64,000 nt of DNA, taken from the NCBI GenBank assembly GCA_965242925.1, contig CBDEUM010000039.1:1-64000 (forward strand), read 5' to 3'. A program made the translations under genes and the position numbers. Below the pieces are notes generated by a model. The model did not search any database. It was not told the DNA's origin and saw nothing but the letters and a program-made list of their open reading frames with translations. Positions 1-64,000 of this stretch are shown in pieces (positions within the stretch are counted from its first letter, which is position 1; each line of letters starts with the position of its first letter). This DNA comes from Roseibacillus sp. (GTDB taxonomy: Bacteria > Verrucomicrobiota > Verrucomicrobiia > Verrucomicrobiales > Akkermansiaceae).

Positions 1-704
1 ACGTTCACGTGCTCCGCACCAAAGAGTTCCCTGGCCCGGTCAATTGCAAGCTGCTCGACGGCATCAACGTTTTCGCACCCTCCATACCACCGCCGTCCCG
101 GATAACCTTCTGCATACTTGTTGGTGAGAAGCGATCCCTGTGCTTCCAGGATCGCTCCGCTTACGAAGTTCTCCGAAGCGATCAATTCGACGTGATCCCG
201 CTGGCGTCGGCCCTCTGCTTCCACCACCCCGAAGACTTCAGGGTCACTCACCGACAAGCGACTCCCCGACGCCTTGGCCACACGTTGAACATGGCGTCCC
301 CCTTCAAATGACGTGCTGAGAAAGGCCTCTATAATTGCCACCGCATCCTCACCTGACATCTCTCTGGCGCCCAGGCAGGCAACATTCGAGTCGTTGTGGC
401 CCCGCGTAACGGCTGCATCTTCCGGCGAACACAGACGCGCGGCTCGCACACCCTTCACCCGGTTGGCCGCAATACTCATCCCGATGCCCGACTTGCATAC
501 GAGGACCCCAAAATCCGCCTTGCCCGCCGCCACGCTTCGCGCCACCGCGTTGGCAAAATCCGGATAATCCACTGAATCCGTGCTGTTTGTTCCATAATCA
601 ACCACTTTGTTGCCGACTGCCCGGAGCGCCTCCATGATGGCACTCTTGACCTCCACCCCTCCATGGTCCGCTCCTATCGCAATTCGCAGAGTAGCGTTCT
701 TCAT
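1..704 (-). CDS. rpiB-glyA: RpiB (ribose-5-phosphate isomerase B)-serine hydroxymethyltransferase fusion, runs off the left edge
   Basis: Not in the ORF track. Hand translation from the ATG at 704 gives [16 protein letters not shown]...DYPDFA...[20 protein letters not shown]...RGHNDSNV...FEGGRH (RpiB). It continues in frame into ELIASEN...[22 protein letters not shown] (SHMT). Confidence 0.93.
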
Positions 705-789
705 CGGTAAGATTCAATCCCTCGTCAGGACGGCCCATCCGTGACCGCTCTGGCCTCGAAACGCAATCGCGAAAACGAGTCGGGACCCC

Positions 790-1275
790 TTATTCTGCAG
801 GCGGACCTTCCTCCGTCTGCAAAAACCCGAGAATCCCCTTGATAGCCAGATCCAGGCACACAGCCACCTTCTCGTAGGCCCGCCTGCCTCCACCGATGGG
901 ATCTGGTACGTCCCGACCCACCTCCCCGTCAATATCCGCGAAATCGCAAGTAAGATGGAATTTGTCCCGTTGCTCGGGGTAGCGCGTTTCCAGGGTGTCC
1001 TGATGATCCCGCGTCATGCAAAAGACATGGCTGGCGTGCTCAATGATCGTATCGTCCACCATGCGGCTCGCGAAACCGTCCAACTCGATCCCGCGTCCGG
1101 AAAGGACTTCCAGCGTTTCCAGGCTGGCGGACCCTCCGTCGTAGGCTGCAATCCCTGCCGAACTCACCATGAACCCGGCCTCCGTCCCTGCCACCCGGAA
1201 CAAACCTTCCGCCATCGGACTGCGGCAGGTATTCCCCGTGCAGACGAAGAGCACATGGGGCTCAGTTTCGGACAT
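790..1275 (-). CDS. Low-molecular-weight protein phosphatase, YwlE-like arginine phosphatase
   Basis: P-loop VLFVCTGNTCRSPMAE and DVPDPIG general-acid motif. Likely ATG at 1275 (track ORF extends to 1311). Confidence 0.9.
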   Translation of the reverse strand: MSETEPHVLFVCTGNTCRSPMAEGLFRVAGTEAGFMVSSAGIAAYDGGSASLETLEVLSGRGIELDGFASRMVDDTIIEHASHVFCMTRDHQDTLETRYPEQRDKFHLTCDFADIDGEVGRDVPDPIGGGRRAYEKVAVCLDLAIKGILGFLQTEEGPPAE

Positions 1276-1565
1276 GATGCAAGCTATGCCCTCCGTCCTT
1301 CGTCCCGTCAAACCAGCAATCCGCGACCCAATCTTCGATCGTACCGTTCCCGGAGATCCTTACAGGAGATTCTCCATTAACATTGCATTACAAGATCATT
1401 AACAATGATTGATTGAAAAAGCACGAATTCCCCAGCGCTCTCTGGTCCACTTCACCTCACGAACCCTCAAAGACTTAATAGAACAATGAAGGGACCTGGT
1501 ATCATGCCCGACTCAGGACTCGCCTGTCTCTCCTTGCCAAACCTGTCTAATCAGCGAACCTTATC

Positions 1566-2330
1566 ATGATGAGCGAACGGTCCGATCTCGGAAACATCCT
1601 TCGCACCACCAGGGAGAGCCGTGGCTGGTCGATCGAGGATGTCTCGCATCGCACCCGGATTCCCGAGACCACCCTGCGCCAGCTGGAGAGAAACGACTAC
1701 TCCAAGTTTTCCAGTCTGATCTACGCCAGGAGTTTCCTCGCACAATACTGCGATCACCTTGACATCGATGCGGTCGAATGCCTTGCCCGCTTTGAAACGG
1801 GAGATTCCCTGGCCAACCTGGATACCTGTGGCTACCTCAAGGACCACGATGAGCGGGTGAACGTCCGCCCGCCCGTCATGAAACGACCCCGGAAGCGGAA
1901 GAAAAAGGTGCGCAAGGAGAAGCAGAAGGAACACAGGGAGAAGCAGGAAAGGAAGCTGGCTGTCTCCTCCCCCCGGCAACCTCTCGTGGTTTTCTCCATC
2001 ACCTCTCTCCTCCTCACCTGCGCAATCTTCGCCTTCATGAAACTGAGTGATACTCTTGAAGAAAAGGAATCCGTCGCCAGGGAAGAACCTGCCGAGACTC
2101 TTGGTGCCATCGGTGGCGCACCCATCCAGACTCCCGCCGGCCCCGATCTCTCTAACGTCCCGCGCGCCCTGCTGGTGACACCGGAAGGAGAAAGCTCTCT
2201 CGTAGCTGGTGAACCCGGAAGAACGGCGGGCATCGAGATCCTCAACGCCTCGCCCTCCTCGCAGGCAAACGTCCGCACCCAATTCTCTCTCGACAACCCA
2301 CCCCCACGGGCTGTCATCGTCGAAGAATAA
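1566..2330 (+). CDS. RodZ-like helix-turn-helix membrane protein
   Basis: N-terminal HTH (LRTTRESRGWSIEDVSHRTRI...LE...YARSFLAQYCDHL), basic stretch, then one TM helix. Confidence 0.75.
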   Translation: MMSERSDLGNILRTTRESRGWSIEDVSHRTRIPETTLRQLERNDYSKFSSLIYARSFLAQYCDHLDIDAVECLARFETGDSLANLDTCGYLKDHDERVNVRPPVMKRPRKRKKKVRKEKQKEHREKQERKLAVSSPRQPLVVFSITSLLLTCAIFAFMKLSDTLEEKESVAREEPAETLGAIGGAPIQTPAGPDLSNVPRALLVTPEGESSLVAGEPGRTAGIEILNASPSSQANVRTQFSLDNPPPRAVIVEE

Positions 2331-2394
2331 TCCGGTGGAGGGGATCAAACCCCGCCTCTGGAGGCAGGAATGCTCCGAGCCTCCGCGTTCGTTC

Positions 2395-4503
2395 TCAACC
2401 TTCCGCCCGGAACAGCTCCAGAAACGGCGCAAGGAACCTCTCCGCCTTCACCGCTCCCACTCCCTTGATTCCCATGGCCTCCTCCTCCGTGGTGGGCCGG
2501 ATCCGGGCAAGGTCCTCCAGGGTCTTATTGGAAAACACCCCGTAGGCCGGCAAACGGTGATCCTGTGCCAGGCTGGTTCGAAGATCCTTCAGGCGGGCAT
2601 AGAGGACGGGATCAACGGGCGCTGGTTCGTCCCCCGGTTCCATCCGTGCTGCCGAACTTTTCGCCGTGCTCTCCCGCAGGGTTTCGGGCCAGAGCAGGCT
2701 GTATTCGATTTTTCCCCTCATGGCCTGCTCCCCCTTCGGCGTAAGGGTGACCAGGGGATACTCACCCCGCTGTGTAACGAGAAGGTCTGCAGCGTGCAGG
2801 GAATGAAAAAGCTCATTGAGAAAAGCCGTTCCCTTCCCTTTCAGGATCCCGTAGGTTGAAAGTTCGTGCAGGCGCACCCGCAGGATCTCCTGTGACTTGC
2901 TGCCAGTCAGCATCTGCACAATACGCCCCCGTCCAAAGATCCCCTCCCAGTCCTTGCCGACACGTCGGCTCATGCGTGCCACCCCACTCAGTACCTTGCG
3001 CACCACCAGATCCTCTGCCTCGGTCGGCGCACGCCGGTCCGTCCCGTAATCGCTACGGCATACGTCACAGGTCCCGCACTCACCAGGTTCCTCCTCACCG
3101 AAGTACTCCAGGATCGCCCGTTGACGACAACCTGCCCCGTAGCACAGCTCAACCATGGCCTGCAGTTTCCGCCGGTCGCGTCGGTCCTTCTCCTCCAGTG
3201 CAGCCCGGTCGATCTCCAGGCCACCGGCCTGCACCTCCGGATGCCGCACGCGCGTGCCACGTCGCCGCTGCCCCGGAACATCGAAGCGCTCAAGATAACC
3301 CGCACGCGCCAAAGCCGCCAGGGCACTGCTCACCGCCATCCCGTTCTTCACCTCCACTGCCCCCGTGATCTCTTCGATGCTCGCATGAACCTCCTGCTGT
3401 TCATCGGCCTCATCATGAAGAAACTGGTAAACCTGGCAGATCGCTCCGTAGCCGGGATTTGCCCCCTCCAGGAAAAACTCCTGCGTCCGGGTGTCGGCGT
3501 AATTCCAGAGAAGCTCACAGTGTGCCGCCTCCCCGTCCCGCCCGGCCCGGCCCGCTTCCTGGTAATAGGCTTCCACACTTCCGGGAACCTCGAAATGGAT
3601 CACGAAGCGCACGTCCGAACGATCAATCCCCATCCCAAAGGCATTGGTCGCCACCGCCACATCCACCTCGCGCCGGATGAACCGATTCTGCGTTTCCTCG
3701 CGTTCCTCTTCCGTCATCCCACCGTGATATCCGATACACTTCACACCCCAGCTGTTCAGCGTCTCGGCCACCTCTTCCACCCGCTTGCGCGTCGCACAGT
3801 AGACAATCCCGGTCCGGTGTTCATCCAGAATCTCGCGGGTCCGGCGGAACTTGGCCGCCTTGGTCTCAACCGGCGTGATGTTGAAGCTCAGGTTCGCTCG
3901 TGCAAATCCCGTCACGATCTGGAACGGTTCATCCAGCTCCAGTACCGACACGATGTCTTTCCGCACCACCGGAGTAGCGGTAGCCGTGAAGGCCACGCAC
4001 TGCGGGCCGCCCAGGTTCGCCCGCGCCTTGCCCAGTCGCAGATAGTCCGGCCGGAAATCGTGCCCCCACTGGCTCAGACAGTGTGCTTCGTCAATCGCGA
4101 GGAGAGCCACCTTCACCTCCCGCATGGCGGCCAGGAATCCCTCCGCCCGGAAACGCTCCGGAGCCACATAAACCAGCTTGTAGTCGCCCGCAATCATGCG
4201 AGCAATCCGCTCCCGCTGTTCGGGGTTGGAAAGCGTCGAATTGATGAGGGTGGCCGCCACCCCCTTCTCCACCAGGGCGTCAACCTGGTCCTTCATCAGG
4301 GCAATGAGAGGGCTTACCACGATTGTGACGCCCTCCAGGCACAGGGCCGGCAACTGATAGCAGAGCGATTTCCCTCCCCCTGTCGGCATGACCACCAGTC
4401 CGTCCCGCGAAGCGAGGATCTGCTCCACGATCTCAGCCTGCCCCTCCAGGAACTCCTCGAACCCGAAGGCATCCTGCAACGTCTCTCTCGCCAGGTCGGG
4501 CAC
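2395..4503 (-). CDS. recQ: RecQ family ATP-dependent DNA helicase
   Basis: MPTGGGKSLCYQLP, DEAHCLSQWGHDFRPDY, QEAGRAGRDG, Zn-binding CR...CGTCDVC, RQC and HRDC regions. Start uncertain (GTG 4503; ORF extends to 4605). Confidence 0.95.
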   Translation of the reverse strand: MPDLARETLQDAFGFEEFLEGQAEIVEQILASRDGLVVMPTGGGKSLCYQLPALCLEGVTIVVSPLIALMKDQVDALVEKGVAATLINSTLSNPEQRERIARMIAGDYKLVYVAPERFRAEGFLAAMREVKVALLAIDEAHCLSQWGHDFRPDYLRLGKARANLGGPQCVAFTATATPVVRKDIVSVLELDEPFQIVTGFARANLSFNITPVETKAAKFRRTREILDEHRTGIVYCATRKRVEEVAETLNSWGVKCIGYHGGMTEEEREETQNRFIRREVDVAVATNAFGMGIDRSDVRFVIHFEVPGSVEAYYQEAGRAGRDGEAAHCELLWNYADTRTQEFFLEGANPGYGAICQVYQFLHDEADEQQEVHASIEEITGAVEVKNGMAVSSALAALARAGYLERFDVPGQRRRGTRVRHPEVQAGGLEIDRAALEEKDRRDRRKLQAMVELCYGAGCRQRAILEYFGEEEPGECGTCDVCRSDYGTDRRAPTEAEDLVVRKVLSGVARMSRRVGKDWEGIFGRGRIVQMLTGSKSQEILRVRLHELSTYGILKGKGTAFLNELFHSLHAADLLVTQRGEYPLVTLTPKGEQAMRGKIEYSLLWPETLRESTAKSSAARMEPGDEPAPVDPVLYARLKDLRTSLAQDHRLPAYGVFSNKTLEDLARIRPTTEEEAMGIKGVGAVKAERFLAPFLELFRAEG

Positions 4504-4666
4504 GGACCGAAGTTGCACCGACTTCCGCCCCTGATCAATCCAAAGGACTGCGAGACCCCTTGCCGGGCGGCTCACTTCAGGCCCGCCAGGTCCTCGAATC
4601 CCCATGTTTGCCCTCGCTCGCCATCACTCCAACTGAAATCATGGCATTTCCTCATCAAAGCCCTTC

Positions 4667-6058
4667 ATGAACGTCAGACCCTTCCTCTTCCTGCACCTCT
4701 GCCTCTGCACTTCTGTTATTGCCGCCCTGCCCAGCCACAAAGGGATCAGAGCCGGGGCCGCGGAACGGGAAATCACCCCCACTGCCGGGCTCGAGATCCA
4801 GCACTACTTCCGCAAGAGCAGCGGGGTGCGCGATCCCCTCTTCGCTCGCTGTCTCTACCTCGAGGACGGAGCCGGAAACGCTGTCGCCATCGTGGGGCTC
4901 GACCTCATCATGGGAAGCTTCGAGGCCTGCGATCAACTGCGGACGGAAATCCGGGAGAAGTGCGGCGTCACCCACACCCTCCTCAACTTCAGCCATTCCC
5001 ATGCCTCTGCGGCCCTCGGTCCCCGCGGCAGAACCAGGATTTCCAACGATTCCGACTCACGATGGAACGACCGCACCCTCGACGCCATCATCGCAGTCGT
5101 TGCGGGAGCCAGGAAGCAGGCCGAGCCGGTCTCCCTGCGTGCCGGCCGGGCCGGAGTGCAGGTCGGCTTCAACCGGCGACTGGTCAATGCCGACAACGGG
5201 CACGTCTTCATGGGAGTCAACCGCAAGGGTCCGGCCGTTCCGTGGGTCAATGTCCTCGTGGCTGACAGCACCCGGACCGGCAAACCCCTCGCCGTCCTCT
5301 TCGAGCACGCCGCCCACCCGGTCATCGCCCCACACACCAGCAATCTCACCAGCGCAGACTTCCCCGGGGCCGCCGGAAAGCGGATCCGGGAAGTCCTCGG
5401 CAAGGACGTCATCACCGTCTTCGGTCAAGGCTGTGGCGGAAACATCAACGGATTTCCCCTGCGCTCCACCCATGAGAGAGCCGAGGAGGCGGGCCACCGG
5501 CTGGGAGAGGCCGCCCTCAAGGCGATCAGAAAGAGCGAGGCCATCAAGGCACAGACCTTCCGCGTCAAATCAGCCAGGGAGGAACTCCCGTCAGCTCCCC
5601 TCCCGGGCCGGGAGCTCCTCGCGGAGATGATGGACCTTGAAAAGGACAACCCGGGACGAATGAAACAACTCCACAGAATTCAGGACCTCCTCAAGCGGGG
5701 AGAAAAGCCGCCGGCCCGACGCTTCGATGCCCATGCCGTGATGTTCGGCCGGGAGTGGTGCCTCACCACCATGCCCCACGAGATGTTCTGCCAGTACGAA
5801 CTCTGGATCGACGAGCAGGCGCCCTTCAAACGAACCATGACCTTTGCCTTCACCAACGGCTACCAGGGTTACATCGCGGTGGATCAGGCCCTGACGCTGG
5901 GGGCCAAGGGTGGCTACGAGGCTGGCCGCCTTCCCAACTGGGGAGGCCAGGTCTACACCAAACATCTCGGCCCTCCGGCAGTCGGTGCCGAGAAGATCAT
6001 CAAGGACACCCTCGCCTCCCTGTGGCTCCGGGATCCCGAAAACTCCCTGAAGGAGTAA
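4667..6058 (+). CDS. Secreted neutral/alkaline ceramidase-like amidohydrolase
   Basis: Signal peptide; AGAAEREITP, DPLFARCL, SHSHA, AAHP, SADFPG, QGCGGNIN and GGYE motifs of the ceramidase-like family. Confidence 0.7.
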   Translation: MNVRPFLFLHLCLCTSVIAALPSHKGIRAGAAEREITPTAGLEIQHYFRKSSGVRDPLFARCLYLEDGAGNAVAIVGLDLIMGSFEACDQLRTEIREKCGVTHTLLNFSHSHASAALGPRGRTRISNDSDSRWNDRTLDAIIAVVAGARKQAEPVSLRAGRAGVQVGFNRRLVNADNGHVFMGVNRKGPAVPWVNVLVADSTRTGKPLAVLFEHAAHPVIAPHTSNLTSADFPGAAGKRIREVLGKDVITVFGQGCGGNINGFPLRSTHERAEEAGHRLGEAALKAIRKSEAIKAQTFRVKSAREELPSAPLPGRELLAEMMDLEKDNPGRMKQLHRIQDLLKRGEKPPARRFDAHAVMFGREWCLTTMPHEMFCQYELWIDEQAPFKRTMTFAFTNGYQGYIAVDQALTLGAKGGYEAGRLPNWGGQVYTKHLGPPAVGAEKIIKDTLASLWLRDPENSLKE

Positions 6059-6159
6059 CCCGGGTAAGAAGCAGGAAACTTTCCCATCCCCGACGGGCAC
6101 GGGCATGGGGGCATCGTGCCAGGCCCCTTGTTGCCTGGGAGATGTGTCTTCAAGGCAGA

Positions 6160-6185
6160 AGCCCGGTCCTGATCAGGACCGGGCT
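6160..6185. repeat. Perfect 26-bp palindrome between convergent genes
   Basis: AGCCCGGTCCTGA|TCAGGACCGGGCT; no U-tract on either side. Confidence 0.85.
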
Positions 6186-6217
6186 CTCGCTGGCAGGGTG
6201 ATGGTATCGGGAGGCTC

Positions 6218-8737
6218 CTATTCCGGGGCGGCAATGACTCTGAAGAGGACCATCTTTTTCGAGCGATCCACTTGGACATCAACGGATAGCCGGGGGGGGA
6301 TGTGGAGATGAGGCATGGCACGAAGTTCGTGATCGTGGCCTCCCAGCACCGAATTCCAGGCCAGGCCGGAGGGGAAGAGATCATCTGCCCGGGCCACTTC
6401 CTCTTCATCGATGTTCTCGATGATCCACTTCTGCGGGGTCATGCTGGACTGCACGTCGTAAGACATCCCCCGCTCTTTCAGCCAGGTCACCATGATCTGG
6501 TCCTGCAGCAGGTCCGGATTCAACTCCCATCCGATGAGCTTGCAGATCTTGAGGAGATAGTCCTCCACCTCGCCCCCGATCTCGTGTCCCTTGTAGTCTG
6601 AGCCACCATGGCTCAGGCGGAAGCGACCGGTCGCCTTGAGGGGCTTTTTCACCTTCGGAACCTTGAAGGCCAGGACCTGACCGGGATTCACCGTCTCGTT
6701 GTTGAAGATGCGGTTATTGGGCTGCATCCAGGTGCCGTCACCATCGAAGTCGATCCAGGCGTCGAGGATTCCGGTCATGGTGGGCAGAACTCTGACAAGG
6801 GCGATCGATCCCGAGATGATGGGAGTCAGGAAGATCACCCCGTCTTCGTCATCACTGCCGTCGCTGTCGTCACCCAGGGCCCACGCACTGGGCTGACCGT
6901 CTGGCTCGGGATCCACCAAGTCGCCGAGGAAGAGATCGTCGATCCGATGGGATGCTCCGTTACTGGCGGCAAGAGTGGGAAAGCTCGGATCTCTTGCATC
7001 ACCCCAGTCAAGATGACCGCCATTCGGGTCTTGCTTGATGCCAACAAGATAGTCCTCCACCTCACCGTCCGGGGCGTATCCGGTCGGTCCGAGGCCTCCC
7101 GTGGTGTTAAACCGGATGCGGGCGGCGGTTTGCCCCACCACTGCGGAAGAGGGCACCGCGAAGCTCAAGAGGTTGGGTCCAGCCACCACGATAGAATTCA
7201 GAATGATCTGCTCTCCCGCTCCCCAGCTTCCATCCTGGTTGAAGTCGATCCAGGCATTGATATAGCCCTTGGTGGAAGCCTGAATGAGGACCTGGGCTAT
7301 GCTGCCCTGCTGCAAGGAGGAAAAGGTCACTCCATCATCGTCGTCGCTGCCGTCATTGTCATCGCCGAGGGCAAACGGGTCAGGTTGTCCATCTGCTTCC
7401 GGGTCAACCCTGGCTCCAAGATAGGCGCCATTGGCAATGAGATGAACCGCTCCGTTGTTCGCGGCGAGGGTGGGATAGGGCTTATCAGGAGCATCTCCCC
7501 AGTCGAGTTCGCCATTGGGAGAACCCTGTTCGATGCCAATCCTGTAATCCTCCACCTCGCCATCGGAAGCCCCACCCTCGGAACTGAGGGCGCCCCCCGA
7601 ACTCAGACGGAAGCGTGCGAAGGTTCCCCCGGTGGAGGCCGAAGCAGGAACGAGGAAGTTGAGGTTGTTGGGCCCACCCACAACCGGCGCACTGGCCAAG
7701 ACCTGCTCACCGGGATCGGTCCAGTCCCCGTCCTGGTTGAAGTCGATCCAGGCGTCAAGGCGTCCGGGCATGGTGGAAACGGCCACGATCGTGGCATTGG
7801 CGCCGGGAGAGATCGAGGAGGTAAAGGTAATGCCGTCCTCATCATCAATCGCGGAATCAATGTCATCCCTCATGGCATTGGCACTGGGCTGCCCGTTCCC
7901 CTCCGAATCAACCATGGTTCCGAGCATGAGATCATTAGTGAGGAAGTGGCGGGCTCCGTTATCCGCGGCAAGAACCGGATAGTTCTGCGGGGCATCTCCC
8001 CAGTCGGTTTCATCATTCGGATTGGGATTAGGATCGTCTTCAATCTTGACGATGTAATCCTCAACTTCCCCGTCATGGGCAATGCCGATCGGTGCAAGCC
8101 CTCCATTAGAACTGAAACGGAAGCGGATAAAGGTGTCTCCCGGGATCGCTCCGGCTGGGACCGCGAAGTTCAAGAGGTTGATTCCCGGTGCCAGGGGCTC
8201 ACTGGCAAAGATCTGCTCACCGGGATCCATCCAGCTCCCATTCAGGTTGAAGTCAACCCAGGCATCGAGCCGGCCATCTCCCGAGGCTTCCACTTCAATC
8301 TCGGCAGGCAGGCCCGGCTGCAGCGGGTTCAGGAAGATGACCCCGTCTTCGTCATCATGCGGGCCCAGGGCATCGTCTCCCGAGGCAAGGGCAGTAGGCT
8401 GGCCGTCGAGTTCGGTGTCAATGTTGGGTCCGAGTTTCAGAACAAACCCATCCGGAAGGACCAAGACAAAGTGGCGGGCACCGTCATTGGCATGGAGGGT
8501 CGGATAACTGGGGCTGACATCAGGGTTGTCCGGAGCATCCCCGTAATCAAAATCAAGTTTAATCGGGATATCGGGACTCCCCGGGATATCGGGAATAAAC
8601 GGGTCCGGGAAAGGATCCACGGGATCAATCGCGATCACATCGGGGTCGATTTGGGCGACTGCCACGGAAGCGGTTCCGATGAGGATTCCGCAGGATCGGT
8701 TGAATAGTTTTTTTGCCGTCATGATAGAATTTTTCAT
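6218..8737 (-). CDS. Secreted protein with four GEVED-type repeats
   Basis: Signal peptide; four ~165-aa repeats running D[YW]GDA...D[DE]DG...[DN]AW[IV]DF[ND]...RFR/RIR...GEVEDY; extra C-terminal domain. Start uncertain (8722-8758). Confidence 0.85.
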   Translation of the reverse strand: MKNSIMTAKKLFNRSCGILIGTASVAVAQIDPDVIAIDPVDPFPDPFIPDIPGSPDIPIKLDFDYGDAPDNPDVSPSYPTLHANDGARHFVLVLPDGFVLKLGPNIDTELDGQPTALASGDDALGPHDDEDGVIFLNPLQPGLPAEIEVEASGDGRLDAWVDFNLNGSWMDPGEQIFASEPLAPGINLLNFAVPAGAIPGDTFIRFRFSSNGGLAPIGIAHDGEVEDYIVKIEDDPNPNPNDETDWGDAPQNYPVLAADNGARHFLTNDLMLGTMVDSEGNGQPSANAMRDDIDSAIDDEDGITFTSSISPGANATIVAVSTMPGRLDAWIDFNQDGDWTDPGEQVLASAPVVGGPNNLNFLVPASASTGGTFARFRLSSGGALSSEGGASDGEVEDYRIGIEQGSPNGELDWGDAPDKPYPTLAANNGAVHLIANGAYLGARVDPEADGQPDPFALGDDNDGSDDDDGVTFSSLQQGSIAQVLIQASTKGYINAWIDFNQDGSWGAGEQIILNSIVVAGPNLLSFAVPSSAVVGQTAARIRFNTTGGLGPTGYAPDGEVEDYLVGIKQDPNGGHLDWGDARDPSFPTLAASNGASHRIDDLFLGDLVDPEPDGQPSAWALGDDSDGSDDEDGVIFLTPIISGSIALVRVLPTMTGILDAWIDFDGDGTWMQPNNRIFNNETVNPGQVLAFKVPKVKKPLKATGRFRLSHGGSDYKGHEIGGEVEDYLLKICKLIGWELNPDLLQDQIMVTWLKERGMSYDVQSSMTPQKWIIENIDEEEVARADDLFPSGLAWNSVLGGHDHELRAMPHLHIPPRLSVDVQVDRSKKMVLFRVIAAPE

Positions 8738-8930
8738 ATCTACAATTGCCAACCGCAATCCGTGGGGCGGATTTTCAAGAGACCAGGCACCCGTCCTGCC
8801 TGTCGGGGCGAATCAATCCTCAAATCCCTGCAAAAACAGGATTTCAACTGCTTATCGGCGGACCGATCTCCCGGGCCCTGGTCATGAACTGGCCTTAAAA
8901 CAGCAGGGGATTGACGGGGCTACGGCCCCT

Positions 8931-10097
8931 CTAGCGCTCCCCCTGCCCCTGCTTCTCCATGACCCAGGCGAGGTTGAATCGCGCCATCCAGTCCTTGTTG
9001 GAGAGGAGGTAGATGAACCCCTCACTGGGCGTACCCTTCCGGCCCACCGCCAGCCAAGTGTAATTGCCCGGACCTTCCCTGACCAGTCGCTGGACGGGCC
9101 AGTGCTCACCCCCGTCGAAACTGAGACGGACCGTGATATCATCCCGTCTGTCTTTCCGACCGGGCGAACTGAAGAGCAGGATGTCGCGGCCCTCAAGGGT
9201 GAGCCGTGCAAGGGCTCCCTTGCACCCGTAGACATCGGGTGGACCATCAAAGAGTTCATCGTCCTCCCGTCCCTCCACCCAGCTTTCTCCGCCGTCGAGA
9301 CTTTTGCCCACCAGCTTGTTTCCAGGGCGCACGTGTGTCCGGGCGTTATAGTAGATCTGGCCGTCCTGCAATTCAAGGAGGCCCGGTTCCGAGCTACCAA
9401 GGAGCGGAAAAGGCTCACTCGGGGTCCAGGTCCTGCCCCCGTCATCGCTGTAGAGGGCATTGCTGTAGCGCTTGGCGAAGAACTTGCGCCCCTGTCCCTT
9501 GTTCAGGTAGGTCCGGCTGCCGCCCTCGTTCACAGCCCCCACGAAGACCTGGGAAGGCATCAGAAGCCGACCTTTCCTCTTACCGTGCCGGAGGGTAATC
9601 CCCGGGTCACAGCAATAGGTGGTCGCCAGCCACCCATTTCGATCGGGCCGGATCAAGGCTTTCTCGGTCTGCCACGTCTTTCCGTGGTTCCGGCTCCGAT
9701 AGAGGTTTCGACTCGGAGCCAGTCCCATCGCAAAAACCATGATCTCACCGGTGGTTTCGTCCACCGTGACATTCCCGAGCTCGCTCCATCCCACGTGTTC
9801 TCCCTTGTAACGTCCGTCGTCGGACATGTCGGCCCCGATCGGGACCCGCTCCCCCACCACGATCGGATCACTCCATGTCCTCCCCCCGTCCTCGCTGCGC
9901 TTCACCTCCACCCGCTTCCGAGCGCGCTCCTCCTTGAATACCAACACCGTCCCATCCATTGCCACCGCAAGGTGTCCCATCACCGGAACCTCTTCCTCCC
10001 ATATCTCATGAAAAGGTTTCTCATCCCCAGCCTGCACCGAAATTTCCAGCGTCCCTGCCGCGAGGAGCACGGAAACAACCTGCCATCCGCGGTTCAT
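8931..10097 (-). CDS. Sialidase-like BNR/Asp-box beta-propeller protein
   Basis: Signal peptide; Asp boxes SEDGGRTW, SRNHGKTW, SDDGGRTW, SLDGGESW, SFDGGEHW. Confidence 0.8.
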   Translation of the reverse strand: MNRGWQVVSVLLAAGTLEISVQAGDEKPFHEIWEEEVPVMGHLAVAMDGTVLVFKEERARKRVEVKRSEDGGRTWSDPIVVGERVPIGADMSDDGRYKGEHVGWSELGNVTVDETTGEIMVFAMGLAPSRNLYRSRNHGKTWQTEKALIRPDRNGWLATTYCCDPGITLRHGKRKGRLLMPSQVFVGAVNEGGSRTYLNKGQGRKFFAKRYSNALYSDDGGRTWTPSEPFPLLGSSEPGLLELQDGQIYYNARTHVRPGNKLVGKSLDGGESWVEGREDDELFDGPPDVYGCKGALARLTLEGRDILLFSSPGRKDRRDDITVRLSFDGGEHWPVQRLVREGPGNYTWLAVGRKGTPSEGFIYLLSNKDWMARFNLAWVMEKQGQGER

Positions 10098-10307
10098 GCC
10101 CCAACCGTGGAGAGATCCCCGGAAACTGACGAGCCGAAAGGAGGTAACTCGGTAGCATTGTCGGACTACTCACCCAGGCTCTGAAAGAGGATTTCCCGCT
10201 TATCCGATGAGCAGGAGTATGCGACAATCAAGAGTCGAGGACGACTTCCGGCACTCGCACGTCCCGGGAAACGGGAGAATCCCAAGAGACCAGAAGTAAT
10301 TTCACCA

Positions 10308-11690
10308 ATGAGCAAGCGCCGGTTCACAAGGCCAACCTCCCTCACCCGCCGGGATCTCCTTCGCGCCGGAGCGTTCGGCATGGGCCTGCCTGGCTACCTT
10401 TCCCTCTCACAGGCTGCCAATGCCATCGCGCCACCGGATACAAAGGGCTTCGGTAAGGCCCGCAACTGCATCGTTATCTTCGCCTGGGGTGGCCTGAGCC
10501 ACATCGATACTTTTGATCTCAAACCAGATGCGGGGAGTAACATCAAGAGCGCCTTCAGATCCATTCCCACAACCATCCCGGGCTACCACGTCTGTGAGCA
10601 CCTGCCCCTGCTCTCCAAGCAGGTCCATCGCATGACCCTGATCCGCAGCATGCACCACGATGCGCCCTCGCACCGTTCCGCTGCCTACTGGAACCTCACC
10701 GGTCATGCCCCCGCCAAACCGGACAAGAACTGGACCCGGACCCGCAAGGACTGGCCCAGTATCGGATCCATGGTGGCCCATGCCCGGCACGATCCGGAGA
10801 GCAAGCTCCCGGGCAACGTGGCCCTTCCTTACCCCATCTATGACGGCGGATGGGCCAACGGCCAACATGCAGGATTCCTCGGAATGAAGTATGACCCGGT
10901 CATCATGAAGCCCGACGAAGGTAAGCCTTACGATGGAAAGTCTCCGGTCTCCGGCCATCTCTCCTTTGACTTCATCGAGGGAGTGAATGAGAAACGCCTC
11001 GCAGACCGCAGGAAACTCCTGACCCAGCTTTCCGGCAGCGCCCAACCCACCGAACCTCTCGAACACTACCAGCAACGGGTCTTCGACATGCTTCTAGATG
11101 AAGAGACCCGGCGGGCGTTCAAGGTTGATGATGAGCCTGAGCGCCAGCATCGCCGCTACGGATCTCACGTCCTGGGACAGAGCCTGCTCACTGCCCGGCG
11201 GTTGACCGGGGCCGGGGTTCCTCTCGTCACCGTCTACGCCGCCGCGGGAGACCTGAACGGCAGCGCGGGAGCCCACTTCGACACTCACGCGGACGGCTAC
11301 AACCGCCTGAAAAAGCAGATGCTGCCGCCGCTCGACCAAGGCTTGTCCGCCCTGCTCGACGACCTGCACGAAAGCGGACGAATCGATGATACTCTCGTGG
11401 TGTTGCTCACCGAATTCGGACGTACTCCCAAGGTCAACGGATCGGGCGGCCGCGACCACTACCCCAAGGTCTACACCGTGGCCCTGGCCGGGGCCGGCGT
11501 GAGCGAGGGCCTCCTCTACGGCACCTCCGACCACAGCGGAGCCTTCCCCGCCAGCCAGGCCGCCACTCCTGCGGACTTGCACGCAAGTATCTTTCACGCC
11601 CTCGGCATTGCGCCGGATCGCCGGATCCACGACATTGAAGATCGGCCCCTTCCCATGTGCGATGGATCAGTCCTGCCGGTTTTCTCCTGA
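10308..11690 (+). CDS. DUF1501 family protein
   Basis: Twin-Arg-like TRRDLL; GGLSHIDTFDLKP, FDTH, EFGRTPKVN...GRDHYP, DLHASIFHALG. Confidence 0.9.
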   Translation: MSKRRFTRPTSLTRRDLLRAGAFGMGLPGYLSLSQAANAIAPPDTKGFGKARNCIVIFAWGGLSHIDTFDLKPDAGSNIKSAFRSIPTTIPGYHVCEHLPLLSKQVHRMTLIRSMHHDAPSHRSAAYWNLTGHAPAKPDKNWTRTRKDWPSIGSMVAHARHDPESKLPGNVALPYPIYDGGWANGQHAGFLGMKYDPVIMKPDEGKPYDGKSPVSGHLSFDFIEGVNEKRLADRRKLLTQLSGSAQPTEPLEHYQQRVFDMLLDEETRRAFKVDDEPERQHRRYGSHVLGQSLLTARRLTGAGVPLVTVYAAAGDLNGSAGAHFDTHADGYNRLKKQMLPPLDQGLSALLDDLHESGRIDDTLVVLLTEFGRTPKVNGSGGRDHYPKVYTVALAGAGVSEGLLYGTSDHSGAFPASQAATPADLHASIFHALGIAPDRRIHDIEDRPLPMCDGSVLPVFS

Positions 11691-11764
11691 ACGAACCTTT
11701 TCCTGTCCTGTTCCCGGGCCACCCGGGACTTGACGAAGGCCGCCCGGATTCGAACCCTTGTCTC

Positions 11765-12568
11765 ATGAAGAACATGATCCGTGCAGCCATCGCCCTGGCA
11801 GGAATACCCCTGGCTCCGCTGGGATCCTTCGCCGCCCAGCCAGAGGCTGGAAAGATGATCCCGATCTCTCCCAAGCACGACGACCTGGTCCCCTACTGGC
11901 TCTACTTGCCCAAGGAGCACGCGACGAATACGAGCAAGCTGCCAGTCGTTGTCTTCCTGCACGGCATGGGCGAACGGGGCAACAATCTCGACCGCGTGCT
12001 TGTGCACGGCCCCCCCAAGCTGATTGCAAAGGGAAAGCACTTTCCCTTTATCATGATCGCCCCGCAGTGTCCCAATGACGGCCGGAAGGGAAGGAACAGC
12101 GCCAAGTCGTTCTGGTGGCACCCCGAGGGCCCCATCGACAAGGTGAAGAACATCGTGGAGTTCGAAAAAAAACGCCTTGGCCGAATCGATGCCGACCGGA
12201 TCTATATCACCGGCCTGAGCATGGGTGGTTTCGGTACCTACCAGATCGTGAGCCACCATCCGGATTACTTCGCAGCGGCAGCCCCGATCTGTGGCCACGG
12301 AAATCGTATTGCGGACAAGGCCGCCCTCCAGAAGGCCTTCGCCAATCTCCCGGTCTGGGCCTTTCACGGAGATCGCGACAACGTGGTCCGTCTTGCGGAA
12401 CAACAACAGACCATCAAACTGCTCGAAGCGGGTGGCGCCACCATCAAATTCACGGTCTATCCGGGCGTCGGACACGATTCGTGGACCCGCACCTACAACA
12501 ATCCGGACTTCTACAAGTGGCTCCTATCCCACAAACGGGCTCCCAAGAAGGACCGAATTTCAAAGTGA
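11765..12568 (+). CDS. Secreted alpha/beta hydrolase (phospholipase/peptidase-like)
   Basis: LPVVVFLHGMGERG, GLSMGG nucleophile elbow, FHGDRD, GHDSW. Likely ATG at 11765. Confidence 0.85.
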   Translation: MKNMIRAAIALAGIPLAPLGSFAAQPEAGKMIPISPKHDDLVPYWLYLPKEHATNTSKLPVVVFLHGMGERGNNLDRVLVHGPPKLIAKGKHFPFIMIAPQCPNDGRKGRNSAKSFWWHPEGPIDKVKNIVEFEKKRLGRIDADRIYITGLSMGGFGTYQIVSHHPDYFAAAAPICGHGNRIADKAALQKAFANLPVWAFHGDRDNVVRLAEQQQTIKLLEAGGATIKFTVYPGVGHDSWTRTYNNPDFYKWLLSHKRAPKKDRISK

Positions 12569-12611
12569 CGGAAAGCCGGAACACCGGGATTCCCACCCCC
12601 CTTGCCCGCCA

Positions 12612-14408
12612 CTAGTCGACAACCTCAAGAACGAGGTTGCCTTCCTCCAAACTGATCTGTTGTTTGCCGGCGAGAACCCTCTTTCCCTCCACCACCAGCA
12701 CCGGAGGACTGGTCGTCGGAAAGTGGAAGGTGAGCGGAGTGCCGCGCAGGTTGACGGTGGTCCCCTCCGCTGGACCGGTCGTCACCAGCATCACGTCGGA
12801 TCCGCTCGCCCCGGTGAAATCGACCGCCAGGCAGCTACCATCCGCCATGGTAAGTGAACTGCATCGGCTCCCCGGGGAAACCCACCAGTGCCTCGGAGAT
12901 CCCGCCACTGCCTTACCCCATTGCAGGTGTTTGCCCATCGAATTCAGATAAATCGCCTGATCCGGTTCACTGAACAGGTAGCCTCCGAATCCTTCCGTGC
13001 GATCGAGGAGGACGGAAATCACGGTATCATTGTCGTCTTTCCACCGGTTGCGCCAGAGATAGTAGCCCCACTTTGAATCACGGTAGCAATGGGGCAGGAC
13101 GTGTACGGGATTTTTTGCTTCGGCTGCAGTCGGCCAGTTCACGAAAGCGCACACCGCGAGGTGCGGATACCAGCTTGCGGTATCACAGGGATGCCCTGCC
13201 TCCACATCGGCAGCAGCCAGGAAGCGATCATAATACCATTTCATGGCTGACCGGTCCCCTTCCCTGACGGCTCCGAATCCAATCGCGAAGTACCCGGCTC
13301 CACTCAGTCCCTGCCGGGACCAGACATTCTGCTGGTACTTGCCTCGAACCGGCCAGAAGTCGGGCTGTCCCTCCCGAACGATGGTCTGGTAAAGCCACTT
13401 GAGGCTGAGCATGCGCGCGTTGGGACGGGCCACGTTCATGAAGTCCCTGCCTGCGGCGTTCCGCCAGGCCTGCAGGGCCGGGAGAAAGGCGATCTGGGAG
13501 GACATCGATCCCGTGCCGTCACCTTCCGCAAAAAATCCTCCGTCACCGAATCCTTCGGTCAGGTTACGAATCATGCTCTTCTCCGAGGCGGCAAGGAGCC
13601 GGTCCACGCGCTGCTGGTCGACCCATTTCTCGCCGGAGATGGCAAGCAGGGCAAGGGACGCTCCACCCACCTGCATCCCGAAATGATTGCTGCCGGGCGG
13701 GGTCCCACGGTTCCGCCGGAAGTAGGGCCCGATATACCTTGTTCCCTTGGCAAGAACCTCCAGATCGGAAGTGATGCGCTCGCGCGGAGTGGAACTCGCC
13801 TCCGAGTAACTCTCAATGGCGCGGCCAAACTTCTCCCGGGTCGCCTCGTCCCAACCGCCGTAACAGAGATCGTAGCCCACCGCGTACCATCCCAGCGAGG
13901 GTCCGGCCCGCAAGGGTCCTCCCGGGGTGCGGAATCCGTAGCGCCCGTCCCGGTCCGGCACCCCCTCGAGAGCCTTTTCGAAACAAAGGCGTCCGAAATC
14001 AGCGTATTTCTGTTCGCCGGTCAGTTGATAGAGAAGTCCGTATCCAGCCGCATGTCCCAGGGTATAGACCCCTGGTTTGGTCAGATGCTTCTCCTGCCAG
14101 GTCTTGTCGACCTCCTTACCCGGTCGGAACACAGTCGTCATCGTCTCCCCGCTCCCACCGTCCAACAGGATACCCAGGCGTTTGAGGATGGCCCGGCCTT
14201 CCGGGGTCCCGGCCCTGGCCCGAAGGGCGGGAAGATCGCCCCGCCGGAAGAGAAGCCGGGGGTGCTCCCCTGACGCGGGAGCCACAAATCCTTCCACCGG
14301 GACGTGCCATGGGCGCTCGCCCGCGAACAGGGGTAATTCCAGGCCCGGCAATGTTGCCGCAATGGCAATCAGGATACGGATGCCACCCCTTTGCAGCGGA
14401 ATCGACAT
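12612..14408 (-). CDS. Secreted alpha-toroid protein, possible heparinase II/III-like polysaccharide lyase
   Basis: EHPRLLF N-terminus, YDLCY, SNH and DGGFFAEG motifs resemble alginate/heparinase-type lyases. Start uncertain. Confidence 0.5.
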   Translation of the reverse strand: MSIPLQRGGIRILIAIAATLPGLELPLFAGERPWHVPVEGFVAPASGEHPRLLFRRGDLPALRARAGTPEGRAILKRLGILLDGGSGETMTTVFRPGKEVDKTWQEKHLTKPGVYTLGHAAGYGLLYQLTGEQKYADFGRLCFEKALEGVPDRDGRYGFRTPGGPLRAGPSLGWYAVGYDLCYGGWDEATREKFGRAIESYSEASSTPRERITSDLEVLAKGTRYIGPYFRRNRGTPPGSNHFGMQVGGASLALLAISGEKWVDQQRVDRLLAASEKSMIRNLTEGFGDGGFFAEGDGTGSMSSQIAFLPALQAWRNAAGRDFMNVARPNARMLSLKWLYQTIVREGQPDFWPVRGKYQQNVWSRQGLSGAGYFAIGFGAVREGDRSAMKWYYDRFLAAADVEAGHPCDTASWYPHLAVCAFVNWPTAAEAKNPVHVLPHCYRDSKWGYYLWRNRWKDDNDTVISVLLDRTEGFGGYLFSEPDQAIYLNSMGKHLQWGKAVAGSPRHWWVSPGSRCSSLTMADGSCLAVDFTGASGSDVMLVTTGPAEGTTVNLRGTPLTFHFPTTSPPVLVVEGKRVLAGKQQISLEEGNLVLEVVD

Positions 14409-14470
14409 CCTGAAAAAACTGGGATGGTCAGATCGAAACAACATTCTATTCAGGCATTCTCGCGCCCCTT

Positions 14471-17400
14471 CTAGGGAAGCACCCGCCATTCCTGGATACC
14501 TGCGGAGATCCCGGATTGCAGATGGACCTCCAGTTTCAGGCTCTCCGTTTCGACGGGTTGAAACTTCACCTCGTTGAATCTGTCGGTTTCGAGTGGGTAA
14601 TCACCCAGGGCTTTCACGGGTTTCCATTCGTCCCCGTCCCGATAGAGGACGCGCCAGCTTTCAGGGACCTTGCGGTCGCCGCCGTTGGCAAACCAGTAGA
14701 TCTGTACCCCCGAGACTTTTCGCGGTTTCTCGAATTCATACTGCACCCACTCGGCCTCCTTGAGGTTGGGAATTTTCTCCCCTTGCCAATTGCCTCGGTT
14801 GGTCCACTCCCCACCCCTGGCATTGGACCAGGTGTAATGCGTCTTCGGTCGCTGGTGATCCGCAGGCAAAGCCGGTCTGGGCACTGCTGCAGGAGCAGGC
14901 GGCATGGCTGGCGGGGTCTCAGGGGTCAATCTCGGGGCGAAGACACTGAATTGCAACCTGGTCCCGACGAGATGGAAGGTGCCCTGGAAGACGCAACTCT
15001 TGTCCAACCGGAAATCGTTCGCGTCGACGTTGATGAAACTGGCCCCGGTCCAGTCGATCAGGTCGTAACTCCTGCCCGCTTTCATTCCGCCGGAGTCCTT
15101 GATCGAAACGACCACGCTCCGCTTCCCGCTGCCCTGGAAAGTGCCCCCGGTGACCTTGAGAAGATCCGACTTCTCTCCAACTTCGAAGGCCATCCTGGCC
15201 CCGTCGTTAAGCTTCAATCCATCCCGGAACGTCAGGGTGCCCACTCCGTCACCCGGGGCGATCTTCCCGCCGGAATTCACGACCACGAGAGCCGAGCTGC
15301 CACCGATCCCAATGGCTCCATCACCACTGAGCGTGCCTCCGTGATTCACCTGGACGGTCGATTTCGGGCTGACCCCGGAACCAGTCTTGTTGTTGACCAG
15401 GAGCACCCCGGCATTCACCACCGTGGGGGCACGATAAGCCCGGTTGTTGCGCAGGTCGGCCTTGTAATGCGGTGCGTTATCGGCGGTAAGTTCGGCCGTC
15501 CCCTCACCGTTCTTGATAATCCCGGCCCCGCGACACCAGGAAGTCGAACCCTGCACTTCCAGAACCAGACCACGGAAGGAGAGCCTGGCTCCTCTGGCAG
15601 TGTTCATGACAAAGTCGTAGGTTTCGGTTGGCGACCAGGCGGTCGTGGTCCAGGTCGATCCTTCGGACCAGAAATGTTCACCCCGTGACACGGTGACGGC
15701 CAGATCCCCGGTGCCATTCAGGTTACCGGCGAACGTGTAACTGTGGGGTGAATCAACGAACATCCCGCTGACCGAATTGCGGGCCTCTGACTGGTCATCA
15801 TCCCCACGATGGTCACCGGCCCCTTGAGAATGTCGGGAAAGGTCACGATTGCCTCGTCGCTGGCCTTGCGGACATTCTCCCACGACATCACGGGGACGCT
15901 GGTATCGCCTGATGAACCGGGGAGCAGGTCATCACACAGGGCCTTGACCGTATAGGGATAGGACAGATGAGAAGCGCTGGGATTGTAGGGGCGCGACTTG
16001 AGAGGTCTCAGGTATGGCACCTGTTCGCCCTCGTTGCTGGCCACGTAGGAGGGAACCTGCTCGGGCTTCCCGCGCAGCGCGGCTTCCAGGGTGAGAAGGG
16101 CCAGCGGTTCGGCCGAACACAGGTTGGCAGTACGGTGCAGTTCACTTGACGTGAAGAGCGCCTGCTCCGGCCGGAAGTGCTTCCCGAAGGCATTATTCGC
16201 GATGGTCCGGCCCAGATCCAAATAGCCCCGGTTGCCAGTGGCACGAAAGATCTCCACCAGGGGAAAGATGAGAAGGGAGTTTGACTGGGTCGTCCCGAGG
16301 TTGAGCTGGGGTGACTTGCCTCCCCCTTCCCCGATGTCCCCCAAATCATTTCCCCGGCACATCGCCCGCAGGGTCTCCCATATTCCGCCGTCCCCGCTCT
16401 GGCGGTAGCAGATGGCGTAAGCAAGGATATTGGTCGGGGTCGGCGACCAGGGCTTCCATGAGGATTTGACAATCTCACCCGACTTCGCATTTTTCTTCTC
16501 CCGCTCGGCAAGATCCGTTCCGTCAAAGAGCATGTTGCGCATCTGGTTGACCTCGGGCCGATAGCAATGCCTGGCATAAGCCTTGAGGTGCTTGAGCATC
16601 GTTTCACGATAGTAACGCCCCTTGGCCCCGAGCTCCTCCCCCAGTCGTAGCATGGCGATCCCCCCACTGTTCATGAGGCCGGCCGATCCCTCGGTAATCA
16701 GCGCATACTCGGGCAACGGCTCTTCTTCCGATCCGAAGGTCCGCAGCGAGGTATGGTGCCACGGAGGAAGACCCGTATCGGGGTGAACGCTCTCGGCGTA
16801 GCGCGCATAGAGGCGCTGGGCCCAGAAAAGCGGGCGATCGTCGTTATTGAGGCGTCCAAGCTGGGCCCCGGCATAGATGATGTCGGAGCCCGAATCAAAG
16901 AAGGTGAGGTTCCCCTGCACGATTCCCACCACCGGCTCGGTAATCGGCTGGCTCCAGACCGTCTCCTCATTCAACTCCTTCACGTAGCTGCCATGCCGGG
17001 TGAAGTTCATGAACCCCAGTCCTGGATGTGAGAGTCCCAGTGCGCCGTCAGCATCCGGCGGGTGGCAACGGGATCGGTCTCCCAGAAAATCGGATAGTAG
17101 GGGTAGTCGCGCTTCATTTCGTGCCCGCTCTTGCCGGCGGGCCAGTCATTACCGTCCCAGCGGTCCGTATTCAGGTTAACCCAGCGGTGATGGCCCATCT
17201 GGAGCAGTCCGTTCGGCACCCGGTAGTGCTCAAAGTAATAGTGCAGGCACTGCTTACAGGCCTCCCGGTAGCGGGAGGCCCCGGTGAGGTTGCTGATCCC
17301 GACAAGAAACCGCATGAGGTTTCCCTGGTAAGCGAGATTCGAGGAAATGACCGGCTGGAACGGTTGTTTCGACCTCGGCCCGGGCCCTCCCAGCCGATGG

Positions 17401-17630
17401 ATATACATCTTCTCCGGGGCCTTCAGGGTGTTGACTTCCAGGGCATCCACGAACAGCGGAGTGTGTTCTTCGCCGTAGGAATCGCGGCCGTGCACAAGAA
17501 TGGTTTCGGCGTACTGGACCAGGGCGTCCAACCTGTCTTTGTCGAGCGGTGGGGCGGGCGCAGCCCCCGCTTCGATCAGGAAACAGGCACACAGGAGGAA
17601 GGGGATTGGTTTCGGAAATGTTCTAGTCAT
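14471..17630 (-). pseudogene. PL2-family pectate lyase fused to autotransporter-associated beta-strand repeats and an F5/8C-like domain, split by two frameshifts (~17012-17017 and ~15802-15805)
   Basis: Three track ORFs join into ~1050 aa if one base is added at each junction. PL2 motifs HGRDSY..TPLFVD, SNLAYQGNLMR, QMGHH, HEMK, NFTRHG, LTFFDSGSD. Then IKNGEGTAEL/TVVNAGVLLVN/GGTLSGDG repeats and C-terminal EWVQYEF...QIYWF...GIQEW. May be intact in vivo (sequencing error). Confidence 0.75.
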
Positions 17631-17967
17631 TGGCTCAGGGTTCAAAGAGCGGACGGGAGATTCACCCCTTGGGGCATGCATTCAATTCCACTTTGAGAGA
17701 CGAGGCATCAATTGTTTTCCCTGCCAACCACCACAAAACGAGGATCACGAGGAATTCAAGATCACCCCTGAATCGGTCAATAACCCTGATCTCGATATCA
17801 TCAAATCGCAGGGGTTCATCCGGATGGAAATCCATCCGGCCACTTTCCGCAGGGCGAAAGTAATGAAAGGTGCGGACTTTGCCCATGTCTAGGTTCAGAT
17901 GAGGGTCTCCATGATAAGGCCAGATATGATTCTTCTTTGGCCGATTTCTCATCATATGTTCGGAATC

Positions 17968-19395
17968 CTATGCCAGAATCTCTTCGATCACTTTTCCTGC
18001 CACGTCGGTGAGGCGAAAGTCTCGCCCATTGAAGCGGTAGGTGAGTCGCTCATGATCAAGACCGCAAAGATGCAGGATGGTGGCGTGGAGATCGTTGAAA
18101 CTCTTGCGTTTCTCGACCGCCTTGTATCCGAACTCATCAGTCTCACCCACATGTAGCCCGCCCTTCACCCCGCCACCGGCGAACCACCATGTGAAGGCAT
18201 GGGGATTGTGGTCACGTCCGGTTCCGGAGCCCTGTGAATCCGAGGTGCGCCCGAATTCGCCTCCACAGACCACCAGGGTGGAATCCAGCAGGCCACGTTG
18301 CCTGAGATCGGCGAGAAGGGCGCCAATCCCCTGATCGGTTTCGAGAGCAAACCTGCGGTGATTGTCGGCTATATTGAGATGGCCGTCCCAGCTCTGCTCG
18401 TTACCGTTTCCCCCGCTGTAGATTTGCACGAAGCGCACCCCCGCTTCTACCAGCTTGCGCGCGATGAGGCATTGCTCCCCGAACTGCCGGGCTTCGCCGT
18501 GTTCCAATCCGTACATCCGTTTGATGAAGGCGGGTTCCTGCTCCACCGACATCACCTCGGGAGCCGCCATCTGCATCCGAAACGCCAGTTCCAGCGATTT
18601 GATGCGGGCATCCAGATCGGTCTGATCCGGATGCCGGCTGAAGTGACGGCGGTTAAAGTTTGCCGCGATCTCCAGAATCGAGCGCTGGCGGTTTCTCGTC
18701 ATGCCCTTCGCAAGCTGCAAGTTGTCGATGCGCGTCCCCCTGTTCCTGATACGAGTCCCCTGAAAGACGCCGGGCAGGAACCCACTACCCCAGTTCTGGG
18801 CGTGGTTCTTTGGCAGACCCCGGCCACGCGCATCTGTCATCGCGACAAAGGCGGGAAGGTTCTGATTGTCGGATCCGAGACCGTAGGCAAGCCAGGAACC
18901 CAGGCAGGGAAACCCCATGCGGCTGAGGCCCGTGTTCATCTCGAAAAGAGCCGGGCTATGATTGTTGGAACCTGAGAAGCAGGAGTGCACGAAAGACATG
19001 TCGTCGACGTGCTGGCACGTAAAGGGGAAGATCTCCGAGGCCCAGGTCCCACTCTGGCCGTGTTGCCTCCAGGAAAAGGGAGAAGCGAGAAGCTTTCCGC
19101 TGGTCTGGAAGAACCCCGTCCGCACGTCGGCTCCGTTCAGATCCTGACCGTGACGCTTCTGGAGTTCAGGCTTGTAGTCCCAGGTGTCGAGATGGCTGGG
19201 GCCGCCGTTGAGCACGATCCAGATCACATTTTTCGCTCCACCAAAATGACTGGAGCGCAACCCGAGAGGATTGGCAGGAGCGACTTCTTCAGCCTGCAGG
19301 GCATCGAACACGAGCGCACCGAAGCCCATTCCGGTGAGGCACAGGAAATCACCCCGGGAGAGTGGGGATCGGGTATCGAGAGCTCTATTCGACAT
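17968..19395 (-). CDS. DUF1501 family protein
   Basis: GGPSHLDTWDYKP, SWDGH, EFGRT...GRDHNP, DLHATILHLCGLDHERLTYRFNGRDFRLTDV. Confidence 0.92.
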   Translation of the reverse strand: MSNRALDTRSPLSRGDFLCLTGMGFGALVFDALQAEEVAPANPLGLRSSHFGGAKNVIWIVLNGGPSHLDTWDYKPELQKRHGQDLNGADVRTGFFQTSGKLLASPFSWRQHGQSGTWASEIFPFTCQHVDDMSFVHSCFSGSNNHSPALFEMNTGLSRMGFPCLGSWLAYGLGSDNQNLPAFVAMTDARGRGLPKNHAQNWGSGFLPGVFQGTRIRNRGTRIDNLQLAKGMTRNRQRSILEIAANFNRRHFSRHPDQTDLDARIKSLELAFRMQMAAPEVMSVEQEPAFIKRMYGLEHGEARQFGEQCLIARKLVEAGVRFVQIYSGGNGNEQSWDGHLNIADNHRRFALETDQGIGALLADLRQRGLLDSTLVVCGGEFGRTSDSQGSGTGRDHNPHAFTWWFAGGGVKGGLHVGETDEFGYKAVEKRKSFNDLHATILHLCGLDHERLTYRFNGRDFRLTDVAGKVIEEILA

Positions 19396-21322
19396 GGATA
19401 AACTCGTTCAGGCAAAAGAGCATGTGGGCGAAGTCGCGCAGGGCCTCGAGGGATCCTTCCCCCACGAGCTGGCGACAGAGGGCCATTTCTTCAACAGATG
19501 CTTCCCGGCCCAGCGCAATGAGAAAACCCCTCGCAATCGCGGCCGCGGCATCCAGGTTCTGTTCATGCAGGCGCCTTCCGAGGGAGTCGGCCGCGGTGTT
19601 CACAAAGGGATTGTTCAACATCATGAGGCCTTGCGGTGCCGTGGTGGTTAGCTGCCGTTGTCCCTCCGACTGCAGGCTATCGGGAGCATCAAAGAGCTGG
19701 AGGAGCGGGATGAGCCTGGAGCGCTTTTGAAAGAGGTAAATGCTGCGGCGCGGGCTGGTGGCATCGTGGTTGCCCGCCTCGAACATCTTCCGTTCAAGGC
19801 CGCCACTCACCGCGAGGAAGTTGTCACGGATGGCTTCGGCATCAAGGCGTCGGGGTTCCCGGCGCCACCACAGCCTGTTCGCGGGGTCCCGGTGCTCATA
19901 GCTCCTCAGCTCGGAGCTCTCTCCCACCAGGGAAGTGCGATATCCCTGGCGGTAGGTCGCACTCATCACGATAAGTTTGTGGATCTCCTTGAGTCTCCAC
20001 TGCCGCGAGACCAGCTCGCTCGCCAGCCATTCGAGGAGCGCGGGGTGAGTCGGTTTCGCACCCCGGCTCCCGAAGTTGTTCGGCGTAGCCACCAGTCCGC
20101 GGCCGAAGTGATTCTGCCAGAGACGATTGACCATGACCCGAGCCAGGAGACTGCCGGCTCCGCGCCTGAGGTCGGTGAGCCAGGATGCCAACGCCACTCG
20201 GCCATGCGCGGATTTTTCTTCCGAGCCGCACCAGTGGTGTGAAGAGACACCTCGGACAAGGGCAGCCGGAAAGGCCGTCTTCATGCTCTCGCGCTGTTGT
20301 TCGGAATCTCCCCGCTCGAGAAAGTGCACCTTGGCGGGAATGCTCGGGAGATTACGGCGATGCGGCTCGGTGACTACGACCATCCTGATCCGGCCCCCGG
20401 GAGCCTCACCAGCAACAAATGCCTTGGCGGTCTTCAGTTCACGATTCTGACTGACCGTAGTCTCCAACGCCGACGCGAGAGCGTAATACTCACGTTGAGT
20501 GAAGGGGTCGTACATGTGATCGTGACAGCGCGCACACGAGAAGGACATGCCCAGGAAGGCCGTGCCCACCGTGCCGATCATGTCATCAATCTTGTCATAG
20601 CGCTGCTGAACATAGTCCTTGCGCGATTGAATGAGGCTCTCGACTCCGGCCACCATGAAACCGGTGGCAATCGCCGCCTCAGGATCATCAGGCCGGAGGT
20701 GATCGCCGGCAATCTGAAGGCGGACGAACTCGTCGTAGGGCAGGTCTTCATTGAATGATCGAATGACCCAGTTACGATAGGGCCAGGCGTGAGCACGGTC
20801 CTGGTCCTGCTCGTAGCCCGTGCTCTCCGCGAAACGCGCCACGTCCAGCCAGTACCGTGCCCAGCGTTCCCCGAAGCGGGGACTGGCCAGCAATTCGTTG
20901 ACGAGATTTTCATAGCCTTGAGTTGGTGCGGAGCGGAAACGGAGGACTTCCTCGGGCCGGGGAGGAAGGCCGTGCAGGTCGAAGTAGAGCCGACGAGCGA
21001 GAACCATCGGAGCTCCCATCGGGCCGGGTTTGATTCCAGCTCCCTCGAGTTTTCCGGCAATGAAACGGTCGATGGCGTTCAAAGCCCAGCCATCACCTGC
21101 CTCGGGAACCGCAGGACGGACGAGGGGTTGTAGTGACCAGAGCTCCCTTGCGGTGATCTGTTTGGGTTCACGAGCCGAGCTTGTTCCGGCAACAAGCCCG
21201 CTCACAAGAAGTGTAACGAAGAGAATGCAGAGGTGGTGGAACTTCGAGCACACTGAATCAATCATCTCGAATGAACAGACCCCCGCAAGAACTATGTAGA
21301 GGGAAGTATAGGGAACACGCAT
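19385..21322 (-). CDS. DUF1549/DUF1553 (PSD1) planctomycete cytochrome c-associated protein
   Basis: NAIDRFI, RRLYFDLHGLPP, GERWARYWLDVAR, CARCHDH, VNRLWQNHFGRGLV, RRLDAEAIRD. Overlaps the DUF1501 gene. Start uncertain (21265 or 21322). Confidence 0.9.
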   Translation of the reverse strand: MRVPYTSLYIVLAGVCSFEMIDSVCSKFHHLCILFVTLLVSGLVAGTSSAREPKQITARELWSLQPLVRPAVPEAGDGWALNAIDRFIAGKLEGAGIKPGPMGAPMVLARRLYFDLHGLPPRPEEVLRFRSAPTQGYENLVNELLASPRFGERWARYWLDVARFAESTGYEQDQDRAHAWPYRNWVIRSFNEDLPYDEFVRLQIAGDHLRPDDPEAAIATGFMVAGVESLIQSRKDYVQQRYDKIDDMIGTVGTAFLGMSFSCARCHDHMYDPFTQREYYALASALETTVSQNRELKTAKAFVAGEAPGGRIRMVVVTEPHRRNLPSIPAKVHFLERGDSEQQRESMKTAFPAALVRGVSSHHWCGSEEKSAHGRVALASWLTDLRRGAGSLLARVMVNRLWQNHFGRGLVATPNNFGSRGAKPTHPALLEWLASELVSRQWRLKEIHKLIVMSATYRQGYRTSLVGESSELRSYEHRDPANRLWWRREPRRLDAEAIRDNFLAVSGGLERKMFEAGNHDATSPRRSIYLFQKRSRLIPLLQLFDAPDSLQSEGQRQLTTTAPQGLMMLNNPFVNTAADSLGRRLHEQNLDAAAAIARGFLIALGREASVEEMALCRQLVGEGSLEALRDFAHMLFCLNEFIHVE

Positions 21323-21368
21323 GGTTCGCTTGATCTCGAACTCCTGCCATGCAGCATTCGACCAGCCC

Positions 21369-23960
21369 ATGAGAGCCGCCCGTCTTTCGCTCCCCCTCAT
21401 TCTGACCACCAGCCTGACGGGACTTGCCGAGCCCACCGATCGCGTGGTCGAGAAAAGCCCGATTCTCAAGCCGCTCTCACCCGGGGAATCGATGAAGCAC
21501 ATCAGGCTTCCGCCCGGCTTCAGACTCGAACTGGTAGCCTCCGAACCACAGGTCCGTGAACCGGTAGCCCTGGCGTGGGACGGCAACGGACGCATGTTCG
21601 TAGTCGAGATGCGCAGCTACATGCAGGATATCGAAGGGGCCGGAGCCCGGGACCCGGTGGGCAGGATCTCCCTTCACGAGGATACCGATGGCGATGGCAG
21701 GATGGACAAGCACACAGTCTATCTCGATGGCCTGGTCGAACCGCGCGCCATCCTCGCTGTTGACGATGGCCTTCTAGTCGGCGAACCTCCGGATCTCTGG
21801 TACTGCCGCGATCTCGACGGCAATGGGGTGGCCGACAGCAAAGTGCGCGTCTACGACCGCTTCTCGATGCGCACCAGCAATGTCGAGCACAAGGCCAATG
21901 GCTTGCTCTGGGGAATCGACAACTGGATTCAAACTTCCCAGCACGGCCGGCGCTATCAGCTCATCAAGCGCAAGCTCCGCACCGAAACGGTGATGGTGAC
22001 CGGGCAGTGGGGCCTGACCCAGAACGACCACGGCAGGCTCCTCTTCACCACCAATCCCATTCCCGCCATCGGTCTCTTTGTCCCGCCCCACTATCACCAT
22101 CCCGATCCGGACCGGCAGATTCGACGTGGCCCCATGGCGGCCGCAGTGCGGGGAATGGGCGACTACTTCAGCGTCTGGCCCGGCATGGTGACGCCTGACC
22201 TGCAAGCCGGCCCGGGCATGGCGCGCCAGGACGACGGCACCCTTAAGGTGTTTACCGCGGCCTGCGGACAGACCTTCTTCCGGGGCGACCGCCTCGGGGA
22301 GGACATCGCCGGAGACTACTTCGTATGCGAGCCCGTCGGCCGCCTCGTCCGCCGATCCAGGGTCCGCTACGCCGACTCCGGTCACATCGAGCTTACCAAC
22401 ACGCAGGAGAAAAACCTCGGCGAGTTCATCTCTTCCAGCGACGGCAACTTCCGCCCAGTCAATCTCTACACCGGGCCGGATGGGTGCCTCTACCTCGTCG
22501 ACATGTACCATGGGATCATCCAAGAGAAGGCTTACATCAACGACTATCTGCGCGAACAGATCCTGAAGGCCGGTTACGAAAAGAACATCGGGCGGGGCCG
22601 GATCTACCGCGTAGCCCGGGAAGGAGTGAACCGCGGACCCCGCCCAAGGCTCCTTGAAGCCAGCCCCGCTGAGCTCGTGCACACCCTGGCCCACCCGAAC
22701 GGTTGGTGGCGCGATACGGCCCAGAGCCTCCTCGTCACGCGCCAGCTCCACGCCGTCGCTCCCGCCCTCAAGGCGATGGCAACATCGCACGGGAACCCGC
22801 TCGCCCGCCTGCATGCCCTCTGGACTCTCGACGGACTGGGGAAACTTGACCAGGGCACGAGCTTCGCCGGGCTCAGGGACGAAGACGCCCGTGTCCGCGC
22901 CGCGGCCGTGCGGACCATGGAGCACGCACTCGAAACGAAGGCCCTGCCCGCTCACTACGCACGACTCCAACCCCTGGTTGACGACCCAAGCACCCAGGTT
23001 GTCGCTCAACTCATTCTCACGGCGAGCCAGGCAGACACCGAGGCAAGCCGGGAGCTCATCGCAAGGTGCATCGCGAAACACCCGATGAACGAATGGATCC
23101 TCAACGCGGTGGCTGCCGCCACCCCCCGCCACCGCCTGATCGAATTGCTGCCCGGGATTCTTGCCCATCCCCGGTTCCGGAGCTCTCAGCTCACCAAGGA
23201 GACCAGCGCTCAGCTGGACCGGTGGCAGCATGATTGTGTCGCGGGCACGGTCGCGGGCAGAAACCCACAGGCATTCAAAAAGCTTCTTGATCTCATCGCA
23301 GCGGCGGACGCCCCGCGTGCGCAGGCGATGCTGCAGGCAATCTCGAAGGCCGTTCCCCGCAAAGAGCGGCCGCCAAACGCCAGGCCCGTTCGCTTCGCCT
23401 CCAAACCGAAGGGTATCGCCGCCCTCGAGCAACGGCCGGAGGCGCCCGTCCGCGAGCACCTCACCGCCATCTCGTTCCTCTTTACCTGGCCGGGACTGGC
23501 AAGCTACCACCCCGCCCCGGAAGATCGGACCCCCACCCTGACTAGGGAGGAACTTGCTCTGTTCGAACAGGGGAAAGCCATTTACCGCGAACTATGCACC
23601 ACCTGCCATGCCCCCGATGGGAACGGATTGAAAGGACCTGACGGAAGGAATCTACTCGCCCCGCCCCTTCCTGGTTCCCCCCGCCTCGAAGAGAACCGCG
23701 AGGCCGCCATTCAGATCATGCTGCATGGACTGACCGGCGAACTTGACGGCAAAAAGTACGAGGGCCTCATGGCTCCCTTCGGAGCGTCGAACGACGATAC
23801 CTGGGTGGCCGCCGTTCTCACCTACGTGCGCCGCGAGTGGGGAAATGCCGGTTCCCCCATCCAGCCATCTGACGTGTCCTCCGTGCGGAAGAAGTTCAAG
23901 GACCGTGAAAAGCCGTGGATCCAGGAAGAGCTCAACTGGAAGCTGCGGCCCAGGAAGTGA
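21369..23960 (+). CDS. PVC-type dehydrogenase-like beta-propeller/HEAT/cytochrome c protein
   Basis: LPPGFRLELVASEP, FRPVNLYTGPDGCLYLVDM, HEAT repeats, CTTCH haem motif. Likely ATG at 21369. Confidence 0.88.
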   Translation: MRAARLSLPLILTTSLTGLAEPTDRVVEKSPILKPLSPGESMKHIRLPPGFRLELVASEPQVREPVALAWDGNGRMFVVEMRSYMQDIEGAGARDPVGRISLHEDTDGDGRMDKHTVYLDGLVEPRAILAVDDGLLVGEPPDLWYCRDLDGNGVADSKVRVYDRFSMRTSNVEHKANGLLWGIDNWIQTSQHGRRYQLIKRKLRTETVMVTGQWGLTQNDHGRLLFTTNPIPAIGLFVPPHYHHPDPDRQIRRGPMAAAVRGMGDYFSVWPGMVTPDLQAGPGMARQDDGTLKVFTAACGQTFFRGDRLGEDIAGDYFVCEPVGRLVRRSRVRYADSGHIELTNTQEKNLGEFISSSDGNFRPVNLYTGPDGCLYLVDMYHGIIQEKAYINDYLREQILKAGYEKNIGRGRIYRVAREGVNRGPRPRLLEASPAELVHTLAHPNGWWRDTAQSLLVTRQLHAVAPALKAMATSHGNPLARLHALWTLDGLGKLDQGTSFAGLRDEDARVRAAAVRTMEHALETKALPAHYARLQPLVDDPSTQVVAQLILTASQADTEASRELIARCIAKHPMNEWILNAVAAATPRHRLIELLPGILAHPRFRSSQLTKETSAQLDRWQHDCVAGTVAGRNPQAFKKLLDLIAAADAPRAQAMLQAISKAVPRKERPPNARPVRFASKPKGIAALEQRPEAPVREHLTAISFLFTWPGLASYHPAPEDRTPTLTREELALFEQGKAIYRELCTTCHAPDGNGLKGPDGRNLLAPPLPGSPRLEENREAAIQIMLHGLTGELDGKKYEGLMAPFGASNDDTWVAAVLTYVRREWGNAGSPIQPSDVSSVRKKFKDREKPWIQEELNWKLRPRK

Positions 23961-24028
23961 CCCGATCCTGCGCCCGGCAGGATTCCTCTTGGGATCATCC
24001 CGGTTTCAGACCAGATTGCGGTCGCCCG

Positions 24029-26737
24029 ATGAACCCCTTCCCTGTCTTCATCCTTCCCTTTCTTGTGGCCTCTTCTGCCCTCGTAGCCGACGACTGGAAA
24101 CCTGGGAAGTCCCCGAGGTCCATCCCCCCCGGGATGTTCAAGATTGACCCGTCCCTGGAAGTGACCGTCTGGGCCACCACTCCTCATCTCTACAACCCGA
24201 CCAACATGGACATCGACCACGCTGGCCGGGTCTGGGTCGCGGAGGGGGTCAACTATCGGGGCAACAAGGGGCAGAGAGCCGCCGGCGACCGGATCGTAGT
24301 CCTGCAGGATACCAATGGGGACGGAAAGTGTGATCGTTCCCACACCTTCGTCCAGGAGACCGGCTTCATCGCCCCCCTCGGAGTCGCCGTCTTCGACAAC
24401 GTCGTCTACGTCTCCCAGCCTCCGGACCTCCTCGCCTATACCGACGTCAACCGCGACCTGAAATTCGACCCTGCGGTCGACAAGCGGGAGGTCATCCTCA
24501 CCGGCTTCAATGCTATCAACCACGATCACGGGCTGCACTCCCTCATCGCCGGACCGGAAGGAAAATTCTATTTCAACAACGGAAACTGCGGCGCGGTTTT
24601 CACCGACAAATCAGGCAAGACCTTCTACCTCGGAGGCACCTATGGCAGCCGCGGTCCGAACTGGCCGGCGGATCACCTGGCCACCACCGGGAAGACCTCC
24701 GGCGATGGCCATGTCTGGATTTCCGGGTTTGCCGTGCGCATGAACCCGGATGGATCCGGGGCCGAAATCGTCAGCCATGGATTGCGCAATGCCTACGAGC
24801 AGATCCTGACCTCCTTCGGAGACATGTTCCAGAATGACAACGACGATCCGCGGGGCTGCCGCACCTCCTTTGCCCTTGAATACGGCTGTGCCGGCTACTT
24901 CACGCGCGATGGCAGGCAGCGCAACAAGGCGGTGCGGCGACCCGGGCAGCCCTATGCGCGGATCCACTGGCGACAGGATGACCCGGGCACCATGGATGCC
25001 GGCGACGTCTACGGGGGCGGCGCTCCCACCGGCATCACCTTCTACGAGAACGGCGCCCTCGCCGAAAAATGGAACGGCACCCTGCTGAGCTGCGACACCG
25101 GTCTCAACACCATCCTCGGCTACCATCCAAAACCGAAGGCCGGGACCTTTGAACTCAGGCGCTTCGAATTCCTCACCAGCAACCCGGAAAAGAAATACGA
25201 CGGATCCGACTTCGTGGGAGGAGGTCCGAAGAACAAGACTATCGACAAGGTGGCTCCCAGCTTTTTCCGGCCCAGCGACGTGACGGTGGGACCGGACGGC
25301 GCGATCTACTTCTGTGATTGGTTTGACCCGCGAGTCGGAGGCTCCGGTCACATGGACGGTTCCTTCTCAGGCACCATTTACCGGATCGCTCCCCCCGCCT
25401 TCACCCCGGTCGTCCCAGGAATCGACCTCACCACCACCGCCGGACAGATCACCGCCCTGCGCAGCCCGGCGGTGAATGTCCGCCATCTCGGCTTCCGCGC
25501 CCTCCGGGACGCAGGAGCCCGGGCCTTCCCTGCGGTAGCGGAGTTGCTCAAGGACAAGAACAAGTGGATCGCCGCCCGGGCCGTTTGGCTCCTCCCCTAC
25601 CTCGGAGAAGAGGGGCTGGGAACCTGCCTCTCTCTGTTGAAGGATCAGCGCTCCCCACAGCGCGTTCTCGCCTATCGCGCCCTGCGCCGGGCTGGCCACA
25701 ACATGGTGCCCCACGCCCGCCACTTGGCGGCCGATCCCTCCCCGCAGGTGCGCCGCGAGATCGCCCTTTCCCTGCGCGACCTCCCCGCTGCCAAAACGGC
25801 TGACATCTTCGTGGAACTCGCCCGGCGCTGCGATACCACCGACAAGAATTCGGTGGAAGCCATCGGACTCGGGGCCGCCAACCAGGAAAGTGTGATCTGG
25901 AGTGCGATCAGGGAGGGCCTCAAGCCAGGGACTGCCGGGGAGTGGCCCGAGAGCTTTGCGCGGTTGACCTGGCGCCTGTGGGGGGCCGCCTCCCTCGACG
26001 ATCTCAAGGCCCGGGCCCTCGACCTCTCGCTCACCCTCGATCAGCGGAAATTCGCAGTCGAGTCCATCGCCTTCATCGACGACGCCCGGGCCGCCCGCGT
26101 GATGCTCAAACTGGCTGCCACCGGATCCCCGGTCAAGGGCGAGGCCACCGCCTGGCTCCTGCGCAATGCCGCTGGCGAATGGGCCAGATACGATCTCGCC
26201 AAGGGACTCAAGGACCAGGGAATCTACGATCCGGAATCTGTCGTGATCAGTGCGGCCCCCGTGCCCACACCCCCGGACCGCGCCCCTGCTGTCGAAGAGA
26301 TCCTCAAACTGAAGGGAGACCCCTCCCGGGGCAGGACCGCGGCCGCCCGCTGTATCATCTGTCACCAGGTCGACGGACAGGGAAATGACTACGGACCCAA
26401 CCTCAGGGGGTGGGCCCGGAACCAGCAACTGGAGGTCATCATCCGCGCCATCGCGGATCCCTCCGCCGAGATCGCACAGGGCTACAAGGGCACCGAGATT
26501 GTCCTCAAGGACGGCGGCCTCATCCACGGAATCGCCTTCAACAACAGCGACCTTCACCGGGATGATTCGCCCCCGGTCGTCATCCAGTCCGCCGGCGGTG
26601 TAACCCAGCTCATCCCAAAGGGCCGCATCAAGGACCGCAGGGACTTCAAGCGCTCCCTCATGTATGACCCTGTGACCCTGGTCCTCAAGGCCCAGGACAT
26701 TGCCGACCTCGCCGCCTGGCTCCGGACCTACCGTTGA
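24029..26737 (+). CDS. PVC-type haem-binding dehydrogenase-like protein
   Basis: NPTNMDIDHAGRVWVAE, FRPSDVTVGPDGAIYFCDW, HEAT repeats, GDPSRG...CIICH...GPNL...DLAAWL. Likely ATG at 24029. Confidence 0.88.
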   Translation: MNPFPVFILPFLVASSALVADDWKPGKSPRSIPPGMFKIDPSLEVTVWATTPHLYNPTNMDIDHAGRVWVAEGVNYRGNKGQRAAGDRIVVLQDTNGDGKCDRSHTFVQETGFIAPLGVAVFDNVVYVSQPPDLLAYTDVNRDLKFDPAVDKREVILTGFNAINHDHGLHSLIAGPEGKFYFNNGNCGAVFTDKSGKTFYLGGTYGSRGPNWPADHLATTGKTSGDGHVWISGFAVRMNPDGSGAEIVSHGLRNAYEQILTSFGDMFQNDNDDPRGCRTSFALEYGCAGYFTRDGRQRNKAVRRPGQPYARIHWRQDDPGTMDAGDVYGGGAPTGITFYENGALAEKWNGTLLSCDTGLNTILGYHPKPKAGTFELRRFEFLTSNPEKKYDGSDFVGGGPKNKTIDKVAPSFFRPSDVTVGPDGAIYFCDWFDPRVGGSGHMDGSFSGTIYRIAPPAFTPVVPGIDLTTTAGQITALRSPAVNVRHLGFRALRDAGARAFPAVAELLKDKNKWIAARAVWLLPYLGEEGLGTCLSLLKDQRSPQRVLAYRALRRAGHNMVPHARHLAADPSPQVRREIALSLRDLPAAKTADIFVELARRCDTTDKNSVEAIGLGAANQESVIWSAIREGLKPGTAGEWPESFARLTWRLWGAASLDDLKARALDLSLTLDQRKFAVESIAFIDDARAARVMLKLAATGSPVKGEATAWLLRNAAGEWARYDLAKGLKDQGIYDPESVVISAAPVPTPPDRAPAVEEILKLKGDPSRGRTAAARCIICHQVDGQGNDYGPNLRGWARNQQLEVIIRAIADPSAEIAQGYKGTEIVLKDGGLIHGIAFNNSDLHRDDSPPVVIQSAGGVTQLIPKGRIKDRRDFKRSLMYDPVTLVLKAQDIADLAAWLRTYR

Positions 26738-26788
26738 ATTCCTGCCCGTCCTTGCAGCCTGTCAATGCCCTGTGGTAAAGGCCTTGCA

Positions 26789-27086
26789 ATGCAAAACCCA
26801 ATCCTTGCCGTCACCATTGCCGGACTCCTCGCCACCGCCCCCCATTCCGGGGCCTGAACCGATCGCGATTTCTGGATTCGACGTAGATGTGGACGCGGGC
26901 CAGACAACCTCCAGGGTTGCAATCTCCTTTCCTACCGTCGAGGGGGTCGAATACTCCGTTCCATACTCAGTGGATCTGCAGAACTGGAAATTTCTCGAAA
27001 TAATTACAGGTTCCGGAGGAGTAGTTCAGAGCTTCCATACAAGAGAAGAAAAGGAGCTCTACTTCAGGATCCTGGCAGGAAACTAA
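26789..27086 (+). pseudogene. Small secreted protein made of a verrucomicrobial C-terminal-type domain, with a one-base frameshift near 26838-26856
   Basis: ATG 26789 gives a signal peptide MQNPILAVTIAGLLATAPHSGA then TGA. Removing one base joins it to EPIAISGFD...ISFPTVEGVEYSVPYSVDLQNWK...LYFRILAGN. Confidence 0.55.
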
Positions 27087-27295
27087 CGAACTACTGTTAG
27101 CTGCCGGTCAGCCCAAGGGGCTTCCAATCGGTTCGCACCCGCCGTATCGAAGGCACGCTGTTGGACCCCGGAGCCCCGAAAACAGGGAATCGAGACCAAG
27201 GCAATCCCTCTTCGTATTCAGGAGTCATTTTATCACTCGACCCCCTCCAAAAGCCCACGATTCATTAAACAATCTTCTCCACCATCTCCCTATTT

Positions 27296-27327
27296 AACTC
27301 ATAACACTCTTGTAATGAGTTTGTTAT
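27296..27327. promoter_or_regulatory. Inverted repeat in the AT-rich region upstream of the HMA gene, possible operator
   Basis: AACTCAT-N12-ATGAGTT (27296-27321) overlapping ATAAC...GTTAT (27301-27327). Confidence 0.35.
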
Positions 27328-27429
27328 CGTGAATTCGGGCAAATGCAGGGAATTCCAACATGCGATTGAGATTTGGGTTTCCCCACGTATTATTCCGCGC
27401 GGATGGTCAACCCCATCTGTTCTAGAACA

Positions 27430-27741
27430 ATGAAAGTACACCACCTCATCGCCTTCTTGGCGGTTATGCTGTTGGGCGTCGCCTATGGTGCGGACGTCAA
27501 ATACGAGGCCACCTTCACGGGTGTCACTTGAGCCGGTTGCAAGAAGAGCGTCAGTTCGTCGCTCAAGAACCTCGCAGGCTTCAAAACTATCGAGATCAAG
27601 GCCGGTAAGAAGGCTAAGACTCAGTCCGTGGTCGTGGTAGCCAAAGAAGGCATCAGCAAGAAAGATGTTGTCAAGGCCCTCGGTAAGACAGCCAAGCGCT
27701 TCGTCTGCCAGGACTGGAAGCCGTCCAAGGACAAGGGTTAA
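27430..27741 (+). CDS. Secreted HMA/MerP-like metal-binding protein with in-frame UGA (putative selenocysteine, UxxC motif), 103 aa
   Basis: Hand translation MKVHHLIAFLAVMLLGVAYGADVKYEATFTGVT[TGA]AGCKKSVSSSLKNLAGFKTIEIKAGKKAKTQSVVVVAKEGISKKDVVKALGKTAKRFVCQDWKPSKDKG*. TGA at 27529-27531 aligns to the first Cys of the HMA GMxCxxC motif. Hairpin after the TGA; terminator only after the TAA. Confidence 0.82.
27529..27583 (+). promoter_or_regulatory. Putative bacterial SECIS element
   Basis: Upper stem GAGCG(27546-50)/CGCTC(27560-64), U-U mismatch, C-G pair and AGUUC loop (G at second position) starting 21 nt after the UGA. Lower pairings GCC/GGC and UGC/GCA. Confidence 0.65.
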
Positions 27742-27782
27742 AGAATCCTGATTCCCAAAGCTTTTACGCGTAAAGCTTTTTA

Positions 27783-27818
27783 AAAACGCCCCGCGCTCTT
27801 ACCGAGCCGGGGCGTTTT
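27783..27818. terminator. Bidirectional intrinsic terminator
   Basis: AAAACGCCCCG-c-GCTC-ttacc-GAGC-CGGGGCGTTTT between the convergent HMA gene and dgt. Confidence 0.85.
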
Positions 27819-27830
27819 AGTATTCTCCCC

Positions 27831-29153
27831 TCAGCCAACCAGGTCCCCAATCGATCCAAATCCCGGCGAGAACAATCGCTGGTACATGCGCACCGCGTAG
27901 CCATCGGTCATTCCAGCCAGAAAGTCACAGATCAGGCGCGCCCGTTCACCAACCGTCTCGACCCTTTCGATTTCCTCCGCCTGCTCGGCAGGGAGCACTT
28001 GAAACATCTGGCCGTCAATCGGCCGGCCCTCCACGTAACGGCGATGGTAGAGCTCCCAGAGCCGGCGCAGCATGAGACTTCCCTTATGCTCGAGCTGCTT
28101 GAGTTGAGGAGAGAGAAAAACAACCTCAAAGGCCAGCCTCTTGAACACTTCGCTTTCCGCCTGTCTCGCCCCGTCAACCACGATACGATAGCGGTAACGA
28201 TTGCTCTTCCCGCTGAGGAAATTTCTGTCCTCTTCCACTCTCACCGCCTTGACGTAAAGTCCGATTCGGTGGCCCACAAAGGAATCGATGCGGCCGCGAC
28301 TGATCGCACGGATGAGATCTCCGAGTGAACTCTCTGCCCCAACCTCGACCTCTCGCTTCTCCGCCCATGCTCGCACCGATTCTTCGGTCAGGAACCCCGC
28401 CCGCACACTGTCGGCCAGGTCGTTGAGCGAGTAGGCCGTGTCATCGGCCCAGTCCATGATCTGGCATTCCACTGACTTGAACCCGTCCCGCGCCTTGCCC
28501 GGCGCCAGTTCCGGCGGAAACTCCTGTTCTCCCAACGCCCAGCGGACGTAGCGATTCTGCTCGTCGTAGACGAAGTGGTTCGCGGGGGCCTTGCCGCCGG
28601 CTTTCCCAAGATCGCCCCATATCGACTTGTACTTGAGCACCCCATCGAGGAAGGCCCGCGAGGGATCCATCCCGCTCCTGCGCTGCGAGAAGATGCGCTC
28701 GGTAAGCAGACGCAGGGTCTGGGCGTTACCCTCGAACCCGCCATGGGGCGCCATGAAGTGATTCAGAGAACGTTCCCCGGCGTGACCGAAGGGCGGATGG
28801 CCCAGGTCGTGGGAAAGGCACACCGCTTCCACGAGGTCCGCGTCAATGGTGTGGTCGGGCGAGAAATCCTCGGTAGAGGCCAGGAGCCACGCACAAATGG
28901 ACCGGCCAATCTGGGCAACCTCAAGCGAGTGGGTAAGCCGGGTGCGGTAGAAATCGTACTCCCCGCTCCAGAACACCTGCGTCTTGTTCTGGAGCCGCCG
29001 AAAGGCGGTCGTGTGCAGGACCCGGTCACGATCAACCTGGAAGGGGCTCCGGAAATCGCCCCCCTCGATCCCGGCTCCCGAGGATCTCTCGACATCAAAT
29101 TCCTGGTAGAAGCGGTTTCGCACTGCCCATTGGTGGCCTCCCGCGGTGCTCAT
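27831..29153 (-). CDS. dgt: Deoxyguanosinetriphosphate triphosphohydrolase (HD domain)
   Basis: RSPFQVDRDRVLH, FRRLQNKTQV, RTRLTHSLEVAQI, HDLGHPPFGHAGE, FEGNAQTLR, DFLAGMTD. Confidence 0.95.
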   Translation of the reverse strand: MSTAGGHQWAVRNRFYQEFDVERSSGAGIEGGDFRSPFQVDRDRVLHTTAFRRLQNKTQVFWSGEYDFYRTRLTHSLEVAQIGRSICAWLLASTEDFSPDHTIDADLVEAVCLSHDLGHPPFGHAGERSLNHFMAPHGGFEGNAQTLRLLTERIFSQRRSGMDPSRAFLDGVLKYKSIWGDLGKAGGKAPANHFVYDEQNRYVRWALGEQEFPPELAPGKARDGFKSVECQIMDWADDTAYSLNDLADSVRAGFLTEESVRAWAEKREVEVGAESSLGDLIRAISRGRIDSFVGHRIGLYVKAVRVEEDRNFLSGKSNRYRYRIVVDGARQAESEVFKRLAFEVVFLSPQLKQLEHKGSLMLRRLWELYHRRYVEGRPIDGQMFQVLPAEQAEEIERVETVGERARLICDFLAGMTDGYAVRMYQRLFSPGFGSIGDLVG

Positions 29154-29430
29154 GGAAACAATGATTTCGAGTTTTCGTGCACTTTCCGGGTCGTCTTGAC
29201 AGGTGGCAAAGAAGGCCCGGGTATGCTATCCCAAGCCGCGAACCTGAACGCGCCAGGACCTGGGTGCAGAATGCTAACCTTTCCGAACCGGTCCTGGAGG
29301 AAATCAGGCGCCCGCAGGAGAACTCCCCCTGTGGCTACCACCGGCAATAGCTCAGCAACCTTTTCCCGTGACCCCGGTTTTATCCAGCCGGGGCTTCCCG
29401 CCTCAATGCACAATCCTGTCTGAACCAACC

Positions 29431-30546
29431 ATGAAACTACGCATGCACACTGCCGCGGCTCTCCTCGCCGCCCTCCTCGCCGCTCCTCTTGCGACCGGCG
29501 CAGATTTAACGGCCTCCATGTCCGAGGGCAAACCCGACCTGAAGTCCATCGGCCCCATCGCCTTCGGACCGGAGGGCATCCTCTTTGCTGCTGACTCCAA
29601 GTCCGCGGCCGTCTTTGCAATCGCCACCGGCGACACCAAGGGCGTGCAAGCGGACTCCCTCAAGGTCGAAAACCTCGACGAGAAAATCGCGGCGCTCCTC
29701 GGAACATCCGTCGAGCAGATTCTCGTCAACGATCTCGCGGTCAACCCCGCCTCGGGTACTCCCTATCTCGCAGTCTCCCGCGGACGCGGTCCCGATGCCA
29801 ACCCCGTGCTCCTCAAGGTCAACGGCGACGGCTCGCTCGCCCTCGTCTCTCTCGACAAGGTCAAGTTCTCCCTCGCCGCCCTGCCGAACGCCCCTGCTGA
29901 CAAAGTCGTGGGCCAAGGCCGACGCCGCAAGAATGCGCGCCTCGAATCGATCACCGACATCGCCTACACGAACGGTGATGTAATCGTGGCCGGCCTCTCC
30001 AACGAAGAGTTCGCCTCCTCCCTGCGGCGCATCCCGTTTCCCTTCAAAGAGGTCGGCAAAGGCACCTCGGTTGAGATCTTTCATGGCGCTCACGGCAAAC
30101 TGGAAACCCGCTCGCCCGTGCGAACCTTCACAACCATCACGATCGAGAACGAGCCTCACCTTCTCGCCGCCTACACCTGCACGCCGCTTGTGCAGTTTCC
30201 CCTCAAGAGCCTGAAGCCGGGCGCCAAGATCCGGGGCACCACCCTCGCGGAACTCGGAAACCGTAACCGGCCCCTCGACATGATCGTCTACCAACAAGGC
30301 AAGCAGACCTTTATCCTGATCGCCAACAATGCGCGTGGCATCATGAAGGTCACCACCAAGGACATTACCGAGGCAAAAGGCATCAGTAAGCGCGTGGAGG
30401 GCGGAAAAACTGAAGGCCTCTCCTACCAAACCATCGAATCCTGGAAAGGGGTGGAGCAGCTCAACGGCTACAACAGCGAATCCGCCATCGTGGTGCAGCG
30501 CGGAGATCCCGGCGGTCTCTCCCTCACCACCATGCCCCTCCCCTGA
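29431..30546 (+). CDS. Secreted hypothetical protein, probable beta-propeller
   Basis: Signal peptide; IGPIAFGPEGILFAADS, GLSNEEF, HGAHG..ETRSP, AAYTCTPL, ELGNRNRPLDMI; coding-like codon pattern. Confidence 0.8.
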   Translation: MKLRMHTAAALLAALLAAPLATGADLTASMSEGKPDLKSIGPIAFGPEGILFAADSKSAAVFAIATGDTKGVQADSLKVENLDEKIAALLGTSVEQILVNDLAVNPASGTPYLAVSRGRGPDANPVLLKVNGDGSLALVSLDKVKFSLAALPNAPADKVVGQGRRRKNARLESITDIAYTNGDVIVAGLSNEEFASSLRRIPFPFKEVGKGTSVEIFHGAHGKLETRSPVRTFTTITIENEPHLLAAYTCTPLVQFPLKSLKPGAKIRGTTLAELGNRNRPLDMIVYQQGKQTFILIANNARGIMKVTTKDITEAKGISKRVEGGKTEGLSYQTIESWKGVEQLNGYNSESAIVVQRGDPGGLSLTTMPLP

Positions 30547-31695
30547 ATGGGCTCAGGTTGTGAAATCGATGGGGAGCGCCGGCCGCACTCGCTCCCCATT
30601 TTGATGCTGCTGGCCAGTGCGCTCGCCAGCTCGGCCGAGCCTTCCCTGCGCTGGGTGAGCGATCCCGCGCAGCCGTATCTTGCCTGGGTGGAGGTTGCAC
30701 CGCTTGAGAACTTTGTGCTCCCCGCCAAGGCGAGTGAGAGGACCAGACTCCTCTCGGTCCGCGTCACACCGACGGGCAATTCAGCGGTCCCTCCGATGGC
30801 GGGAAGGTATTCCCTGGAGAAGAACAGGCTGAGCTTTCACCCGCAGTTTCCACTGGAACCCGGCCTCCGCTACACCGCGAGCTTCAAGTCTCTGCGTGCA
30901 AGTATCTCCGCCCCACCCCGCAAGGATGCACCGGCCACCAAGGTCAGCAAGATTACTCCGACCGCCGGCACTCTTCCGCTCAACCTCCTCAAGTTCTACA
31001 TCCACTTCTCCGCGCCCATGACGCGTGGGAGCTCCTACCAGCACATCCAACTGCAGGACAGCATGGGCGAACGGGTGGCCGATCCCTTTCTGGAACTGCC
31101 GGAGGAACTCTGGAATCCCGAGATGACGCGCCTCACCATTCTTCTCGATCCTGGCCGGATCAAACGCGGCCTCCTTCCCAACGAAGTTGTCGGGGCGGTG
31201 TTTGAGGATGGCAAAGACTACACCCTCAGGATCGACCGCTCATGGAAGGACGCCTCTGGAAGGCTCTTGGAAAAGTCCTTTGCCAAGAAGTTTCGCGCGG
31301 CTGCGCCGGATTACCACCAACCGCAACCCAGGAAATGGCAATTTCGCTATCCCACCGCAGGCACGCGTGAACCGCTTCGGGTCACCTTCGCTGAGCCCCT
31401 TGATGCCGCCCTCGCCACCCGCCTCCTGGCGGTGGGTCGCGAGCCAAATCTCATCCTGGAGGGCACCACCTCGCTCGCGGCCCATGAAACGGCCTGGGAG
31501 TTTCGCCCCGCTGAGCCCTGGTCCGAAAAACCTCACCATCTCAAGATCGATCACCGACTCGAGGACTTGGTGGGAAACTCCATCGAGTGCCCCTTCGAAG
31601 ATGCCCTCGATCGACATCCCGAGGCCGCCGGCGCTCCGCCCCCCAAATCCCGTCATCCGTTTGCGCCAAAACCCGCAGCCCCCAAAGTTGATTAG
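30547..31695 (+). CDS. Secreted hypothetical protein with Ig-like (Big_5-like) segments
   Basis: Hydrophobic leader; LPLNLLKFYIHFSAPM, ELWNPEMTRLTILLDPGRIKRG, WEFRPAEPW...LEDLVGN. Start may be at ~30604. Confidence 0.75.
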   Translation: MGSGCEIDGERRPHSLPILMLLASALASSAEPSLRWVSDPAQPYLAWVEVAPLENFVLPAKASERTRLLSVRVTPTGNSAVPPMAGRYSLEKNRLSFHPQFPLEPGLRYTASFKSLRASISAPPRKDAPATKVSKITPTAGTLPLNLLKFYIHFSAPMTRGSSYQHIQLQDSMGERVADPFLELPEELWNPEMTRLTILLDPGRIKRGLLPNEVVGAVFEDGKDYTLRIDRSWKDASGRLLEKSFAKKFRAAAPDYHQPQPRKWQFRYPTAGTREPLRVTFAEPLDAALATRLLAVGREPNLILEGTTSLAAHETAWEFRPAEPWSEKPHHLKIDHRLEDLVGNSIECPFEDALDRHPEAAGAPPPKSRHPFAPKPAAPKVD

Positions 31696-31783
31696 CGGAG
31701 GAACGGGGGCCGTCGAATGTGCCACAGTTCCTGTCTTGGAGCGCTAAACTCGCCCCTGGTCCGACAGCTCCGCCCCTTCTCCC

Positions 31784-32005
31784 ATGAAACCCCTTCTGCG
31801 CCTCGCTGCGCTCGCCACCCTTGCCATCCTTGCCACTCTCGGCCTCGTCTCTTGTGCACCGTTGAGTTCCAATGCCATTCGCCATGATCGAGGCCCGGTC
31901 CACACCATGCCCGAGTCCTGGGATTCCGGAAGCCACTATGCCGGATTCTCCGCCAGCCGCCCCTCGGCCAACGGCTACAACTACAGTTCCGGCGCCCCTT
32001 GCTAA
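31784..32005 (+). CDS. Small putative lipoprotein
   Basis: MKPLLRL + hydrophobic stretch + LVSC lipobox; 73 aa filling the intergenic gap. Confidence 0.6.
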   Translation: MKPLLRLAALATLAILATLGLVSCAPLSSNAIRHDRGPVHTMPESWDSGSHYAGFSASRPSANGYNYSSGAPC

Positions 32006-32092
32006 GGCGGCTTCTTCTAGGACAGGCGGGCACCGGTCTAATTGAGTTCTGCTTCGCTTTCGGGTTTCCCAAATCCCCCTTGCGCATGCACA

Positions 32093-33913
32093 ATGCATTG
32101 CGTGACGCCCCTCGCCTACCTGGCTCTCGTTCTTGCCCTCGGGATCCTTGCCCAATGGCTTGCGTGGCGGCTCAAGCTGCCCTCCATTCTCATCCTGCTG
32201 GCCTTTGGCTTCGGCCTCTCCCTGACCACGGGCGTGCGCATCGATGACTATCTCGAGAGAGAAACCCTTCTTGCCCTTGTTGGGATCTTCGTCGCGATCA
32301 TCCTCTTCGAGGGCGGACTCACTCTCAAATTCTCCGAGCTGCGCGAGGCGGGCGCGCCCGTCATCCGCCTCTGCACCCTCGGAGTCCTCATCGCCTTTGG
32401 ACTTACCAGTGTCGCAGCAAGCTACATCTTCGGTTGGAACTGGCGCATCGCAGCGCTCCTGGGCGCCATCCTGGTGGTGACCGGCCCCACCGTGGTCGCC
32501 CCGCTCCTGCGCGTGATCAAGCCCACCCGCAAGATATCCTCCATCTTGAAATGGGAAGGCATCGTGGTCGATCCCATCGGCGCCATCCTCGCGCTTCTTG
32601 TCTTCCAGGTCGCAATTGCTGGCGGGGTCCAGTCGGCAAGCGAAAGTGTTTTCCTCACTCTCGGCAAAACCATCCTGGTGGGAATCGTGGTCGCGATCGC
32701 ACTCGCGAAAGTGATTGAGATTCTCCTCAGGCGCCACCTGATCCCCGACTTTCTCGAAAGCGTCTTTCTCCTCGCGGTGGTCGCGGTGGCCTTTGCCGCT
32801 TCCAACGCAATTCAGGAGGAATCCGGCCTCCTCACCGTCACGGTGCTCGGCATTGCGCTCGCGAACCAGAAGTCGGTGTCCGTGCGCGACATCCTCGAGT
32901 TCAAGGAGAACCTGCGCGTTCTCATCATCTCGCTCCTCTTCATCCTCCTCTCCGGCCGCATCGCGTCCGAAGAACTCGGGGCCGTGGCTCTCCCCAGTCT
33001 CGCCCTCCTCGCCGTCCTCTTGTTCATCGTCCGCCCCGCCTCCGTCTATCTCGCCAACCTCGGATCAAAGTCGGTAAACTATCGCGAGCGCACCTTCCTC
33101 GCGGCCCTGGCTCCGCGCGGAATCGTAGCCGCCGCCGTCACTTCGGTCTTCGCCATCGAACTCGATGACGCGGCCGCGAAGGGAGAACTCCCTTCTGCCA
33201 TTGCAGGCCAGGCCGAACACCTCGTCCCGGTGGTCTTTCTCGTCATCATTGGCACCGTCCTTGTCTACGGCCTCCTCGCCTCCCCCCTCGCGCAACGACT
33301 GGGGCTCTCGAACAGGAACGCCCGCGGAGTTCTCTTTGCCGGAGCGGACGCCTGGACCCGCCTCATCGCCAAGACCCTCCTCAATGACGGCCATCCGGTC
33401 ATGCTGCTCGATACCCGCTACGAGAATGTCGCCGCTGCCCGCATGGTGGGTCTCAACGCCATCCGCGCCAACATTCTCTCCGAGCACGTCGAGGAGAATC
33501 TCGAGTTTCCAGGCATCACCCAGCTGGTGGCCGGCACTTCCAACGACGAGGTCAACTCCCTGGCCACCCGCGAGTTCGCTCACATCTTCGGCAAGGCCAA
33601 TGTCTGGCAAATTGCACCCAGCGACAAGGACGCCCACCCCATCACCTCTATCGCCTCTCACCGCCGGGGGCGCATCTGCTTCAGCGAGGAGCCCACCTTC
33701 CAGAATCTCCAGAATCTCGCCTGTCACGACGGCATCATCAAGAAGACGCTCCTCACCGAGATCTTCACCCTCGAAAACTTCCACGAAGTTCACGGTGAAG
33801 AGGCCGTCATCCTCTTCCTTCACGACGAGGGCAAGGGCCTGCGCCCCGCCGCCGCCGACCTTGAGAGCATCCCTCCCGGCACCACCATTTATTCCCTGGT
33901 CAACCCGGAGTGA
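32093..33913 (+). CDS. CPA1/NhaP-type cation:proton antiporter with C-terminal TrkA-N-like domain
   Basis: Multiple TM helices, ILFEGGL, TGPTVV, WEGIVVDP, APRGIVAAA, C-terminal VLFAGA nucleotide-binding-like fold. Start 32093 or 32102. Confidence 0.9.
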   Translation: MHCVTPLAYLALVLALGILAQWLAWRLKLPSILILLAFGFGLSLTTGVRIDDYLERETLLALVGIFVAIILFEGGLTLKFSELREAGAPVIRLCTLGVLIAFGLTSVAASYIFGWNWRIAALLGAILVVTGPTVVAPLLRVIKPTRKISSILKWEGIVVDPIGAILALLVFQVAIAGGVQSASESVFLTLGKTILVGIVVAIALAKVIEILLRRHLIPDFLESVFLLAVVAVAFAASNAIQEESGLLTVTVLGIALANQKSVSVRDILEFKENLRVLIISLLFILLSGRIASEELGAVALPSLALLAVLLFIVRPASVYLANLGSKSVNYRERTFLAALAPRGIVAAAVTSVFAIELDDAAAKGELPSAIAGQAEHLVPVVFLVIIGTVLVYGLLASPLAQRLGLSNRNARGVLFAGADAWTRLIAKTLLNDGHPVMLLDTRYENVAAARMVGLNAIRANILSEHVEENLEFPGITQLVAGTSNDEVNSLATREFAHIFGKANVWQIAPSDKDAHPITSIASHRRGRICFSEEPTFQNLQNLACHDGIIKKTLLTEIFTLENFHEVHGEEAVILFLHDEGKGLRPAAADLESIPPGTTIYSLVNPE

Positions 33914-33932
33914 TCTTCCCTGCCCGGGCAAA

Positions 33933-34757
33933 CTACCCCGTGCGTCCCGCCCACCACCACAGTTTCGGATCCAGCTCTGTCATCGCTCGCTCTGCCAGAC
34001 GATCAGCGGCTGCCACGTCCTCCAGAACTGCGAACACAGTGGACCCCGAGCCACTCATCAGGGCCGCCCTGACTTCAAACTGCTCCAGCAACCACATTTT
34101 CAACTCGGCCAGGAAGGGAAACTTGGCGAACCCCGACCGCTCCAGATCGTTGCGCATCCCGAGAGCGGCGACCTCCTGGGCCTCATAGCGCACATAGGGG
34201 AGCTCTTTAGTATCCGCCCAGCGTTGGTAGGCATCGGTTGTATCCACTCCGAAGGCCGGCTTAAGGAGAATCACCTCCAGTTCATCCACCGTCGTATCTT
34301 CCAGGATCTCTCCTCTCCCCCGGCACCAGCACGCTCCCTCACGCAGGAAGAAGGGGACATCCGAACCAAGTTGCCCGGCCATTTCCTCGAGTTCACCCTT
34401 CGTCAGCCCCGTCTCTTTCAGTTTGTTCAGCGTCCGCAGCACTGCCGCTGCGTCACTGCTTCCTCCCCCCAGACCCGCCCCTGTCGGAATACGCTTCTCC
34501 AGTGTGATCTGATAATGACAGGGAATTCCGGTCCGCTGCTCGAAAAGTCGTAGCGCCTTCGTTACCAGATTGTCCTCAGGGGGGCCCACTTCCGCTCCCC
34601 CCGTCTCCAGGACATAGGACTCGGCAGGCTTGAAATCCAGCACGTCGGCCAGCCCTGGCAACGGAACCATGAGCGTCTCCAGTTCGTGAAACCCATCTTC
34701 CCGCTTCCCGTGGATGCGGAGGGTCAGATTGAGCTTCGCTGGGGCAGTCACCATCAT
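33933..34757 (-). CDS. ispE: 4-diphosphocytidyl-2-C-methyl-D-erythritol kinase
   Basis: APAKLNLTL, REDGFHELET, KRIPTGAGLGGGSSDAA, LGSDVPFF, NDLE, MSGSGS. Confidence 0.95.
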   Translation of the reverse strand: MMVTAPAKLNLTLRIHGKREDGFHELETLMVPLPGLADVLDFKPAESYVLETGGAEVGPPEDNLVTKALRLFEQRTGIPCHYQITLEKRIPTGAGLGGGSSDAAAVLRTLNKLKETGLTKGELEEMAGQLGSDVPFFLREGACWCRGRGEILEDTTVDELEVILLKPAFGVDTTDAYQRWADTKELPYVRYEAQEVAALGMRNDLERSGFAKFPFLAELKMWLLEQFEVRAALMSGSGSTVFAVLEDVAAADRLAERAMTELDPKLWWWAGRTG

Positions 34758-35440
34758 GAGGACTCCACATTCTCTGTTCTTCGTCCCATCAGGGCCAGCA
34801 TTCGTCCCGTCTTTCCCCGCTCTACGCGGTAGGAGTAGAATTCCCCTGCATTCTGCCCGGTGCACACCCCACTCATCACCACCTGCTCCGGTGGGACTCC
34901 TGCCGCCAGCAGTTGCTCCGCAATGCGCGGGGCGATATCCACTTCATAGCAGGGCGGTCGAATGCACGGCGAGATAGCCGCTTCAATGTCACCAGCCTGC
35001 GATCCAAATTCCGCTGCCATGCGCTCCAGGGCCCGCAGAACGATGGCCTGCTCCGTGCCGTTCTTTCCCGAGTGCACCAACCCCAGGGCCCCGGTCCGAC
35101 GATCACAGAGGTAGACCGCCGCACAATCAGCCACGTAGATTCCCAGCAGCACCCCTTGCCGGCCACTTGTCAGTAATCCGTCCACTCCGGCTACAATCCG
35201 CTCCTCCACTCCCCCTGCCGGTGCGACCGCCACCGCATTACCGTGGACCTGCTCCGCCCGCCACAAGTCGTCCCACTCAAAGCCCCGCCGGGCGACTGCG
35301 TTCCGATGAGCCGGTTCCAGCAACCTCAGGGTGACCCCCTTGTCCCCGCTCACGGGAATCCCCGGAATCCGTGGGACAAAGCTGGCCTCCACTCCCGGAA
35401 CAGCCAGAACCCGGTCCAGAAAAGAAAGCGCCCCCGTCAT
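34754..35440 (-). CDS. YfiH/PgeF-family (polyphenol oxidase-like) protein
   Basis: EQVHG, DGLLT, VADCAAV, VHSG, ISPCI..CYEV, CT....FYSYR...TGRM. Overlaps the ispE start (ATGA). Confidence 0.9.
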   Translation of the reverse strand: MTGALSFLDRVLAVPGVEASFVPRIPGIPVSGDKGVTLRLLEPAHRNAVARRGFEWDDLWRAEQVHGNAVAVAPAGGVEERIVAGVDGLLTSGRQGVLLGIYVADCAAVYLCDRRTGALGLVHSGKNGTEQAIVLRALERMAAEFGSQAGDIEAAISPCIRPPCYEVDIAPRIAEQLLAAGVPPEQVVMSGVCTGQNAGEFYSYRVERGKTGRMLALMGRRTENVESS

Positions 35441-35512
35441 GGGATTACCATAACGGGGGCGTCTTCACCGTGCCAAGTTTCCCCGGCACCAAGTGATGGA
35501 AAGTTATTCCCT

Positions 35513-35965
35513 TTATCGAGGAGTCACCACGCGCCGTGCATGATCAAGCGTCTCGGCTTCTTCCTCGTCCATCTCAGACATCATGTCAGCGAGGTTGGCG
35601 GCAATCTCCTTACGCATGTGGGCCACAAGTTCAGTCCCCTTATGCGTGATGCGAACCATGATCTTACGACGATCTTCAGCAGCGTGTACGCGCTCAACAT
35701 ATCCAAGCTTCTCAAGGCGATCAACGAGACCAGTGGCCGCGGCAGTCGAGTGCCCCATCTTTTTGGCGATATCCGACATGGTCAGATAGTCCTCGCTGGA
35801 AAGGTAGGCGAGCAGGAAGAACTGAGGGAAGGAGATGTTCCCACGGTTGAGCTCGTTCGAGAGGTTCAGAATGCAGGAGCGCTGTGTGAAGAGGACAAAG
35901 TCCGCAAGACGATCCGCGTCCGCTTGGACTGCAACTCTTGATTGGTTGGCTGTGCTTGATTTCAT
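35513..35965 (-). CDS. MarR family transcriptional regulator
   Basis: ISFPQFFLL, TMSDIAKKM, TGLVDRLEKLGYVER...EDRR...ITHKG. Confidence 0.92.
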   Translation of the reverse strand: MKSSTANQSRVAVQADADRLADFVLFTQRSCILNLSNELNRGNISFPQFFLLAYLSSEDYLTMSDIAKKMGHSTAAATGLVDRLEKLGYVERVHAAEDRRKIMVRITHKGTELVAHMRKEIAANLADMMSEMDEEEAETLDHARRVVTPR

Positions 35966-36182
35966 GACTGTTCGACTGTGATGGTATTTAGGTAGGTTTG
36001 GGTGCCCAGCAGCTTGAGAAGTGAGGTTATTCTAAATTTTATAAACTTTTCAAGGGTAGAATTAAAAAAATATAGGAAATCAACCTGATTCCAGCATTCA
36101 ATATCGCTTAAGCACCTGCAATTGCGGCCTTTTTGTAAAACTTGTCCAGCAGATCTTGCTGTTGCAAACCCTCATTTCGCTC

Positions 36183-36671
36183 CTAAGGAGCTACCGGAAT
36201 GGACCTCACGGGGGCGCTCGAGCCCTCGGGAAGCTGCCGGACGACCACCACATCGCCCTTTGAGGGATTTCCTTCCTGGATATCCGCAGCGTAGTAGCGG
36301 CCCAGCCTTTCTCCCGTCAGGGAAAGCGAACAAGTCACTCCTTCCGGGCTCACTGACGCAATAAGGGTGCCCTGTCCGAATCCCCCGCCCTGAACATAAC
36401 GTTTGATGAGAACAAATTTCTCCACCGCATGCACCGAGGCGATCTCTCCAACGATCCGCAGGGAAGCAGGATCACCCTCCTTGCCCTTTCCTTCCTCTTG
36501 CTCCCTTGCCGCCGCCTCGCCCTTGGCTTCCTCCCTCTGCGTGTTATCGCGTTTTCCGGATAGACCACAGCTGGTCACTGATCCGGAAAAGATCAAAATC
36601 ACGAAAAGCAATGGGCACAACTGGGCACAACCGGGCACACCCCTACATAATCCAGACTTTCGAGATGGCAC
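36183..36671 (-). CDS. Hypothetical lipoprotein
   Basis: Hydrophobic stretch + VTSC lipobox; VGEIASV...FVLI...ADIQEGNPSKGDVV. True start probably downstream of 36671. Confidence 0.6.
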   Translation of the reverse strand: MPSRKSGLCRGVPGCAQLCPLLFVILIFSGSVTSCGLSGKRDNTQREEAKGEAAAREQEEGKGKEGDPASLRIVGEIASVHAVEKFVLIKRYVQGGGFGQGTLIASVSPEGVTCSLSLTGERLGRYYAADIQEGNPSKGDVVVVRQLPEGSSAPVRSIPVAP

Positions 36672-36762
36672 GAAAATTCAGTTTCGCTCTCTCCCTGCCA
36701 TTGACGAACATCCCTCCCTGTGGTTTCCCTCTCTCCACATTTCCCAATTCAATTCGACTAAC

Positions 36763-36853
36763 GGAGCGGTGGCTGAGTGGTTGAAAGCGCTCCCCTGCTA
36801 AGGGAGTATACCCCAAAAGGGTATCGAGGGTTCGAATCCCTCCCGCTCCGCCA
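36763..36853 (+). tRNA. tRNA-Ser(GCT)
   Basis: GGAGCGG/CCGCTCC acceptor stem, D-loop GAGTGG, CTCCC-CTGCTAA-GGGAG anticodon arm, long variable arm, GGTTCGAATCC T-arm, encoded CCA. Confidence 0.96.
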
Positions 36854-36913
36854 CCTTTTAAGAGATGAACTTGAAGGGGCCGATCTTGCTCCCGGCCATT
36901 CCGCTTCCAGCTT

Positions 36914-38909
36914 CTAGTGAACGATTTGAATTTGGTGCCAGTAAGCGGCTTCATGGGCCCACCCTGTCGCCCGGTTCTCCAGTTCGATGCTCACCGTCTT
37001 GCCCGCGTATTTGCTTAGATCGATTTGAAGCTGCTGCCACTTCGTTTCTTCGATGTCCTTGCTGAGCGCTTCCACGCTGTTGATCAAGACCACCAGCTTC
37101 CAGTTGCCTTTCGGGTGGTTGGTGACCTCCAGCTCAAGAATGGTTTTCTTTCCGGTGGGCACCTCGATCTTCCGGGACAGCACACAGGGAACAGTTTGGC
37201 TGCGTGGGTGCGTCAGAAGCACCTTCCTCCGCCCATCCCATTCCTTTCGCAACCCGGGTTTCATCTTGGGGCCGCCCCAATCGCGGACCTTCCATCCAGG
37301 GGCGAATGTTGCGACGTCAGTCGGCAGTGTCGTGCCCACGGTGGGCGGAGTTTTCGGTTTGCTCGAGGAAGTGGCAGCCTTCACTTGCGGCATTTTCGCG
37401 TCCACTTCGCGGCGCCAGTCGTGCAGCATTTTCAGGAGCTTCCTGGTGATCTCCGGCTTTGCCTTGGAAAGGTCGTTCTGCTCGCCGAGGTCTTTTTGCA
37501 GATCGAAAAGCTGAACGGTTCCGTTTTCAAAGTATTCGAGGAGCTTGAAATTGCCCAGACGGATCGCCCCGCCCGGACTCTGGTATCCGTGGTTACTGTA
37601 ATGAGGAAAGTGCCAGTAGATCGCGCCGCGGTCATGGGCCTTGCCTTTGAGGGCGGGCAGGAAGCTCATCCCGTCCACGTGCTGGTCGGGCAAGCCGGGC
37701 AGGCCGAGCATTTCCAGCAGGGTTGGATAATAATCCGTTCCGGTAACCACCGCGTGGGAAGTGGTGCTGACCTCGACCTGTCCCGGCCAGTGGACAATCA
37801 AGGGCACGCGTACACCACCCTCGTAGTTCCAGCCCTTGGCGCCCCGCAAGGGGAGGTTGGATGAAGCAAAGCGACTGTTTAGCGCCTTTCGAGGGTGATG
37901 GACCCCCCGGTACTGGTTCGATGCGGACATGCCGCCGTTGTCGCCCGTGAAGATGACGATAGTGTTTTCCGCCAATCCGAGTTCAACGAGCCTGGCCCGA
38001 ATTCTCCCCAGGCTTTCATCGGTGGCTTCAAGCATTCCGGCAAACTCGACGTTGTCCTGCTTTTGCTTCACCCACCACACGCGCTTGTCCTGATGGACCT
38101 CCAGGACGTCGTTTTCTTCAAGCGCCCTGAGCTCGTCCTTGGGAAAGGGCCGGGCCATCCGGGTTGGGTTCCAGAATGAATTCTGGGCCCTTCTTCCGGG
38201 CCATGACGGCAAGTTTCCTTTCATATTTTTCGACCAGGTCCTTCCGGCCCTGAATCGGATCGTGAACCGCAAAGTGCTCCAGATGGACAAAGAACGGTCG
38301 ATCCTTGTTACGCTCGATGAAGTCGAGCGCGGCATCGGTAAGTTTATCGGTATAGTAGTCCCCCTTTTTAGCCGGAAGGGTTTTCGAATATTGCCCGGAG
38401 AATGGATAATAGTAGGAGCGCACCCAGCCGGTAATGGCTTCGTCAAACCCGTAGGTCCTGGGGTCCTTTCGTAAATGCGCCTTGCCGTAGTTCGCAGTGG
38501 CGTATCCGTGTTGCTTCAGTGTTTCTGCCAAGGTGATTTCTTCGTCGGGCAGTGACATGAGTTTCTGGGCGCTGTGCAGCTTTTCAAAGGCCCGTTCAGG
38601 GCGTCCATTGAGCCATTCGGTCAAATCAGTGCGGGCGGGGTATTTCCCGGTCAGAATGCTGGCCCGGCTGGGTGAACAGACATGACAGGTCGCGTAGGCG
38701 TTATCAAACCGCACCCCATCCCTGGCCAGCTGGTCAATGTTCGGCGTTTCGTGGAAGCTACTTCCGTAACAGCCCACATCGCTCCAGCCGAGGTCATCGA
38801 CGAGAAAGAAAACGACGTTAAGTTTCCGCTCTTTCTCCGCGCCCAGGCTAACGTTTCCCACTAGCGAGGTTATTAGAATTGAGGCGACTATCCACGCGGT
38901 ATTCTTCAT
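36914..38909 (-). pseudogene. Arylsulfatase-type sulfatase with C-terminal beta-sandwich module, split by one frameshift near 38141-38149
   Basis: AGGAG RBS, signal peptide, DDLGW, CSPSRASILTG, AVHDP in the first ORF; GDNGG, PLRGAKG..YEGGVRVP, LFDLQKDLGEQ in the second. Removing one base gives ...GPALSKDELRALEE... Confidence 0.85.
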
Positions 38910-38920
38910 ACTTATCTCCT

Positions 38921-40312
38921 CTATTTTTCTTGTCCGACGTCTGCTGCCGGCAACCAGTTGCCCAGCTTGGACTTTACGGACGAATATTCGGGAATGGAGG
39001 CGAGGTTGGTCCATTCGTTGGGATCGCGGACGTGGTCATAGAGTTCCTGGCCCCCGTCGCGGTAGCGGATGTAGCGCCAGTGTTCCGTTCCTATGGCGTG
39101 GTTGTTCAACCCGTAGGTGATCACGACCGGGCGTTCCCATTTCCGGTCCGGATCCTCCAACAGGGGTTTGAGGCTTTGGCCGTCCAGACCTTTCCGTTTC
39201 GGCAGACCGCAAAGGTCGATGAGCGTGGGATAAACGTCGATCAGGCTCACCGGACGCTGGCAGAGGCGGCCTTTCGCCACGCCCTGGGGCGCTGAAAAGA
39301 CAAGGGGCGTCCGCGTTGAAACGTCCCACAAGGCATGCTTGCGCCAATGCTCCTTCTCGCCCAGATGCCACCCGTGGTCGCCCCACAGGACGACAATGGT
39401 ATTGCCGGCATGCCCGCTGCGATCCAGCGCGTCGAGCACCCGGCCGACCTGGGCATCGGCAAAGCTGATGGTGGCGAGATAGGCTTGAACCGCCTTGCGC
39501 CATTGCTTGTTCGCGAGCACGTTTGCATGATCCCCATCCGGTTTCACCGCAAAGTTCCTCTCCCCGGAAGGATCGTAGACTTCCCGGGCCAACTTCTTTC
39601 CAAAGGCCGGAAGGTCCTCCAGATCCCCTTCCCTTACCCGGGGCAGTTCAATGCCGTCGAGGGGATGCAGGTCGAAATATTTCTGCGGAACTTTCCAGGG
39701 CAGATGGGGTTTGGTTAGTCCATAGGCCATAAAGAAGGGCTTTTCCTGAGGCTTTTCCAATTCGGAAACGATCCAGTCGGCAGTCTTGCCGTCATACATA
39801 TCCTCCTCCCCGCAATCCAGAGCTCCCCACGGTACCCAGGCAGATTTCGACAGCTTTGGGTCGCGCTTGAATGAAGCAGGCGGGATTTGACGTTCCGCTA
39901 CGAAATAGTCGTCCCAAGAATCTGCATCATAAGGTTTCGTTCCGTGGAAGATCTTGCCGGCGCCGCGGGACGAGTACCCGGATGCCCGGAAGTGCTGCAT
40001 CAGGGTGACAGCATCCGGGAGCTTCTTCCGCAGCCTCTCCCCATTTCCGTAAACACCGGATCTGAAGGGAGCCACCCCCGTCAAGAGGCTGATGCGGGAA
40101 GGATTGCAGAGCGGCGCCGAGCAGTAGGCGCGCGTAAAGGAAACCCCACCCTTGGCGAGACGGTCGATGTTGGGCGTCTTCGCATTCGGGTGGCCGCCCA
40201 GATGCCCGACCCAGTCGCGCAGGTCGTCCACCGCGATGAACAGCACGTTGGGACGAGCCCACAGGTTGCCCGCAAAAAAGAAAAGTAATAGAAGACCCTT
40301 CAAAACATTCAT
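38921..40312 (-). CDS. Sulfatase (iduronate/choline sulfatase-like)
   Basis: PNVLFIAVDDLR, CNPSR, GKIFH, KPHLP, WGDHGWHLGEK..WRKH, ELYDHVRDPNEW. Confidence 0.92.
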   Translation of the reverse strand: MNVLKGLLLLFFFAGNLWARPNVLFIAVDDLRDWVGHLGGHPNAKTPNIDRLAKGGVSFTRAYCSAPLCNPSRISLLTGVAPFRSGVYGNGERLRKKLPDAVTLMQHFRASGYSSRGAGKIFHGTKPYDADSWDDYFVAERQIPPASFKRDPKLSKSAWVPWGALDCGEEDMYDGKTADWIVSELEKPQEKPFFMAYGLTKPHLPWKVPQKYFDLHPLDGIELPRVREGDLEDLPAFGKKLAREVYDPSGERNFAVKPDGDHANVLANKQWRKAVQAYLATISFADAQVGRVLDALDRSGHAGNTIVVLWGDHGWHLGEKEHWRKHALWDVSTRTPLVFSAPQGVAKGRLCQRPVSLIDVYPTLIDLCGLPKRKGLDGQSLKPLLEDPDRKWERPVVITYGLNNHAIGTEHWRYIRYRDGGQELYDHVRDPNEWTNLASIPEYSSVKSKLGNWLPAADVGQEK

Positions 40313-41829
40313 GGCTTTGGATCAACCTGCCATTTCCTGTTCCGCCGCGCCCCGTAATAAGGGTAATAATCCCACGGGGCATCCAGGCCAAGCGCACGAG
40401 GATCCTTGGTGCGAACCAGGTGCTCCTGCAATCGGTCCGCCAGTTTCTTTTGGATCCCGGCATACTTGGGTTTCCCGGCCAGGTTGACGATTTGTCCAGG
40501 ATCCTTGGTGACGTGATAGAGTTCCTCGGCCGGACGCTTGGCGAAGGCGAGATCATAGAATCGCTTAAACCCCGCCCTGTCCTTGTTATCCATGAGGAGA
40601 GACTTGGTGGGCGATGAATCGACTTCCCCAAAGGGGATGTAGCGCGCACAGAACTCGCGGTCGGGATTGCCCGCCGGCCAGCGGTCGGGTTTGAAATTCT
40701 TGATATAGAGGTATTCCCCTGTGCGGATAGCACGACAGGGATAGCCCTTCCCTCCCTTGCGGCAACCATCGTGACGCTCCATGGCGATGAAGGCGGCGGA
40801 CTTGTCTAGATACGCTCTTAAGTTTGGCGTTCCCGCGTTGCTGAACACATGCATCAGGCTTTCTGCCGTCATCATGTCCGGAGTCTGCAAGCCGGCCGCC
40901 TCCAAAAAGGTTGGGGCAAGGCTGCTGAGGTTCATGCAGGAATCCATCGTGCGACCGGAATCCTTGATGCCCTTGGGCCAGCGGATGGCCAGGGGAACCC
41001 GGGAACCTGCATCGTAGAGGCTGGCCTTAGCTCGGGGAAACGGCATGCCGTGGTCGCTGGTCACCACCACGATGGTATTCTCCAGCTGTCCGGCTTTTTC
41101 CAAGGTCTTGATGGCTCGACCGACCATTTGGTCGAAATGCTCGATCTCCACGTAGTAATCGAGGATATCACTCCTCACCACGGGATGATCTGGAAAGATC
41201 GACGGAACAATCACCTTGGCGGGATCCTTGCCCGTTCGCTTGCCCGCTCCGAGCTCGTATCCGCGATGGGGTTCGCTGGTCCCCAACCAGAAGCAGAAGG
41301 GCTGGTCCTTCTTCAACTGGCCGAGGAAGTCGTCGAAGTTGGCTGCGTAATCCGTATTTCTCATGCCTCGGAAGGGGGGCTTCAACCTGCGTTTTCCAAA
41401 CTCCTGGCCCGCGGGGTTGGAATCACGACCTCCCGCCGCCAGGCGTCCGGGGCTCCATCCCTTGCCGGTGAACCCGATAGTGTAACCTGCCTTCTCCAGC
41501 ACCTCCGTGTAGGTGATAAACTTTTTTGGCAAAGTGCTGTGGATGTTGCCGGCTTCCTCCAAGCGCCAAATGTGTTGCCCGGTAAGGATCGCGCTGCGCG
41601 ATGGTCCGCAGGTGGGGGCATCGCAGAAGGCGTTGGTGAAACGAATTCCCTCGCGAGCGACACGGTCGAAAGCAGGCGTTTTCACCACCGGATCGCCATT
41701 CGCGCCGGTGTGAGCGTAGCTTTGGTCATCAGAAATGCAGAACAGAATGTTTGGGCGGGACTCAGCCCACAAAGTGTCTGTCCATGGGAAAAGTGCGATT
41801 GCCAGGCATCCCACCACGTGTTTGCTCAT
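40309..41829 (-). CDS. Sulfatase (N-sulfoglucosamine sulfohydrolase-like)
   Basis: PNILFCISDDQ, CGPSRSAILTG, EPHR, SDHGMPFPRAKASLYD, ERH, YPCRAIR. Start uncertain (41829 or 41847). Confidence 0.92.
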   Translation of the reverse strand: MSKHVVGCLAIALFPWTDTLWAESRPNILFCISDDQSYAHTGANGDPVVKTPAFDRVAREGIRFTNAFCDAPTCGPSRSAILTGQHIWRLEEAGNIHSTLPKKFITYTEVLEKAGYTIGFTGKGWSPGRLAAGGRDSNPAGQEFGKRRLKPPFRGMRNTDYAANFDDFLGQLKKDQPFCFWLGTSEPHRGYELGAGKRTGKDPAKVIVPSIFPDHPVVRSDILDYYVEIEHFDQMVGRAIKTLEKAGQLENTIVVVTSDHGMPFPRAKASLYDAGSRVPLAIRWPKGIKDSGRTMDSCMNLSSLAPTFLEAAGLQTPDMMTAESLMHVFSNAGTPNLRAYLDKSAAFIAMERHDGCRKGGKGYPCRAIRTGEYLYIKNFKPDRWPAGNPDREFCARYIPFGEVDSSPTKSLLMDNKDRAGFKRFYDLAFAKRPAEELYHVTKDPGQIVNLAGKPKYAGIQKKLADRLQEHLVRTKDPRALGLDAPWDYYPYYGARRNRKWQVDPKP

Positions 41830-42169
41830 CCGTAAACTTTTCCTCATCCTGGGATGCTTTGAACATAGGATCCCAAGGTGATCACCACCAGAGCATAATA
41901 CTTGCGCCCTCGATGCCGTCAGGTCATGGGAAGCAGGACTGCAGCGGATGACTGGGGGACCTGCTTTCCCGTCACCGCTCCGCAACGGAACCGACGGGCG
42001 GTAGCAGGTTGCGCCCCTCCTCCCGCGGCTTTTTCGCCTCCCGCAAATCCAATCTCGAAAAGGGATTTTTCCGTAGTTTGATTGCCGAAGATAATGAGCT
42101 CCGTATGTTGCGGAACCTGCAGGGCAGCAGGCCAGCTGCCGGCCCAGCCCATCCAATGATACTCTCACC

Positions 42170-43729
42170 ATGAACAATCACCTGCCAGGCGGATGTTTCC
42201 CACCACGTATGACCAGAATGATCAGCCTCTGTGGCCTTCTTGCCGCCATGCCCGGTTCGGTGCCTGGCAAGCCGCTGGAAATCGGAACGCAGAATCAGAT
42301 CTTTATCGATGGCCGCTTTCTCGCAGAACGGAAAAACGTCCGTATCGTGGTCCAGCAACCCCGCAAGACCGGTGAGATGATGGCCTTCGTCTCTGCTGAG
42401 TACCTCCAGATCATGGAATATGACGGAGTGTTCAAATACTTTACGCTGGTCTCCCAGGATGGCTCCAACTGGGAAAACACAACCAACAACAACCCCAAGG
42501 GTGATTTCAAGTACGGCATCTACTGGAGTGTCCCGGAACGCCCCAATGGGGTTGTCTTCAAGGACCCCAAGGCGCCACCCGAAGAGCGCTACAAGGTGGT
42601 CTCGGGGATGCAGAACAAGATTTATGCCACCGCGGATGGAAGTAAATGGAAAACACTGAAGCCGCACCCCTTCCCCCAGCAGATCAGTTTCCCACGCGGA
42701 ATGGACAGCCAGAACGTGTGCTTCTGGGATGAAAAGTACGAGTGCTACGTGGCCTACGTGCGGGCTAACCTGGAGTTTGAACCCCCGCCTCAGCACAAGG
42801 AGTATTTCAAGAACTCGCGCTTTCATAACCAGAACAACCATCTCCGCTGTGTGCGTCGCTGCACCTCTAAGGACCTGAAGCGCTTCACGACGGGGGAAAT
42901 CGTGCTGGCTCCCGACGAGAACGATCCCATCATGGACGGCGTGGGAGTAGGCGACTTCTACATGCCGCAAGTCATCAAGTATCCGCACGCCCAGGACGCC
43001 TACGTCATGTTCCCCAACCGCTATCTCCACTACCAGCAGTGGTTCATGGCGGAGGACCTGAGTCACCTCCCCACGAACAAGCCCAACGAGGTCCTCAACG
43101 ACGGCCCGATCGACATCGGATTTGCGGCCAGTCGGGACGGGATCAAGTGGAATCGCTATGATCGCAAGCCGCTGGTTCCGCTTGGCCGGAAAGGGCAGTT
43201 CGACTGGGGAGGACTGTATCCGGTTCGCGGTCTTATCGTGAAAGGTGAGGAGATGTGGCTTTACTACGTCGCCTCCGCCGATCACGGGCTGCCTTTACCG
43301 ATCAAGGGCCGTGAGAAGGGCAAAGTCCTTTCACGGGTGATTTTTCGCAAGGATGGTTTCACGGCCTTGGAGGCGGATTATCCCCGCGGCGAATTCACCA
43401 CTCCTGTGCTGCGGTTTTCAGGCGATAGCCTGCACCTCAACGTCGAGACTTCTTCCCTGGGTCTGGTCCGGGTCGAGATTCAGGACGAGAACGGAAAGCC
43501 GCTTCCCGGATTCGCCCTCAGCGATTGCGACCGGATTCACACCACCAACACGACGGATGCAGTCGTCAACTGGCGAAGAGGGAAGAGCAGTATCAGCAGC
43601 CTTGCAGGAAAGTCCGTCCGGCTGCGGTTCGAGTTGATGTACGGGGCCAAGCTCTACGCGTTTGGCACGCAGGCAGCTTCCCCCGGTCCTCCATCAGACC
43701 CGCCTCCGGGACAGGAACAGTCCAACTGA
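42170..43729 (+). CDS. Secreted five-bladed-propeller glycoside hydrolase-like protein with C-terminal beta-sandwich
   Basis: QIFIDG N-terminus, VFKDP..PEERYK, DSQN...WD...YVAYVR, SRDGIKW, EEMWLYY, RKDGF, LHLN...RVEIQDENG. Confidence 0.65.
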   Translation: MNNHLPGGCFPPRMTRMISLCGLLAAMPGSVPGKPLEIGTQNQIFIDGRFLAERKNVRIVVQQPRKTGEMMAFVSAEYLQIMEYDGVFKYFTLVSQDGSNWENTTNNNPKGDFKYGIYWSVPERPNGVVFKDPKAPPEERYKVVSGMQNKIYATADGSKWKTLKPHPFPQQISFPRGMDSQNVCFWDEKYECYVAYVRANLEFEPPPQHKEYFKNSRFHNQNNHLRCVRRCTSKDLKRFTTGEIVLAPDENDPIMDGVGVGDFYMPQVIKYPHAQDAYVMFPNRYLHYQQWFMAEDLSHLPTNKPNEVLNDGPIDIGFAASRDGIKWNRYDRKPLVPLGRKGQFDWGGLYPVRGLIVKGEEMWLYYVASADHGLPLPIKGREKGKVLSRVIFRKDGFTALEADYPRGEFTTPVLRFSGDSLHLNVETSSLGLVRVEIQDENGKPLPGFALSDCDRIHTTNTTDAVVNWRRGKSSISSLAGKSVRLRFELMYGAKLYAFGTQAASPGPPSDPPPGQEQSN

Positions 43730-45106
43730 ACGGGCTGGCACGCTGCCTTTTGCCCTCCATCCGGCTATTGCAATCGGAGCCGGCGCATCGATATACCGGA
43801 AATGCTGACTGAGTGCTAGTTTGCGGCAGGAACAGCTCTCAGCAGCAGAGCCCCCGTTTGCGCTGTTCTCCGCCTGCACCCCGCCCGACCACGCCTGCCC
43901 GGTCGCCTCATGCCACACGCTTCGGGGAACATCGATCGAACTGAAAGACTCTGCGGCAGCCTGCGGGTTTTGCCGGTGAAACTGCGTGAACGCCCGGGTG
44001 AGAGCTCCCTGCCGCAATCCTGGTTCCGTGATCTCATTTGCCCACTCCACTGCCAGGGAACCATCCTGATGGGCAAAGGCGGCGGTAAATCCGTTGAGGG
44101 CCTGATTCCGGTCCGAGGACGGTTCCATCTCCATGATCGATTCGATCGCACCCTCCGGTTCCCGCGATCCCCAGTGCGCGAACGCAGCGCTCCATGCACT
44201 CGATCGCAGCGCTCCATCGGGCAACTCCGTAGCCCAGTCCAGGGTCACCTCCAGGCCCTGGTCCCGCACGATCTCACGGGTCAGAGTGTCCATCGGTCGC
44301 CAGTTGTAGGCCCTGGGGTCTGTGACATCGTAAATAAAGTTCGTGGCCACTTCCACGTCGTTGTCGATCAATCCTTCAAAGAGCCTTCGCTGCACCCTCG
44401 AGGCCACTCCCGGATCCAGTCCGGAGAAAACATCGATGGCAGCCTGCGGATCGACACTCGCCAGACCAGGGATCATGTTGCCGAGGAATCCCTCAAAGTA
44501 GCGCTCCGGAATCTCATCCAGGTGCGCAATTGCAGTGGCAGGGTCGTTTGCACCCCATGCATAATCGAAGAGTTGCCAAAGTTTGCCATCAACCCCGGCC
44601 TTTGCCATTGCACCTCTCATCATGAAGGCCTGCTCCCGGGTAAAGGTCGCCGAACCCATCTCCTCCAGGATCCGGTCAAAGGCCTGTCGCCGGCCCAACG
44701 CACTGGGGGCCTTGATCGCCTGCAGGACCAACGCATGAATCTCCTTCTTCCCCAGGGGACCTCTCCGTTGCAGGGCCTCGGATGCCTCCCGCGCCATCGT
44801 GATCCGGCTGGTCTGCATTCTTCTGGTGCGCTCCACGCTGGCATCACTCTTCTGCGGATCCGGGGCGCTCGGGAGCGACTCCGGTTTCCCACCAGCCCGG
44901 CCCGGCAACGGCACGTAACGCTCCGTCTCCCTAGCATCAGCCTGCCCGACGACATCGCGCTTTCCAGTGGAAGGGGGAATCGTCACGCCTCCACTCTCGC
45001 CCTTGTCCGTCCCCCGTGTGGCACGTGCCAGCTGGGATCCGGTCACGAAGGTTCCCAAGGTGATGAAGAGCCAGACGAGGTGGACGATGACGTTGCGTTT
45101 CGACAT
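43694..45106 (-). CDS. Membrane-anchored helical-repeat protein (DPxAAxxW-like repeats)
   Basis: ATG 45106, N-terminal TM (VHLVWLFITLGTFVTG), repeats WGANDPATA, LASVDPQAA, WGSREPEGA. True stop may be 43816 if a terminal indel is present. Confidence 0.75.
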   Translation of the reverse strand: MSKRNVIVHLVWLFITLGTFVTGSQLARATRGTDKGESGGVTIPPSTGKRDVVGQADARETERYVPLPGRAGGKPESLPSAPDPQKSDASVERTRRMQTSRITMAREASEALQRRGPLGKKEIHALVLQAIKAPSALGRRQAFDRILEEMGSATFTREQAFMMRGAMAKAGVDGKLWQLFDYAWGANDPATAIAHLDEIPERYFEGFLGNMIPGLASVDPQAAIDVFSGLDPGVASRVQRRLFEGLIDNDVEVATNFIYDVTDPRAYNWRPMDTLTREIVRDQGLEVTLDWATELPDGALRSSAWSAAFAHWGSREPEGAIESIMEMEPSSDRNQALNGFTAAFAHQDGSLAVEWANEITEPGLRQGALTRAFTQFHRQNPQAAAESFSSIDVPRSVWHEATGQAWSGGVQAENSANGGSAAESCSCRKLALSQHFRYIDAPAPIAIAGWRAKGSVPARSVGLFLSRRRV

Positions 45107-45114
45107 TCTTCCGG

Positions 45115-46479
45115 TCAATCGCGGTGCCTCCGGTCGCGTGGGGTCAGAATATTTTCCTGTATCTCGGCGGACAGGCCTGACCCGTCCAACCACTCCGGCA
45201 GACCCTGTCCACCCTTCCGCTGCCAGGACCGGGCCACCTCGACCATGGCCTCCTGCCGCCGCTCCGGCGCAGCAATGGACTCCGCCCAGCTCATCGCCGC
45301 AGTGGGATCCTCCCACACCACATGAGTGCTGTAACCGGCAATTGCCGCATCACGCAGGGGGGACGGGGCCATCTCCTGGAGATACTCGCCTGCCGCAGTG
45401 GGGTCCCTCCGCGCCCAGGAATTCAGACTGCCCCTCATTCCGATCTGCTGGCTTTGACCCTCCGGCAGATCGTTGACCCACTCAAGCGCCGCCTGCGGGT
45501 CGCGGCCCGCCCAGTTCGCTCCAACCTCCCAGAAAATACGCTCAGTGCCGGGCTGACCTGCAAACCCCTCCGCCCACTGGGCGGCTTCAGCCGGTTTGCG
45601 CTCTGCAAAATGATCCGCAACCCGGCCCAACGCTTCATTCCGCATCCGCCCCTCGGGAAGACCCTCCGCCCAGGACGAGGCCTCGAGCGGACTCTCTGCG
45701 GCCCGCAGCACTTCCCCCGTTACAATATGCATATGGCCCGCATCTGCCTGACCCTCAGCCACCATCCTCTCGACAAACATTGCCGCTCGCTGCGGATCTG
45801 CATCCGCCAGTCCATCGACTATCCCTGACATCAAATGATGCCGCAGCCCCGTGACCTCGAGTTTGCGCTCCTTGAGCAACGGATCGAAGCGGGCATCGTT
45901 TGCCATGTCCAACCCTTCGATCCACGCCATCGCCTCCTGTGGGCTTGCGCCCGCCCACCCTGCCAGGGCTGGTTTCATGTCATCTTCCTCCGTGTCGACA
46001 CCGAATATGACCGCATCCACTCCTGCAACCGCGCCCCAGGCATAATGAAACTCCTGAAACTCCGCACTCCGGTGATCCTTGTGCTCAATCTGTTCGCGAA
46101 TGAGCAACGCATTGTCGGCAGTCAGTCCCTGGATCAGCTTGGAAAAGGCCAACCGCTGCGCGACCGGGTCGGAGGACTTGCGAAACGTCTGGCCCAGTTC
46201 ATCGATATCCGCTTCGCTGAGAGTGATCTTCTCTGCCAGCATCCGAGTGACCTCATCCTTTCCGATTGATTTACTCCCGGTAGCGGACTCCCCCGCCGCG
46301 GAGTCTGCCTTTCCGCTGGAAATTCCATCCTGAGCCCCTGGCCCCGGGTCGCTATTCCCCCGCCTGGCCGCAACCCCGGCATCATCACGTCCCGACGGCA
46401 GGACAAAATAGCCGGCCAGGAAGGCCAGAACCGCGACCAATCCCCAACCAAGGTGCACTTTTGTCGATTTATTCATCAT
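45115..46479 (-). CDS. Membrane-anchored helical-repeat protein, paralog of the downstream gene
   Basis: N-terminal TM (VHLGWGLVAVLAFLAGY); repeats WAGASPQEA, LADADPQRA, WAGRDPQAALEW, WARRDPTAA, WEDPTAAMSW. Confidence 0.8.
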   Translation of the reverse strand: MMNKSTKVHLGWGLVAVLAFLAGYFVLPSGRDDAGVAARRGNSDPGPGAQDGISSGKADSAAGESATGSKSIGKDEVTRMLAEKITLSEADIDELGQTFRKSSDPVAQRLAFSKLIQGLTADNALLIREQIEHKDHRSAEFQEFHYAWGAVAGVDAVIFGVDTEEDDMKPALAGWAGASPQEAMAWIEGLDMANDARFDPLLKERKLEVTGLRHHLMSGIVDGLADADPQRAAMFVERMVAEGQADAGHMHIVTGEVLRAAESPLEASSWAEGLPEGRMRNEALGRVADHFAERKPAEAAQWAEGFAGQPGTERIFWEVGANWAGRDPQAALEWVNDLPEGQSQQIGMRGSLNSWARRDPTAAGEYLQEMAPSPLRDAAIAGYSTHVVWEDPTAAMSWAESIAAPERRQEAMVEVARSWQRKGGQGLPEWLDGSGLSAEIQENILTPRDRRHRD

Positions 46480-47803
46480 TCTTGCCTATCAACTCCACAC
46501 TCGTCACTTCCAGACCGACATCTTCGTGCACAGTCTGAACCCAGAGCCAGCCGAGTTCCTGTCCCACGGAGGACTCGGGAAAGCTCTCCTTCATGCGCGG
46601 GATCTCGTCCAGGTTAAGTTCGATCTCAAATCTTCCTTCCCCTTCCTCTGCCAATTCGATTTTCCGCGAAAGGTCGTACTTCCCCGAAAGCACCCCTCGC
46701 ACCCGATGGGTGCCAAAACCGAATCCAACTGTGGAGCTCCGCTCCAACCGCCCCACCACCCGCAGACGCGCCCCCTCTGTCAACAAGACCGGCGTGCCAT
46801 TGGCGTCAGACGGACCCACCACCACACTGTGGAGGAGAAGAGGCTTGTTGCGTTCCCCGAAGTCTCCACGGAACAAGTGGGTCTCCGCACGCAGGGATCC
46901 GGGACGCTCTCCCGGCCCTGATCGCCAGTGCCCCTGGCGAACGTCGTGCTGCAGGTCGCATTGCCAACTCTTGACCGACTCTCCCCGTGGAAGGGCATCA
47001 AAGTTCGTCTCCCTCTCCAGCGCGGCCACCACATGGTGGTCGGCAGGAACATCCCGTGTTTTCCCATCCGCCAGCCGCGTGACCCGTACCAAGCCCTCGT
47101 GGACGGCCAGTCGAGTCGCAGAATCATCGGCGGTCACGTTGAACTGGGTTCCGAGAACTTCCACCTCCGCAGAAGGAGTCTGCAGGAGCAAAGGACGCCC
47201 GGACGGCTGCGGAGCGACATCCAGGGATAGCTCTCCCTGCCTCAAATGAATGCGTTTTCCCTCCAGTCCCTCCGAGAACGTGACGATCGCGGGCCCGGAA
47301 GCCCAGACCTTGGTCCCATCATCAAAGGTCAGTTCCGCCCAGGAATCGGCCGCCCCTATTTCAAGCGTTCCACCCGCGAGTTCATCACCAACCTTGAGGC
47401 CGCTGATCGGCCGACCTCCATCTCCGGTCCAGCGAACTGCTCCGTTCCACTCGGCAATACGTACGATCGATGCGACCCCTGCATTTGGCGCCCGTAGGAA
47501 AAGGACCCCTGACACGCCGAGAAGAATCAGCACTGCGGCCGCACCTAACAGCCAGGCCGTCGTCCGGCGTCTCCTGTCGACGTGAACACTTTCGCCTCTC
47601 CCTTGCGCAGTCCACGACTCAGGCGTCACCCCTGTCTCCAAGAGGTCAGCGTGGAGCCCAAGGTAATGCAGATAGCGTTTCTGCGCGTAAGCATCACCAT
47701 CGAGCTCCACTTCCAACGCGGCAAATTCCTCCGCCGTGATGGTCTTGTCGACCAGTCTGGTCAGCAACTGGTCAAGCTGTTCGTGGTCAGCGTCAGGCAT
47801 CAC
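46469..47803 (-). CDS. FecR-domain anti-sigma factor
   Basis: Short cytoplasmic N-domain, TM helix, AELTFDDGT, TPSAEVEVLGTQFNV...VHEGLVRV. Confidence 0.88.
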   Translation of the reverse strand: MMPDADHEQLDQLLTRLVDKTITAEEFAALEVELDGDAYAQKRYLHYLGLHADLLETGVTPESWTAQGRGESVHVDRRRRTTAWLLGAAAVLILLGVSGVLFLRAPNAGVASIVRIAEWNGAVRWTGDGGRPISGLKVGDELAGGTLEIGAADSWAELTFDDGTKVWASGPAIVTFSEGLEGKRIHLRQGELSLDVAPQPSGRPLLLQTPSAEVEVLGTQFNVTADDSATRLAVHEGLVRVTRLADGKTRDVPADHHVVAALERETNFDALPRGESVKSWQCDLQHDVRQGHWRSGPGERPGSLRAETHLFRGDFGERNKPLLLHSVVVGPSDANGTPVLLTEGARLRVVGRLERSSTVGFGFGTHRVRGVLSGKYDLSRKIELAEEGEGRFEIELNLDEIPRMKESFPESSVGQELGWLWVQTVHEDVGLEVTSVELIGKNDE

Positions 47804-48317
47804 TCCAACCCTCCTGTCTCATCGTTTCTCCAATGCACTCAAGGAGGCGGGACCGGATCTTCTCAAGTGCGTAATAGAGCTTGTGCATGCTCACTCCTGA
47901 ACGTTCTGCCTCCTGCTTCACCGCGCCGTGCTTGGAATAGCGCAGTTGCACCCACTTGCGCTCCTGTCCATTCAATTTGCCGAGGCAGATCTCCAACGCC
48001 CGGCGGCGTGTTTCCATCAGGCTCACTTCGTTTTCATATACCGCATTGAGCTGCTCCAGCAATCCATCCGAAAAGACCAGTTTCTCGCGGGCTTGCCGCT
48101 GCCGCCACTTCTGCACCTCAAACCAGGCAAACTTGCGTGCCCACGGCACGAACGGTCTCTCCTGATCAAACTGGTCCCACTTCTCCCAGAGCCGGACACT
48201 GACTTCCTGAAGCAACTCCCCCACGTCGGTCGTCCGCGGCATCATCATGAACAGATAACGCTCCACCTCCGCCTGGTGGCGAGTCCAGAGACGGACAAAT
48301 TCAGCAGTAGGATCCAT
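47793..48317 (-). CDS. ECF sigma-70 factor (Rhodopirellula/Verrucomicrobium type)
   Basis: FVRLWTRHQ, ELLQEV..RLWEKWDQFD, FVPWA, LVFSD, ALEKIRSRLLECI. Overlaps the FecR gene. Confidence 0.9.
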   Translation of the reverse strand: MDPTAEFVRLWTRHQAEVERYLFMMMPRTTDVGELLQEVSVRLWEKWDQFDQERPFVPWARKFAWFEVQKWRQRQAREKLVFSDGLLEQLNAVYENEVSLMETRRRALEICLGKLNGQERKWVQLRYSKHGAVKQEAERSGVSMHKLYYALEKIRSRLLECIGETMRQEGWSDA

Positions 48318-48410
48318 GACGGTTCTCTGACTATCTTCCTCGCAAATCGCCCAAATTCGGAATTTTTTTTGCGACGGGTGCTCAGTTCCCCGAAAACAGG
48401 GGATTCCCGC

Positions 48411-49142
48411 CTACTCGAAAAATGGTGGAACCTCCGCCACCCTCGTCCCCGCGATCATTTCCTCCATGTAATCGGCAAGCCGGTCAACGATTCTTTCGAT
48501 GAAGGCCGCCCCCTTCGCGGCCGTGGCAGATGACGGCCTCTGGTCATCCTGGTCCCTCCACATGTCGGTGCGCACGTTTGATGGAAAGGCCGCCAGTCCC
48601 ATTGAGGTTTCAAACTCCTGGGCGTGACCGGGCAGGTCCTCCGGAAGTCGGGAACCGGAGTCCAGCAACTCTTCCGCATCCTCCCTGGTAAGGACATCCC
48701 AGTAGGGAAGGAAGTGGAGATTGACCTGGAATTCGCGAAGGAGTTGCTCCCACACTGCCTTGCAGGCCGCCACGTTTCCCCCGTGCCCGTTCAGGACCAG
48801 GATATTGCTGAACCCCGCCAGGCACATGCTTCGCACCAGGTCATTGACCACCGCCAGGAAAGTGCCCGGACGGAGGGTGAGGCTGCCACGGTGCTTCATG
48901 TGGTGCTCACTGATCCCCGCCATCAACCCTTCCGCCACCACCACTCGCGGCTGGAGCCGTTCCGCGACCGCATGGGCCACGTGCGTCACGCTGCGCCAGT
49001 CGTGCTCCATGGCCAGATGCTCGAGATGCTGCTCCACCGCCGCCACCGGAATGATGCAGGCCTGCAGGTCACCGCTCTCCATGCGCTCCCGGAATTCCCG
49101 GCGCGTCAGTTTTCCCAACCGAACTTCCATGCCCTTGAGCAT
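48411..49142 (-). CDS. Creatininase family amidohydrolase
   Basis: IIPVAAVEQH.EHL...D, GISEHH, LNGHGGN, GHAQEFETS. Start 49142-49166. Confidence 0.9.
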   Translation of the reverse strand: MLKGMEVRLGKLTRREFRERMESGDLQACIIPVAAVEQHLEHLAMEHDWRSVTHVAHAVAERLQPRVVVAEGLMAGISEHHMKHRGSLTLRPGTFLAVVNDLVRSMCLAGFSNILVLNGHGGNVAACKAVWEQLLREFQVNLHFLPYWDVLTREDAEELLDSGSRLPEDLPGHAQEFETSMGLAAFPSNVRTDMWRDQDDQRPSSATAAKGAAFIERIVDRLADYMEEMIAGTRVAEVPPFFE

Positions 49143-49214
49143 GAGACCCTCCCCGTCACAAGTCACCGTTTTTCAATAGCGACAGGAGCAGCCCACGCAG
49201 TCTAGGATTTCGCG

Positions 49215-51059
49215 ATGATCTCTCTCAGGATTCGGGCCGCCGCTCTTGTACTCTCTCTCACCTCTCTGCCGGACTCGACTCACGCCCAGGAGGCCCCCTT
49301 CGAGTTCACGCGCATGATCGCGCACTGGGACGAGTATGGTCATGCCGATTACCTCCCCTTCGTCGATGATGTCCAACCCCAGGTTGCGCAGGTCGGCTTT
49401 TACGGAGCACACTTCTGGAGCCTGGTTCACACCCCGCAATTTGGAGGTTACCCGGCTCACTTCCCGGTCCGCGGCTTGACCGAGTGCAGCGCGTGGTTTC
49501 GCACACTGAATGGCGAACTCAAGAAGCGCAAGGTGCGCGCAGTGGGGCACTTCAACATCGAGTTCCTTGTCGGTGACCCCGATGGGCCGATGGGCCCGCG
49601 TGGGTTTTTCAAGTGGTACCGCGACCACTGGGACGAAAAGCGCCTGGGACCAAAGCCCGTGAAGGATCCCTTGGACTTTCTGGAAAAGAAGGCGGACGGC
49701 ACGCCCATCGTGAACCGCAGCTACGCCATCGGTGGCATGAGCGAGTACTGGGCCTGCCTGCGCAACCCGCACTGGCAGATCGTCCTCAAGGCATGGGTCA
49801 AGCAGGGGATCGCGCTCGGGGTGGATGGCTACGTGATCAATTACTTCTACCGGCACGAGTGCCACTGCGATCACTGCCAGTCAGCCTTCCGCTCCTATCT
49901 CTCGGAGCGCCATTCCCCAGCCGAATTGAAGAAGAGGTTCCGCATCTCCGATCTCGCCGCTCACAAGTTCGGGACCATCGTTTCCTGGCACGACCCCAAG
50001 ACCACCAACCCACTCAAACTCGAGATGCTGCGCTTCTCACAGGTCTCCAACAAGAAGGCTTTCGATGAGGTCTTCCTCAAGTTCGGGAGATCCCTGAAAC
50101 CGGACCTCCTGGTGGCCCAGTGGAACCACCTCGGCAACTTCGTGGCGATCAGTGGAGACGAGCGCTGCCTCCTGCCCGCCGATCTCTGGGCCAAGGACGA
50201 ATCCTATCTCTGGTACAGCACGGGCGACTCCGCCAACAAGAGCGACCTCGAGAATAGGGTTCTCGGAGATGCCGTTCTCCAGGCCCGGTTCATCCGCGGT
50301 GCCAGCGGCGACAAACCCTTCACCCTGGGCAAGTATGAGAGCACCCGCATTCGCACCACGATCGCCGAACTGGCCGCCAATGGGGGGACGCCCATGGGCT
50401 TCTACGCCCGCTTCACCGATCCCGAAGCTCGCAAGGAAATCGTGCGCTACTACCAATTCCTCAAACGGCACGAGAATCTCTACCAGGCCAACCATTCTCA
50501 CGCCGAGGTCATTCTCGCCTACCCACGCAAGCGCGTGCACCAGGGCGACCTGGCCGCTCTCGAACGCTTCCGAACACTGGGTCGCAAGCTCCTCGACCGA
50601 CACGTTCTCTTCGATATTTTCCCCGACGACCTCGTCCCCACCGGGCGGGATAAGCGCCACAAAATGGTGTTCACCGTGGACGAGCTTTCCCCGGTTCTGC
50701 CCAAAACTTTGAGCCGTTTCGACGCGCCCTTCACCGTGCGAGTTTCCGCCAGTCGGCCTGCCACGCGCAACGAACTCGATCTTCACTTCGTGAACTACAA
50801 TCGCACCGAGCCTCCCAAGCGTCCCGGCGGGAAACCGTCCGCGGGAAACGGCATTCGCGATGAAAAACCTATCCCAGCCCCTGAGATCGCGGTGGACCTC
50901 CTCTTGCCTCCAGGCGCCCGGGTGAAGGAGATCGTGGCTATCACTCCCGAAGATGATCACAGCACGGCTCTCAAGTGGAAGATGGTAGAGGGACGAATTC
51001 AGTTTTCGACTCCGCCGTTCAAGGTCTACGCTCTCGTGCGTGTGCTCCTTCACTCCTAA
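49215..51059 (+). CDS. Secreted hypothetical protein, probable glycoside hydrolase-like TIM barrel
   Basis: Signal peptide; ACLRNPHW...GVDG..INY...CHCDHCQSAFRSYL resembles GH42/GHL-type barrels; C-terminal LHFVNYN beta domain. Confidence 0.55.
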   Translation: MISLRIRAAALVLSLTSLPDSTHAQEAPFEFTRMIAHWDEYGHADYLPFVDDVQPQVAQVGFYGAHFWSLVHTPQFGGYPAHFPVRGLTECSAWFRTLNGELKKRKVRAVGHFNIEFLVGDPDGPMGPRGFFKWYRDHWDEKRLGPKPVKDPLDFLEKKADGTPIVNRSYAIGGMSEYWACLRNPHWQIVLKAWVKQGIALGVDGYVINYFYRHECHCDHCQSAFRSYLSERHSPAELKKRFRISDLAAHKFGTIVSWHDPKTTNPLKLEMLRFSQVSNKKAFDEVFLKFGRSLKPDLLVAQWNHLGNFVAISGDERCLLPADLWAKDESYLWYSTGDSANKSDLENRVLGDAVLQARFIRGASGDKPFTLGKYESTRIRTTIAELAANGGTPMGFYARFTDPEARKEIVRYYQFLKRHENLYQANHSHAEVILAYPRKRVHQGDLAALERFRTLGRKLLDRHVLFDIFPDDLVPTGRDKRHKMVFTVDELSPVLPKTLSRFDAPFTVRVSASRPATRNELDLHFVNYNRTEPPKRPGGKPSAGNGIRDEKPIPAPEIAVDLLLPPGARVKEIVAITPEDDHSTALKWKMVEGRIQFSTPPFKVYALVRVLLHS

Positions 51060-54000
51060 CATCGGCCGCGCGCTGTGCGCGCTGAGCGTGCTTGTCTCGA
51101 CGACTCAGGCCCAGGAGCGCACGGCGTGGGCAACTTCGCAATTGCAGGGTTCACCCGATCCCCCCCTCCCCTTCACGACGGAACGGGTCCTGACCTCTAT
51201 CAAGTGGGACAAACCTCTCTATGCCCTGGCCGATGCCGGGGGCGACCGCAATCACCTCCTGGTGATGGAAGAGGGTAACGACAGCGACCGTCCAACGCGG
51301 CTCTTTCGCGTCAACTACCGCTCTGAATCACCGGCTAAGGATCTCTTCTTCGAACTGCCCAAGTTCCTCGTCTACGGATTGACGCTCGATCCGGACTACC
51401 TCTCTAACGGATTCCTCTACCTGTTCCAGAAAGGCCACCTCCCCGCCTTCCGCAATCGCGGCGTGCGCATCTCGCGCTACCGTGTAGTGGATCACAAAAT
51501 CAACCCTGCCTCCGAGCTTCCCATCATCGAGTGGCGGACGCACGGACACGACGGGGGCGACCTCGCTTTCGGCCAGGACGGCATGCTTTACATCACCACC
51601 GGAGACGGCTCCACCGATTCGGACCAGTTGGTCTCGGGGCAGTCCCTGGATGATCTGTTAGGATCCGTCCTGCGTATCGATGTGCGCCAGGCCACCACCA
51701 GGCACCCCTACACCGTCCCTCCTGACAATCCCTTCTTCGACCAGCCCAGTGCGCGCCCCGAGATCTGGGCCTACGGGCTTCGCAACCCGTGGCGCATGAC
51801 CGCGGACCAAAAATCGGGACAGATCTGGGTGGGCAATAACGGCCAGGATCTCTGGGAGACTGCCCATCTCCTCGGCCGCGGGGAGAACTACGGCTGGAGC
51901 GTCTTCGAGGGCAATCATCCCTTCTACCCTACCCGCCAGCTCGGGCCCACCCCGCACGTCCCCCCCACCATCGAACACCCGCACTCCGAGTTCCGCTCAC
52001 TCACCGGAGGAGTCATCTACCGGGGGGAGAAGTGGCCGGAACTCGACGGTGCCTACGTTTACGGCGACTATTCCACCGGCCGAATCTGGGCCGCCAGACA
52101 CGAGGACAAGAAGATCCTCTGGCACCGTGAACTGGCTGACACATCCATTCAGATTGCCGGTTTCACCCTCGCCCCGGGCGGCGATCTCATCGTCATCGAC
52201 CATGGCGGCAATGCCCTTCACCGCCTGGTGAAATCGGCGCCGCCGCCGGCAAACGAACTGCCCTTCCCCGAGCTTCTCAGCGAGACCGGTCTCTTCAAGT
52301 CAGTGACCGAGCAGTCCCCCGAGGCTGGTGTGATCGCCTACCAGATCAACTCGGAGGGCTGGAATGACGGCGCCACTTCACAACGCTGGATGGCCGTTCC
52401 TGGAAGCAAGAAAGCGGTCTACAAGAGCGATCAACCATGGGACTTTCCCAACGGCACTGCCCTGACGCAAACGCTCTCTCTTCCGGCTGGTGAAGGAGGG
52501 ACGGCCCGCAAGGTGGAGACGCGCGTCCTTCTCCGCGAACAGAACGAATGGGAAGGCTACTCCTACCGCTGGAACAAGGACGGAGGCGATGCCGTCCTCG
52601 TTCCTTCCTCCGGGGCCGACGCCGAGATCGAGGAGAGCGGGCAGAAATACTCCTGGCGCTTTCCCAGCCGGGCTCAGTGCGCACTCTGCCACAACCGCGC
52701 AGCGCTCTATGTCCTGGGAATTACGGGCAAGCAGTTGAATCGCCTGCGCGAATTCGAAGGCGATGAAGTCAACCAGCTCGCCCTGCTGCAACGAATCGGA
52801 TTCTTTTCCAATCAATTACCCGAAAGATTGCCCGAGCCTCTCGCCAATCCCCACGAAGTCGATGAGCCTTTGGAGGCGCGCGCTCACTCCTACCTGCACA
52901 CCAATTGCTCGATCTGCCACGTGACGTCTGGAGGCGGCAACGCCCAGTTCGATGTACAGATCGCCAGCCCACGCGATAAGAGAAAGGTCATCGAAGTCCG
53001 CCCACAGCACGCCACCTTTGGCCTGCCCGATGCCATGATTGTCGCACCGGGGCGCCCGGACGCTTCCGTTCTTCTGCACCGTGTTTCCCACCGTGGAAAG
53101 GGCAGCGGACAAATGCCCCCACTGGGATCAAGCCACGTCGATACGGAGGCAGTCGAGATGCTGCGCGACTGGATCGCGGGACTGCACCCCTCGCGGCCCA
53201 TCGTAAAGGAATGGACAATGGCCGATTTTTCCGCGGAGCTGGCAACTTCCGACCAGCGCCAGCGTCACTATCTGAGCGGTCGCGAGGCCTTCGCCGCGAC
53301 CGGCTGCATCCAGTGTCACAAGTTCGGAGAGGGTGGCGGAAGCGTCGGCCCAGACCTGAACGGCATAGGAAAGCGTGCCACCACTCGCGATCTGTTAGAG
53401 TCCATCCTCGAGCCATCCCGGCACATCGCGGAGGGGTTTGCGATCCCCGGAACCGATCCGGCGGTCTCCACCATGCCCACCGGGATGATCAACATTCTTG
53501 GGAAAGAGCAGGTCCTCGATCTGCTCTACTACCTGAAACGGGACGGCCGTCCACGTGTGGCCGCCATCGTGACCGAGTACCGTCACAACTCCCACGCCGA
53601 CATCATCGTGAGCCGCCTTCTCCAGACCGACACGCTCGACGGCAAGGGAAAGGACTCCCCGCTCGAACTGGTCTCGCTCTATACCGACCAGATCCCCAAG
53701 AACGACACCAGTCGCCTGCTCTCGACCTCCCACGGCTTCCCGATCTATCCCACCATTGCCCAAGCACTCACCCTCGGAACGGGAGAACTGGCAGTTGATG
53801 GAGTCCTCCTCATCGCCGAACACGGCGACTATCCGAAATCGGACACGGGCAGCACGCAGTATCCCAAGCGGCGCTTCTGGAAAGAATGCCTCAAGGTATT
53901 TGATGCAAGCAAACGCACCGTCCCCGTCTTCGTCGACAAGCACCTTTCTGATAACTGGGCTGACGCCAAGTTCCTCTACGATTCGGCGAAGGAACGTGGA

Positions 54001-54711
54001 ATCCCGCTCATGGCAGGCTCCTCCCTCCCCACCACCTGGCGCAGGCCGGCCGCCGACGTCCGCCGCAGTGCCAAGCTCAAGGAGATCGTGGCCCTCAGTT
54101 ACCACACCACCGATGCCTACGGATTTCATACTCTCGAGATCATCCAGGCTCTCGCCGAACAGCGGCAGGGCGGCGAAACCGGGATCACTGCCGTGCACGC
54201 ACTCGCCGACGAGGAGGTCTGGCGCGCTTTCGATGAGCAGCACTTCAACCGATCGCTTTTCGAGGCCGCCTGGTCGCGCCTCACCAACCCGCCCGACCTG
54301 AAGGACCTCCGCCGGTTGGTGGCCAAACCGCGTCTCTTCACCATCGAGTACAAGGGCGGACTGCGCGCCCACATGCTCGAATTGAATGGCGCGGTCAATG
54401 AATGGGCAGCGGCCTGGAGTTACCAGGATGGCAACCAGATCGACTCCTCCCTCTTCTGGACCCAGGAAGGCAGGCCGGGCATGCACTTCACCTGGCTCCT
54501 GCACGGGATCGAAAGGATGATTCTCACCGGTCAAGCGAGCTGGAACGCAGAGCGCACCCTCTACACCAGCGGCACCCTTGACGCCTTCCTCCTCTCCCTC
54601 AAGAACGGCAAACGCCTGGAGACCCCCTACCTCAACATTCCCTACCAGCCCGCCTGGCGCTGGCTGGAACCGCCCCCACCGCCGCCTACCAGGCCGTGGT
54701 CGGAGCAGTGA
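51040..54711 (+). CDS. Fusion: glucose/sorbosone dehydrogenase-like propeller + three c-type haem motifs + Gfo/Idh/MocA-like C-terminal domain
   Basis: HDGGDLAFGQDGMLYITTGDG, EIWAYGLRNPWR, GENYGW; CALCH, CSICH, CIQCH; then VAAIVTEYRHNSHAD...VDGVLLIAEHGDYP...VFVDKHLS...LMAGSSLP. Confidence 0.85.
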   Translation: MCSFTPNIGRALCALSVLVSTTQAQERTAWATSQLQGSPDPPLPFTTERVLTSIKWDKPLYALADAGGDRNHLLVMEEGNDSDRPTRLFRVNYRSESPAKDLFFELPKFLVYGLTLDPDYLSNGFLYLFQKGHLPAFRNRGVRISRYRVVDHKINPASELPIIEWRTHGHDGGDLAFGQDGMLYITTGDGSTDSDQLVSGQSLDDLLGSVLRIDVRQATTRHPYTVPPDNPFFDQPSARPEIWAYGLRNPWRMTADQKSGQIWVGNNGQDLWETAHLLGRGENYGWSVFEGNHPFYPTRQLGPTPHVPPTIEHPHSEFRSLTGGVIYRGEKWPELDGAYVYGDYSTGRIWAARHEDKKILWHRELADTSIQIAGFTLAPGGDLIVIDHGGNALHRLVKSAPPPANELPFPELLSETGLFKSVTEQSPEAGVIAYQINSEGWNDGATSQRWMAVPGSKKAVYKSDQPWDFPNGTALTQTLSLPAGEGGTARKVETRVLLREQNEWEGYSYRWNKDGGDAVLVPSSGADAEIEESGQKYSWRFPSRAQCALCHNRAALYVLGITGKQLNRLREFEGDEVNQLALLQRIGFFSNQLPERLPEPLANPHEVDEPLEARAHSYLHTNCSICHVTSGGGNAQFDVQIASPRDKRKVIEVRPQHATFGLPDAMIVAPGRPDASVLLHRVSHRGKGSGQMPPLGSSHVDTEAVEMLRDWIAGLHPSRPIVKEWTMADFSAELATSDQRQRHYLSGREAFAATGCIQCHKFGEGGGSVGPDLNGIGKRATTRDLLESILEPSRHIAEGFAIPGTDPAVSTMPTGMINILGKEQVLDLLYYLKRDGRPRVAAIVTEYRHNSHADIIVSRLLQTDTLDGKGKDSPLELVSLYTDQIPKNDTSRLLSTSHGFPIYPTIAQALTLGTGELAVDGVLLIAEHGDYPKSDTGSTQYPKRRFWKECLKVFDASKRTVPVFVDKHLSDNWADAKFLYDSAKERGIPLMAGSSLPTTWRRPAADVRRSAKLKEIVALSYHTTDAYGFHTLEIIQALAEQRQGGETGITAVHALADEEVWRAFDEQHFNRSLFEAAWSRLTNPPDLKDLRRLVAKPRLFTIEYKGGLRAHMLELNGAVNEWAAAWSYQDGNQIDSSLFWTQEGRPGMHFTWLLHGIERMILTGQASWNAERTLYTSGTLDAFLLSLKNGKRLETPYLNIPYQPAWRWLEPPPPPPTRPWSEQ

Positions 54712-54715
54712 CAAT

Positions 54716-56857
54716 TCACTTGAGAGCCGAAAACCCGAGAGCCTTGAGGTGGATTCGCTCTGGCGGCTGGGCCAGGAGCTTGCCCTCGACCTCCGACTCC
54801 TGGCGCACCCGACGCCACTCGGGATCGGCGCCAAAGGCCTTCCAATTGACGTCGGCCTGTTGACGGCTGGGGTGATGCAGGAAATAGACAAGGGTGTTGC
54901 CAGACTCCGGCCTGTCGAAGGGGGTCCAGTAGCCGATGTTCTTCATGCCGTGCTTCTCGAAGAGCCTCCTGGTGTGATTTCGAAAGCGGGCATTGAGTGC
55001 TGTCAGCTTTCCGGGCGCCGTCATGTAGGTGCGCAATTCATAAACCCCTCCGGGCTCATCGATCGCAACCTGCTTCAAGGCAGAGTAATCGTTCTCCCTC
55101 AGAAAAACGCTCTCCGGACGCTGCGAAAGCAGGCTCTGGAACTCAGGCTTGTCGAGCACTGCTTCCCACTCCCGATCGTTGAAGAACGCCACCCAGTTCT
55201 GATAAGCCGCATAGCGCGAGGGATGCTTGAGAAGGTAAACGAATCGTCGCCGCTTCTTGGCCGGTCCCTCGGTGGGGATCCAGTAACCGAGCGCCTCCAG
55301 TCCGTGCTTGCGGAAGAGGCGATCGGTGTGCTCGCGAAAGCGCTTGATAAGGTGTGCGTGCCTCCCCTCATTTGCGGAGTAAATGCGCAACTCGTAGAGT
55401 GGTCCCTGGTCCAACCGTTCCGCCCGCGGTGAGCGTCGCTGACCGCTCCCTGCATCCCGACCCTGTTTATGTCCCAGCACCACCTCCAGCGGGGCTTCGA
55501 AGATCCAGGCCATGTCGTCGGAGATCCTGCGACTGGCATCGTGACCCCCGATGTAAAGTCCTCCATCACCAAAGGGTGAGAGGCAAAAAGCGCGTGGGGA
55601 CACCAGGAAGGGTTTACCCGGCTCAAAGGCATTATTAACCTCGCGCACCTCATAGCTCTGGTCAGACCGCCGCAGGGCATACATTGCCCCGGCGTAGAGA
55701 GGGCTTCCCTTCCAGCGCAACTCGTCCTTCCCTCGAATATTTCCCTGGAACCCGATGATGTGGACCGTCTCGCTGGTGACCGGGTCCACCACCGGATACA
55801 TCATGTTGTGGGCGCCTAGGGTGTAGATCACCTCCACCCCGAGCGCCTTGCTCATGAGGTCAATGATGCGCGCCTCGTCGTGAAGGGTAAATCCTCCCCG
55901 CCCGTCCGGATCCATGCGCTTCACCTGGCTTGTCGACCGATCCCCGGGGGCCCACAGGAAAAGCAATGATTCGCCCTCCCCCTTCGGATTCTCGATCTTG
56001 GTCAATCCCCGTATCCCGCCCACGTCGGTGTCCGTGTCCTCGTGCAAATCAAGAACTTCTCGGTAGCGCGCGCTCTCTCCATCGACCCGCTGGTAGATCG
56101 ATCCGCCCTCCGAAAAGTACAATACCCCGTTGGCTCTCGCCATTCCGAGAGGCCTAGTGCGAAAGGCCCCTTCCGTCAGGAAGGGATACTCGAGGTGACG
56201 TCCCCAGCGGATCCCCCCCGGTGCGCTCTCATCGTAGACTCCGGACACGATGCCTGGATTGCCCAACGAGAGGTAGAGGCGTTCCATTCCGGTGACCTTG
56301 TCGCGGTGCACCTCCATGTCACGGGGCACCCAGCGCACCCCGCCCGCGCTCGATCCGTGCCGGACCAGACTGTGAGACCAACTGCTCTTCTCCTCGTCCC
56401 GCACCCAGACCGAGACCGCCCCCCCCCGCTCGAAGTTCGCCCCTGCGGCCATGACGAGAAGGTTGCGCGGCTGAGGCAGGGCTGCACCGCTGGCATCCCG
56501 CGTGAAGGTCACCGACTTGAGCACATTGCCCTTCATGTATTCCAAGCCGAACCCGTTCGATTTGCCGGTATCCAGATCGACCTGCCACTCTCCCCCTGAT
56601 TGGTCCAGGCGCAGAACCTGTGCACTCTGCTTCTGTCCCTCGGGAGGAATCACCCAGCGCCCGTCCACCCAGTAGCCATTGGCAGCGTAGAGTTTCCCCT
56701 TATGCGCGACCAGATGCATGATCTCGGATCCACCCGCATAGGCGCCCGCCCGGTCGAAATAACCGGCATCGTAGCTCTGCCTCCATTGGGCCTCCTCTGC
56801 CCTGCTGACGGGCAGGAGGGCTCCCAGGGCCACGATAAAAAGAGAAAAAATACGCAT
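54716..56857 (-). CDS. Secreted protein: beta-propeller-like domain plus two NIPSNAP domains
   Basis: Signal peptide; two copies of YELR.Y...RF..HT.RLF.KHG....GYW...W.AF..D.EW. Confidence 0.8.
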   Translation of the reverse strand: MRIFSLFIVALGALLPVSRAEEAQWRQSYDAGYFDRAGAYAGGSEIMHLVAHKGKLYAANGYWVDGRWVIPPEGQKQSAQVLRLDQSGGEWQVDLDTGKSNGFGLEYMKGNVLKSVTFTRDASGAALPQPRNLLVMAAGANFERGGAVSVWVRDEEKSSWSHSLVRHGSSAGGVRWVPRDMEVHRDKVTGMERLYLSLGNPGIVSGVYDESAPGGIRWGRHLEYPFLTEGAFRTRPLGMARANGVLYFSEGGSIYQRVDGESARYREVLDLHEDTDTDVGGIRGLTKIENPKGEGESLLFLWAPGDRSTSQVKRMDPDGRGGFTLHDEARIIDLMSKALGVEVIYTLGAHNMMYPVVDPVTSETVHIIGFQGNIRGKDELRWKGSPLYAGAMYALRRSDQSYEVREVNNAFEPGKPFLVSPRAFCLSPFGDGGLYIGGHDASRRISDDMAWIFEAPLEVVLGHKQGRDAGSGQRRSPRAERLDQGPLYELRIYSANEGRHAHLIKRFREHTDRLFRKHGLEALGYWIPTEGPAKKRRRFVYLLKHPSRYAAYQNWVAFFNDREWEAVLDKPEFQSLLSQRPESVFLRENDYSALKQVAIDEPGGVYELRTYMTAPGKLTALNARFRNHTRRLFEKHGMKNIGYWTPFDRPESGNTLVYFLHHPSRQQADVNWKAFGADPEWRRVRQESEVEGKLLAQPPERIHLKALGFSALK

Positions 56858-56894
56858 GGTTTCAGTGTATTGCAGCCAAATCGAGGCCGACCTT

Positions 56895-58109
56895 TCAGTC
56901 CAGCCAGTCCGGCAATTCCCCGTCCCCTGTCTCCTTCCCTTCCAGAAGCCAGCTCAGGTTAAAACGGGCCAGGTAACCATCCTCGTAACGGTGACTCTTT
57001 CCTCCCTCCAGCAAGAGATAGATCCAACCCTCGCTCGCAGTCCCCGGGCGCCCCGCATTGAGGGAGGAGTAGGCACTCGGTCCGTCCCATACCCTGCGCT
57101 TGAGCGGCCAGGTCCCGGCCCCATCAAAACTCACCCACACCGTGACATCACGGCGTTCGGCAGTGACGCTGTCGCAGTTGCTGTAGAGCAGAATATCACG
57201 CCCCTTGACCGGCAGGCGCACCAGCCCGGCAAAACAACCCGACCCGGGCCCGATCGACTTACGCGCCCCATCCGGAAGAATCCGACACATGGTGGCATCC
57301 TTCCAGGTCAGCCCGCCGTCCTCGCTCCAGGCCTCCCAGCGTAAGGCGGGGTTGTATTCTGATCCCGGCGGATCCGCATGTCTCCGGGAGTTGTAGTAGA
57401 TCCGGCCGTCGGAGAGTTCTGCTACCGCTCCCTCTCCGGTTCCCAGCTCGGGAAAGGGCGCGCTGGTGTCCCAGGTCACCCCGCCGTCGTCACTGTAGAT
57501 TGCGGTGTTGTACATCCTGGGAAGGTTTCCCCGGTTGTCCCCCCCGGCATACCACCGGGCGGCCCGCAGCAGCCTGCCGGCGTGCATGCCATGGCGCAGG
57601 GTAATGCCGTGCTCGGCAAAATGCATATCAGGCACATTCCCGCGATGGTCCGGTCGAATGACCGCCTTCTCTACCTTGTGCCAGCTCCTCCCATGGTCGC
57701 GACTTCGACAGACCCATTTCCTGGCCGGGGGATATCTGGCCTCCGGGAACGCGAAAATGTCCCCACTCCCCTCGTCCACTGTGACGCCCCCACCATGCCA
57801 GCAGGGCTTGGCTACCGTAATCAACGGTCCCCAGGTCTTGCCCCCATCCTCACTGCGTCGCACCCGGATTCCCTTCTTGCCCAGGGCAAAGTTGTTCTCC
57901 ACCTCTCCCCAGCTCGCCACCACGGTCCCATCCATGGCCACTACGATGTTAGGATTGCGCTCCCCCTCGAAGAGCTTATGCACCTCAAGGTCCGCCCCAC
58001 CCATGAAGGCCTCCAGGCCCCCCTCCTGAATTGATTCCGCAGCCGGAAGCGGGAAGCAGGGGAGGAAAACGGCAAACGGAACAATCTTGGGCAAAAGGCG
58101 TGAGGGCAT
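56895..58109 (-). CDS. Sialidase-like BNR/Asp-box protein
   Basis: RNPNIVVAMDG; Asp boxes SEDGGKTW, SRDHGRSW, SDDGGVTW, SEDGGLTW, SFDGAGTW; SAYS. Confidence 0.82.
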   Translation of the reverse strand: MPSRLLPKIVPFAVFLPCFPLPAAESIQEGGLEAFMGGADLEVHKLFEGERNPNIVVAMDGTVVASWGEVENNFALGKKGIRVRRSEDGGKTWGPLITVAKPCWHGGGVTVDEGSGDIFAFPEARYPPARKWVCRSRDHGRSWHKVEKAVIRPDHRGNVPDMHFAEHGITLRHGMHAGRLLRAARWYAGGDNRGNLPRMYNTAIYSDDGGVTWDTSAPFPELGTGEGAVAELSDGRIYYNSRRHADPPGSEYNPALRWEAWSEDGGLTWKDATMCRILPDGARKSIGPGSGCFAGLVRLPVKGRDILLYSNCDSVTAERRDVTVWVSFDGAGTWPLKRRVWDGPSAYSSLNAGRPGTASEGWIYLLLEGGKSHRYEDGYLARFNLSWLLEGKETGDGELPDWLD

Positions 58110-58323
58110 CACGGCGGAGGCGGTTGCCCACAATTCTGCAGATCGACTCCAAAGAAGAAACTACTTTCCCCTCAACAGCCTGACGAAAAAAGAACAGGAG
58201 AGGCCAGAGCCCTCCCCGGCACAGGGACTTTCAAGTCCCGTGAATGAACAGACCCTCCTTATTCACAGTTCCCCTTCCCCCATTGCCCTTGTCCATCCGG
58301 CACTCACGCTACAGGTTCATACC

Positions 58324-59727
58324 GTGCGCCGTACCCGACTCATCGCCACCCTCGGCCCTGCCACCGAATCCCTTGACGCCATCCGCTCCCTCGTCCACGC
58401 GGGCGCGGACACCTTCCGGCTTAACATGAGCCACGCATCTCACGAATGGGCCCGTGAGGTGTCCGCCCGCGTGAGGGAAGCAGCCACCGACGCACCCCGG
58501 GCCCGCACGGTGGGTCTCCTCTTCGACCTGCAGGGCCCCTCCATCCGTACCGGCACCCTGGCCCAGCCCTTCGAACTGAATGAAGGTGACAAGGTCGAGT
58601 TCCGTCATCCGGGGAGCGCTCCGGCCCTGTCCTATTCCACCACCGTCAACTACACCAGCCTTGGCAGTGACGTGAACGTGGGTGACACCCTGCTGGTCGA
58701 CAATGGCACCATGATCATGCAGATCGCGGATGTCACCGACGACCGTATCACCTGTGAAGTGCAGACTGCCGGACAGCTGGGCTCCCGGCGCCACATCAAT
58801 CTTCCCGGCGTACGTCTCAATCTTCCAGCACTTACCGAAAAGGACCGGGCCGACATCGAGGTGGCTACCGAGTGCGAAGCGGACTTCATCGCGGGATCAT
58901 TCGTGAGGGATGCGGACCACGTCAACGAATTGCGGGCGCAGATCGAGCAGGCGGGAGGCCATGCACAGCTCATCGCCAAGCTCGAGGACCAGGAAGCCAT
59001 CAAGCACCTCGACGATATCATCCACGTTTCCGATCTCATCATGGTCGCACGCGGCGACCTCGGGATCGAAGTTCACATCGAGGAGCTTCCCATCATTCAA
59101 CGCCGCATCGTGAAGCGCTGCCACAATCTTGGACGACGCGTCATCGTGGCCACCCATCTCCTTGAATCCATGATCGAGAGCCCCACGCCAACGCGGGCCG
59201 AGGTCACGGACTGTGCCAACGCCGTCTACGAGGAAGCTGACGCCCTGATGGTTTCGGGGGAAACCTCGGTGGGCAAGCACCCGCAACGGTGCCTCGAAAT
59301 TCTCGACCGGGTGGCCCGCCGAATCGAACGGTCCGGCGGCCTCGGCTACGCCGCCTCGGCAGACCTGCCTACCAGCCGGCAACGGGCCGTGCGAGCTGCT
59401 GTCCAGCTGGCAGATTCCATCCAGGACGCCGTCATGGTGGTCTTCACACGGAGCGGCGCAACCGCCAACCAGACCGCTCTCCTCCGGCCACGCTCGCCCA
59501 TCTACGCCTTTACCCCGAAAAGCAACGTCTGCAGGGGACTCGCGCTCTCCCGCGGAGTCCGTCCCTTCGTGATTCCCTTCCGGGAGATGCCTCGCGATAC
59601 CATCGCCGAGGCGGTGGCCACCCTCCGCAACCGCCGGGATATTCCGGAAGGCACCCCCCTGGTCATCTTCTCGGACACCTTTCAGATTGACCGTGCAATC
59701 GATTCCATCCTCCTCGACCAGGTGTAA
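58324..59727 (+). CDS. pyk: Pyruvate kinase
   Basis: RRTRLIATLGPA, FRLNMSH, DLQGPSIR, IAKLE, MVARGDLG, PTRAEVTD.ANAV, SGET. GTG start at 58324. Confidence 0.95.
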   Translation: MRRTRLIATLGPATESLDAIRSLVHAGADTFRLNMSHASHEWAREVSARVREAATDAPRARTVGLLFDLQGPSIRTGTLAQPFELNEGDKVEFRHPGSAPALSYSTTVNYTSLGSDVNVGDTLLVDNGTMIMQIADVTDDRITCEVQTAGQLGSRRHINLPGVRLNLPALTEKDRADIEVATECEADFIAGSFVRDADHVNELRAQIEQAGGHAQLIAKLEDQEAIKHLDDIIHVSDLIMVARGDLGIEVHIEELPIIQRRIVKRCHNLGRRVIVATHLLESMIESPTPTRAEVTDCANAVYEEADALMVSGETSVGKHPQRCLEILDRVARRIERSGGLGYAASADLPTSRQRAVRAAVQLADSIQDAVMVVFTRSGATANQTALLRPRSPIYAFTPKSNVCRGLALSRGVRPFVIPFREMPRDTIAEAVATLRNRRDIPEGTPLVIFSDTFQIDRAIDSILLDQV

Positions 59728-59742
59728 CCCCGGGCAGACACC

Positions 59743-61161
59743 TCAAGCCGTCTCTTCCTCTCCCGTGCCGGGAGCTGCCTCTTCCGGTTCCTCCTCACGC
59801 CTTGTGAAGTGTACTTGGCCTACCCGTCGACCATCCGTTCCGGTCACCTTCGCTTCGTATCCTTCTATTTCAATAGCCTCACCGGGCTCGGGAAGATGCC
59901 CGAGCTGCTGGGTGATGTAGCCTCCCACCGTGGTTACTTCTCCACTCTCCAGTTCGACCGCAGGCACATGATCAGAGAGCTCGTTGAGGGTGATCGCTCC
60001 CTCCACGATGAATTCATTGTCATTGACCCGGGTAAAGGCGCTGGTCTCGGAATCAAACTCATCCTGAATATCGCCCACCAGTTCTTCGATCACGTTGTCA
60101 AGGAACACCAGTCCGGCGGGATCGCCAAACTCGTCCACCACCATCGCGAGGTGGGCGCGTTCCTTCAGGAAAAAAGTGAGCAGAACATCGAGCGGCATGG
60201 TCTCGGGCACAATCTTGAGCTCACGTTTAACACCGTTAAGATCAGGAGCGGACTCGCCTGTGAGGATGAGGAGGTCCTTGATATGGATCAGGCCCACCGC
60301 ATTGTCGAGGTGGCCCTGCACCAGAGGAAAGCGGGTGTGCTTGGTAGCCGCCGCTCTCTTGAGGTTCTTTTCAAAGGGTTCGTCGAGATCGAAGAACACA
60401 ACCTCACTGCGAGGGGTCATCACGTCCTGAACCTTGAGATCGTTCAGCTCAAGGGCATTGATCAGGATTCCACGCTCCGTCTCGGTGACCTCGTCATGTT
60501 TCTCGCTCTCTTCCACCAGAATCGCGAGCTCCTCGGGGCTATGGGCGACTTCGCTCTCGGAGACCGGATCGATCTTGAATACCCTTTTGAGAATCCAGTT
60601 GGCGGTTCCGTTCAGGATCGCAATGGCCCACTTGAAGGCCACATAAAAACCGTGCAACGGCCGAGCCAGAGCCAGGGTGGTGCCCAGGGGCTTCCGGATC
60701 GCAATCGACTTCGGCAACAACTCCCCGATGACAACGTGCAGAAAGGTAAAGGAGATGATCGCAATGATGAACGAAATGGTCGGAACCGCATTCTTCAAAA
60801 ACTCGGGCAGATCCGGAATACCGTAGAGCGCAGGCCCCACCAAGGCGGCCACGAAGGGCTCCCCGAGAAATCCCAGCGCCAGGGACGCGATCGTAATGCC
60901 CAGCTGATTGGCGGAAAGATATCCGTCGAGGTGATCGACCACGTGCTTGGCAGTCTTCGCCCTCCGCGGCTTGTCTTTCAGTTCCCCATCGATCTGGGTG
61001 GGACGCACCTTGACGATGGCAAACTCCGACGCCACGAAGAAGGCATTCAGGAGCAGGAAGAAGACGATCCCTGCAATCAACAACAATGCCTCGGGCAGAG
61101 AGGGAAACTCATGAGGCACATTTGCCGACCCGCTGGCCAACGTTATCAACAATCCGTCCAT
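59743..61161 (-). CDS. CNNM/HlyC-CorC family transporter (DUF21, CBS pair, CorC domain)
   Basis: NAFFVASEFA, QLGIT, GELLPKSIA, VMTPR, HTRFPL, VVDEFG, IEELVGDIQDEFD. Confidence 0.93.
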   Translation of the reverse strand: MDGLLITLASGSANVPHEFPSLPEALLLIAGIVFFLLLNAFFVASEFAIVKVRPTQIDGELKDKPRRAKTAKHVVDHLDGYLSANQLGITIASLALGFLGEPFVAALVGPALYGIPDLPEFLKNAVPTISFIIAIISFTFLHVVIGELLPKSIAIRKPLGTTLALARPLHGFYVAFKWAIAILNGTANWILKRVFKIDPVSESEVAHSPEELAILVEESEKHDEVTETERGILINALELNDLKVQDVMTPRSEVVFFDLDEPFEKNLKRAAATKHTRFPLVQGHLDNAVGLIHIKDLLILTGESAPDLNGVKRELKIVPETMPLDVLLTFFLKERAHLAMVVDEFGDPAGLVFLDNVIEELVGDIQDEFDSETSAFTRVNDNEFIVEGAITLNELSDHVPAVELESGEVTTVGGYITQQLGHLPEPGEAIEIEGYEAKVTGTDGRRVGQVHFTRREEEPEEAAPGTGEEETA

Positions 61162-61166
61162 TCCGG

Positions 61167-61427
61167 TCAGAGCTTCTCGAATACGCCCTGATCACGCTTC
61201 TCGAGCACCGTGAACCCGGCCCTTTTCGCATCAGTGGCCGAGAACGGTTTCGCGACCCGGGGCGAATTAACCGAACTGATTATCTTACGGACCGGGTTCC
61301 TGCAAAGGGGGCAGTTCTCCAGGGGAGGGCGGTCGATCGGTCGTCTCAGTTCAAATCCCCGGGCACAGCGGACACAACTTCGATCCGGGTCGTCGGGGTT
61401 TTCAGAAAGATACTCGTAAAGTGGCAT
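61167..61427 (-). CDS. FmdB-family zinc-ribbon protein
   Basis: MPLYEY...CVRC...FE...CPLC...KIIS. Confidence 0.82.
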   Translation of the reverse strand: MPLYEYLSENPDDPDRSCVRCARGFELRRPIDRPPLENCPLCRNPVRKIISSVNSPRVAKPFSATDAKRAGFTVLEKRDQGVFEKL

Positions 61428-61486
61428 CTGGGATGCGGCTGGCAGGGAGATTCGTTGCCACCGCTATTCGAGCTTTGGAAGCTATG

Positions 61487-61756
61487 CTACCAGCTCGATT
61501 TTGTCACGCCGGGAATAAGTCCGGCGGAGGCCATTTCGCGAAAAGTGATGCGGGAGAGCCTGAATCGGCGCAGATAGGCCCTCCGGCGCCCGGTCACCTC
61601 ACAACGGTTCACCACCCGTGTGGGGCTCGCGTCGCGCGGCAGCATGCTCAGACCGACGTAGTCCTTCTCCTTCTTCAGCTTCTGCCGGAGTTCCTTGAAC
61701 TTCTTAACAGTCCGCTGTTTGCGCTTGTTTCGCTCGATCCAGCACTTCTTGGCCAT
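61487..61756 (-). CDS. rpsN: 30S ribosomal protein S14 (89-aa, zinc-independent type)
   Basis: MAKK...[49 protein letters not shown]. Confidence 0.96.
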
Positions 61757-61947
61757 GGGGATGCGTCTCTTACGCGGAATCCCATCCGATTCAAGGGTTT
61801 TTTGCTCAACGGGGTCAAATTGGGCTCAGAACAGGACCCTTGACCCACATCCCGGGCAGGCCGTCTCCACGGCGCATGCCAGCAGGGCGCGATCACTTCC
61901 CCGCACTCGTACTTGCAACGAAGCAGTGGAACCTTACTTCTAGCTCC

Positions 61948-63354
<1,407 letters not shown>

Positions 63355-63444
63355 TCTCCCACAGTCTGCCAGAGGGGACGCGGTGAATCGCATCTTCCTG
63401 ACCACAGCAGCGCGTCAGGGCTGGCGGAGCCAGCGAAATCCCTC

Positions 63445-63864
63445 CTAGGCCGCGAATTGCGGGCGGCGGCTGCGAACCAGGGCTATCAGGAGCAGCGCCA
63501 GGGACAGGACCGGATTGACCATTGCATGGTGGGGTCCGCGGGTCTTGTGGGCGACCTCAGCCAGCTCAACCGAAAGGTAATTGGAGCGGCGCCAGATGTC
63601 GCGGCTGGAGACCGGGACGCCCTTCACCCCGCCGAGATCGCCGGCCACGCTTGCATTCACGTAGGGGTAGGCCTCCACCGGCCCGGGCTCTTCCAGCGCC
63701 AGACCAGGGTGGGCCGGACTGTAGTAAAACCCCTCCCCGATCCCGACTTCGTCGCATTCATCCGGAAAGGCAAAGGGCAGCTGGCCCACGGGAGAGGCCC
63801 AAAGAGAAGGGCCAAGATGAAAAGCGAAAAGGAAGAGCGCAAGGAAGGGAAGGTTTGTTTTCAT
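63445..63864 (-). CDS. Hypothetical secreted protein with C-terminal TM anchor
   Basis: Signal peptide at the N-terminus; C-terminal hydrophobic helix followed by RSRR. Confidence 0.55.
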   Translation of the reverse strand: MKTNLPFLALFLFAFHLGPSLWASPVGQLPFAFPDECDEVGIGEGFYYSPAHPGLALEEPGPVEAYPYVNASVAGDLGGVKGVPVSSRDIWRRSNYLSVELAEVAHKTRGPHHAMVNPVLSLALLLIALVRSRRPQFAA

Positions 63865-64000
63865 GAACCGGGTGCAGTTGATGGAACAAGGCCATCAGAA
63901 CCTGGATACTATTAGATCATATATATATTTTTAGTTAGCAGCCATGGTTAGTTCATCCTTCCAAAGGAACAACTTTCTGCCATCCGGACCACAATCGTTC

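Follow-up and report, generated by a model that had tools for sequence, protein, structure and literature searches.

Small stand-alone and exported HMA proteins are known in two forms that invite comparison with the gene described here. In the CopZ/Atx1 type (NF033795, NF047957, TIGR00003), the HMA domain stands alone, and CopZ is located in the cytoplasm. MerP (TIGR02052; PDB accession no. 1afi and 1osd) combines a signal-like N terminus with a single HMA domain carrying a GxxCxxC site. HMA selenoproteins are likewise a known kind, and selenium in heavy-metal-binding contexts has already been catalogued: in the portion of PMC13188914 compared here, the 119 families of Table 1 include a P-type ATPase with a UxxC motif, a MerT-type protein, and the metal-binding (seleno)protein NF041115 (“putative mercuric reductase”), listed as UxxU with two Sec. 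The cation-transporting ATPase E1-E2 (TIGR01525) and the MerT/CopZ fusion selenoprotein NF045683 also place Sec in a heavy-metal transport context. A first-pass annotation of the present locus had invoked Sec-containing MerP/HMA-like proteins as precedent. The ATPase UxxC motif, NF041115, and NF045683 are real precedents of this sort, whereas the “MerP” selenoprotein of the GOS paper (PMC2398784, in the part compared) is represented by a 33-aa fragment, present in two copies, whose motif differs.

The window analyzed here, a 64,000-nucleotide stretch of a Roseibacillus sp. contig (CBDEUM010000039.1), holds a gene that shares some features with each of these systems (Table 1). Like MerP, its product has a signal-like N terminus and a single HMA domain with the GxxCxxC arrangement; unlike MerP, it carries Sec at the first Cys, scores 16 bits against a TIGR02052 cut-off of 92.55, has no mer operon, and belongs to a family that is order-wide rather than patchy. 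It shares the stand-alone domain with the CopZ/Atx1 models, which provide its best NCBIfam match (E value of 7e-5), but it stays far below their cut-offs (22.9 versus 91 bits for NF033795 and 13.4 versus 62 bits for TIGR00003) and, given its hydrophobic N terminus, is predicted to be exported; moreover, a P1B ATPase was found in just 4 of 19 congeners. The small-selenoprotein model NF041115 is weakly matched by 38 of 47 family members (best E value, 2e-7), yet the window protein has UxxC and reaches 21 bits against a cut-off of 95. TIGR01525 and NF045683 describe membrane transporters, whereas the window domain stands alone behind its signal-like peptide; 6 of the 47 family members match NF045683 (best E value, 4e-5). 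The window protein is far below the cut-off of every NCBIfam model matched, and family members match those models weakly (best E value, 4e-8).

A stand-alone exported UxxC HMA protein is absent from the 119-family table in the part of PMC13188914 compared, and no such family was found in the compared parts of PMC9312934, bioRxiv 2022.07.06.499078, PMC1976440, PMC13326102, PMC12013277, PMC5029168, and PMC4807772 (including Table S9). The family is thus unlisted within the literature compared. Its distinguishing features are that the domain stands alone and is predicted to be exported, that it occurs order-wide with switching between Sec and Cys, and that it has multi-Sec forms. This adds a widespread, small, and putatively exported selenoprotein family, cut by gene callers, from the order Verrucomicrobiales, which goes unmentioned in the main texts of the selenoprotein surveys compared.

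Gene structure, fold, and transcription signals

Re-reading confirmed the gene structure proposed at first: 103 codons from the ATG at 27430 to a TAA at 27739-41, with the TGA as codon 34 (context GVT-U-AGC) followed by 69 sense codons. The expectation that standard gene callers would miss the gene was also borne out, as the database protein P0004 ends at the TGA and P0002 has W in its place. No table-11 ORF of at least 60 aa overlaps 27430-27741. Residues 3 to 17 form a hydrophobic stretch (Kyte-Doolittle 11-residue maximum of 2.9, by hydropathy only), and a hydrophobic window of at least 1.8 lies upstream of the motif in 105 of 106 Sec loci, which agrees with the export signal claimed earlier and suggests that the protein is secreted or exported. 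The protein had also been called very basic. This holds for the window protein (19 Lys, pI 9.9) but not for the family, in which net charges span -9 to +14, with 26 of 106 Sec domains being acidic. Close to the C terminus lies a third Cys, Cys93 (27706-27708), which is present in 13 of 106 Sec loci, namely, those most similar to the window gene.

Table 1. Features of the exported UxxC gene and its surroundings (positions in the window)
Feature	Position	Strand	Basis
Promoter-like site TTGAGA, 16-nt spacer, TATTAT	27366..27393	+	Pattern match and genus loci
Hairpin in the 5' leader with a 7-bp stem and a variable loop; probable start of the transcript	27400..27419	+	Fold and genus loci
12-bp perfect palindrome directly before ATG	27418..27429	.	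Genome and genus loci
Coding sequence, 103 aa with Sec34	27430..27741	+	ORF reading and homologues
Signal-peptide-like N terminus, aa 1-21, no lipobox Cys, cleavage site inferred	27430..27492	+	Hydropathy, low pLDDT
HMA (beta-alpha-beta-beta-alpha-beta) domain, aa 22-98	27493..27723	+	AlphaFold2, structural and profile matches
UGA Sec codon, first position of UxxC	27529..27531 (Cys37, 27538-40)	+	Homologue alignment and contigs
In-frame SECIS hairpin, 21 nt downstream of the UGA; stem of 7 bp including one U-U, loop of 5 nt with G second	27546..27564	+	Fold and covariation
Two hairpins between gene and dGTPase; probable two-way terminator	27757..27819	+	Fold, z -5.7

The neighbors of the gene are a DUF7133/cytochrome c gene, a short ORF without a Pfam match, and a convergent dGTPase gene on the minus strand (27831-29153; TIGR01353 above cut-off). 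The locus thus lacks a mer or cop operon, as had been stated, and among 61 relatives MerT was found in one and MerA over its cut-off in none. Upstream, a strain-variable piece (26700-27094), of which some 300 to 350 bases are absent from the contigs of two RNA libraries and from the closest relative, contains a 128-codon ORF without a Pfam match that, by eye, resembles the C-terminal domain of verrucomicrobial surface proteins.

The AlphaFold2 model, built on a 47-sequence alignment, has a pLDDT of 87 (94 to 97 over aa 21-100 and low for aa 1-20) and the order E-H-E-E-H-E from residue 22. The 15 best VIA structural matches are all HMA domains (Z 8.0 to 9.1), the best being 1fvq (Z 9.1, rmsd of 2.3 over 72 residues), and many of the top matches are HMA domains of rice immune receptors. 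Foldseek gave no match at an E value of ≤0.001, with HMA domains among its top rows. At the sequence level, the family profile matches MerP 1afi with an E value of 2e-7, as well as CopZ and P1B metal-binding domains, and Pfam HMA (PF00403) is matched with an E value of 4e-4 at 21.1 bits, below the gathering cut-off of 24.8. In the predicted structure, the HMA fold proposed from the residue pattern is thus shown for the mature 82-aa protein, with Sec34 and Cys37 in the loop/helix position of a metal-binding CxxC.

The gene appears to have its own promoter, in line with the monocistronic arrangement of the first-pass annotation. The promoter-like site (10 of 12 matches) is the sole match in 27050-27900, where 0.6 are expected by chance, and its -35 box lies at -63/-64 from the ATG in all 15 of the genus loci examined, whereas the length of the spacer varies. 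The leader hairpin (-8.6 kcal/mol, z -1.95) has conserved arms and a variable loop in the genus loci, and one RNA-library contig begins at 27403, a weak hint of the transcript start. The palindrome directly before the ATG has one exact genomic copy and two further copies with one mismatch, and it is perfect in 13 of 15 genus loci and changed in L026 and L028. With just three sites within one mismatch and alterations in two genus loci, it is a doubtful regulon operator and may belong to the translation start. A one-mismatch copy lies directly before the ATG of a CRTAC1-like TGA gene (G000, C12:88002), which may be chance. Downstream of the gene, a strong terminator had been described. The double hairpin is indeed strong (z -5.7 for 27742-27830), but a strict terminator scan called no sites at the locus. 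An RNA-library contig covers the gene at a depth of 200 versus about 10 beside it, although contig depth cannot rank genes, and the sole contig piece of run X18 spans 27411-27729, which hints weakly at a transcript of this gene alone.

The in-frame UGA, its hairpin, and the Sec machinery

The UGA at codon 34 is almost certainly a selenocysteine codon at which Sec is inserted, to judge from the conservation of the UGA and its alignment with Cys, the contrast in the SECIS between Sec and Cys forms, and the Sec machinery of the lineage; the selenoprotein claim of the first-pass annotation is upheld on the same grounds. A homologue was present in 29 of 61 genomes searched, including 15 of 19 congeners, and the TGA form is kept in 15 of 19 congeners. 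Looking for homologues with TGA or Cys at codon 34, as had been proposed, we found 36 places, 21 with one TGA and 15 with no internal stop; Cys occupies the site in all nine of the stop-free places that were read. The selA gene was detected in 18 of the 19 other genomes that carry the TGA form (the one miss being 70% complete) and in two of nine genomes with stop-free forms alone, counts in which kin are not independent. A word-index search for homologues gave three matches among five candidates. In the contigs (rather than raw reads) of four runs from four studies, comprising three RNA libraries and one DNA run, no letters other than TGA are listed; where a habitat is given for DNA runs with the gene, they are metagenomes of marine origin or seawater. 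Near-identical proteins in named records carry the labels Roseibacillus sp. or Akkermansiaceae.

The constraints on a consensus bacterial SECIS are given in the legend to Fig. 2A of PMC13188914, in the part of that paper compared. The window hairpin agrees with all four of them, with a 7-bp stem, a 5-nt loop that has G then U at its position 2, a spacing of 21 nt, and -8.2 kcal/mol, the energy agreeing on the short fragment only. On that fragment (27546-64) the fold has a z of -4.2, whereas in 47-nt and 72-nt contexts (z of 0.34 and 0.27, respectively) it is not more stable than shuffled sequences, so that the case for the SECIS rests on conservation. Across 17 distinct sequences, 89% of the cells pair and three of the seven pairs changed on both sides; 4 of 500 shuffles were as high, and slid controls were 25 to 45% paired. 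The contrast between the two forms is marked in sets that were chosen regardless of the hairpin and that each include one duplicate: six or seven of the seven pairs and the loop G are present in 42 of 42 Sec matches, whereas the Cys matches have a mean of 2.7 pairs and the loop G in 0 of 43. Pair counts from a larger, 109-locus pattern-scan set were excluded as evidence, because the search pattern held hairpin bases. Genome-wide, a hairpin in the same register follows 971 of 141,297 TGA triplets (0.7%).

The Sec machinery, whose four components had been named as a check, was recovered in part. The genome has a tRNA-Sec (59 bits versus a cut-off of 47), selB over cut-off, selD over cut-off with its own in-frame TGA, and also selU, but selA was not found in the assembly, which is 89.9% complete. 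Regions of 20 kb and 14 kb around selA of two close relatives gave no matches in the assembly, while control loci match at 87 to 95%. The 20-kb region, from the closest relative, includes a pheS-like gene, and the L20 and pheS genes adjoining selA in another congener have no match in the assembly either. Because the whole region with pheS and L20, including essential neighbors of selA, is missing while the controls match, the absence of selA is, as judged by these sequence comparisons, most probably an assembly gap. For this reason, and with nothing over cut-off for SepSecS, Sec synthesis independent of selA was rejected.

The missing selA and the W that some database proteins have at this codon (one has R) would favor a different reading, in which the TGA arose by nonsense mutation, is an error of the assembly, or has been reassigned to Trp. 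We regard this reading as very improbable and already refuted by the conservation of the TGA, which is shared by the 19 other genomes mentioned above, and by the SECIS contrast. Furthermore, selA is missing together with its region, the codon is aligned with Cys and not with Trp, and runs behind TGA stops are no longer than those behind TAA or TAG. UGA-to-Trp recoding in particular was rejected, since TGA is used as the commonest ordinary stop (196 of 494 long ORFs).

Distribution and ancestry of the family

Sampling of 251 genomes of the order Verrucomicrobiales recovered the family in 150. Within three taxonomic families of that GTDB order, it is present in 71 of 71, 52 of 71, and 25 of 31 genomes, and in the window genome's own family it occurs in 1 of 72 other genomes; sampling of the phylum gave 2 of 301 genomes. 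One taxonomic family (f5) has the gene in 71 of 71 genomes as CxxC, with selA in none of the five tested. A cultured strain with the Cys form is Phragmitibacter flavus (homologue P0018). A pattern scan with one genome per species yielded 109 loci, 97 of which score over 40 bits on the family profile. The other 12 comprise at least eight shorter, more MerP-like exported UxxC domains and, among the matches listed, three chance hits. The MerP-like UxxC domains come from Planctomycetota, Deltaproteobacteria, Spirochaetaceae, and Acidobacteria records.

Six distinct loci feature two tandem domains with two Sec (L124, L140, L158, L194, L210, and L211) and one features three (L152), a count that leaves out the artefact L154 and the duplicate L216. 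Every repeat of these tandem forms keeps its own UGA and hairpin.

A tree was built from 63 domains at 56 hand-picked loci and is weak, since it is based on 83 columns. In it, a branch with 100/100 support separates a Verrucomicrobiales-centered group from the MerP-like group, and two Cys groups are nested among the Sec rows. From the root of this tree, we infer that Sec is the ancestral residue and that Cys returned at least twice. Natural Sec/Cys pairs on one well-understood, 80-residue fold offer a clean test of selenium at a metal-binding site.

Function of the UxxC site

Taking the fold and motif together with the distant Sec relatives in mer operons, we consider a stand-alone periplasmic soft-metal carrier or buffer the most likely function, with a probability somewhat better than even. 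The gene would be transcribed from its own promoter and the product exported by its signal peptide, and a soft metal ion, Cu(I) first and possibly Hg(II), Ag(I), or Cd(II), would be bound between selenolate and thiolate. Such a protein could act outside the mer resistance pathway, for example by holding copper or handing it to cuproproteins of the envelope. A selenol has a lower pKa and a higher affinity for soft metals than a thiol, and selenium might keep the site reactive in an oxidizing compartment.

The relatives in question are exported, MerP-like UxxC proteins with the same SECIS register (L142, L160, L180, L182, and L213), the first four of which lie among mer genes: between merA (519 bits, cut-off of 454) and a merB-like gene in L142 and L160, behind a near-identical merA-like gene in L180, and behind merR-like and merT-like genes in L182, where the merT and merF labels at mer loci are by reading of the ORFs. 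These four are candidates for a selenocysteine MerP inside true mer operons, and together with the multi-Sec tandems they make the mercury-selenium question testable with defined proteins. Other neighborhoods also include metal genes. The two-Sec form L124 lies among CzcA/CzcB-like and ArsR genes, a SCO1/SenC gene is directly upstream on the same strand in three Cys loci (L041, L042, and L068), and a ZnuA-like gene adjoins the Sec gene in 9 of 78 loci; two Cys homologues carry the automatic IMG name “copper chaperone CopZ.”

Several observations speak against a metal role. MerT and MerA are mostly missing from the 61 relatives. The Sec proteins of the mer operons share just 28% identity over 60 aa and fall outside the Verrucomicrobiales clade, and the HMA fold is also used without metal. 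MerR/CueR-type promoters have spacers of 19 to 20 nt, unlike the 16-nt and variable spacer found here. The commonest conserved neighbors are rhodanese, thioredoxin-like, selU, and NifS-like genes, none of which are metal genes, so that the neighborhoods of close relatives point as much to thiol, sulfur, or selenium chemistry as to a metal role. A heavy-metal P1B ATPase was not found in the window genome (about 90% complete), and the few congeners that have one compare with 15 of 19 for the gene. The absence of this ATPase from 15 of 19 congeners is in itself unusual, as 13 of 14 control genomes have one over cut-off.

Part of this evidence would suit a redox or chalcogen-carrier site, in which the UxxC pair of an exported selenoprotein cycles between selenenyl-sulfide and reduced states, or carries persulfide or selenide, its partners in the cell envelope being exported rhodanese and thioredoxin-like proteins. 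Among 29 Cys loci, 12 are directly preceded on the same strand by a gene for a secreted rhodanese, and 6 adjoin a gene for a secreted thioredoxin-like protein. Exported thioredoxin-like UxxC candidates that share the hairpin apex number at least three in the genome, and metal partners are mostly missing; in addition, UxxC selenoproteins are mostly regarded as redox proteins in the part of PMC13188914 compared. Yet the rhodanese neighbor appears in none of 30 Sec loci, the fold is HMA and not thioredoxin, and a metal site in the periplasm would likewise depend on a thioredoxin partner to stay reduced, so we view this as a possible but rather unlikely account. It is improbable that the domain is a compact Sec scaffold serving as an exported store or carrier of selenium, of which animal selenoprotein P would be a loose analogue. 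Tandem forms would raise its capacity, which fits the six two-Sec loci and the one three-Sec locus with a hairpin per UGA, and selenium genes do lie nearby: among 78 Sec loci, 15 have the gene head-to-head with selU (MnmH above cut-off) and 14 have a NifS-like gene in the vicinity. However, the association with selU probably reflects a single event in a single clade, selenium genes often cluster, and the retention of CxxC in f5, where selA was not found, argues that the job of the family does not need selenium. In L111 and L114, the Sec gene lies head-to-head with selU alongside a NifS-like gene and a nickel superoxide dismutase-like gene with a signal-like N terminus.

Returning to the soft-metal carrier, it is tempting to speculate that bacteria hold an unlisted class of exported, selenium-based carriers of this kind, order-wide, Sec-ancestral, and tandem in Verrucomicrobiales, with a related Sec form taking the place of MerP in mer operons of other phyla. 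We consider this extended proposal doubtful. If true, the capture of copper or mercury in the periplasm of abundant marine bacteria would be set directly by selenium supply, and Hg-Se binding would be no side reaction but a function encoded in the genome.

The genome holds further candidates for in-frame TGA codons. Thirteen paralogues with FG-GAP and ASPIC/UnbV domains (CRTAC1-like) share the position of a TGA, in most cases together with a hairpin whose apex is the same (in G000, C12:51079, C12:89967, C13:132387, C13:146637, C17:49805, C20:16543, C22:99699, C28:4493, C29:2749, C30:153375, C30:361056, C34:106360, and C37 near 1000). CRTAC1-like genes were found with one TGA in every match listed, in 22 of 41 genomes. 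Such selenoprotein candidates appear in Table S9 of PMC4807772 and are absent from the 119-family table in the part of PMC13188914 compared. A first genome-wide TGA screen was too noisy, and tighter screens are heuristics; as the tighter screen omits the window gene and selD, it gives no size for the selenoproteome. Its candidates in G000 are C14:613464, C14:614227, C22:23539, C12:64342, C14:245880, C14:407258, C38:184014, C14:482221, and C13:118163. C12:64342 encodes an exported UxxC protein without a Pfam or NCBIfam match, and the candidates include three exported thioredoxin-like UxxC proteins, AhpD-like, peroxiredoxin-like, and arsenate-reductase-like proteins, and others.
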